A stretch of 35,742 nt of DNA from an uncultured Bacilli bacterium (GTDB taxonomy: Bacteria; Bacillota_I; Bacilli_A; RF39; UBA660). The position numbers and the translations under genes are program-made. The DNA is taken from contig CANQMV010000004.1 of assembly GCA_947625085.1 (NCBI GenBank), positions 1 to 35,742 on the forward strand. Direction: 5' to 3'. Under the pieces are notes generated by a model. It saw only the letters and a list, made by a program, of their open reading frames with translations, had not been told where the DNA came from and made no database searches. Positions within the stretch are counted from its first letter, which is position 1; every line of letters begins with the position of its first letter. Positions 1 to 35,742 of this stretch are shown here, one piece after another.

Positions 1-1
1 T

Positions 2-757
2 TCTACAGAAACTATAAATTTAAATACTTGGTATACAGCAATTGCAACTTATGATAATAGCAAGATGACACTTTATATTTATCAAGATGGAAAATTAAAA
101 AGTAAAGATGAAACAACAATTACTGGGGAAATAAAACCATCTCCAGCGCCAATTATGCTTGGTTCCAATCCTGGTTCTAATGGTAATGCTACGAATATGT
201 TTTTTAACGGAACAATAAGTGATGCATTTGTTTATAGAGATGCTTTAACGGATGAAGAAGTAGAAAAATATTTTAAAGGAGAGATAACTGATTATCCAAA
301 AGATAATTTACTTATTGCAAAAACGGAATTTAATGAGTTAGATACAAGACAAAGGTATCTAGAAGCAAGTGTTGGAACTGAGATTAAGACGGAAGATATT
401 GCAAGTAATTGGGTTTGGATACCAAGATTTAAATATAATACTGTAAATGAAACCATTAATTTTGCAAATGGAATTAAAGATGCCGAGAATGCTCATAAAG
501 CATTTACTTATGAAACTGAAAATTTAGTTGGTTTTTGGATAAATAAAGAAGATATAAATAATTTAGAAGAAGTAAAACAAAATTTAATGGATAATAATAA
601 AAAATATGAGGTTCATACAATAAATGATAATGAAAAAGAAGCAGCCAATTATCTTTTAAATTCAAAATATGGAAATAAATCCCAGTTAGGAAATGCTTTA
701 ACTAATAATCGAGCAGTTATTGATATATATCGTGAATTTCCTTGGCTTAACGAATAA
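2..757 (+). CDS. 5'-truncated surface protein: LamG/concanavalin-like domain followed by a degenerate WIPR-type module related to the 34107-35579 protein
   Basis: Frame is open from base 2 (STETINLNTWYTAIATYDNSKM...), so the start lies outside the window. WYxxxxTYD..LYIYQDG..FNGTISDAFVYRDALTDEEV is a LamG-like pattern. WVWIPRFKY, AHKAF, GFW and AANYLLNSKYG parallel motifs in the last gene. Confidence 0.7.
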   Translation, partial: STETINLNTWYTAIATYDNSKMTLYIYQDGKLKSKDETTITGEIKPSPAPIMLGSNPGSNGNATNMFFNGTISDAFVYRDALTDEEVEKYFKGEITDYPKDNLLIAKTEFNELDTRQRYLEASVGTEIKTEDIASNWVWIPRFKYNTVNETINFANGIKDAENAHKAFTYETENLVGFWINKEDINNLEEVKQNLMDNNKKYEVHTINDNEKEAANYLLNSKYGNKSQLGNALTNNRAVIDIYREFPWLNE

Positions 758-764
758 GATTTTA

Positions 765-814
765 AAATAAAACATATAAAACTAAATTGCTAATAGTATT
801 TATATGTTTTATTT
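765..814 (+). terminator. AT-rich hairpin, probable terminator after the LamG gene
   Basis: AAATAAAACATATAAA-ACTA (765-784) pairs with TAGT-A-TTTATATGTTTTATTT (794-814). Confidence 0.6.
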
Positions 815-929
815 AATTGAATTATCTAAAAAATTATAATATACTAATATTAATAATGCGGGACAAGTTTACTTTTTTCTAGTAAATTACTATAACCTGT
901 GTTAAAATGAATTGTCTGAGAGGAAAAAT

Positions 930-2543
930 ATGATTACAGTTAATAATGTTAGTTTAAGATTTGGAACCAAAACTTTATTTGAAAATGTTAATTTAAAATT
1001 TAATGATGGCGCTTGTTATGGGTTAATTGGTGCAAATGGTAGCGGAAAAAGTACCTTTTTAAAACTTTTAAATGGAACTTTAGAAACAACAACTGGAGAA
1101 ATTATAATTCCAAAAGAAGCCAGAGTTTCAACTTTAGAACAAGACCATTTTAAATATGATGAAGAATTAGTCATAGATGTTGTTATCATGGGTAACAAAA
1201 AATTATATGATGTTAGATGTGAAAAAGATGAATTATATACACATACCGAATTTAGTGAACAAGATGGGATAAGGCTTGGAGAACTTGAGGCTGAGTTTCT
1301 AGAACTTAATGGTTGGGAAGCTGAAAGTGAAGCTAGCACTTTACTTGCTAATTTAGGAATTAAAAACGAATTTCATTATTTAAAAATGAAAGAATTAGAA
1401 AATAATGATAAAGTTAAAGTATTACTTGCTAAAAGTCTCTTTCAAAATCCTGATATTTTATTACTTGATGAGCCAACTAATCATCTTGATGTTGATGCCG
1501 TTAACTGGCTATCGGAATTTATTATTAATTTCCCTAATTGTGTTATTGTGGTAAGTCATGATAGACATTTTTTAAATAATGTTTGTACTAATATTGTAGA
1601 TATAGATTACAAAAAAATGACTCTTTATGCTGGAAATTATGATTTTTGGCGAGAATCAAGTGAACTTTTATTAAAACAAGTTAAAGATTTAAATCGAAAA
1701 AAAGAAGATAAAATTAAAGAATTAAAAGACTTTATTGCTAGATTTTCAGCAAATGCCTCTAAAAGTAAACAAGCAACTTCTAGAAAGAAAATCCTTGAAA
1801 AAATTCAATTAGAAGAAATTATTCCCTCATCAAGAAAATATCCATTTATAGATTTTAAATTTGAAAAACCAAATAGTAGAGAAGTATTAAATGTTAATAA
1901 TCTAACTGTTGATGTTAATGGCCGAAAATTACTTAATAAAGTTTCCTTTACAGTTTTAAAAGATGATAAAATAGCAATAATTGGTTCAAATATCCAAAAA
2001 ACTTTACTATTTAATATTTTAATGCATAAAGAAAAATATACTAAAGGTGAAGTTAAATTTAGTACTAATACTATTGCTAGTTACTTTGAAAATGATAATA
2101 ATAAATATTTTCTACAAGATGAAAATATTATTGAGTGGTTATCAAAAGTAAAAAGAATCGATGATGTTGAAGTTTTAAGAAGCTTTTTAGGTCGAATGTT
2201 ATTTTCGGGTGATGATGTTTTTAAAAGCGTAAAGGTATTATCAGGTGGTGAAAAAGCGAGAGTTATACTTGCTAAAATGATGTTAGAAAATCCTAATTTT
2301 CTAATTTTTGATGAACCAACTAATCACCTTGACCTTGAAAGTATTACATCACTTAATACTGGGATGAAAAATTTTAAAGGTGAGATTATTTTTACAAGTC
2401 AAGATTATGAATTAAATGAAACAGTTGCTAACCGAATTATTGAAATTTTTGAAAATGGAACTATTATTGATAGACGAATTTTATATTCTGAATATATGCA
2501 AGATGAAAATATCAAAAAATTACGAGAAGAAAATAAAATTTAA
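930..2543 (+). CDS. ABC-F family ribosome-associated ATPase (YkpA/YbiT-like)
   Basis: Two ABC domains (GANGSGKST, LLLDEPTNHLD; LSGGEKAR, IFDEPTNHLD), linker RFSANASKSKQATSRKK, no TM segments. RBS GAGAGG before ATG 930. Confidence 0.92.
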   Translation: MITVNNVSLRFGTKTLFENVNLKFNDGACYGLIGANGSGKSTFLKLLNGTLETTTGEIIIPKEARVSTLEQDHFKYDEELVIDVVIMGNKKLYDVRCEKDELYTHTEFSEQDGIRLGELEAEFLELNGWEAESEASTLLANLGIKNEFHYLKMKELENNDKVKVLLAKSLFQNPDILLLDEPTNHLDVDAVNWLSEFIINFPNCVIVVSHDRHFLNNVCTNIVDIDYKKMTLYAGNYDFWRESSELLLKQVKDLNRKKEDKIKELKDFIARFSANASKSKQATSRKKILEKIQLEEIIPSSRKYPFIDFKFEKPNSREVLNVNNLTVDVNGRKLLNKVSFTVLKDDKIAIIGSNIQKTLLFNILMHKEKYTKGEVKFSTNTIASYFENDNNKYFLQDENIIEWLSKVKRIDDVEVLRSFLGRMLFSGDDVFKSVKVLSGGEKARVILAKMMLENPNFLIFDEPTNHLDLESITSLNTGMKNFKGEIIFTSQDYELNETVANRIIEIFENGTIIDRRILYSEYMQDENIKKLREENKI

Positions 2544-2624
2544 AACCATTTACTAAAAAGACGTGCATTACGAGTTAAAATGTTGTATAATCAATTTGCA
2601 TAGAAAAATTAATTTAAAGGTGAT

Positions 2625-3581
2625 ATGATGAATAAAAAAGTTGTAGTTTTAGGTGGAGGTACAGGACTTTCCTGTCTATTAAAAGGATTAAAAGATTTTC
2701 CAGTTGATATTACAACGATTGTTTCGGTTTGTGATGATGGAAGGTCAACGGGAAGACTTCGAAGTGAATTTAATCAAGTCGCGGTTGGAGATATTAGACA
2801 GGTTTTAATTGCTTTATCAGAAACGGAGCCCTTATTTTCAGAACTTTTAAATTATCGTTTTCAAACAACAAGTGATTTAAATGGACATGCCGTTGGTAAT
2901 TTACTTTTAACAGCTATGGCAAGTATTACTGGTAATATGAGTAAAGGAATTAAAGCTTTAAGTAAAGTTTTAAATTTAAAAGGCAAGGTTATTCCTTTAA
3001 GTGAAGATAATTCTATTACTTTAATGGGAGTAATGGAAGATGATAGTATTGTTGAAGGAGAACATAATATTACGAAAACGGCTAAAAAAATCAAAAAAGT
3101 TTATTACAAGACGGAGCCTAAAGTTAGTCGAGATGCAATTAAGGCTATTAAAAATGCTGACCTTATTATTCTTAGTATGGGAAGTATTTATACAAGTATT
3201 ATTCCTTTATTAATATGTAAAGAAATAATTAAAGCCATCGATTCATCAGATGCTAATATTATGTATGTTTGTAATATTGTAACTCAACCAGGAGAAACAG
3301 ATGATTTTAAAGCCAGTGACCATATCAACTTATTAAATAATTATTTAGGAGAGAAAAAAATTGAGGTTGGGATTTTTAATCATGAAAAAATGGACCCAGA
3401 ACTTGTAAAAAAATATGAAACTGAAGAACAAAAAGATCCCGTTATTTTAGATAGAGAAAATTTAACTTCAATAGAAATTATTGAAGATGATTTAATAACC
3501 GATGAAAGCGGTATTTTCCGTCATGATACAATAAGACTTGGTTTTAATATTTTTTCTTATTTATTAAATCATAAAAAATAA
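2625..3581 (+). CDS. yvcK: UDP-GlcNAc-binding gluconeogenesis/cell-shape factor YvcK/GlmR (UPF0052)
   Basis: VVVLGGGTGLS, DDGRSTGRLR, GDIR, HAVGNLLL, GSIYTSIIP, TQPGETD and RHD motifs. Confidence 0.92.
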   Translation: MMNKKVVVLGGGTGLSCLLKGLKDFPVDITTIVSVCDDGRSTGRLRSEFNQVAVGDIRQVLIALSETEPLFSELLNYRFQTTSDLNGHAVGNLLLTAMASITGNMSKGIKALSKVLNLKGKVIPLSEDNSITLMGVMEDDSIVEGEHNITKTAKKIKKVYYKTEPKVSRDAIKAIKNADLIILSMGSIYTSIIPLLICKEIIKAIDSSDANIMYVCNIVTQPGETDDFKASDHINLLNNYLGEKKIEVGIFNHEKMDPELVKKYETEEQKDPVILDRENLTSIEIIEDDLITDESGIFRHDTIRLGFNIFSYLLNHKK

Positions 3582-3595
3582 GAAGTGAGGTTTTT

Positions 3596-4075
3596 ATGAG
3601 AAAAGCATTAGTTTTTAAAATTATTTTGGTAGTTTTTCTTTTTGGTTTCGCCTTTGGTACAAGTTTTCTTGTAACATCATTTTTAGATAAAGACAAATTT
3701 ACTAATCCAAAATTACTAGTAACTTTTGAAGATTCTAGAGAATTTAATTTAGAAAATTTACAAAAACAAAAAGAAGAAGAAGCGTTAACAAATTATCCTT
3801 ATATTTTTACAATTGAAAATAAAAGTAACACTAAAACTAATTTTAATATCAAAATTACGGATACTTTAAAAAATCTAACTAGAGATGATTTAGCTTATGT
3901 TTTAGTATTAAATAATCAAACTATTAAAAGTGGTAATTTAAAAGATATAAAAGCTGATATTTTATATAATGGCGAAATAGCTAAAAATAAAACAGATACT
4001 TATAAACTATATATTTATGTAACTAATGAATTAAAAGATATTTCTTATAAATATTCACTTAGTATTATATCTTAA
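3596..4075 (+). CDS. Hypothetical N-terminally anchored/secreted beta-rich protein
   Basis: RBS GAGG. Hydrophobic N-terminal segment, then a beta-sandwich-like pattern (YIFTIENKS...YKLYIYV). Confidence 0.7.
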   Translation: MRKALVFKIILVVFLFGFAFGTSFLVTSFLDKDKFTNPKLLVTFEDSREFNLENLQKQKEEEALTNYPYIFTIENKSNTKTNFNIKITDTLKNLTRDDLAYVLVLNNQTIKSGNLKDIKADILYNGEIAKNKTDTYKLYIYVTNELKDISYKYSLSIIS

Positions 4076-4084
4076 GAGGGGATT

Positions 4085-4762
4085 ATGAATAAAATTAAAT
4101 TAAATCAAGTAATAAGTGATGGTAATATTGTAATTCCTCTTTATATTTTAAAATATTTTAAAAAATTAAATTTAAAAATGGATGAATTTGTTTTTTTAAT
4201 GTATTTATATAATAAACAAGATAATTTAGATTTTAATCCTGAAAAGATAGCTCAAGATTTAAATTTAGATATTATGGAAGTAATGGGTTATATTTCCGTT
4301 TTAGCTGATAAAGGTTATTTAAGTTTAGATGTTTTAAAAACGGATGATAATCTTTTAACGGAAGTTATTAATTTAAAAAGTTTTTATGAAAAAATAAGTA
4401 CGTTCTTAATTAATTCGGAAACTGAATTAAAAGAAGAAAGTAATGATGATATTTTTAAATTTGTTGAAAAAGAATTAGGAAGAAGTTTATCGGCAATTGA
4501 AATTGAAACAATTAAAGTTTGGCAAACCAACAATATTGAGGAAGAACTTATTAAAGAAGCCGTTCGAATTGCTTTAGATAATGGTGTTTATAGTTTAAAA
4601 TATATTGATAGAATTCTTAATGATTTTAAGAGTCGAGGTATTGTAAGTATTAAAGAGATTAAAGAAAATAATAAGGAAATTACAAAAGAAGATAATAGTA
4701 TTATAGATGAAACTATAGATTGGAATTGGTTGGATGATGAAGAAGAATATATTGCAAATTGA
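4085..4762 (+). CDS. dnaD: Primosomal protein DnaD
   Basis: N-terminal IPxxILKYFKKLNL winged-helix region. C-terminal DnaB_2 domain EKELGRSLSAIEIE..W...SLKYIDRIL. Syntenic with nth as in Bacillus. Confidence 0.88.
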   Translation: MNKIKLNQVISDGNIVIPLYILKYFKKLNLKMDEFVFLMYLYNKQDNLDFNPEKIAQDLNLDIMEVMGYISVLADKGYLSLDVLKTDDNLLTEVINLKSFYEKISTFLINSETELKEESNDDIFKFVEKELGRSLSAIEIETIKVWQTNNIEEELIKEAVRIALDNGVYSLKYIDRILNDFKSRGIVSIKEIKENNKEITKEDNSIIDETIDWNWLDDEEEYIAN

Positions 4763-5369
4763 AAATTATTTAGATGAATTATTTAAAGACCCTAAATGTG
4801 AACTTAATTATAGTAAAGATTATGAACTTTTAATTGCAGTAATGCTATCTGCTCAAACAACTGATAAAGGAGTTAATAAAGTAACTAGTATTCTATATCA
4901 AAAATATGATACTTTAGAAAAATTAAGTAAAGCTTTAGTAGATGATGTTAAAGAAATTATTAGACCAATTGGAAATTATAATAAAAAGGCTAATAATGTT
5001 TTAGCTATTTCAAAGGCTTTACTTGAAAATTTTGATGGTAAAGTTCCAAAGACTAATCAAGAACTTGAAAGTATGGAGGGAGTTGGGAGAAAGACAGCTA
5101 ATGTTGTTTTAGGTGAACTTTTTGATATAGAATCATTTGCGGTTGATACACATGTAATTAGAGTTGCTAATCGTTTGCAACTAGTAAATTCAAAAGACCC
5201 TTTAATAATTGAAGAAAAATTAAAAAAACTTTTTCCAAGAAAAAAATGGAATAAATTACATAAACAATTAGTTTTATTTGGTAGATATAAATGTAAAGCT
5301 ATAAAACCAGATTGTACAGGTTGTCAATTTGCAAGTTTTTGTAAAAAAGAATATCAAAAAAGAAAATAG
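4734..5369 (+). CDS. nth: Endonuclease III
   Basis: LLIAVMLSAQTTD, HhH GVGRKTANVV, AVDTHV, and 4Fe-4S motif C-x6-C-x2-C-x5-C. Confidence 0.95.
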   Translation: MMKKNILQIENYLDELFKDPKCELNYSKDYELLIAVMLSAQTTDKGVNKVTSILYQKYDTLEKLSKALVDDVKEIIRPIGNYNKKANNVLAISKALLENFDGKVPKTNQELESMEGVGRKTANVVLGELFDIESFAVDTHVIRVANRLQLVNSKDPLIIEEKLKKLFPRKKWNKLHKQLVLFGRYKCKAIKPDCTGCQFASFCKKEYQKRK

Positions 5370-5403
5370 ACTACAATATAAAAAGAAAATAGATTAAAAA
5401 AAC

Positions 5404-5432
5404 TTGAAAGCCTATTTTTTTTATGATAATAT
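5404..5432 (+). promoter_or_regulatory. sigmaA promoter of the proS leader
   Basis: TTGAAA-17 bp-TAATAT with TG extension. Confidence 0.5.
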
Positions 5433-5444
5433 TAATTTGTAAAT

Positions 5445-5633
5445 CTTGTGATGGGGAATATTATAAAGATTTTTTCAAAGTGAGCTTGGTATAGTGGAAA
5501 CAAGTGTTAAGGTGTTATAATTCCTACCCCTAAAGAGAATATAGAAATATATTCCGGCATTGTCGTTAAAAAAATAAGTTAAAAAAAGGATGGTACCGTG
5601 CTATGCACTCCTGGTACGATTCTTTTTTATTTT
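5445..5633 (+). ncRNA. T-box riboswitch (Pro, specifier CCU)
   Basis: GATGGGG pairs with CCCC at the base of Stem I. AGTGAG and GTG apical motifs present. CCT-A at 5523. Antiterminator AGGA-TGGTACC-GTGC-TAT-GCAC-TCCT (5587-5612) is followed by a T-run, upstream of proS. Confidence 0.88.
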
Positions 5634-5645
5634 AAGGAGGAAAAA

Positions 5646-7073
5646 ATGGCTAATCAAAAAATTACGTCAAGAAATGTTGATTTTGCAAAATGGTATACTG
5701 ATGTTGTTTCGGCAGCTAAACTTTGCTGTTATTCTAATGTAAAAGGATGTATTATTCTAGAACCTTATGGTTATGCAATTTGGGAAAAAATGCAATCAGT
5801 AATTGATTCGATGTTAAAACAAAGTAATCATCAAAATGTTGCTCTTCCAATGTTAATTCCTGAAAATTTAATGAAAAAAGAAAGCGATTTAATTAATGGC
5901 TTTGCTCCTGAAGTTGCTTGGGTTACTCAAGGTGGGTCCGAAAAACTTGATGAGAAAATGTGTATTAGACCAACAAGTGAAACCTTATTTAGTGATTACT
6001 ATTCAGGAATTGTTAAATCATATCGTGATTTACCAATTAAATATAATCAGTGGTGTACGGTTGTTAGATGGGAAAAAGAAACCAGACCTTTTTTAAGAAG
6101 TAGAGAATTTTGGTGGCAAGAGGGTCATACTATTCATGCAACAAAAGAAGAAGCGATGGAAGAAGTCAACTTTGTTATGGAAAATATTTATAAGAAATTT
6201 TTCTATGACTACTTAGCAATTCCTGCTATAACAGGGCTAAAAACGGAAAAAGAAAAATTTGCGGGAGCGGATTATACATTAACAATTGAAGCTTTAATGT
6301 ATAATGGAGTATCTTTACAATCTGGAACTTCGCATTATTTTGGACAAAGATTTTCCAAAGCTTATGATATTAAATTTTTAAATAAAAATAATGAATGGGA
6401 AAATGCTTATCAAACTTCTTTTGGAGTATCATCTAGAATGATTGGAGCGCTTATTATGGTTCATAGTGATGATGATGGATTAGTTTTACCTCCAAAGATT
6501 GCTCCACTTCAAACAATAATAATTCCAATAGGTTCAGCTCCTGAAGTTTTAAATTTAGCTTTAAAGATAAAAGACCAATTAGAAAGTAAAAATATTTCGG
6601 TTTCAATCGATGATTCTTCAAAATCACCAGGGTTTAAGTTTGCAGCGGCTGAGGTTAAAGGAATTCCGGTTCGAATAGAAATTGGAAGTCGCGATTTAGA
6701 AAATGGTCATATTACACTTGTAAGACGAGATACTAAAGAAAAAATAACTGTTGAAAAAGACTCTGATATTTCTTTAGAAGTTCAAACTTTAATGGAAAAA
6801 ATTCAAACTAATTTATTAACAAGAGCTACTAAAAGACGAGATGAAATGACTTATACGGCCAAAACTTTTAAAGAAGTTCAAGAAATTATGGATAAAAATC
6901 CTGGTTTTATTAAAGCTTCTTGGTGTGGCAAAAGTGAGTGTGAAGAAAAAATGAAAGAGATTAAAGGATTAAAATCACGTTGTATTTTAAAAGATGAAAA
7001 ATTAATAAGTGACAAATGTGTAGTTTGTGGCAAGGAAGCTCATGATTTAGTTGTTTGGGGAATTCAATACTAA
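5646..7073 (+). CDS. proS: Proline--tRNA ligase (archaeal/eukaryotic type)
   Basis: RPTSET, RWEKETRPFLRSREFWWQEGHT, QSGTSHYFGQ and C-terminal Zn-binding cysteines. RBS AAGGAGG before ATG 5646. Confidence 0.96.
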   Translation: MANQKITSRNVDFAKWYTDVVSAAKLCCYSNVKGCIILEPYGYAIWEKMQSVIDSMLKQSNHQNVALPMLIPENLMKKESDLINGFAPEVAWVTQGGSEKLDEKMCIRPTSETLFSDYYSGIVKSYRDLPIKYNQWCTVVRWEKETRPFLRSREFWWQEGHTIHATKEEAMEEVNFVMENIYKKFFYDYLAIPAITGLKTEKEKFAGADYTLTIEALMYNGVSLQSGTSHYFGQRFSKAYDIKFLNKNNEWENAYQTSFGVSSRMIGALIMVHSDDDGLVLPPKIAPLQTIIIPIGSAPEVLNLALKIKDQLESKNISVSIDDSSKSPGFKFAAAEVKGIPVRIEIGSRDLENGHITLVRRDTKEKITVEKDSDISLEVQTLMEKIQTNLLTRATKRRDEMTYTAKTFKEVQEIMDKNPGFIKASWCGKSECEEKMKEIKGLKSRCILKDEKLISDKCVVCGKEAHDLVVWGIQY

Positions 7074-7978
7074 TGAAACTAATATTTGTAACTTCTAATC
7101 CTTTAAAATTTAAAGCTTGTAAACAAGTTTTAGGTGATATAGTTGATTTAGAACAAAAAAGTCTTGAATTAACGGAAATTCAAGGAACTCCCCTTGAAGT
7201 TGCAATCGAAAAAGCTCATCAGGCTTTTGAAATTCTAAAAACTCCTTTAATAATAAACGATTCAGCTTTGGTTATTAAAGCCCTTAATGGCTTTCCGGGT
7301 GCTTATGCTAAATATGTTGAAGATACCCTAGGTGAAAAAATTTTAAAACTTATGGAAAGCGAGAAAGAAAGAAGTGCTTATTATCTTGATTATTTAGTTT
7401 ATATTGATAAATATGGTTATCAAGTCTTTACTTCCAAAACTAAAGGGAAAATTCTAGAGTCTCCAATAATTGCCGATAGACCCTATGATAAAATTTTTGC
7501 GAAAGAAAATGATAGTAAAAGTGCCTATCAAAATAGTACCTATGATGACTTTTTAACTTTTTTAAAAAAAAGACGAGTAGCAAGAGGCATTACCTTTTTT
7601 GGTTCTAAAGTTTTACTTTTAAAAAGAAGTAGGCTAGACGAAAATAAAAGATTAAATTATTATGCTATTCCAGGAGGAGGACTAGAAACTCTAGAAACGC
7701 CTGAAGATGCTTTAATTAGAGAACTTAAAGAAGAGACAAGTATCAACGTTAAACCTTTAAAATACCTAGGAATGGATACCTATGAAAAAGGGGTTACTTA
7801 TTATTTCTTAACTAAATATTTAGATGGCAAAGTTCAGTTAGGTGGCGAAGAAAAAGAAAATAATAATCCAGATAATTACTATGAAATAGCTTTAATAGAT
7901 ATATCTGAACTTGCTAATTTAAAAATTTATGGAATAGGCAAAGAAATGATAGAAAAAGCTTATGAAATGTTAAAATAA
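7073..7978 (+). CDS. Fusion of a Ham1/RdgB non-canonical purine NTP pyrophosphatase with a Nudix hydrolase
   Basis: N-terminal FVTSNPLK, EIQG, DSAL..ALNGFPGAYAK. C-terminal Nudix box GGGLETLETPEDALIRELKEETSI. TAATG overlap with the proS stop. Confidence 0.85.
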   Translation: MKLIFVTSNPLKFKACKQVLGDIVDLEQKSLELTEIQGTPLEVAIEKAHQAFEILKTPLIINDSALVIKALNGFPGAYAKYVEDTLGEKILKLMESEKERSAYYLDYLVYIDKYGYQVFTSKTKGKILESPIIADRPYDKIFAKENDSKSAYQNSTYDDFLTFLKKRRVARGITFFGSKVLLLKRSRLDENKRLNYYAIPGGGLETLETPEDALIRELKEETSINVKPLKYLGMDTYEKGVTYYFLTKYLDGKVQLGGEEKENNNPDNYYEIALIDISELANLKIYGIGKEMIEKAYEMLK

Positions 7979-8033
7979 TAGACTAAACTATCACGATTAA
8001 CTTTTTTTAACATATAATTTATTAGGTGATTTT

Positions 8034-8411
8034 ATGTCAAAGGTAGAATTTAAAGAATTTGTAAGAAAAAATCCCCATTTAATAGATGTTGTTTCCAAAA
8101 ATGAAACTAGTTGGCAAAAATTGTATGAACTATATGATTTATATGGTGAAGAAAACGAAGTTTGGAATAAATATAAAAAGACAAATGCTACTTCTAATCA
8201 AAATAATAATCAAGCAAATTTAAATAATAGTTTTTCAACGTTTAAAGATTTATTCAATTTTGTAAAAGGAATCGATTTAAATAGTGTTCAAAAAGGATTA
8301 AATAGTCTTGATAAAGCAATAGAAGCCTTTAAAGAATTAACACCAACTGCAGCAAAAGGAGCGGCCGAAGCCTACGAACCACGACCAACTTATCGATATT
8401 TTGAGGATTAA
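8034..8411 (+). CDS. ylbD: YlbD-like spore coat protein
   Basis: EFKEFVRKNPHL...SWQKLYELYDLYGE..VWNKY resembles Bacillus YlbD. Synteny ylbD-ylbE-ylbF-rsmD(ylbH). Confidence 0.78.
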   Translation: MSKVEFKEFVRKNPHLIDVVSKNETSWQKLYELYDLYGEENEVWNKYKKTNATSNQNNNQANLNNSFSTFKDLFNFVKGIDLNSVQKGLNSLDKAIEAFKELTPTAAKGAAEAYEPRPTYRYFED

Positions 8412-8413
8412 AA

Positions 8414-8635
8414 ATGAGTTTAGAATGCCAATTTTATTTAAATCGTAATCCAAATTTAAAAAGATTTCTACATGAAAATCCACGTAATTATAAATTTTTA
8501 AATAGAAATCCTAACTATATTTTTGAACTTGAAAAACAAATGAAAGCAAAGTATAAACTTACATTACCTGATAAAATTGCAAAATTACAAGATAAATTAG
8601 ATATGTTAAATACTTTTATTGATATTTTAAACTAA
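8414..8635 (+). CDS. ylbE: YlbE-like protein
   Basis: KRFLHENPRNYKFLNRNP...KYKLTLPDKI resembles YlbE. Position directly after ylbD. Confidence 0.72.
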   Translation: MSLECQFYLNRNPNLKRFLHENPRNYKFLNRNPNYIFELEKQMKAKYKLTLPDKIAKLQDKLDMLNTFIDILN

Positions 8636-8662
8636 ATTCGTTATAATTAAATCGTGATATAT

Positions 8663-8947
8663 ATGAAATATAATGATTTAATTAACGAACTTTTTTTATT
8701 ACTTGATGAAAATCAAGATATTAAGAAAATAAAAAAGTTAAAAAAAAGTTTAAAAGAAGATAAAAATTTACAAACTTTATTAACTGATTATAAAAACTCT
8801 TTAAATGTTAAACTAAAAAAAAGACTTTTTGAAAACCCTGATTATTTAGAATATTTAAAATGTGAAAGTAATTTAAATATTTTAGTTTTTGATATTAAAA
8901 AAAGATTTTCAAAGTTTCAAGAGAGGTCTTGTAATGAAAGTAATTAG
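8663..8947 (+). CDS. Shortened YlbF/RicF-like helical protein
   Basis: Coiled-coil pattern with LFENPDYLEYLKCESNLN. Occupies the ylbF position. Alternative GTG start at 8654. Confidence 0.55.
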   Translation: MKYNDLINELFLLLDENQDIKKIKKLKKSLKEDKNLQTLLTDYKNSLNVKLKKRLFENPDYLEYLKCESNLNILVFDIKKRFSKFQERSCNESN

Positions 8948-9479
8948 TGGTTTTTTAAAAGGGCGAACTATAAAAGGTTATAATATAATTGGAACTAGAC
9001 CAACGATGGACCGAGTTAAAGAAAGTATTTTTGCAACTATTCAGTCTAAAGTAAAAGATAGTTTAGTTTTAGATCTCTTTGCTGGAAGTGGCAATTATGG
9101 AATTGAAGCTTTAAGTAATTATTCCAAGTATGTCTATTTTAATGATAGCAATAAAGAATGTTTAAAAATAATTAAAGAAAATTTACTAAATTTTAATATT
9201 TTAACTAAAGCTACTCTTTTAAATTATGATTATAAAGATTGTTTAGAAACTTTAAAAAAAGCGAACTTAAAATTTGATTTAATTTTTTTAGACCCACCTT
9301 ATAAATTAGATATTTTAGATGATATCTTAACTTTTTTAGGTAAATATTTAGTAAATCAAAATGGGTTAGTTATAGTAGAATTTGAAAATAAAGTTTTACA
9401 AACCAAATATCAAACATTAGTTTTATGGAAAATGAAAAAATATGGTTTAAAACAAGTATATATTTATGAAAGGATTTAG
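8934..9479 (+). CDS. rsmD: 16S rRNA (guanine966-N2)-methyltransferase RsmD
   Basis: MKVISG..KGR, TRPTMDRVKESIF, LDLFAGSG, FDLIFLDPPY. RBS GAGAGG before ATG 8934. Confidence 0.95.
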   Translation: MKVISGFLKGRTIKGYNIIGTRPTMDRVKESIFATIQSKVKDSLVLDLFAGSGNYGIEALSNYSKYVYFNDSNKECLKIIKENLLNFNILTKATLLNYDYKDCLETLKKANLKFDLIFLDPPYKLDILDDILTFLGKYLVNQNGLVIVEFENKVLQTKYQTLVLWKMKKYGLKQVYIYERI

Positions 9480-9480
9480 G

Positions 9481-9648
9481 ATGAAAGATAATCGTGGTTT
9501 TGCAATTTCAACAATGCTTTATGCTTTAATTTTTATAACAATTGCAACTTTTTATATGATAATATTAATTGTTAGTACAAGAAATGATACTAATACAGAT
9601 TTTGTTAATGAAATAAGAGACCAATTAGACACTTTAAAAATAAATTAA
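9481..9648 (+). CDS. Small prepilin-like (class III signal peptide) protein
   Basis: MKDNRG|FAISTMLYALIFITIATFYMIILIV: a basic leader, G|F site, then a hydrophobic helix. Confidence 0.6.
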   Translation: MKDNRGFAISTMLYALIFITIATFYMIILIVSTRNDTNTDFVNEIRDQLDTLKIN

Positions 9649-9727
9649 TTATAAAAATTATGAAAATTACTATCAAATAAATTTTATTTATGGTAATATT
9701 TAGTATATGGATTGTAGGTGATTAGAA

Positions 9728-10384
9728 TTGAGAATGGATCGTTATGAAGAAGAGGAAGTAAAAGATGTCAAACTTAGTAGAATAGATAAAAATCGAGAAT
9801 TATATACAGATGTTTACTTAAATAATGTCTACGTTGATATAAAAAATTTAAAAGAAGTTATGAAGGAAGATACTGAAGAAGAAGAAAAGAAAATTGTTAA
9901 AGAAATAGATAAAGTAGAAGATTACACTTATGAAGAAAAAAATTATGATATTAAAGAGATAGTTGATTTGGCAATTAAAAATAAAAAAGATGATAATTTA
10001 AAAAGAAGTTTAGATAATGAAACGAGTGACCAAGAAATTAAAGAATTAATTGCAAGTATTAATGAAAGAGATACAAAAGAATCTTTAAACAATGATAATT
10101 TATTAAGTGAACTTTTACCAACTAATGATAATACAGCGCTTATTCCACCTTTAGAAGAACCAATTTTAGATACTTCTAATCTAACACTTCCAGATGAAGA
10201 AAATGAAGAAAATGAAAATCTTGATAATGAGATGATAGAAGATATTTCAGAGAATGATTTAGAATCAGATACTAGTTTTGTTGAATCTTCTAGGTTTAAA
10301 TATCTAAAAATAATTATTATTTTAGCAAGTTTAATTATGATTGGTATTATTATTGTAATTTTAAAACTTAAGGGAGTTTTTTAA
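9728..10384 (+). CDS. Hypothetical acidic protein with C-terminal membrane anchor
   Basis: Very D/E-rich, with a single C-terminal hydrophobic helix. RBS AGGTG. Start may be ATG 9734. Confidence 0.75.
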   Translation: MRMDRYEEEEVKDVKLSRIDKNRELYTDVYLNNVYVDIKNLKEVMKEDTEEEEKKIVKEIDKVEDYTYEEKNYDIKEIVDLAIKNKKDDNLKRSLDNETSDQEIKELIASINERDTKESLNNDNLLSELLPTNDNTALIPPLEEPILDTSNLTLPDEENEENENLDNEMIEDISENDLESDTSFVESSRFKYLKIIIILASLIMIGIIIVILKLKGVF

Positions 10385-10415
10385 CTTAAAAATCGGAAAA
10401 ATTGCAATATTTTGC

Positions 10416-10443
10416 TTGAATTACATAAAATATATGGTATAAT
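10416..10443 (+). promoter_or_regulatory. sigmaA promoter of the rimP-nusA-infB operon
   Basis: TTGAAT-16 bp-TATAAT with extended TGn. Confidence 0.65.
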
Positions 10444-10454
10444 GTAGTTAAATT

Positions 10455-10477
10455 GAGTGGGAGAAATCCTGCTCTTT
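10455..10477 (+). promoter_or_regulatory. rimP leader hairpin
   Basis: GAGTGGGA-GAAA-TCCTGCTC-TTT: a GAGTGGG-type stem-loop of the kind commonly seen upstream of rimP. Confidence 0.65.
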
Positions 10478-10494
10478 AATTTGTGAGGAGGAGT

Positions 10495-10743
10495 ATGGAG
10501 GATAAAGTAAAAGATTTATTAAAAGGAAAACTTAACAATTTAAATTTAGAAGTTGATAGTGTCTTACTAGAAAAAGAAAATAATAATTTATTTTTAAGAA
10601 TATGTCTTGATTCTAAAGAGATAATAACCCTTGATAAAATAGTTTTAGCAACTAATATAATTAATCCTATTTTAGATAAGGCTGATTTAATTGAAGAAAA
10701 GTATGTTTTAGAAGTATATGGAAAGAGTAAAGGAAGTGATTAA
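10495..10743 (+). CDS. rimP: RimP, N-terminal domain only (82 aa)
   Basis: FLRICLD..ITLDKI...INPILD..D.I..KYVLEV. First gene of the nusA operon. RBS GAGGAGG before ATG 10495. Confidence 0.8.
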   Translation: MEDKVKDLLKGKLNNLNLEVDSVLLEKENNNLFLRICLDSKEIITLDKIVLATNIINPILDKADLIEEKYVLEVYGKSKGSD

Positions 10744-11847
10744 ATGAACGCGAGTGAATTTTTAAAAGCTGTTGATAATATTGTTAAAGAAAAAAATATT
10801 GATAAAGAAATTGTTTTTGAATCAATGGAAGCAGCTCTAACAACAGCTTATAAAAAAAATTATGGAAAAAGTAACAGTAAAGTTTTAATAAATCGGGATA
10901 CTGGAGAGATTAAAGTTTATTCATATATAAATGTTGTTGAAGACCCAAAAGAAGAAGTACTTGAAGATGGAAGTACTTATTTAAAAGAAATCAATCCCAG
11001 TTTAGAAATTGCTTTAAGTGATGCTAAGAAAATTAATAAAACCTTAGAAGTAGGAGATACAATCGATACTTTAATTACTCCTAAAGAAGATTTTTCAAGA
11101 GTTGCAACTTCAACTGCTAAACAAGTAGTAATTCAAAAAATAAGAGAAGCTGAAAGAAATAGTATTTTAGCTGAATTCCAAGATAAAGAAGGCGAGATGT
11201 TACTTGGAACCGTTGCCTTAGAAGATACAGATAATTATTTTATTGATTTAGGACATAGTAATGGTATTTTACCTAAAAGAGAAATTATTCCTGGTGAAAA
11301 AATTGAAATGGGGTCAACTATTCGCGTTTATGTTACCAAAATTGATAATTCAGGAAGAAATTTAGTAATTAAATTAAGTAGAACTCATTATGGATTTGTT
11401 AAACGTTTATTTGAACTTGAAATTCCTGAATTTGCTGATGGAACCGTTTTAATGTATGGAGTTGCAAGAGAAGCTGGCGTTAGAAGTAAAGTAGCCGTTT
11501 ATTCTGAAAATGAAAATTTTGACCCAATCGGAGCTTGTATTGGGGAAAAAGGTAGCCGAATTGCTTTAATTATTAAAGAATTAAAGGGTGAAAAAATAGA
11601 TTTAGTTAAATATGATAAAGACCCTAAAATATTTATTGAAAATGCTTTACAACCTGCTCATGATTTAACAGTTTTAATAACTGACCCTAAGAAAAATGAA
11701 GCAATTGTAGTTGCCTCTCGTGATAACTTCTCACTTGCAATTGGTAAAAAAGGTATTAATGCTAAACTTGCTAGTCGCTTAACAAAATATAAATTAGATA
11801 TTAAAAACGAAGAAGACGCGAAAGCGCTTGGAATTAAAATAGAATAG
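10744..11847 (+). CDS. nusA: Transcription termination/antitermination factor NusA
   Basis: AKQVVIQKIREAER, S1 domain, AREAGVRSKVAV, DPIGACIG, SLAIGKKGINAKLA. Confidence 0.97.
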   Translation: MNASEFLKAVDNIVKEKNIDKEIVFESMEAALTTAYKKNYGKSNSKVLINRDTGEIKVYSYINVVEDPKEEVLEDGSTYLKEINPSLEIALSDAKKINKTLEVGDTIDTLITPKEDFSRVATSTAKQVVIQKIREAERNSILAEFQDKEGEMLLGTVALEDTDNYFIDLGHSNGILPKREIIPGEKIEMGSTIRVYVTKIDNSGRNLVIKLSRTHYGFVKRLFELEIPEFADGTVLMYGVAREAGVRSKVAVYSENENFDPIGACIGEKGSRIALIIKELKGEKIDLVKYDKDPKIFIENALQPAHDLTVLITDPKKNEAIVVASRDNFSLAIGKKGINAKLASRLTKYKLDIKNEEDAKALGIKIE

Positions 11848-12126
11848 GTGAATATGAAGCCTAAAAAGATACCCCTTAGAACTTGTGTTGTAACCCATGA
11901 AAAATTACCTAAACGCGATTTACTTAGAATTGTAAGAAGTAAAGATGGTGTTGTGGAAGTTGATTTAACTGGTAAAAAAAATGGTCGGGGAGCCTATATT
12001 AAAAATTCCCTTGAAACATTAGAACTAGCAAGAAAAAGTAAAGTTTTAGAACGTCATTTAGAAGTTACAATTGAGGATAAGGTTTATGATGAAATAAAAA
12101 AAATAATTGAAAATCAAAAAATCTAA
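11848..12126 (+). CDS. ylxR: YlxR/RnpM RNA-binding protein (DUF448)
   Basis: KKIPLRTCVVT..KRDLLRIVR..D.TGKKNGRGAYI. Confidence 0.93.
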   Translation: MNMKPKKIPLRTCVVTHEKLPKRDLLRIVRSKDGVVEVDLTGKKNGRGAYIKNSLETLELARKSKVLERHLEVTIEDKVYDEIKKIIENQKI

Positions 12127-12150
12127 TAATTATAAAGAAAGAGGTGGGAT

Positions 12151-14262
12151 ATGAGTATTTTAGATTATGCCTTGGATGTTAATAAAGATGTATCAGAAAT
12201 TATTAGTTTATGCAAAGAATTAAACATTAATAAAGAATCAGGTGATGATATTTTAACTGACCTTGAAATAACCCTTCTTGATAATAAAATTGATTCCTTA
12301 AAAGAAAATGAAAATCCTGATTATGAATATGATGAAGAGTTAGAAAATAAGGTTGATAATTTAGTTAGTAAGATTGATATTAATCTTGATGATGTAAGTA
12401 GTAAAAAAGAGAAAGTTAAAAGTAAAACTGAAGCTAAACTTGATGCAAAAATGAAATTTCAAAAAGGGCGAAAAGAAATTTATAAACATCGAGATAAATT
12501 AATGGAAAATAAAGAAGACTTAGATGTTATCATTTACAATGAAAAAATGACTCCAGCATCTCTTGCAGCACTTTTAAATGTTCCAGGAACCGAGATTGTT
12601 AAAAAGTTATTTAATTTAGGAATAATGGCTAATTTAAATCAAACTTTAAATTTTGAAACGGTTGAGTTGGTACTTTTAGATTATAATAAAAAGTTAAAAA
12701 ATGAAGAAAGTGTTGATAAATCAAACTTTGAACAATATGAAATTATTGATAAAGAAAGTGATTTAGTAACTCGTCCCCCAGTAATTACAATTATGGGACA
12801 CGTTGACCATGGTAAAACGACTTTACTTGATACCATTAGAAAAAGTAATGTTCGAGAAGGGGAAGCGGGTGGAATTACCCAGGCAATTGGAGCTTATCAA
12901 GTTGAAGTTAATGGGCGAAAAGTAACTTTCATTGATACACCAGGTCATGAAGCTTTCACGAAAATGCGCTCAAGAGGAGCAAGTATCACTGATATTGTTG
13001 TTTTAATTGTAGCAGCTAATGATGGTGTAATGCCCCAAACTAAAGAAGCCATCGACCATGCTAAAGCGGCTAAAGTTCCAATTGTAGTTGCAATTAATAA
13101 AGTTGATTTACCAGATGCTAATGTTGATAGAGTCTTAACCGAATTAACAGAATATGGGTTAGTACCAGAAAAGTTTGGTGGCGATGTTATTACTTGTAAT
13201 ATTTCAGCGAAAACTGGAGCTGGCGTTCCTGAACTTTTAGAAACATTACTTTTAGTAAGTGAAATGGCTGAACTTAAAGCTAATCCTAATCGTTATGCGA
13301 TTGGAACTGTTCTTGAAGCAAGAAGTGACCCTAAAGTTGGAAGCATAGCCTCTCTTTTAGTGCAAAGTGGAACCTTAAGATTAGGAGACCCAGTTGTAAT
13401 TGGCAATAGTTATGGAAAAATTCGAACTTTAAAAGATGATTTAGGAAATAATATTACAAGTGCTTTACCATCAACCCCAGTTGAAGTGACTGGGATTAAT
13501 GAATTACCACTAGCGGGAGATAAATTTATGGCTTTTGAAACCGAAAAAGAAGCTAGACAAATATCATTAGAAAGACAAACTAGAAATCGCGAAATTGATA
13601 CTAATAAGTCCGGTATGAGTTTAGATGATTTGTTTAGTATGGTTGAAGCTGGTGAAAAAGAAATTAATGTTGTTTTAAAATGCGATGTTAAAGGAAGCGA
13701 AGAAGCGGTTAAAGGAGCTCTTTCAAAAATTAATGTTGATGGAGTATGGGTTAATGTTATTAGAAGTTCAGTTGGAGCCATTACAGAAAGCGATGTTTTA
13801 CTAGCTGATGCTTCAAATGCAATTATAATTGGTTTTAATGTGAGACCAAACAGTAAAATTTTAGATTTTGCTAAAGAAAAAAATGTTGATATAAGACTTT
13901 ATAATATTATTTATAAAGTAGTTGAAGAAATGGAAGAAGCAATTAAAGGAATGCTTTCTCCAACTTTTGAAGAACAAATTTTAGGTGAAGCCGAAGTAAG
14001 ACAAATCTTTAAGTTTTCAAAAATTGGCAATATTGCCGGTTCCCATGTTTTAAAAGGAGTTATCAAAAATGGTAGTGATGCTCGGGTTATTCGTGATGGA
14101 ATCTTAATTTATACTGGAAAAATTGGTTCATTACAAAGAGAAAAAGATAGTGTTAAAGAAGTTAAAAATGGATTTGACTGTGGTATTACCATTGATTCAT
14201 TTCAAGATATTAAAGAAGGCGATATAATTGAGACTTTCGAAATGGTTGAGGTAAAGAAATAA
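12151..14262 (+). CDS. infB: Translation initiation factor IF-2
   Basis: RPPVITIMGHVDHGKTTLLD, GGITQ, DTPGHEAF, NKVD. Confidence 0.98.
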   Translation: MSILDYALDVNKDVSEIISLCKELNINKESGDDILTDLEITLLDNKIDSLKENENPDYEYDEELENKVDNLVSKIDINLDDVSSKKEKVKSKTEAKLDAKMKFQKGRKEIYKHRDKLMENKEDLDVIIYNEKMTPASLAALLNVPGTEIVKKLFNLGIMANLNQTLNFETVELVLLDYNKKLKNEESVDKSNFEQYEIIDKESDLVTRPPVITIMGHVDHGKTTLLDTIRKSNVREGEAGGITQAIGAYQVEVNGRKVTFIDTPGHEAFTKMRSRGASITDIVVLIVAANDGVMPQTKEAIDHAKAAKVPIVVAINKVDLPDANVDRVLTELTEYGLVPEKFGGDVITCNISAKTGAGVPELLETLLLVSEMAELKANPNRYAIGTVLEARSDPKVGSIASLLVQSGTLRLGDPVVIGNSYGKIRTLKDDLGNNITSALPSTPVEVTGINELPLAGDKFMAFETEKEARQISLERQTRNREIDTNKSGMSLDDLFSMVEAGEKEINVVLKCDVKGSEEAVKGALSKINVDGVWVNVIRSSVGAITESDVLLADASNAIIIGFNVRPNSKILDFAKEKNVDIRLYNIIYKVVEEMEEAIKGMLSPTFEEQILGEAEVRQIFKFSKIGNIAGSHVLKGVIKNGSDARVIRDGILIYTGKIGSLQREKDSVKEVKNGFDCGITIDSFQDIKEGDIIETFEMVEVKK

Positions 14263-14597
14263 TGCAAACTGTAAAACTTGAACGCTTAAATAATGCTTTT
14301 ATGGAACAATTTAATATTATCTTTGGAACGGAAGTTAAAAATCCAATTTTAAAAAATGTAATTGTAACCTCAGTTCAAATAACTAATGATTTAAGTTATG
14401 CTAAAGTATATTTTACTTGTTTTGATTTAAATCGGGAGCAGGTATTAAAAGAACTTAAAGAAAGTGCTAGTTTTTTAAGAGGTGAGATATCAAAACGTGT
14501 TGAAATAAGACATACACCTGAATTAATCTTTTTATATGATGAATCACTTGAATATGCAAGACGAATTGAAGAAAAAATCAAAGAAATAAATGAATAA
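14262..14597 (+). CDS. rbfA: Ribosome-binding factor A
   Basis: TNDLSYAKVYF, FLRGEI...RHTPELIFLYDES. Follows infB. Confidence 0.95.
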   Translation: MQTVKLERLNNAFMEQFNIIFGTEVKNPILKNVIVTSVQITNDLSYAKVYFTCFDLNREQVLKELKESASFLRGEISKRVEIRHTPELIFLYDESLEYARRIEEKIKEINE

Positions 14598-14599
14598 TC

Positions 14600-14628
14600 T
14601 TGCCTTTTAAAAGAAATTTGACTATAAT
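14600..14628 (+). promoter_or_regulatory. sigmaA promoter of the glyS leader
   Basis: TTGCCT-17 bp-TATAAT. Confidence 0.7.
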
Positions 14629-14634
14629 TAATTT

Positions 14635-14752
14635 AAGAAACGATGACGGGCTTGGAAACCCAACAGTTATATAAAAAAAGAGATTCTTTGGAATAAATAA
14701 AGTGGAACCGCGGGTTTACTCGTCTTTATAAAGAGAATCTCTTTTTATTTTA
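14635..14752 (+). ncRNA. Compact T-box riboswitch (Gly)
   Basis: Antiterminator TAAAG-TGGAACC-GCG...CGT-CTTTA (14698-14728), T-run, directly upstream of glyS. Very short Stem I GGG-CTTGGAAA-CCC. Confidence 0.78.
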
Positions 14753-14763
14753 AGGAGGAAAAT

Positions 14764-16128
14764 ATGAAAATGGATGATTTAGTTAATTATTGCAAACAAT
14801 ATGGATTTATTTTTCAAGGAAGTGAAATTTATGGGGGTTTAGCTAATACTTGGGATTATGGACCCCTTGGAGCCAGACTTAAAAATAATGTTAAAGATTT
14901 TTGGCGGAAAAGATTTATTCAAGAACGAAAAGATGCTTATGAAGTTGATGCCGATATCTTAATGCATCCAAGAGTTTGGGAAGCATCTGGTCATGTTGAT
15001 TCTTTTGCTGACCCTTTAACTGATTGTAGAAACTGTAAAACTAGACATCGAGCTGATAATTTAGTAAATGACTATACTGCATCAAGTATTGGTGATAAAA
15101 TGTCTAATTCAGAATTAATGGATTATATAAGAGAAAATAAAGTTCCTTGTCCTAAATGTGGCAAATGTGATTTTACGGAGATAAGACAATTTAAGTTAAT
15201 GTTTGAAACTTACCGCGGAGTTGTTAAAGATTCTAAAAGTGTTGTTTATTTAAGACCAGAAAATGCTCAAGGTGAATATGTAAATTACTTAAATGTTTTA
15301 AGAAGTATGCGAGCTAAGTTACCATTTAGTATTGGTCAAATAGGAAAAGCTTTTCGAAATGAAATTACCCCTGGTAACTTTACTTTTCGAACTATTGAGT
15401 TTGAGCAAATGGAATATCAAACCTTTTGCCATGAAGGTGATGATACTAAGCTTTATGAATATTTTAAGGATTATGGGAAAAAGTTTTATCTTGATTTAGG
15501 ACTTCCAAGTGATAAATTAAGATTTCATGACCATGAAAAACTAGCGCATTATGCTAAACAAGCTTGTGATATTGAATATTTATTTCCTTTTGGTTGGGGA
15601 GAAATTAATGGAACTCATAATCGAACTAATTATGATTTAACAAGACATGAAGAGTATAGTGGAGTTAGTCAAAGTTATCTAGACCCGGTAACAAACGAAA
15701 AATATATTCCTTATATTATTGAATCAACTTATGGACTTGATAGAACAGTTTTAGCTCTTTTATTTGAAGCTTATGAAAAAGAAAAATTAGAAGATAACAG
15801 TGAACGCGAAGTTTTAAAATTAAAACCATTTCTTGCTCCATATAAAGTTGCAGTTTTACCACTTATAAAAAAGAATCATAGTGAAAAAGCAATGGAAATT
15901 TATGAAATGCTTTCGAAAAATTTCATGACTAGTTATGATGAGGCTGGAAATATTGGTAAAAGATATCGAAGAGCGGATGCTATTGGAACTCCTTTTTGTG
16001 TTACAATTGATAATGATACTTTAGAAAATGATACAGTTACTTTAAGAGAGCGAGATAGTATGAAACAAATTACGCTTAAAGTAGAGGAACTAGTTGCTTA
16101 TATTTCTGATAAAGTAAAATTTGACTAA
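14764..16128 (+). CDS. glyS: Glycine--tRNA ligase (alpha2 homodimeric type)
   Basis: GSEIYGG..NTWDYGPLG, LRPENAQG, GKAFRNEITP, EFEQME, IGKRYRRADAIGTP. Confidence 0.96.
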   Translation: MKMDDLVNYCKQYGFIFQGSEIYGGLANTWDYGPLGARLKNNVKDFWRKRFIQERKDAYEVDADILMHPRVWEASGHVDSFADPLTDCRNCKTRHRADNLVNDYTASSIGDKMSNSELMDYIRENKVPCPKCGKCDFTEIRQFKLMFETYRGVVKDSKSVVYLRPENAQGEYVNYLNVLRSMRAKLPFSIGQIGKAFRNEITPGNFTFRTIEFEQMEYQTFCHEGDDTKLYEYFKDYGKKFYLDLGLPSDKLRFHDHEKLAHYAKQACDIEYLFPFGWGEINGTHNRTNYDLTRHEEYSGVSQSYLDPVTNEKYIPYIIESTYGLDRTVLALLFEAYEKEKLEDNSEREVLKLKPFLAPYKVAVLPLIKKNHSEKAMEIYEMLSKNFMTSYDEAGNIGKRYRRADAIGTPFCVTIDNDTLENDTVTLRERDSMKQITLKVEELVAYISDKVKFD

Positions 16129-16177
16129 TTAATTTAGTATAATTAAAAAAAAGGATTAACAATTGATTTAGCAGTAC

Positions 16178-16206
16178 TTGACCTCTAAATTAAAATATTG
16201 TATCAT
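16178..16206 (+). promoter_or_regulatory. sigmaA promoter for the mgtC-like gene
   Basis: TTGACC-17 bp-TATCAT. Confidence 0.6.
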
Positions 16207-16227
16207 TAATACATAATAGGTGATGAT

Positions 16228-16932
16228 ATGGATTTTCAAGAATTTCTTTATTGTTTAATAATTTGTTTTCTTTTAAGTTTTTTAATTGGAATTGAAAGAC
16301 AATATCGAAGAAGAATAATTGGGTTAAGAACGACTATTTTAGTTTCAATTGGTGCCTTTTTATTTGTTAATTTTTCATTTTCAGTTGGAGCCCAAGATAT
16401 TTCTAGAATAGCATCTCAAGTTGTAACCGGAATTGGTTTTTTAGGAGCAGGCGTTATCTTAAAAGATGGGAAAAAAGTTCGAGGTTTAACAACAGCTGCT
16501 ACTCTTTGGTGTGATGCAGCAATTGGAATATTATGTGCTGGATCGGCCATTAAAGAAGCAATTCTTGGAACAATAATTATTCTTTTTTCCAATATTATCT
16601 TAAGATATGTTAATATATTTATAAATAAATTAAGTAGTAATAAAAATTTAATTTATAATTATAGACTTCATATAAAATGTATAAGTAAAGATGCTAATAA
16701 TTTAAAATCAGAACTTAATGATTTCTTTTTAAAGAATCGAATTGAAATCAAAAACTTTACTATCAAAGAACAAGTTAAAATAACTTCTTTTAGTTTTAAT
16801 ATTATTATAACTAAAGAAAATATTATTAATTTACAACAAGTTCTTGATAGAATTTATAGTAAATATAAATTAGATACTCTTGAATTTAAAAAAATCGCGG
16901 AGATAAAAGAAGAAAGTGAAGATGATTTATAG
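16228..16932 (+). CDS. MgtC/SapB family membrane protein
   Basis: IGIERQ, GLRT, RIASQVVTGIGFLGAGVI, GLTTAATLW. Confidence 0.92.
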   Translation: MDFQEFLYCLIICFLLSFLIGIERQYRRRIIGLRTTILVSIGAFLFVNFSFSVGAQDISRIASQVVTGIGFLGAGVILKDGKKVRGLTTAATLWCDAAIGILCAGSAIKEAILGTIIILFSNIILRYVNIFINKLSSNKNLIYNYRLHIKCISKDANNLKSELNDFFLKNRIEIKNFTIKEQVKITSFSFNIIITKENIINLQQVLDRIYSKYKLDTLEFKKIAEIKEESEDDL

Positions 16933-16943
16933 TCATCTTTTTT
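16919..16943 (+). terminator. Intrinsic terminator overlapping the mgtC stop
   Basis: AAGATGAT-ttata-GTCATCTT followed by a T-run. Confidence 0.6.
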
Positions 16944-16974
16944 CAAGGAAAATTTTGTATTTGTAGGAGGGAAT

Positions 16975-17574
16975 TTGGAAGATTATATTATAAAATTAAA
17001 AGGAGAAAAAGAGTGGGTTAGTTGGTATATAAAAGATTTAGAGTTTTCAAAAATTAAATGGGTTTTATTAACTTCTTTAGAGTTTCAAAACTTTTTAAAT
17101 GAAAATTATATTTATCAAGGTCAAAAAATTGGCCTTCCGGATTTAGAAACTTTTGAACTTGTGCCTTTTGGGTTAACTAATGTAACTTTTGATTTACCAA
17201 TAGATGATGCAATGTATTTGATTTCATATATAGAAAATAATATTTCCAAAAAAACGATTTTAACTTGTCTTAAATATTATGAAAGTATGCGTTTTCCATT
17301 AATTGATTATGATGCTAGTTATTTAGCATACACTGATACTAATTATTTTTATCAAAATTTAGGTTTATTTAAATTAAGTATGCAAAAGTTTATTGAACTT
17401 GCTTCTTTAAAACCATATTTAATTTCAAGTTATCCAAGTGATTTAGGACTTATTTGTCATACTTTTGAAACCATAAAAGAAACCTTAGAATTAAATGGCA
17501 TTAAAGTTTTCTTAAATTCTTTAGAATTAAAAAAATATCTAGATAATAATAATAAAAAACTAACTAAGTCTTGA
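16975..17574 (+). CDS. Hypothetical protein
   Basis: 199-aa ORF, TTG start with strong RBS GGAGGG, no recognised motif. Confidence 0.65.
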   Translation: MEDYIIKLKGEKEWVSWYIKDLEFSKIKWVLLTSLEFQNFLNENYIYQGQKIGLPDLETFELVPFGLTNVTFDLPIDDAMYLISYIENNISKKTILTCLKYYESMRFPLIDYDASYLAYTDTNYFYQNLGLFKLSMQKFIELASLKPYLISSYPSDLGLICHTFETIKETLELNGIKVFLNSLELKKYLDNNNKKLTKS

Positions 17575-17577
17575 AAT

Positions 17578-17799
17578 TTAGTTAGTTTTTTCATGAAAAC
17601 GATTTTTTAATTTTTCTAAAATAGCATTTTTTTCATCTTCACTGGAAGTTGTCCAAATAATTTCAAAGAAAACACCCATTCCTGGTAGTGTAACCTCATC
17701 TTGTTCTTTGATACTTTCTTCAATTGCTTTTTTTATTGTTTCAGTATCATCATCTTTAAAATTATTAATTATATAATCTCTTATCTTTATATCGTCCAT
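17578..17799 (-). CDS. sspI: Small acid-soluble spore protein SspI
   Basis: IRDYIINN...IEESI..QDEVTLPGMGVFFEIIW....EK..IL matches the SspI LPGLGVLFEVIW signature. RBS GAAAGGA. Confidence 0.88.
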   Translation of the reverse strand: MDDIKIRDYIINNFKDDDTETIKKAIEESIKEQDEVTLPGMGVFFEIIWTTSSEDEKNAILEKLKNRFHEKTN

Positions 17800-17818
17800 A
17801 TATTTTTCCTTTCGTATA

Positions 17819-17847
17819 TAGTATTATCTTTATTTTTATTTTTATTC
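17819..17847 (-). promoter_or_regulatory. Putative forespore (sigmaG/sigmaF-type) promoter for sspI
   Basis: Minus strand GAATA-17 bp-AATACTA, versus sigmaG consensus GNATA-N17/18-CATACTA. Confidence 0.45.
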
Positions 17848-17926
17848 TAAAAACTTAAGATTATTTGAAAACAAATTTACTTCTAAATATTTGCATGATA
17901 TACTTAATTAGTAATATATTTAAAAA

Positions 17927-18448
17927 ATGAAAGGATTAAAGATGAATTTATTTAAAAAAAATAAGAAAGTTAGTAGTAGTGTAATTAATAATTTAGAATT
18001 TGATAAAAAAGCTAATTTTTATAAAGGAGTAACTTATATCAATAAATTTAAGAGTGAATGTGAAGTAATAATTGAAGGGGCAACTATTGAATATGCAGAT
18101 AAATGTATTAATTATTTAAATGAAGAAATAGAAGATGAAATTTTTGCTCAAATTTTAGAGTATTTAGTTAAATATTGTAATTATTATGTTGAAGATGACC
18201 CTTATATTGATATTCCGGTTAAATTAAGTAAAGAGGAAGTTTTAGATTATATAAAAGATATTTCAATTCAAATATATAAACCGGAAAGAGAGACGATAGG
18301 TTTTGTTATTTTGGGTGATTGTGCTTGGAATATTGAAGAGGGATTTGCTATTGTTATTAATGATAATAAAATCAAATATGTAGGTCCAAATGAAAAAGTA
18401 TATAATCCATGGGCTGAATATGATTGCATTTTTCAATTTGATGATTAA
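17927..18448 (+). CDS. Hypothetical acidic protein, DUF6985-like
   Basis: C-terminal GDCAWNIEEGFAIVI...KYVGP resembles the CxWxxEHGl..vG pattern. Start may be ATG 17942. Confidence 0.55.
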   Translation: MKGLKMNLFKKNKKVSSSVINNLEFDKKANFYKGVTYINKFKSECEVIIEGATIEYADKCINYLNEEIEDEIFAQILEYLVKYCNYYVEDDPYIDIPVKLSKEEVLDYIKDISIQIYKPERETIGFVILGDCAWNIEEGFAIVINDNKIKYVGPNEKVYNPWAEYDCIFQFDD

Positions 18449-18457
18449 AAAATAAAT

Positions 18458-18496
18458 AATAATATTAGGAAGTTTTATTTCTAATATTATTTTTTT
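18458..18496 (+). terminator. Intrinsic terminator
   Basis: AATAATATTAGGA...TTCTAATATTATT followed by Ts. Confidence 0.6.
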
Positions 18497-18537
18497 ACAC
18501 TTAAAATGTAAAGTTAGTTTAAAAATCAGTAAAAAGA

Positions 18538-18601
18538 TTTACAAATCTTTAAAAATTGCTATAATTATAATTGAAGTATGGCACAAAGTGGGGAAAAGTG
18601 G
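18538..18601 (+). promoter_or_regulatory. dcw promoter with MraZ-binding repeats
   Basis: TTTACA..TGcTATAAT, then ATGG/GTGG/GTGG at 18578, 18588 and 18598 (10-bp period), the known MraZ box arrangement. Confidence 0.8.
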
Positions 18602-18610
18602 TGAATTATT

Positions 18611-19039
18611 ATGTTGATGGGAGAATATCAAAATAATATTGATTTAAAAGGAAGAGTAGTAATTCCTAGTAAATTTCGAGAAGAGTTAGGTGAAAAAATT
18701 GTTTTAACAAGAGGCCTTGATGGTTCATTATTCATATACTCAATCGAGATGTGGAATAAGTTAACTGAAAAATTAACAACGCTATCTTTTACTGATAAAA
18801 ACTCTCGTAACTTTACAAGATTTATCACATCTGGTGCTAATACTTTAGAGTTTGATAAACAAGGGCGAATTATTATTCCCAGTTATTTAAAAGACTATGC
18901 TGCTTTAGAAAAGGAAGTCGTACTTGTAGGCGTTTTAAATCGAATTGAAATTTGGTCTTTAAAAAATTGGAATTCATTTATGGATAATAATTGGCAAGAT
19001 TTATCAAATATTTCTTCAGATTTATTTAATTCAAATTAG
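18611..19039 (+). CDS. mraZ: Transcriptional regulator MraZ
   Basis: [33 protein letters not shown]. Confidence 0.96.
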
Positions 19040-19048
19040 GAGGTTAAG

Positions 19049-19972
19049 ATGCATTATAGTGTTATGTTAAAAGAAGCAATCGATTCTCTTAATTTGAAAG
19101 ATACGGGAATCTACGTTGATGCGACTTTAGGGTATGCTGGACATACCAGTGAAATTTTAAAGCGAGTAAAAAGGGGTTTTATATTCGCCTTTGATCAAGA
19201 TATAAATGCTATCAATTATAGTCAAGAAAAACTAGCCAAAATAGGTTCTAACTTTTTAATTATCAAAAGTAACTTTTTATATATGAAAGAAGAACTTTTA
19301 AAACATAATATTAAAAAAGTTGATGGCATCTTGTTTGATCTTGGAGTAAGTTCACCACAACTAGATACCAAAGGAAGAGGATTTAGTTATAAACTAGATA
19401 GTAGACTTGATATGCGAATGGATTTAGATAATAAATTATCTGCTTATGAAGTTGTAAATAATTATGAAGAAAAAGAGTTAGCCAGAATAATCTTTACTTA
19501 TGGCGAAGAAAAATATGCAAGACAAATTGCTAAAAATATAGTTATAGCAAGGAATAAGAAAAAAATTGAAACAACTTTAGAACTTCAAGAAATTATCAAA
19601 AATAGTATGCCAGTTAAAGAAACTCTTGCTAAAAATCCAGCTCGAAAAACTTTTCAAGCTATAAGAATAGAAGTAAATCATGAACTTGATATTTTAGAGG
19701 AAAGTTTAAAAAAGGCTCTTAGTCTTTTAGATATAGGCGGAAGACTTGCGGTTATTACTTTCCATTCACTAGAAGATAGGATTGTAAAAAATTTATTTAA
19801 AGAAGTAACTAGTCTTCCTAAATTAGTTCAAGGATTACCAGAAATTCCTTTAGAATATCAAGTTAAATATAAATTAGTAACCAAAAAAGCTTTAACACCT
19901 AGTGATAGAGAATTAAAAGAAAATAATCGAAGTAGGTCAAGTAAACTACGGGTAATAGAAAGGATAAGATAA
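19049..19972 (+). CDS. rsmH: 16S rRNA (cytosine1402-N4)-methyltransferase RsmH
   Basis: DATLGYAGH, DLGVSSPQLD..RGFSY, FQAIRIEVN, ITFHSLEDR. Confidence 0.97.
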   Translation: MHYSVMLKEAIDSLNLKDTGIYVDATLGYAGHTSEILKRVKRGFIFAFDQDINAINYSQEKLAKIGSNFLIIKSNFLYMKEELLKHNIKKVDGILFDLGVSSPQLDTKGRGFSYKLDSRLDMRMDLDNKLSAYEVVNNYEEKELARIIFTYGEEKYARQIAKNIVIARNKKKIETTLELQEIIKNSMPVKETLAKNPARKTFQAIRIEVNHELDILEESLKKALSLLDIGGRLAVITFHSLEDRIVKNLFKEVTSLPKLVQGLPEIPLEYQVKYKLVTKKALTPSDRELKENNRSRSSKLRVIERIR

Positions 19973-19973
19973 A

Positions 19974-20267
19974 ATGAAAAGCCATAAAAAGAAAAAAATT
20001 AAAATTTCGAAGTTTGAAAAATGTTTATATGCTCTTGCTATAATTATGGTTTCTTTATGTCCACTTATGACAGTTTTTGAAAAATCTACTTTATCAGAAG
20101 TTAATTATGAAGTTGAAAAAATTAAAACCAAAATTGCAGAACAAAAAAAGGCTAATGAAAGTTTAGAAATGAAAATAAATGAATTAGCAAGTTTAGAAAA
20201 TATTCAAAAAGTAATTGAAGATGAAGGACTTGTTTATAATAATGATAATATAAAAAATATTGATTAA
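19974..20267 (+). CDS. ftsL: Cell division protein FtsL
   Basis: Basic N-terminus, one TM, coiled coil ending ELASLENI..VI...GL. Lies between rsmH and pbp. Confidence 0.85.
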   Translation: MKSHKKKKIKISKFEKCLYALAIIMVSLCPLMTVFEKSTLSEVNYEVEKIKTKIAEQKKANESLEMKINELASLENIQKVIEDEGLVYNNDNIKNID

Positions 20268-20297
20268 CAGTTAAATAGTTGAAAACAAGGAGGCTAC

Positions 20298-22415
20298 ATG
20301 AAAAAAGAGGTTAAAGTTAAAATTAGTAATCTATTTTTAATTATGGCTCTTTTTTTCTTTTTAGTTATAATTGTTCGGGTTTCATATATTGCAATTAGTC
20401 CTGAAGTTGATGATATAAATATTCAAGACCTTGCTTCTAAAAGAACTACTAAAACGACAATTTTAAAGGCTAATCGGGGAACTATATTTGACAATTCCGA
20501 TAATATTTTAGCTCAAGATGTTTCAAGTTATACTTTAATTGCTTATCTTGATTCAAAAAGAACAACTGATGAAAATAAGCCTATGCATGTTGTAGATAAA
20601 GAAAATACAGCTTTAGTTTTATCGAAACTTTTAGATATGAAATATGAAACTGTTTTAAGTTATTTAAATCGAGAAAATGTTTATCAAACTGAATTTGGAG
20701 CTAAAGGAAGAGGGTTAACAGAACTTGAAAAAGATACTATTTTAGCTGCTAATTTACCTGGAATTGATTTTATTGAAACAACTAAAAGATATTATCCTTA
20801 TGGGAAATTTTTGGCTTATTTAATTGGATATGCTAAAACCAAAGAAGACTCTAGTATGACTGGCGAACTTGGAATTGAAAAAGCCTTTAATGATAAATTA
20901 ACAGGAGTTGATGGGAAAACTGTTTATCAAAAAGATTTACGAGGTTATAAAATTTCTGGGACAAAAGAATTAACCGAACCGAAAAAAGATGGTTCAGATA
21001 TTTATTTAACGATTGATAACAGTGTTCAATTTTTTGTTGAAGAAGCTCTTAATAAGGCAAGTGGTGATTATGAATTTGATGAAATGGATATCATAGTTGC
21101 AAATGCTAAAACTGGAGAAATTTTAGCCTATGGAACAACGCCAAGTTTTGACCCTAATATAAGAGATATCACTAATTATTTAGACCCAAATTCTAGTGTT
21201 GCTTTTGAACCCGGTAGTACTATGAAAATATATACTTATATGGCAGCTCTTGAAGCCGGGGTTTATAAAGGTCAAGATTTATATCAATCAGGAAGTTTTA
21301 CAACTAAAGATAAAACAGTAATTCGAGACTGGAATCATGTTGGTTGGGGGAAGATTACTTATGACCAGGGCTTTATTTTCTCAAGTAATACGGCGGTTGT
21401 AAATTTAATGGATAAATATTTAAGTGCTTCCGATTTAAAAAACTATTTAAAACTGCTTGGGTTTGGTGAAAAAACTAATATTGATTTACCAAATGAGGCT
21501 TCCGGAAAGATAGATTTTAAATATGAAACTGAAGTTTTTAATGCTGCTTTTGGACAGGGAATTACAACTACCCCAATTCAACATATAAAAGCCTTAACCA
21601 CGATTAGTAATGATGGAGAATTATTAAAACCTTATATTGTAAAAAAAATAGTTAGCAGCGATAATAAAATTATTGAAAATAAAAGAACTAGTTTAGGAGT
21701 TGTTGCTGGAAGTGATACAATTGAATATATGAAAAATTTGATGTGGCATACTATTAATGATGAAAATGGAGCCGGTCATGCTTATTATTTAGAAGGCTAC
21801 GATATTATTGGAAAAACCGGAACAGCCCAAATTGCTAGTACAAATGGAAGTGGATATTTAACTGGTGAAAAGAATGTTATTAGAAGTATTTCTTTAATGT
21901 TTCCAAAAGATGACCCAGAAATAATAATTTATGGAGCCCTTAAAAGGTCAACTTTAGTAACTCCTTTGTCTAATGCTGTTAAAGAGATAATTCAAAATGT
22001 ATCCAAATATTATAATATTTATGGTTCGAAAGAAGCCAAAAAAGAAAATATTGAAGAAATACCATCCTATTTAAATACGTCTTTAGAAGAGGCTACTACT
22101 AGTTTAAATAAATTAGGAATAACCCCGGTTATAATCGGTGATGGTGATATGGTAATTGACCAATATCCAAAAGATACCCTTATTACTAAAGAAACCAGAG
22201 TTTTCTTATTAACCAATTCGAAAAACTTTGTAATGCCAGATTTAACTAATTATTCAAGAAGTGATTTAGAAGTTTTATTTAAATTTTTAGATATTCCTTA
22301 TATAATAAAAGGAAATGGTTATCTTGTAAGCCAAAGTATAAAACCTTTCGAAAAAATTACTCCAGATATGGAAGTAGAACTGATTTTAAAAAATAAAATT
22401 GAATTAGAAAATTAA
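20298..22415 (+). CDS. pbpB: Class B division penicillin-binding protein with PASTA domains (PBP2B/FtsI)
   Basis: RGTIFD, RYYP, EPGSTMK (SxxK), SSN, GKTGTAQ, two C-terminal PASTA-like repeats. Confidence 0.92.
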   Translation: MKKEVKVKISNLFLIMALFFFLVIIVRVSYIAISPEVDDINIQDLASKRTTKTTILKANRGTIFDNSDNILAQDVSSYTLIAYLDSKRTTDENKPMHVVDKENTALVLSKLLDMKYETVLSYLNRENVYQTEFGAKGRGLTELEKDTILAANLPGIDFIETTKRYYPYGKFLAYLIGYAKTKEDSSMTGELGIEKAFNDKLTGVDGKTVYQKDLRGYKISGTKELTEPKKDGSDIYLTIDNSVQFFVEEALNKASGDYEFDEMDIIVANAKTGEILAYGTTPSFDPNIRDITNYLDPNSSVAFEPGSTMKIYTYMAALEAGVYKGQDLYQSGSFTTKDKTVIRDWNHVGWGKITYDQGFIFSSNTAVVNLMDKYLSASDLKNYLKLLGFGEKTNIDLPNEASGKIDFKYETEVFNAAFGQGITTTPIQHIKALTTISNDGELLKPYIVKKIVSSDNKIIENKRTSLGVVAGSDTIEYMKNLMWHTINDENGAGHAYYLEGYDIIGKTGTAQIASTNGSGYLTGEKNVIRSISLMFPKDDPEIIIYGALKRSTLVTPLSNAVKEIIQNVSKYYNIYGSKEAKKENIEEIPSYLNTSLEEATTSLNKLGITPVIIGDGDMVIDQYPKDTLITKETRVFLLTNSKNFVMPDLTNYSRSDLEVLFKFLDIPYIIKGNGYLVSQSIKPFEKITPDMEVELILKNKIELEN

Positions 22416-22417
22416 CG

Positions 22418-22457
22418 AACTTTTTATCTTAAATTTTTCTCAAGATAAAAAGTTTTT
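22418..22457 (+). terminator. Terminator closing the mraZ-pbpB operon
   Basis: 13-bp stem AACTTTTTATCTT / AAGATAAAAAGTT. Confidence 0.65.
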
Positions 22458-22562
22458 AAACTAAAAAATCTAACAATATTTGCTGTCTAATATTGTCAAA
22501 TTAATTGGTATTTTTAAATTAATGTTAAATAAACATGTTATAATGTATGAGAGGATTATTAT

Positions 22563-23276
22563 ATGATAAAAAAAATACGAAATATAGATGTTAATTATAT
22601 TCAATATGGAAAAGGAGAAGATGTTGTTCTTTTACATGGTTGGGGTCAAAATATTCAAATGATGGAGCCTTTAGGTAAAAATTTAGATAATAAAAGAATA
22701 ACTATTCTTGATTTTCCTGGTTTTGGGAGTAGCGAAAACCCAGATTTTGCTTATACTATTTATGATTACCGCGATTTTTTACATGATTTTTTAGAAGAAT
22801 TAAAAATCAAAAATCCTATTTTAATTGGTCATTCTTTTGGTGGTCGAGTTGCTATTTGTTATGCAGCTTGCTATTCCATTTCTAAATTAGTTTTAATGGG
22901 AAGTCCTTTTAAAGCAACATCCAAAAAGAGTTTAAAAGTAAAAATTCTAAAAACTCTTAAAAAAATTAAATTTTTAGATAAGATAGCTTTATATATGAAA
23001 AATTATATTGGAAGCGAAGATTATAAAGCTGCAAGAGGTATCATGAAAGAAGTATTAGTAAATACGGTTAATGCTGATTTAACCTTAGATGCAACTAAAA
23101 TAAAAGCCGAGACTTTACTAATTTGGGGTGATAAAGATGAAGCTGTTTCTGTAGATGATGCTAAAGAACTTGAAAAAATAATTCCAGATGCTGCCTTAAT
23201 TGTTCTAAGTGGAACGCATTATTGTTATTTAGAAAATTTATTGCAAGTTACTAATATTTTAAAACATTTTATATAG
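22563..23276 (+). CDS. Alpha/beta hydrolase
   Basis: LLHGWG, DFPGFG, GHSFGG nucleophile elbow, WGDKD, C-terminal His. Confidence 0.92.
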   Translation: MIKKIRNIDVNYIQYGKGEDVVLLHGWGQNIQMMEPLGKNLDNKRITILDFPGFGSSENPDFAYTIYDYRDFLHDFLEELKIKNPILIGHSFGGRVAICYAACYSISKLVLMGSPFKATSKKSLKVKILKTLKKIKFLDKIALYMKNYIGSEDYKAARGIMKEVLVNTVNADLTLDATKIKAETLLIWGDKDEAVSVDDAKELEKIIPDAALIVLSGTHYCYLENLLQVTNILKHFI

Positions 23277-23284
23277 GAGGAATT

Positions 23285-24898
23285 ATGTATATATTTATCT
23301 TTGTTTATTTAATTTATATTTTTTATAAAAGTAGAACATCTTTATATATGTTACAACAAAATTTATATAATGAAAATAATCGATATTTAAGATGGATTGC
23401 AAGAAGTCTTACTAGATGTTTTAATCCTGTTGACTTTTTACCATTTCTACTTGCCATCTTTCTTTTCTTATCCAAAGAATCATTTATTATGGAAACGATT
23501 TATCTTTCTATTACTTTAATTTATGTAATTGGTATTTATGATGAATATAAAAAAAATCTTATTAATCAAAACAAGATAAAATTTAATGTAACTAGTCGAG
23601 TAAAAAGACTTTATCTAACCGAATTTTTAATTATTGGTCTTATTTTAACTTCCCTTATTTTAACCAACTTCTCAGGAATTAGTTTAACGTTACTTGCTTT
23701 ACTAATTGCCTTTTTATATCATTTTATTTACCTTGTAAATATCATTAACAAACCAGTTGAAAAATTAGTTTATTTATATTATTTTAATAAAGCTAAAAAG
23801 AAATTATATTCAATGAATAGATTAAAAGTAATTGGAATTACTGGAAGTTATGGCAAAACTAGTAGTAAAAATATTTTAAGTCATCTTTTAGCATCTAAAT
23901 ATATTACAAGACCAACTCCTAAAAATTTAAATACTCCTTATGGTCTAATGATTACAATAAATAATTACTTAGATAAATTTGATGAAATATTAGTAGCTGA
24001 AATGGGAGCTTATGTCGAAGGCGAGATTAAAAATATGTGCGATTTTGTAAAACCTAAATATGGTATTTTAACCATAATAGGAGATGCCCATTTAGAAACC
24101 TTTAAATCAAAAGATAATATTTGTTCATCCAAATTTGAACTTATTGAATCTCTTCCTGAAGATGGAGCTTGTGTTTTAAATTTAGATGATGAATATCAAG
24201 TAAATTATGTTAAAAATGAGTTAAAAAGTAAAGTAAAAATTATTTGGATAGGAATTGATAAAAAAGAGGCTGATTTTTATGCTACTAATATAAAAAGTGA
24301 TAAATATGGAATGAATTTTGATATTTATCATGATAAAGAAAAATATCATATTGAAACTAAATTATTAGGAGTTCATAACGTTTATAATATTTTAGCAAGT
24401 ATTGCTTTAGGTAATGAATTAAAAGTTCCAATTAAAGATATGATTACAAAAGCAAAATCAATTATGCCAGTTGAACATCGTTTAGAAATTAAAAAAGTTT
24501 TAAATATTACAATGATTGATGATGCTTATAATTCCAATCCTGTTGGAGCGAAAAATGCTCTTGAAGTTTTAAAAATGATGGATGGCATTAAAGTAGTTGT
24601 AACTCCAGGGATGATTGAACTAGGCGTTTCTGAAAAAAAACTTAATTACGAATTTGGAAGGAATATTGCTAAAATAGCTGATTATGTAATTTTAATTGGC
24701 GAGACGCGGTGCGAAGAAATAAAACGCGGAATTTTAGATAGTAAATTTAAAAATGAGAATATAAAAGTTTTAAATCGAGTAGTTGATGCTTATCAAGTAT
24801 TAGAAGATTTAAAGAAAAAACATCAAGATTCGGAAGTTTATGCTTTATTTGAAAATGATTTACCTGATATTTATAGTGAAGGAGTGAATAAAAAATGA
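23285..24898 (+). CDS. murF: MurF-like Mur ligase with N-terminal multi-TM domain
   Basis: GITGSYGKTSSK, NLNTPYG, EMGA, AHLETF, DDAYNSNP, TPGMIELG. About 150-aa hydrophobic N-terminus. Confidence 0.85.
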   Translation: MYIFIFVYLIYIFYKSRTSLYMLQQNLYNENNRYLRWIARSLTRCFNPVDFLPFLLAIFLFLSKESFIMETIYLSITLIYVIGIYDEYKKNLINQNKIKFNVTSRVKRLYLTEFLIIGLILTSLILTNFSGISLTLLALLIAFLYHFIYLVNIINKPVEKLVYLYYFNKAKKKLYSMNRLKVIGITGSYGKTSSKNILSHLLASKYITRPTPKNLNTPYGLMITINNYLDKFDEILVAEMGAYVEGEIKNMCDFVKPKYGILTIIGDAHLETFKSKDNICSSKFELIESLPEDGACVLNLDDEYQVNYVKNELKSKVKIIWIGIDKKEADFYATNIKSDKYGMNFDIYHDKEKYHIETKLLGVHNVYNILASIALGNELKVPIKDMITKAKSIMPVEHRLEIKKVLNITMIDDAYNSNPVGAKNALEVLKMMDGIKVVVTPGMIELGVSEKKLNYEFGRNIAKIADYVILIGETRCEEIKRGILDSKFKNENIKVLNRVVDAYQVLEDLKKKHQDSEVYALFENDLPDIYSEGVNKK

Positions 24899-26079
24899 AA
24901 ATTAGGTTAGGAGTTATTTTTGGAGGACGGTCAGTTGAACATGAAGTTAGTATTATAACCGCCATTCAAGCTATTAATAAAATAGATTTAATAAAATATG
25001 AAGTAGTTCCCATTTATATTTCCAAAGAAGGAATTTGGTATACCGGTCGAATGCTTTTAGATATTGATTTATATAGTGATATGGATTTATTAAAACGTTA
25101 TGCTAAAGAAGTAGTTTTAGTAAATCGTGATGGGAGATTTTTAATTCAAAATAAAAAAGGTTTATTTAAAAGAGTTCTAACGGAAATTGATATGGCTTTA
25201 CCAATTATGCATGGTACGAACGGCGAAGATGGAACTTTACAAGGCTATTTAGAAACAGTTGGTATTCCTTACGCTGAAAGTAATGTTTATGCAAGTGCAG
25301 TTGGTCAAGATAAAGTCTTTATGAAACAAATTTTTAAAGAAAATAATGTCAATGTTGTAAAATATAGATGGTTTTTTGATACTGAGTATATGAATGACCC
25401 TGATAAAGTTATAAGAGATTTAGAAAAATTAGACTATCCAATGATTGTAAAACCAGCAACTCTTGGTTCTAGTGTTGGAATTAAAGTTGTTCATGATGAA
25501 CTATCTTTAAAAGAAGCAATTACAGAAGCCATTAAATATGATTGTAAAATTTTAGTAGAAGAAGTTATTAAAAATTTAAAAGAAGTTAATATAAGTGTTC
25601 TTGGTAATTACGAACATCAAGAATTAAGTGTAATTGAAGAAGTTGGAACCACCCATGAACTTTTAACTTATGAAGATAAATATATTGGTGGTAAGAAAGG
25701 CTCTAAATTAAATTCCAAAGGAATGGCAAGTGCTAAAAGATTAATTCCAGCTAATATTTCCGATTCTTTAAAAGAAGATGTTGAAAAACAAGCTTTAAAA
25801 GCCTTTCGGGCTTTAAATTCTAGTGGAGTTGTTAGAATTGACTTTTTAATTGATACGAAAGATAATTCGGTGTATGTTAATGAAATAAATAGTATTCCTG
25901 GGTCCTTATCATTTTACTTATGGGAAAAGACTAATAAAAATTATACCGAATTATTAGAAGATATTATAAATTTAGGAATTGTTAATTATAAAAATAAAAA
26001 AAGTAAAACGAATACTTTTACTAACAATATTTTAGAAGGTTTTAATGGACTAAAAGGAGCTAAAGGAATAAAAAAATGA
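24895..26079 (+). CDS. ddl: D-alanine--D-alanine ligase
   Basis: FGGRSVEHEVS, HGTNGEDGTLQG, GSSVG, YEDKY, RIDF, NEINSIPG. Confidence 0.94.
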   Translation: MKIRLGVIFGGRSVEHEVSIITAIQAINKIDLIKYEVVPIYISKEGIWYTGRMLLDIDLYSDMDLLKRYAKEVVLVNRDGRFLIQNKKGLFKRVLTEIDMALPIMHGTNGEDGTLQGYLETVGIPYAESNVYASAVGQDKVFMKQIFKENNVNVVKYRWFFDTEYMNDPDKVIRDLEKLDYPMIVKPATLGSSVGIKVVHDELSLKEAITEAIKYDCKILVEEVIKNLKEVNISVLGNYEHQELSVIEEVGTTHELLTYEDKYIGGKKGSKLNSKGMASAKRLIPANISDSLKEDVEKQALKAFRALNSSGVVRIDFLIDTKDNSVYVNEINSIPGSLSFYLWEKTNKNYTELLEDIINLGIVNYKNKKSKTNTFTNNILEGFNGLKGAKGIKK

Positions 26080-27587
26080 AAAAAATTATCTTAACAATTT
26101 TAGATGGATATGGACTAAGTGATAAAGTAGAAGGTAATGCTGTTAGATTAGCTCGGACGAAGACTTTAGATAAGATTTTTAATGATTATCCAAATACGAA
26201 AATTAAAGCCAGTGGCGTTGATGTTGGACTTCCAAAAGGGCAAATGGGAAACAGTGAAGTTGGACATATGAATATTGGAGCAGGGAGAATTATTCAAGAA
26301 GATTTAACGAAAATTAATCAAGATATTGAAACAGAAGAATTTTTTCAGAAGGAAAATTTAAGAAAAACTATTTTATATGCTAAAGAAAATAATCAAAAAT
26401 TACATCTTTTAGGTCTTTTATCTGATGGAGGAGTTCATAGTAATATTAATCATTTATTTGCTATTTTAGATTTATGTAAAAAATTAGATTTTAATAAAGT
26501 TTATGTTCATGCAATTTTAGATGGTAGAGATACTATTCCAACAAGTGGAATTAATTTTTTAGAACAACTTATGAAAAAACTTGCTAATTTAAATTTTCCA
26601 GACATTGCAACAGTTATTGGAAGATTTTATGCAATGGACCGTGATAGTAGGTATGAACGAATTGAAAAGGCTTATCGGTTATTTACAGAAGGAGTTGGTT
26701 TTGCAACTACTAATTTGTTGGATACAATTGCCGAAAAATATCAAGCCAATATTACGGATGAATTTATGGAACCAATTATAAATAATCAAGATGGATTAGT
26801 TTCTTTTAAAGACGCTTTAATTTTCTTTAATTTTCGAAGTGACCGAGCAAGAGAAATTACCCGTGCTTTTATTGATTTAGAATTTCCTTATTTTGCAAGA
26901 AAAAATTTAAATCTTTATTATACTGGAATGACGGAATATGATAAAACGATAAAAAATATGCATGTTATATATGAACCTTTAGCTATAAAAAATACTATTG
27001 GAGAGGTAGTTGCAAATTCTAATTTACATCAACTTCGAATTGCCGAAACTGAAAAATATGCTCATGTTACCTTTTTCTTTAATGGGGGAGTAGAAACAAA
27101 ATTTAAAGGCGAGGATAGAATTCTAATCCCATCTCCTAAAGAAGTAAAAACTTATGATTTAAAACCAGAAATGTCAGCTTATTTAGTTTGTGATAAAGTT
27201 TTAGAAAGTTTAGATAAAGATTACTACGATTTAATTGTATTAAATTTTGCTAATCCGGATATGGTAGGGCATACTGGTAATTTAGAGGCTTGTATTAAAG
27301 CAATCGAGGCCATTGATAAGTGTATTGAAAAAATTCTTGCTAAAGTTTTGGAAAAAGATTATGCAATGATTGTAACGGCTGACCATGGAAATTCAGAACG
27401 TATGCTTAATGATGATTTAACTATTAATACATCGCATACAACTAATTTAGTTCCTTTAGCCTTAATTAATTATCAAGATGTTGCTTTAAAAGAAGGACGT
27501 TTATCGGACATTAGTCCAACTATTTTAGAAATTTTAAATATTAAAAAACCTGTTGAGATGACTGGTGAAAGTCTAATCAAAAGATAA
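26076..27587 (+). CDS. gpmI: 2,3-bisphosphoglycerate-independent phosphoglycerate mutase
   Basis: LDGYG, GQMGNSEVGH, SDGGVHS, AETEKYAHVTFFFNGG, DMVGHTG, TADHGN. Confidence 0.97.
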   Translation: MKKIILTILDGYGLSDKVEGNAVRLARTKTLDKIFNDYPNTKIKASGVDVGLPKGQMGNSEVGHMNIGAGRIIQEDLTKINQDIETEEFFQKENLRKTILYAKENNQKLHLLGLLSDGGVHSNINHLFAILDLCKKLDFNKVYVHAILDGRDTIPTSGINFLEQLMKKLANLNFPDIATVIGRFYAMDRDSRYERIEKAYRLFTEGVGFATTNLLDTIAEKYQANITDEFMEPIINNQDGLVSFKDALIFFNFRSDRAREITRAFIDLEFPYFARKNLNLYYTGMTEYDKTIKNMHVIYEPLAIKNTIGEVVANSNLHQLRIAETEKYAHVTFFFNGGVETKFKGEDRILIPSPKEVKTYDLKPEMSAYLVCDKVLESLDKDYYDLIVLNFANPDMVGHTGNLEACIKAIEAIDKCIEKILAKVLEKDYAMIVTADHGNSERMLNDDLTINTSHTTNLVPLALINYQDVALKEGRLSDISPTILEILNIKKPVEMTGESLIKR

Positions 27588-27589
27588 AG

Positions 27590-27615
27590 AAAAATAGATA
27601 ATTGTCTATTTTTTT
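27590..27615 (+). terminator. Intrinsic terminator after gpmI
   Basis: AAAAATAGAT-aatt-GTCTATTTTT-TT. Confidence 0.6.
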
Positions 27616-27719
27616 GTATTTTAAAAGAAAATATTTAACTACTCGTGATTAAGACTTGCTATAATTTTAAAAAAATGCTAGAATTAATTCTAGTTTTAAT
27701 GCTTTATAAAGGAGGTATT

Positions 27720-29366
27720 ATGAGCAAAATTAATATTTTTGCCTTAGGTGGCTTAAATGAAGATGGTAAAAATATGTATGTTTGTGAAGTTGACAAAGAC
27801 ATTTTTATCTTCGATGCGGGCCTTAAATATCCTAAGGATAGGTTATTAGGAATTGATTATATTATTCCAAGTTATGACTATTTAAAAGAAAATTTTAAGA
27901 GAATTAAAGGGATTTTTTTATCACATGGACACGAATCAAATATAGGAGCTATTTCCGATATTGTAATGGATTTACCAAATATTCCAATTTATGGATTAAA
28001 ATATACTTTAGAAATGCTTAAATTACAACTGGCTCTTGATAAAGTTGATGCTTTAAATTTAAGAGAAATTAAAGCTCATTCTAAACTTAACTTTGGAGCT
28101 TGTAGTGTTTTTCCAATTGAAGTTACCCATTCTATACCAGATAGTACTCTTTATGTTTTAAATACTCCCGATGGTTCAATTGTTTATAGTGGCGATTTTA
28201 TCTTTGACCCAACGATGACAAATCATTTTTCCTGTGATATTGGAAGACTTGCCTATATTGGTAAACAAAATGTTTTATGTTTAATGACTGAATCAATGTA
28301 TGCTGAAAATGAAGGTTTTACATCACCAAGACATCGAGTATCTTCATTTATTAGAAGTGTTTTACACGATAACGAAAACCGAATTATCATGAGTGTTTTA
28401 CCAGCTCATATTTATAGAATTCAAGAAATTTTTGATGAAGTTTCCAAAACCAATCGCAAAATTGTTATCATGGGTAAACTTTTACAAGATATTATTTATA
28501 AATCATTAGATTTAAAATATTTAACTATTAATAAAACCAAAATTGGTGATTTAAATGATTTAAATCAAAAAGGAGTCGTAGTTTTAATAAGCGATTTAAA
28601 AGATAAACCCTATGCCAATTTAGAAAGAATTTTAAGAGATAATGATAAATTTATAAAACTAAATGAAACAGATACTATATTTATAACTGAACCAATGTAT
28701 TTAGGCGTTGAAAAACGAATGGTTATGATTATGGATGAATTTGCAAGACGAAAAATAAACGTTGTTGCTTTATCAAATAAAAACCATTTATTATTTCATC
28801 CATCAAAAGAAGATTTAATGTTAATGATTAATATGATGAATCCTAAATATTATTTTCCAATTAAAGGAAACTACAAAGACCAAGTTGAAAATGCTAATTT
28901 AGCTTTAAAACTGGGAATTAAAAAAGAAAATATTTTATTAAAACAAAATGGGGATGTTGTTACCTTTATAAATGGTAATCTTAAAGAAGAATCAACGACA
29001 ATAAAAGTTGATGAAGTTTTAATTGATGGCAAAAGTCAAAATGATGTAGGTGAGTTAGTTTTAAAAGATAGAGAGATGTTAGCAGAAGCCGGTATTGTGT
29101 TAGTAACCGCAACTCTTGATAAAAAAACGAAAGAAATTCTAGCTGGACCAGAGATTTTAACAAGAGGATTTATTTATGTTAAAGATAACATGGATATTTT
29201 AAAAGAAAGTAGTATCATATCAGAAAGAATTATTAAAAATAATACCACTTCTAATTTTGTTGATTACAATACAATTAAACAAGAAATAAGAACTAATTTA
29301 GGCAAATATTTTTACGAAGAAACGGAATGTAGACCAATGATAATTACCGTAATTGGGGAAGTTTAA
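27720..29366 (+). CDS. rnjB: Ribonuclease J2-type (degenerate metal-binding motifs)
   Basis: ALGGLNEDGKNM, HGHESNIG instead of HxHxDH, THSIPD, RGFIYVK. The HxSGH motif is replaced. RBS AAAGGAGG before ATG 27720. Confidence 0.85.
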   Translation: MSKINIFALGGLNEDGKNMYVCEVDKDIFIFDAGLKYPKDRLLGIDYIIPSYDYLKENFKRIKGIFLSHGHESNIGAISDIVMDLPNIPIYGLKYTLEMLKLQLALDKVDALNLREIKAHSKLNFGACSVFPIEVTHSIPDSTLYVLNTPDGSIVYSGDFIFDPTMTNHFSCDIGRLAYIGKQNVLCLMTESMYAENEGFTSPRHRVSSFIRSVLHDNENRIIMSVLPAHIYRIQEIFDEVSKTNRKIVIMGKLLQDIIYKSLDLKYLTINKTKIGDLNDLNQKGVVVLISDLKDKPYANLERILRDNDKFIKLNETDTIFITEPMYLGVEKRMVMIMDEFARRKINVVALSNKNHLLFHPSKEDLMLMINMMNPKYYFPIKGNYKDQVENANLALKLGIKKENILLKQNGDVVTFINGNLKEESTTIKVDEVLIDGKSQNDVGELVLKDREMLAEAGIVLVTATLDKKTKEILAGPEILTRGFIYVKDNMDILKESSIISERIIKNNTTSNFVDYNTIKQEIRTNLGKYFYEETECRPMIITVIGEV

Positions 29367-30472
29367 TGAAAATAATGGAAATTATTATTTTAGTTTTAGT
29401 TGCTTTAAGTTTACTTTTAAATATTATTTTGTTAATTAAAAGTAAAACTAAAAAAAATACTAAAGAAAATCTTGATTTATTAGAAAGACTTGGTAAATTT
29501 GAAGTTAGTATTACTAAAGAATTTGGAGATTTTAAAAATGAATTATCTAAAGATATTTTAAGTCATTTTGATAAAGTAAATAATAAATTAGAAGTAAAAC
29601 TTAATGAAATTAATAACAAAGTTAATATGCGAATAGATGAAAATTTTGAAAAAACTAATAAAACTTTTATAAATGTTTTAGAAAGATTATCTAAAATTGA
29701 TGAAGCGCAAAAGAAAATTGATAATTTATCAGTTGATATTATTTCTTTAGAAAATATTTTAACTGATAAAAAAACAAGAGGTATTTTTGGTGAAGTTAAT
29801 CTTTATAATATCTTGAAAAATATTTTTGGCGAAAAAAATGATTTAATTTATAAAATGCAGTATAAACTTTCTAACGGTTATATTGCTGATTCAGTAATTT
29901 TTGCCCCTAGTCCTTTAAATACCTTAGCAATTGATTCTAAATTTCCACTTGAAAATTACCGAATTATGGTTGATAAAACGAAGGGGGATACTGAAAGAAG
30001 TTTTGCAACGAAACAATTTAAATTAGATGTCAAAAAGCATATTGATGATATTAGTTACAAATATATAATTGAAGGAGAAACTAGTGATCAAGCAATGATG
30101 TTTATTCCCGCAGAAGCAATCTTTGCAGAAATTAATGCTTATCATCCTGATTTAGTTGAATATGCTTATAAAAAACGCGTTTGGTTAACAAGTCCAACTA
30201 CTTTAATTTCCACTTTAACAATGATTATGATGATTATCCAAAATATTGAACGTGATAAATATACAAGTATAATTCATGAAGAATTAAATAAATTAGGAAT
30301 AGAATTTGGACGATTTAAAGAACGTTTTGATAAATTATCAAAAAGTATTTTAACTGTTAACAAAGATGTAGAAGCTTTTAGTATTACAACTGATAAAATA
30401 AAAAAGAAATTTGATTCAATTTCTAGTGCTAAAATAAATAAAGAAAATTTATTATCGGACGATGATGAATAA
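29366..30472 (+). CDS. rmuC: DNA recombination protein RmuC
   Basis: N-terminal TM and coiled coil, KTRGIFGE, IDSKFP, MFIPAEAIF, SPTTL. Confidence 0.93.
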   Translation: MKIMEIIILVLVALSLLLNIILLIKSKTKKNTKENLDLLERLGKFEVSITKEFGDFKNELSKDILSHFDKVNNKLEVKLNEINNKVNMRIDENFEKTNKTFINVLERLSKIDEAQKKIDNLSVDIISLENILTDKKTRGIFGEVNLYNILKNIFGEKNDLIYKMQYKLSNGYIADSVIFAPSPLNTLAIDSKFPLENYRIMVDKTKGDTERSFATKQFKLDVKKHIDDISYKYIIEGETSDQAMMFIPAEAIFAEINAYHPDLVEYAYKKRVWLTSPTTLISTLTMIMMIIQNIERDKYTSIIHEELNKLGIEFGRFKERFDKLSKSILTVNKDVEAFSITTDKIKKKFDSISSAKINKENLLSDDDE

Positions 30473-30487
30473 ATTTTCTTTTTTTTT
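30440..30487 (+). terminator. Terminator overlapping the rmuC 3' end
   Basis: AAAGAAAATTTATT...AATAAATTTTCTTT followed by a T-run. Confidence 0.6.
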
Positions 30488-30571
30488 ACAATATTTGACA
30501 AATATGTATTTTCTTAGGTTTTACTACTTAATTTTTTTTTGATATACTTAAATAAAGAGTAGGTGGTTAAA

Positions 30572-33500
30572 ATGAAAAAGTTTATGGTAATTTTTCTTAG
30601 TATTCTTTTTTGTTTTACAGTTAATGTTAAAGCTTTAACTAGTACAGAAATAAAAAGCCGAAATGTCTGTGGTAATTTACCTATCGAACTTGCAACTGCA
30701 AATAGTGATAAGACTTTAACTCATGTTGATTGTTATAGTGATTATAAAACCGCTAAAGCTAAAATGAATGCTACTAATAATGATAATTTAGTCATTTTAG
30801 AAAGAAAAAGTGGAGTTACTAAAATAATAGATGCCAAGATGGCTTTAGTATATTTAGGAGTAAAATCTGTAAATACTAATACTACTTATTATACAAGTAG
30901 TTCTCTATCATCAAGTCTTACTTATGCTAATCATCATAGTACTTATGGAGCAACGGATGGAGTATTTTTAGAGTTAAATTATTCTAATTATGCTATTAAA
31001 GTTAAATCAAATGGAATAACAGGTTGGCTTAAAAATGGTGATTATATTATTGTTCCTTTGATGTTTACTGGAAATTATAGTTTTTATCAAGTAACAAGTA
31101 CTGGTCTTTATCATTATTATTCTAAAGATATTGAAACAACTTATACACAAACAAGCCGAGTTCTTGATAAAAAACCAGCACAATTAACAGAAGGCAGATA
31201 CTATAGTCATGATGGAATTTATTTTTATAAATATGCAAGTGATATGATAAAAGATTATGTAAATAATACATATCAAAATGCAGTTAATTACAATAATCCT
31301 TACTATAATTATTATATGTATTTACCACATAGAGCAAGAAGTAATTATTCAAGTGATGATATAGATGCTTATTTAAAAAATACTAAAGGTTTTATTGGTA
31401 CTATTTATGGAAAAAAATTAGTTAATAAATATTCCAATATGTATCAAACTGGTACTTATTTTAAATCAAGTGAATCTTTATATGGAGCTTATGCTATTAT
31501 GATGATGTCACTTGCAACAAATGAATCAGCAAGTGGTCAAAGTGCAATTGCAATTAGTAAAAATAATTTATTTGGTCACAGTGCTTATGATTCTTCACCT
31601 TTTGCATCAGCAAGTGGTTATTTAAGTCCTTATTATAGTATTTTAGCTCATGCTAATAATTATATAAACTGTGGTTATGCTAATCCAAATGATTATCGTT
31701 ACTATGGCTCTCACTTTGGAAGTAAATTAAGTGGTATGAATGTAAAATATGCAAGTGACCCATTCTGGGGTGAAAAGGCAACTAATTATTATTATCAATT
31801 TGATTCTCAAAATGGTTTCTTGGATTATAATTATTATCAGTTAGGAATTATTAATAAAGCGAATGTAAGTGCTAGAACTGAGCCAAATCAAACGAGTAGT
31901 ATACCATATCAGTTTAAAACTTCAGAAATTCCGGTTATTATTTTAGAAGAAGTTAAAAATGGTGATACTTTATGGTATAAAATTGTATCAGATGCTAATT
32001 TAAATAGCAGTAGAACTTCTATTCTTGGTTGTAGTAATAGTAATTATTATAATTGGAATTCTTATGTTTATGTTTTAGCAAGTGATATTACGAAGATTAA
32101 TCAAACTCAAAATGGAAAATATAATAGTAATAATGATGCAAATGTGATAAAACCAACCTTTACTTATCAAGAATATGCAAGTGCCTCTTTATATACGCCA
32201 AAATCAGGCTTAATCAATAAAGATACTACGGTTTATGATACGGCAACTTTAAATGTTTCTAGTAATAAAGTTGCCAAACAAGGTCATTTAGCAACCGTAT
32301 TCATGGCAGCTCTTGATGAAAATAAAAAAGTAGTTGCTTATTTAATTACAACTGATTATAGCAAAAATCAAAGAGGTTGGGTTAAGGCCGATGATTTAAC
32401 TCTTAATGATAAAGATATATTACGAGTAAATCTAACTAAAGAAGGAGATACTTTACCAGTTTATAAAACTCCAGGTGGAAGTGAAACTGGAAAGATTTAT
32501 ACTGATACTTATTCAGTTATTGTTGATAAGATGACTTATCAAAGTGATTTATGGTTAAAGATATTCTACGGACTTGATAATACTTATGCTTGGATAAATA
32601 CTAATATTTCAAGTAGTAAAGGAAGTTTATCTTATACAACTTCTAAATTAAATCAAGCTCCAGTTATTACAGCTTCAAATAGAACAATTTTTGTAGGTGA
32701 TACCTTTGACCCATTAAAAGATGTAACAGCTTATGATGCTGAAGATGGTAATATTACAAGTAAAATTAAAGTAATTGAAAATAATGTTAATAAAGATGTT
32801 GTTGGCGCTTATTTAGTTACTTATCAAGTTACAGATTCAAGTAATCAAACAACAACTAAATCAATCCAAATTACTGTTAAAAATTATGCTTTAGGTAAGA
32901 GTCTATTTATATATGAAATTATTAAAGAAATAAAAAATGATACTTTCCAATTTAAAGGCTTCTTAGCGGTTCAAGGTATGAATAATACTAATTTAGAGCA
33001 TGAATTAATTTTTGAAAATGAAAAAACTTTAAAAACTTATACTTTTAAAATGGAAGATTATAATGATTATCCATATGAAGTAACTAATACCTTAGATAAT
33101 AAAGTTTATGATTATAGTGATGGTTGGTTTAAAGGTGATATTTCCCTAAAAAATATTCCTGATGGAAATTATCGTATAAAAGTTAGAACTTACAATAAAA
33201 CAGAAGGCTATTATGCTGAAGATTACTTTACTAATATAGCATATCAAGAAATGCCAAGAAGAGTTCAGGGTGAACGAGGTTATTCATTTGATATTGATTA
33301 TAGTTATCATGGAAGCCCAATTGTTGTTGCAATAAGAAGTGATGGATTATTAAGTTATGAAGAACCTACTTCTCTTGATCCAATGTATAATTTCTTTAAT
33401 GAATTAAAATTGGATGGTAATAAATTAACAATTGATGGAACTAGTCATAGTGTATCGGTTTCTTATTCTAAAAATGATAATGTTTCAAGGTCATTAATTC

Positions 33501-33811
33501 TTGAAAATACTGAGACTTTCAAACGTTATACATTTGATTTAGGTTATATTGATAATGGACCTTATCAAGTTACTTTAGCAGTTCCTGATAATAAGGATAA
33601 AACTAGAGCTTGGTTTAAAAAGACTATAGATTTAAGTCAAGTTGAAAAAGGAAATTATGCTATTTATATAAAAACAACTTCTAATTCTAAAACTTATTAT
33701 GGCGAATTAATAGATATTGCTTATACGGATTTTAAAAATATAAATACAACTAAATATGAATTTAAGCGGATTGATGACCAACGTTTGCGATTGGAATTAA
33801 CTGTCAAATAA
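30572..33811 (+). CDS. Secreted GH73 endo-beta-N-acetylglucosaminidase (LytB-like) with Ig-like and tandem C-terminal domains
   Basis: Signal peptide ending VKA. NESA..S.IA..KNNLFGHSAYD..P and YASDPFWGEK motifs. APVITAS...DPLKDVTAYDAEDG Ig-like repeat. Confidence 0.88.
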   Translation: MKKFMVIFLSILFCFTVNVKALTSTEIKSRNVCGNLPIELATANSDKTLTHVDCYSDYKTAKAKMNATNNDNLVILERKSGVTKIIDAKMALVYLGVKSVNTNTTYYTSSSLSSSLTYANHHSTYGATDGVFLELNYSNYAIKVKSNGITGWLKNGDYIIVPLMFTGNYSFYQVTSTGLYHYYSKDIETTYTQTSRVLDKKPAQLTEGRYYSHDGIYFYKYASDMIKDYVNNTYQNAVNYNNPYYNYYMYLPHRARSNYSSDDIDAYLKNTKGFIGTIYGKKLVNKYSNMYQTGTYFKSSESLYGAYAIMMMSLATNESASGQSAIAISKNNLFGHSAYDSSPFASASGYLSPYYSILAHANNYINCGYANPNDYRYYGSHFGSKLSGMNVKYASDPFWGEKATNYYYQFDSQNGFLDYNYYQLGIINKANVSARTEPNQTSSIPYQFKTSEIPVIILEEVKNGDTLWYKIVSDANLNSSRTSILGCSNSNYYNWNSYVYVLASDITKINQTQNGKYNSNNDANVIKPTFTYQEYASASLYTPKSGLINKDTTVYDTATLNVSSNKVAKQGHLATVFMAALDENKKVVAYLITTDYSKNQRGWVKADDLTLNDKDILRVNLTKEGDTLPVYKTPGGSETGKIYTDTYSVIVDKMTYQSDLWLKIFYGLDNTYAWINTNISSSKGSLSYTTSKLNQAPVITASNRTIFVGDTFDPLKDVTAYDAEDGNITSKIKVIENNVNKDVVGAYLVTYQVTDSSNQTTTKSIQITVKNYALGKSLFIYEIIKEIKNDTFQFKGFLAVQGMNNTNLEHELIFENEKTLKTYTFKMEDYNDYPYEVTNTLDNKVYDYSDGWFKGDISLKNIPDGNYRIKVRTYNKTEGYYAEDYFTNIAYQEMPRRVQGERGYSFDIDYSYHGSPIVVAIRSDGLLSYEEPTSLDPMYNFFNELKLDGNKLTIDGTSHSVSVSYSKNDNVSRSLILENTETFKRYTFDLGYIDNGPYQVTLAVPDNKDKTRAWFKKTIDLSQVEKGNYAIYIKTTSNSKTYYGELIDIAYTDFKNINTTKYEFKRIDDQRLRLELTVK

Positions 33812-33814
33812 GAC

Positions 33815-33843
33815 TTGCAAAGAAACTAAAAATATTGTATTCT
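33815..33843 (+). promoter_or_regulatory. sigmaA promoter of module copy 1
   Basis: TTGCAA-17 bp-TATTCT, conserved in copy 2. Confidence 0.7.
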
Positions 33844-33867
33844 TAATATAAGAATAGGAGATTTGCT

Positions 33868-33945
33868 ATGGGAAATATATTAAATAATTATAAAAATTAT
33901 CAAGAAAAAGAAGTTGACAAATTGTCAACCATGGGGGGGGTATAG
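33868..33945 (+). CDS. 25-aa micro-ORF MGNILNNYKNYQEKEVDKLSTMGGV
   Basis: AGGAG RBS at 33856-33860, 7 nt before the ATG. Same length and C-terminus as copy 2. Confidence 0.7.
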   Translation: MGNILNNYKNYQEKEVDKLSTMGGV

Positions 33946-33991
33946 TACTTAATTTAAAGGATAACTATATTTTAAAATTAGACAAAATAAG

Positions 33992-34035
33992 ACACATAAA
34001 ACTAGTAGAATGATACTAGGCTTTTATGTGTTTTT
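33992..34035 (+). terminator. Terminator-like hairpin downstream of the micro-ORF
   Basis: ACACATAAAA-CTAGTA-gaatga-TACTAG-gc-TTTTATGTGT-TTTT. Confidence 0.7.
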
Positions 34036-34048
34036 AAATATATAAATA

Positions 34049-34077
34049 TTGTTAAACGGGGGCAAATGTGTTATTAT
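34049..34077 (+). promoter_or_regulatory. Possible sigmaA promoter for the lectin-fold gene
   Basis: TTGTTA-17 bp-TATTAT with TG extension. Confidence 0.5.
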
Positions 34078-34106
34078 AAAAATATAGATAATAAGTGAGG
34101 TAATTG

Positions 34107-35579
34107 ATGAAAACTAAAAAAGTAATAATATCTTTAATTATTCTAAGTCTTTTAAGTATTATTTATGTAAAGGTAACTAAAGGAATTAATTTTCAAAAAG
34201 AAATTGAAAAGGCAATTATAAGTAAGCAAGAAGTAAATGCTAACGAAGAAAACTATAAAGATGCAACTTTAAAAGGAGCAGACCCAGTTCTTTCAGGTAA
34301 GTTAATCCCTGTAACAATTGATAAAAAGGGAAAAGTAACTTATGCTAATACAAAAAAAGAATGGTATAACTATCAAAAGAAAGAGTGGGCTAATGCAGTA
34401 ATCTTAGTAGATAATCCAAGTTTAAAGTATAAAGTTGGAAGTGAAATAAAAGAAAGTGATATTGAAAGTTATTTTGTTTGGATACCAAGATATAGATATA
34501 AATTATGGAATGCCAATCAAGCAGATGGAGTTTATGATAAAAGTAAAATAACTGATGATGCAAATTCTTTAACTTCATATAGAATGCTGTTTGGAAATAC
34601 GAGACTAATAGAAATAGAATTTGAAGATAATAAAACACCTAAATCAGAAAATAAAGAAAATGGAGAGTGGCTAACCCATCCAGCCTTTACTTTGAATGGA
34701 AAAGAATTAAATGGAATTTGGGTTGGTAAATTTGAAACTGGTTATAATCAAGGGGATTCTGGAAAGCCAATTGAAGATACAACATCATGGTCACCTACTA
34801 AAGCTCGAGTTGATAAAGTAGAAAGTGATAAAATAATAGTAAAACCCAATGTTTATTCATGGCAAAATTCAACAGTTTCAAACTTCTTTAAAAGTGCATA
34901 TGAATATGAACGAGAGTTAGATAGTCATATGATGAAAAACATCGAATGGGGAGCCGTTGCTTATTTATCACATTCCTTATATGGAATAGGAAAAGAAGTA
35001 AATATAAATAATAATAATCAATATAAAACAGGATACTCAGCAGTAGTTGGAACTGATCAAAGTAATTATCCTGGAACAAGTGGAAATACAGAAAAAGAAA
35101 CTTTGCCATATAATACTCCAACCGGGTATCTTGCATCAACAACAGGAAATATTACAGGAGTCTATGATATGAGTGGAGGTTCAAGTGAATATATGGCTGC
35201 TTATAGAAATTTAGGAAATAATTGTGCTGCAGATGCAAATGGCATATTGAGAGGAGATTGCAGTGGTTTTGCATCTGATGAATTAACAAAATATGCTGCT
35301 TATTTGGATAAATATGAAAATTCAACTATGTCATCATATAGTAAAAGAATCTTTGGAGATGCAACCGGAGAGATGGGACCATTTTATCTATATTATGATA
35401 GTAGTTCTCAATATCATAATTCTTGGTATGCTGATTATTCGGATTTTATTGATATTGCAAATCCGTGGTTTACTCGTGGCGGTGCAAATTATAATGGATT
35501 ACTCAGTGGTCAGTTTGGATTCTACCGGAGTAGTGGTACTGTTTCTTCTGGTGCAACTCGTCTTGTTCTTGCAAGTTAA
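34107..35579 (+). CDS. Membrane-anchored surface protein with FGE-sulfatase/C-type-lectin-like domain, candidate DGR target
   Basis: N-terminal anchor. FVWIPRY, HPAF, GIWVGKFE, EWGAVAYLS.S.YG, GNITGVYDMSGGSSEY, PWFTRGG...G.F...G...RLVL at the C-terminus. Confidence 0.8.
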   Translation: MKTKKVIISLIILSLLSIIYVKVTKGINFQKEIEKAIISKQEVNANEENYKDATLKGADPVLSGKLIPVTIDKKGKVTYANTKKEWYNYQKKEWANAVILVDNPSLKYKVGSEIKESDIESYFVWIPRYRYKLWNANQADGVYDKSKITDDANSLTSYRMLFGNTRLIEIEFEDNKTPKSENKENGEWLTHPAFTLNGKELNGIWVGKFETGYNQGDSGKPIEDTTSWSPTKARVDKVESDKIIVKPNVYSWQNSTVSNFFKSAYEYERELDSHMMKNIEWGAVAYLSHSLYGIGKEVNINNNNQYKTGYSAVVGTDQSNYPGTSGNTEKETLPYNTPTGYLASTTGNITGVYDMSGGSSEYMAAYRNLGNNCAADANGILRGDCSGFASDELTKYAAYLDKYENSTMSSYSKRIFGDATGEMGPFYLYYDSSSQYHNSWYADYSDFIDIANPWFTRGGANYNGLLSGQFGFYRSSGTVSSGATRLVLAS

Positions 35580-35606
35580 AAATTGATACAAAAATATAAA
35601 ATAAAA

Positions 35607-35742
35607 ACTTGAAAAGAAAGTAAAAATATTGTATTATTAAATCAAGATAGGAGTCTTGATAATATGTTAAATGAGTTAGGTAATCATAAAAATTATAACA
35701 AAAAAGAAGTTGACAAATTGTCAACCATGGGGGGGGTATAGT
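35607..35742 (+). repeat. Copy 2 of the promoter/micro-ORF/palindrome/poly-G module (runs to window end)
   Basis: TTGAAA-17 bp-TATTAT (35609-35637), AGGAG, palindrome 35709-35725, G8 at 35729-35736. Confidence 0.95.
35664..35741 (+). CDS. 25-aa micro-ORF MLNELGNHKNYNKKEVDKLSTMGGV
   Basis: AGGAG at 35649-35653. Paralog of 33868-33945. Confidence 0.7.
   Translation: MLNELGNHKNYNKKEVDKLSTMGGV

Follow-up and report, generated by a model that had tools for sequence, protein, structure and literature searches.

The window, by which we mean the whole stretch of 35,742 nt that was analysed, is contig C4 of a 1.19-Mb assembly in 96 contigs, with 25.6% GC and a completeness of 92.6%. At its 3' end we find a short leader open reading frame (ORF) which contains a run of G residues and is followed by a predicted terminator and by a gene for a signal-anchored protein. 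After this gene a second copy of the same arrangement starts, and is clipped by the end of the contig. The features of the region are the following:

33815-33843, plus strand: promoter-like site P1 of the leader, TTGCAA-17-TATTCT, recognised by eye and not flagged by the promoter scan
33856-33860, plus strand: Shine-Dalgarno-like AGGAG, read from the sequence, ending 7 nt 5' of the leader ATG
33868-33945, plus strand: leader ORF as assembled (predicted OFF frame), 25 codons, MGNILNNYKNYQEKEVDKLSTMGGV, with stop TAG at 33943-33945
33913-33929, no strand: hexamer pair forming the perfect palindrome GTTGACA-AAT-TGTCAAC, directly 5' of the G run
33933-33940, plus strand: G8 run, the proposed slippage site, inside the leader ORF
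33950-33952, plus strand: TAA which closes the G7 frame (reading GG-YST), 9 nt 3' of the run
33942-34013, plus strand: G9 frame, ATA GTA ... GAA TGA, open for 23-24 codons past the run
33989-34035, plus strand: predicted intrinsic terminator, with an A-rich 5' extension from 33989, a stem-loop at 33993-34030 and T5 at 34031-34035
34049-34077, plus strand: promoter-like site P2, TTGTTA-17-TATTAT, TG-extended, with GGGGC in the spacer, 3' of the terminator, flagged by the promoter scan
34107-35579, plus strand: downstream gene for a 490-aa signal-anchored protein with no Pfam/NCBIfam family, member of a 5-member paralog family
35609-35742, plus strand: second cassette, clipped by the contig end, with a P1-like site TTGAAA-17-TATTAT at 35609-35637, a leader ORF from 35664, the palindrome at 35709-35725 and G8 at 35729-35736

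With eight G in the run, the leader ORF ends at a TAG placed 2 nt 3' of the run and 47 nt before the 5' arm of the terminator. With seven G the reading frame closes at the TAA, after GGYST. With nine G it reads ...IVLNLKDNYILKLDKIRHIKLVE and ends at the TGA in 34011-34013, which is found in the loop of the terminator, 70 nt 3' of the run. These three readings had been given in a preliminary description of this DNA and all of them hold, as does the second copy that it placed at the end of the contig. The stem-loop of the terminator has a computed folding energy of -13.0 kcal/mol. The whole leader reaches a minimum free energy (MFE) of -31 kcal/mol (z = -3.5 against 200 shuffles), and the terminator is contained in the same MFE structure. 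The G run lies 166 nt 5' of the downstream ATG and in a separate ORF, and the structural gene is intact in all frame states. A fusion of the leader with the next gene, which had been considered too, does not occur: no frame joins them. In the window there is no match to the covariance models of Rfam at gathering score; up to E = 1 the region 33780-34130 has a single match, at chance level (11 bits, E = 0.6).

A second promoter beyond the hairpin had been mentioned as a caveat in the preliminary description, and this caveat stands. Sites similar to P2 are also found after 'type A' copies of the arrangement, and one is kept in another species (locus L051, TTGAAA-17-TATAAT, recognised by eye). 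Since P2 lies between the terminator and the gene, the latter may be expressed whatever the leader does, and a switch in the leader may only modulate its expression. A stretch GGGGC or GGGGCAA is conserved in the spacer of these sites: it is present in the window (34055-34071), at other 'type A' terminators and in L051.

The window copy belongs to a family of 32 cassettes in this genome, each with a length of about 200 nt. Their parts are always arranged alike. A promoter-like site comes first, then a ribosome-binding site (RBS) with an ATG, 11-35 variable codons, the palindrome and the G run; past the run, a brief conserved segment that carries stops in two frames leads into a variable segment of about 40-50 nt, the terminator and the gene. 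Sites equivalent to P1, with -35 and -10 boxes 17 nt apart, are found by eye at the matching position of other copies. The genome has 32 runs of at least eight G or C, against 0.15 expected, and every one of them is inside a cassette. The 17-mer palindrome is also confined, within this genome, to the 32 cassettes. The gap between the palindrome and the run is 2-3 nt, and the run has a length of G8-G10 in all the copies.

The product of the gene which follows each cassette has a membrane anchor or a signal at its N-terminus. These proteins form three paralog superfamilies with 12, 6 and 5 members; their domains are Laminin_G_3, DUF6273, MBG_2 or none. In many of them (for example those of C7:23571-24389 and C2:64849-66570) the N-terminal anchor ends in motifs such as SFAFFTYSKTG, ITYAFYSYSKTG or SYALFQTT, which may resemble SipW-type signal peptides of the TasA/camelysin kind.

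Nine of the 32 cassettes are at most 250 nt away from the end of a contig, as is the case at position 35742 of the window and on contigs C3, C24, C44, C47 and C54. The assembly breaks at a core of about 46 nt which the cassettes share; this may be a plain collapse of repeats, or rearrangements among the cassettes may be concealed there. Mixed combinations of leader class and downstream type are found in the cassettes of C33, C87, C17, C2 (64656), C4 (33913), C44 and C2 (47333): leaders of the form M(F/V)KIEEKLSQKE occur with both types of terminator, and so do leaders of the form MxNILNNYKNYQxKE. This mixture points to gene conversion or recombination in the conserved core. A reading of the cassettes as sites of inversion or recombination was rejected: the copies of each contig have the same orientation (three plus on C2, three minus on C7, two each on C4, C24 and C44), which speaks against invertible sites.

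The frames of the 32 copies follow a common pattern. In 27 of them the leader stops at a TAG 1-2 nt past the run; the other five have one base more and are in the long frame, among them copies on contigs C62 and C37. The third frame, closed 9 nt past the run, is the state of no copy. Enough sequence for an analysis of the terminator is available in 26 copies. In 23 of these the stop of the long frame is found at the terminator: it abuts the 5' arm with no gap (13 copies), or it lies in the arm (1) or in the loop (9). Of the remaining three, two carry the hairpin as well, followed by a T-run that is interrupted. The last one, on C7, lacks a terminator; there the long frame closes within the RBS, 5 nt before the ATG of the gene. 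The distance from the OFF stop to the hairpin is 41-47 nt.

Motif and run were also searched in one genome per species, and at least 91 stretches were found. Almost all of the listed matches come from 'uncultured Bacilli' genomes of rabbit, roe deer and similar gut samples, and at least 76 further copies of the cassette are present in related uncultured gut Bacilli. Among the matches listed there are 79 distinct copies: 3 are chance matches in high-GC genomes, 14 are clipped by contig ends, 9 have no confident terminator and 53 have one, out of 62 which could be analysed. Exactly one frame reaches the terminator in 47 of the 53; three of the others have no such frame and three have two. Among these 47, 32 copies need one more G, 8 are already in frame and 7 need one G less. 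The long-frame stop in the 53 copies is placed beyond the hairpin (24), inside it (19), abutting it (7) or short of it (3). The length of the run in 76 relative copies is G8 in 47, G9 in 23, G10 in 5 and G7 in a single one. All these counts refer to the matches listed.

The sequence that follows the run differs by lineage (TATAGTAC, TCTAAACC, CTTAGAAA, TAATTTAG), and the early stops in two frames persist. Among the matches listed, most relatives have an equivalent of the 33950-33952 stop within 21 nt of the run, in a different sequence.

In the genus of the window the motif with the run is found in 13 of 23 genomes; 300 further genomes of the class, which represent 180 genera, lack it. G runs of at least eight are present in 20 of the 23 genomes. 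In six congeners we have found by eye six loci without the GTTRAC motif (L252, L253, L254, L256, L257 and L260, of genus members G021, G007, G015, G011, G022 and G003), in which other repeated hexamers precede a run of G9-G11: CTTTACA two or three times, or TTGACAT twice, with a period of about 10-11 nt. These loci also have a leader, two short frames and a long frame which ends at a TAA abutting a terminator. The coupling of a G9-type frame to a hairpin in other copies, which the preliminary description had left to be looked for, is thus found in the own genome, in the relatives listed and in these six congener copies.

It had also been noted that an open frame of this length may arise by chance. 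For a single copy this objection is justified: the probability that a frame is open up to the terminator ranges from 0.07 to 0.23, and the value for the window copy is P = 0.107 in dinucleotide shuffles, which is not significant. The significance comes from the family. We have used 38 non-redundant copies (less than 80% identity in the interval), taken from 76 with terminators among the matches listed. The frame is open from the run to the terminator in 35 of the 38, as compared with 16.8 ± 2.9 and a maximum of 28 in 2000 dinucleotide shuffles. When both other frames must in addition be closed within 21 nt, the count is 31 of 38, as compared with 8.7 ± 2.5 and a maximum of 18 in as many shuffles. 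The copies are related by descent, so that these figures are not exact probabilities, though the excess is large.

Several features indicate how the leader is read. In 38 of 39 copies (32 from the own genome and 7 from relatives) an ORF of at least 8 codons which starts with ATG enters the motif in one shared frame; the other two frames have such an ORF in two copies and in none. The only exception is a leader of 3 codons with a good ribosome-binding site. A Shine-Dalgarno-like motif precedes the in-frame ATG in 35 of the 39. The part of the leader 5' of the motif has from 3 to 35 codons, variable in sequence and with no conserved residues; its free variation means that the frame is kept and not the peptide. 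The peptide of the long frame shows no bias of codon position: the variable columns are distributed 6/5/4 and 3/4/3 in the two main types of the own genome. Thus translation itself appears to matter, and not its product. A test within each type for avoidance of stops by substitutions was not significant (P = 0.27 with 16 events, P = 0.22 with 13 events). The even spread of columns and the result of this test both fit a frame which would have to be open, with an irrelevant product. A bacteriocin-like peptide of the double-glycine kind was considered and rejected, given the variable N-terminal part and the long frame without codon bias.

We consider it probable that the cassette is a phase-variable attenuator of transcription, coupled to translation, with the G run as its variable element. 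This is the reading that the preliminary description had put forward, and the comparison across the family supports it well. The promoter would drive a short leader ORF with its own RBS, which traverses the G run; an intrinsic terminator would follow about 50 nt past the run, before the gene for a secreted or surface protein. With G8 the ribosomes would stop at the TAG, 47 nt short of the 5' arm: the hairpin would form and most leader transcripts would end there (OFF or low). With G9 the ribosomes would take the only open frame, cover the 5' arm and stop in the loop of the hairpin, which would then be blocked, and RNA polymerase would continue into the gene (ON or high). With G7 the TAA 9 nt past the run would give OFF again. 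Through slipped-strand mispairing at replication, every one of the 32 cassettes would switch independently of the others, and a population with mixed repertoires of surface proteins would result. What the sequences show is the anatomy, the logic of the frames with its conservation and statistical excess over more than 100 copies, and the occurrence of the three frame states in different copies; the change of run length in populations, the antitermination by ribosomes and the effect on expression are what we infer. The coupling of ribosome and polymerase is reportedly loose in Bacillus subtilis, which counts against the model.

The evidence for a change of the run length is indirect. Public sequencing data which match the window come from 7 DNA runs of 4 studies, with a best share of 0.34, and include no RNA run. 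The Logan contigs of 4 of these 7 runs are short pieces and show no indel at either G run, in a type of data where contigs lose minority variants. The exact palindrome with the run was found in no stretch of a metagenome contig collection. Among paralogs and species all three frame states are present. There are 20 pairs of paralogs with flanks at least 90% identical: the length of the run differs in 9 of them and the total length in 5, and the differences among near-identical paralogs trace to about two events. A difference of one G with the same spacer is found between L193 (TAC-G9) and both L197 and L203 (TAC-G8). Taking together the 79 classified copies of the own genome and of the relatives listed, 59 would reach the long frame with one more G, 13 are in it as assembled and 7 have one G too many. 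Free two-way slippage alone does not predict such uneven predicted states. They possibly derive from a toggle between two lengths, from selection for a mostly OFF state or from a useful low level of slippage on RNA.

We have also looked at mismatch repair. The gene mutL is present (C31:5204-6991, minus strand), with no ORF of the size of MutS beside it, and domain V of MutS was not found in the own assembly, which is 92.6% complete. MutS is present in all of the 22 congeners, so that there is no genus-wide defect of mismatch repair which could raise slippage. Its absence here is probably a gap in the assembly, but it may be a true loss in the species with most cassettes.

The alternative which survives best keeps the same anatomy and places the change of frame on the RNA: either ribosomes slip by -1 on G GGG GGG, or RNA polymerase adds a G. 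Each cassette that is one G short would then give a fixed low level of read-through. We find this unlikely as the main explanation, but it may act alongside slippage on DNA. Runs of at least seven G fit the slippery pattern X XXY YYZ, on which a slip by -1 leads into the long frame; the stop of the zero frame is found immediately past the run. The excess of copies one G short, 59 of the 79 classified as compared with 7 which have one G too many (matches listed), is expected if a poised state is useful. In the own genome the run is preceded, at a distance of 2-3 nt, by a perfect hairpin of 7 bp (-6 kcal/mol), a geometry which resembles that of the Roseiflexus IS630 element. In this element a nascent hairpin by a homopolymer run provokes slippage of the polymerase and removes a base (Penno et al. 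2015, as given in the part available to us of the review PMC5009743). The likeness extends to the inverted repeat immediately 5' of the run and to the need of a change of frame for productive reading. However, slippage in Roseiflexus, as that source describes it, deletes a base, while the majority of our copies have to gain one. Apart from the own species, only 5 of the 76 relatives listed have the hairpin in perfect form; in the other 71 it is lost because of an A.C mismatch. Furthermore, the 13 copies which are in the long frame on DNA and the 7 with one G too many (matches listed) mean that the length of the DNA does change, and a conserved downstream stimulator of frameshifting is absent at the usual spacing. 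Aragorn found 28 tRNA genes in the assembly, none of them for Gly; the codon GGG has a frequency of 4.43 per 1000 codons and is no rarer than GGC.

The hexamer pair, which is specific to the species and has a period of about 10-11 nt, is found before every run and plays no part in the attenuator model. In relatives it has the form GTTAAC-N5-GTCAAC, which gives no stable RNA hairpin (0.0 kcal/mol) in 71 of the 76 listed, as compared with the value of -6 kcal/mol in the own genome; a role of the palindrome as an RNA or pause hairpin was rejected as a general feature on account of this loss. A trans-acting factor in charge of all cassettes together could bind at the pair, a tentative idea which we regard as rather unlikely. 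Such a factor would set the rate of slippage at the adjacent run, or would block or pause RNA polymerase so that ribosomes catch up. If this were true, a tiny genome would have 32 independent random switches which could be tuned centrally.

A further reading, which appears quite improbable, supposes that the hexamer pair and the run serve above all to bind a protein on DNA or RNA, for instance a roadblock repressor or an antiterminator shared by all cassettes, with the frame pattern as a secondary feature. The presence of the 17-mer only at the 32 cassettes would agree with it, and so would the conservation of the motif even at wobble positions, next to a variable centre of 3-5 nt; congeners also carry CTTTACA or TTGACAT at the same place, with the period of about 10-11 nt. 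But it leaves the stops in two frames, the open third frame and the in-frame ATG without explanation. No candidate protein was found, and the motif differs between congeners while the logic of the frames stays.

Finally, it is hardly credible that the run acts as spacer between the boxes of a sigma-70-type promoter, TTGACA ... TATAGT, and sets the promoter strength by its length: near-consensus TTGACA (33914-33919) and TATAGT (33941-33946) do flank the run, and a similar CAAC-G9-TATAGTA is part of a TTGACA-18-TATAGT directly before lipoprotein genes in L144, from a rabbit-gut Bacilli genome, but the spacing amounts to 21 nt if counted from TTGACA and to 13 nt if counted from TTGTCA, where the scan accepts 16-18 nt and gave no flag, the -10-like hexamer varies in the own genome (TCTAGT, GATAGT) and is absent in most relatives among the matches listed (TCTAAACC, CTTAGAAA, TAATTTAG), and neither the in-frame upstream ORF nor the open frame up to the terminator would be explained.

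The phase-variable attenuator has a precedent in the pilus loci pil1 and pil3 of Streptococcus gallolyticus, where GCAGA repeats in a leader ORF shift its stop, as shown experimentally (Danne et al. 2014, PMC3894217). According to the part of that paper available to us, expression is low when the stop is placed 5' of the terminator by at least 28 nt; it is high when the stop abuts the terminator or is found in it or past it, since the ribosome then keeps the hairpin from forming. Both systems have a promoter, a leader ORF with repeats, a stem-loop terminator and surface genes, which in our case are identified from sequence only. The stop of the short frame is placed tens of nt before the hairpin in both, at 39 bp in S. 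gallolyticus and at 41-47 nt here. The alternative frame ends next to the hairpin, in it or past it; switching is stochastic in S. gallolyticus and putative in our case.

The differences are also clear, as far as the available part of that paper describes pil1 and pil3. The repeat is a homopolymeric G8-G10 run here, as compared with 13-22 GCAGA units there. The cassettes described here have a single long frame out of three; in S. gallolyticus the two out-of-frame states are both long. Our cassettes number 32 in a genome of 1.2 Mb and more than 100 in the genus, and there are two loci in S. gallolyticus. The hexamer pair before the run, the promoter-like site past the terminator of some copies and the C7 copy without terminator are also particular to our family. 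Attenuation of the trp type rests as well on the position of the ribosome on a leader ORF, which decides whether the terminator forms (PMC3894217, same part), and the same would be the case here. Unlike such leaders as they are presented in that source, ours have no regulatory codons and no conserved antiterminator hairpin, and the position of the ribosome would be set by the frame and not by charged tRNA.

Our cassettes may also be compared with other systems of homopolymeric runs. Phase variation by tracts in promoter spacers is found, for example, in vlp of Mycoplasma hyorhinis and in porA and opc of Neisseria. Our cassettes share with these systems the tract 5' of surface-protein genes, the many loci and, as a further likeness, a small AT-rich genome; they differ in that the run is placed in a leader ORF and not between correctly spaced -35 and -10 boxes. 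Intragenic poly-G tracts are responsible for the phase variation of contingency genes in Campylobacter, Helicobacter and Neisseria. Here the likeness lies in the length G8-G10, the AT-rich genome, the surface-protein loci and a frameshift which sets ON or OFF; the difference is that the frameshift would alter a regulatory leader and not the protein.

In the literature searched, the work on S. gallolyticus, with one species and two loci, is the only one we found on phase variation of a leader peptide coupled to a terminator; on poly-G switches in these Bacilli no paper was found, within the same scope. What we describe is a known logic with a homopolymeric run, a single ON frame and very many copies, in an uncultured gut lineage with a reduced genome. 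The cassettes would be the main way in which these commensals of rabbit and roe deer vary their surface. Automated annotation, and 'phasome' surveys which target runs in genes or promoters, would miss them. Since the predicted ON or OFF state can be read from the sequence, metagenomic reads could be used to follow the switching of surface proteins in the gut.

Some isolated observations may be added. On the minus strand of the window the scan flagged a terminator-like sequence at 33912-33930, formed by the palindrome followed by TCTTTTTCTT. The A-rich codons 5' of the motif are shared by most copies, and a weak terminator of antisense transcription is conceivable. The rabbit contig L144, from an 'uncultured Bacilli' metagenome-assembled genome, has two sites (632-651 and 3555-3574) with TTGACA, 18 nt including G9, and TATAGT before its two lipoprotein genes. 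They are followed by a hairpin in the 5' untranslated region and an RBS, with neither a leader ORF nor a T-run, and have CAAC-G9-TATAGTA in common with the window cassette. These sites look like a classical poly-G switch in a promoter spacer. In L155 (genus member G005), at about position 401 of the minus strand, we have found by eye CAACCATG-G8-CATAGTAC in frame near the 5' end of a normal gene, which is a candidate for an intragenic phase-variable gene.

Follow-up and report, generated by a model that had tools for sequence, protein, structure and literature searches.

Does the adenine-poor end of a surface-protein gene in this window (the whole of contig C4, 35,742 nt) carry the mark of a diversity-generating retroelement (DGR), and, if so, is it still being rewritten? 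The contig belongs to a metagenome-assembled genome (MAG) of 1.19 Mb in 96 contigs that is 92.6% complete and whose smallest contig has 2,606 nt. The gene (34104..35579, forward strand, as are all features of the window given below) is an open reading frame of 491 aa coding for a surface protein, membrane-anchored or secreted, whose N-terminus bears a hydrophobic anchor, and it is one of at least 8 paralogs. The sequence-only reading had called the stretch from 35463 onward a candidate DGR variable region (VR), either trans-targeted or formerly targeted. We find that the formerly targeted alternative fits best and that a live trans target is not supported: with a probability of about 0.72, the C4 copy is a frozen, archived variant of a DGR-written region that is no longer rewritten.

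The adenine-poor core noted first (35463..35573) contains A 19, C 21, G 30, and T 41 (n = 111), with G+C at 51/111, so that the approximate counts of about 51 G+C and about 19 A given from the sequence alone prove exact. Genome-wide, A makes up 37.6% and G+C 25.7%. Sliding windows place this core as the A-poorest 111-nt stretch on the contig, with a minimum A count of 18 at 35462 and counts of 19 or fewer in a fraction of 8.4e-5 of windows, all of them at about 35461. We then held the amino acid sequence fixed and redrew synonymous codons from the usage in 549 long ORFs of the same genome. Under this null, 20 A were observed in 35463-35576 against an expected 28.4 +/- 2.7 (P = 0.002) and 52 G+C against an expected 45.6 +/- 2.3 (P = 0.01), and two 114-nt controls upstream of the tail had normal A content (P = 0.93 and 0.88). 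Amino acid content therefore accounts for most of the depletion (from about 43 to 28 of 114) and codon choice for the remainder (28 to 20); the outcome named in advance as a possible refutation, a composition explained purely by Gly/Ser/Arg content, did not occur. The tail draws on codons that are rare in this genome, including CCG (4% of Pro), CGT (13%), CGG (4%), GGC (8.5%), CTC (0.4% of Leu), CAG (6%), TTC (9%), and TAC (8%), each given as its share within the amino acid, and the genome prefers AGA (56%), TTA (70%), and GGA (47%). The codon usage table therefore bears out the earlier claim that A-free scaffold codons stand where the genome would favor these three.

The 3' end of the gene is present in at least 8 copies in the MAG (C4, C44, C2, C7, C50, C88, C68, and C37), along with 2 5' fragments of the family on C28 and C62, and many contig breaks fall inside the gene family. 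Low-stringency BLAST and motif scans of the assembly recovered no ninth gene-end copy. Across the 8 copies, the final ~120 nt range from 40 to 54% G+C and from 17 to 22% A, compared with 30-39% G+C directly upstream. A codon alignment identified scaffold codons common to the copies, often identical even at synonymous sites, and 11 codon columns with 4-7 different amino acids each. The variable columns change at codon positions 1-2 and keep T or C at position 3 in 46 of 48 codons (seven such columns in 7 copies, C44 having been omitted as a near-duplicate of C4), which agrees with the first impression that the intervening codons are mostly NNT/NNC. The 3' end motif (T-R-L-V-L-A codons) is kept almost base for base in 5 of the 8 copies, C4 included, and could still serve as a homing site. 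The C37 copy was considered as a template repeat (TR) and rejected, since only its 3' sequence is present at a contig end, followed by a hairpin and rpsP, as in a gene end cut by assembly.

The family to which the gene belongs is very large, with at least 7,999 relatives at E ≤0.001 among 8,000 candidates scored, and its C-terminal domain alone forms 3,091 clusters at 50% identity. It occurs in MAGs of uncultured Bacilli from the guts of rabbit, mouse, and human, and a single genome often has several copies. In an alignment of 30 sequences, the body of the protein is highly conserved, and the sequences vary only at fixed positions within the C-terminal PWF-x-RGG ... R-L-V-L segment. None of the 120 relatives listed has a Pfam domain, and their names, where given, are "hypothetical protein." The 491-aa protein itself matched 0 Pfam families at E ≤1, PF03781 (FGE-sulfatase) included, and 0 NCBIfam families. 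The Pfam FGE-sulfatase match is thus absent although the variable region shows an RGG...R-L-V layout.

A motif scan of 74 related loci identified 55 such C-terminal ends, 4 of which are non-coding, Asn-rich second copies lying after the gene and are template repeats. Differences between TR and VR, counted as A-type/non-A, were 16/0 over 150 nt in L063, 16/0 over 148 nt in L069, 9/0 over 158 nt in L089, and 9/0 over 90 nt in L056, where one G-to-C mismatch splits a longer repeat. A reverse transcriptase (RT) was found in exactly these 4 of the 74 loci, downstream of the repeat. Further, the congener G017 has a full cassette on one contig, comprising a 610-aa target gene with the VR, a TR that starts ~400 nt past the VR start, a 125-aa accessory gene, a 119-aa Avd-like gene, and a 341-aa RT, and its TR and VR have 11 A-only and 0 non-A differences over 151 nt. 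The TR/VR pairs of the five relatives span 148-158 nt on the block that corresponds, codon for codon, to 35427..35574 in C4 (WY-A-D codons to R-L-V-L-A codons). On this position-for-position alignment to variable regions with a proven TR, the C4 block is homologous to regions that a DGR demonstrably rewrites in relatives, and the claim of a DGR variable region stands in that sense; the core proposed from 35463 lies within the homologous block, whose start is earlier, at 35427. Compared with the G017 TR, which comes from a different species of the same genus and is not the source organism's own template, the C4 block mismatches at 16 A-type and 31 non-A positions.

The G017 template has AAY codons at columns 4, 8, 10, 11, 19, 21, 23, 28, and 30, and 8 of these 9 are among the 11 hypervariable columns of the source genome's copies (38 columns in total; hypergeometric P = 2.8e-5). 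The other three hypervariable columns (9, 24, and 29) have A at position 1 or 2 in the same TR, hence 11 of 11 hypervariable columns fall on TR codons with an A at one of these positions. The mean pairwise difference among the copies was 0.487 at TR-adenine positions versus 0.241 elsewhere. Because the hypervariable columns track template adenines in this way, the A-free scaffold and the NNY codons are the residue of adenine-directed mutagenesis on a template of this kind.

The fold was obtained from a domain model of aa 180-491 (34641..35576) built by AlphaFold2 with 102 diverse relatives (mean pLDDT 94.7); a whole-protein model with 30 sequences reached a pLDDT of 51, was unusable, and was replaced by the domain model. 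Foldseek returned TaqVP (5vf4, E 1.8e-8) as the best match, followed by Mtd, FGEs, and TvpA, and 5vf4 was also the sole PDB sequence match (E 0.005 and 0.084). VIA-align of the domain model with TaqVP gave Z 17.4, rmsd 2.8, and 20% identity over 209 aligned residues, with model residues 9-312 aligned with TaqVP 50-381; Z scores for the others were 10.3 for Mtd, 10.0 for TvpA (2y3c), and about 9-10 for FGEs. [quoted passage not shown] The lectin fold proposed before any modeling is confirmed at the level of the model, and TaqVP is closer than the TvpA and Mtd structures that had been suggested for comparison.

The window holds neither a TR nor an RT, as the sequence-only reading had stated, but the genome does hold DGR parts. 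Of these, a complete but unrelated DGR was identified on C3, where a 366-aa RT is accompanied by an accessory gene and a bAvd-like gene and has the TR downstream of it. The VR of this element forms the end of another gene, on C33, and all 17 mismatches between TR and VR lie at template adenines. We rejected the C3 element as the writer of the surface-protein family: its TR (C3, about 39748-39853) matches the C33 gene only, and its RT shares no more than ~29% identity with the RTs of the surface-protein family. An A-tolerant gapless scan of the 1.19-Mb, 92.6%-complete assembly with the whole block 35427-35574 and with both halves found no TR; the matches were the block itself and the paralog on C44, and the next had at least 17 non-A mismatches in poly-A noise. 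As a positive control, the same scan recovered the C3 TR from the C33 VR with 0 non-A and 17 A mismatches. The copy differing almost only at adenines and lying near an RT that was to be looked for across the genome, and that would mark a live target, is thus absent from this assembly.

The cognate RT is represented by its exon 2 at C83:4687-5034, an intact ORF of 125 aa that is 66% identical to the L056 RT and 59% to the G017 RT. Upstream of it, to the contig end, lie domains V-VI of a group II intron (RF00029, 63.4 bits, gathering score 40) in sense orientation. The same 77 nt, 100% identical, end C84 before another RT C-terminal piece, and, judged by the exon reading frames, both insertions are inside YxDD codons. 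The assembly yielded neither the 5' part of the intron nor RT exon 1, and G017 queries recovered neither the cognate Avd nor the accessory gene from it. A region downstream of the C84 RT fragment was rejected as a TR site, being the T-box leader of asnS. In relatives, group II introns showed domain-V similarity only, in 2 of 40, and the intron of G021 was rejected as a counterpart, as it is an ordinary intron with its own maturase outside any DGR RT. No description of intron-split DGR RT genes was found in the literature consulted, which included passages of Wu et al. 2018 and Roux 2021. The MAG being 92.6% complete with no contig under 2,606 nt, the cassette may be absent from the assembly; at roughly 2 kb, with a multi-copy gene on one side and a multi-copy intron on the other, it plausibly escaped the MAG.

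The 163 nt after the stop codon were considered as a VR-to-TR spacer and rejected, as they do not align to the relatives' spacers and instead form the promoter joint of the family. This repeated intergenic joint (35580..35742) has a promoter-like site at 35609-35637, a 15-nt palindrome at 35710-35724, a run of 8 G at 35729-35736, and, where the contig ends, a TATAGT hexamer. The same joint is located upstream of all 5 paralogs that bear an N-terminus (C4, C44, C2, C7, and C62), and over 25 contigs carry its final stretch of about 55 nt. A G+C-rich hairpin is lacking after the stop codon, so the earlier statement that the window shows no TR, no RT, and no such hairpin downstream is correct throughout; in the relatives' cis copies, a G+C-rich hairpin is present in the spacer.

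Whether the C4 copy is still rewritten can be judged from how the copies differ. A live trans target would mean that an unassembled TR, together with the intron-split C83 RT or a third RT on C84, rewrites the C4 copy remotely, as in Treponema denticola. Every copy pair except C4/C44 has 9-30 differences where the template has no adenine. With at least 9 non-adenine differences per pair, a single template could match no more than one of the 7 distinct versions. C4 and C44 both lack one codon and have A or T at third positions at which the other copies retain C/T or G, changes that are beyond the reach of adenine mutagenesis. Between C4 and C44 themselves, the block has 6/148 differences, the stretch directly ahead of it 10/300, and the remainder of the gene 127/1,257, and the block is thus not hypervariable between these twins. 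In three genomes that own a cis cassette, remote copies have decayed in 9 of 9 cases examined, with 11-44 non-A mismatches to their own TR, mostly C>T (for two further loci, L028 and L086, no alignment reached 60% matched positions). Logan contigs from four runs of one rabbit-gut sample, at a depth of about 3 that gives no power, had as other letters over 35150-35742 only those of C44, at 35435, 35437, 35457, 35490, 35561, and 35573. Continued rewriting has in its favor the intact exon 2 of the cognate RT, a cassette possibly lost between multi-copy flanks in a MAG with no smaller contig than 2,606 nt, the 3' end motif kept in 5 of 8 copies, and the precedent of remote targets in cellular DGRs (Wu et al. 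2018, PMC5758913). Nevertheless, with no template in the assembly, the non-adenine differences, the deletion and A+T drift of the C4/C44 version, and no excess variability, a live trans target is unsupported, and the missing hairpin after the stop codon also speaks against it; we consider it unlikely. Among the points that count against a frozen copy are that the organism's own TR is unseen, that the cognate RT exon 2 is intact, and that the intron is in sense orientation, and on balance this particular copy is most likely frozen.

Two further readings would leave the retroelement without a present or past role. The similar 3' ends of C4 and C44, which differ by 3-4% over the 3' 450 nt and by 10% over the rest of the gene, suggest gene conversion, and the same joint on the flanks of family genes and the many contigs that break inside the family would suit a cassette-type antigenic variation in which recombination or gene conversion between tandem paralogs with identical promoter joints is the main driver, the retroelement having no present role. 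This would leave unexplained why changes fall at codon positions 1 and 2 with a fixed Y at position 3 and why they match template adenines, and as the main process it seems to us quite improbable. A history without any DGR, in which the composition comes only from a Gly/Ser/Arg/Thr-rich lectin-fold C-terminus and the paralogs diverged by ordinary mutation and selection, is very improbable. It can draw on the large share of amino acid content in the expected A (about 43 to 28 of 114) and on third positions: when 5 copies were compared in pairs, the differences at codon positions 1/2/3 were 0.338/0.283/0.322 in the block and 0.194/0.172/0.303 in the 45 codons before it, so that the block resembles its upstream at position 3 (0.322 vs 0.303). 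It fails to account for the residual codon bias (P = 0.002), the very rare codons CTC, CCG, CGG, and CAG, the match of hypervariable columns to the congener's template adenines (P = 2.8e-5), and the 5 relatives in which the homologous block has a proven TR/VR pair.

Under the preferred reading of a frozen, archived variant, this lineage of small-genome gut Bacilli would have a DGR directly after a single "master" copy of the gene, with the TR first and then the accessory gene, Avd, and RT, and the end of the master copy would be replaced by cDNA in which template adenines are randomized. Duplicated copies elsewhere would retain the variant that they carried, escape rewriting, and drift toward A+T. 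The C4 gene would be such an archived copy, with its last about 148 nt (35427-35574) once DGR-written, its A-poor, G+C-richer codons inherited from the template scaffold, and its NNY codons derived from former AAY template codons. The variable region would encode the ligand-binding face of the FGE-type C-type-lectin domain on the surface protein.

Known systems show both likenesses and differences. The DGR of Bordetella phage BPP-1 has the order mtd-avd-TR-brt. Like it, the relatives' cassettes own a target VR, a TR, an Avd-like gene, an RT, and adenine-only changes; unlike it, they place the TR ahead of an extra accessory gene, Avd, and RT and are cellular, not phage, elements, and a group II intron interrupts the cognate RT gene of the source genome. 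The best structure match and sole PDB sequence match of the surface-protein domain, 5VF4, is TaqVP, the variable protein of a Thermus aquaticus prophage DGR (Handa et al. 2019, PMC6328139). In contrast to TaqVP, a single-copy phage protein beside its own TR and RT, the C4 protein is multi-copy and cellular, has an N-terminal membrane anchor and an extra N-terminal domain, and no TR for this copy is present in the assembly. The Treponema denticola TvpA DGR, described with seven remote targets whose only departures from the TR are at adenines (Wu et al. 2018, PMC5758913), is likewise a cellular DGR for an FGE-type lectin-fold surface protein with paralogs scattered over the genome. However, remote copies of the source genome and of three relatives carry 9-44 non-adenine differences and therefore fail the only-adenine description of a target given in that article (PMC5758913). 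The same article describes "category c" CLec1 targets, whose VR is alignable to lectin-type VRs without an Mtd or FGE-sulfatase domain match (Wu et al. 2018, PMC5758913); the surface-protein family, having no Pfam FGE-sulfatase match, resembles these, with the difference that its fold was assigned via structure prediction. In the article text of Roux 2021, the words "paralog," "remnant," and "non-adenine" are absent.

An unannotated lectin-fold family of more than 3,000 clusters at 50% identity, for which there is no Pfam model, thereby gains a fold and a role, that of a DGR-target family in which most copies are fossils. Since most copies of such a family can be fossils, counting paralogs as "targets" would overstate the reach of a DGR. 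There is also an assembly blind spot, in that a cassette between a multi-copy gene and a multi-copy intron would drop out of a MAG, as appears to have happened here. The compositional cue alone, an A-poor, G+C-richer gene tail in a 26% G+C genome, correctly flagged DGR-written DNA with no retroelement in view.

A wider, tentative reading, which we regard as possible but doubtful, is a two-tier system, in which the DGR hypermutates a master copy and duplication "banks" the variants behind joints whose G8 runs would be candidate on/off switches. Diversification would then hinge on the splicing of intron-split RTs, and the C4 copy would be a banked variant or, less likely, one still rewritten. 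If true, this would amount to a germline repertoire built from hypermutation. The intron copies that split the cognate RT and the second DGR-type RT at their YxDD codons are identical over 77 nt.

A diversity-generating retroelement (DGR) belonging to a lineage other than that of the window family was identified in the source genome (G000). Its cassette on contig C3 (~39748-41700, locus L009) contains genes for an accessory protein of 128 aa, a bAvd-like protein, and a reverse transcriptase (RT) of 366 aa, with a template repeat (TR) positioned 3' of the RT. The variable region (VR) was located on a different contig, C33 (11890-11995, locus L011), at the end of a 368-aa gene, and all 17 of the 17 mismatches between this VR and the TR fell at template adenines. 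This DGR is complete and appears to be working. The final 77 nt of C3 (41904-41980), adjoining the cassette on its upstream side, shared 98.7% identity in the same orientation with C33:12057-12133, which lies directly after the target gene. On C3, these 77 nt are preceded by a stretch of 41% G+C (L009 3115-3288) with no match in Rfam.

We also identified 2 group II intron 3' ends in G000, each at a contig end and each leading into the C-terminal portion of one of 2 different DGR-type RT genes. The copy on C83 (5025-5102; L091 1842-1916) matched the group II intron family model RF00029 with 63.4 bits, and the copy on C84 (4967-5043, L016) was identical to it over 77 nt. Both introns appear to be inserted in sense orientation inside the YxDD codons of the RT genes. 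The remaining intron sequence and both RT first exons were absent from the G000 MAG. A related intron was identified in the congener genome G021, at a different location and with its own maturase. On C84, a T-box leader (4443-4646, L016; 115.6 bits) directly follows the RT fragment, with an asparaginyl-tRNA synthetase gene downstream.

In the window family, an intergenic unit of ~160 nt recurs upstream of each family gene, including at window 33806-33946 and again at 35580-35742, within which the window contig (C4) terminates. Its final ~55 nt, which contain a palindrome of 15 nt, eight consecutive G residues (G8), and the hexamer TATAGT, were present on more than 25 contigs. In a comparison of the C4 gene (window 34104-35426) with its paralogue on C44, the genes differed by 3-4% in the 3' 450 nt, compared with ~10% in the remainder and 12% in the joint downstream of the genes, a pattern that suggests gene conversion between the 2 paralogues. 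In the C7 copy (5694-7138, locus L015), the reading frame shifts exactly where the variable-region block begins; the shift either marks this copy as a frameshifted pseudogene or stems from an error in sequencing. The gene that comes next is prepilin-like. The lectin-fold domain of the window gene was also matched by 5-9 stretches in the giant proteins P0122, P0137, and P0217 (3,713-4,516 aa).
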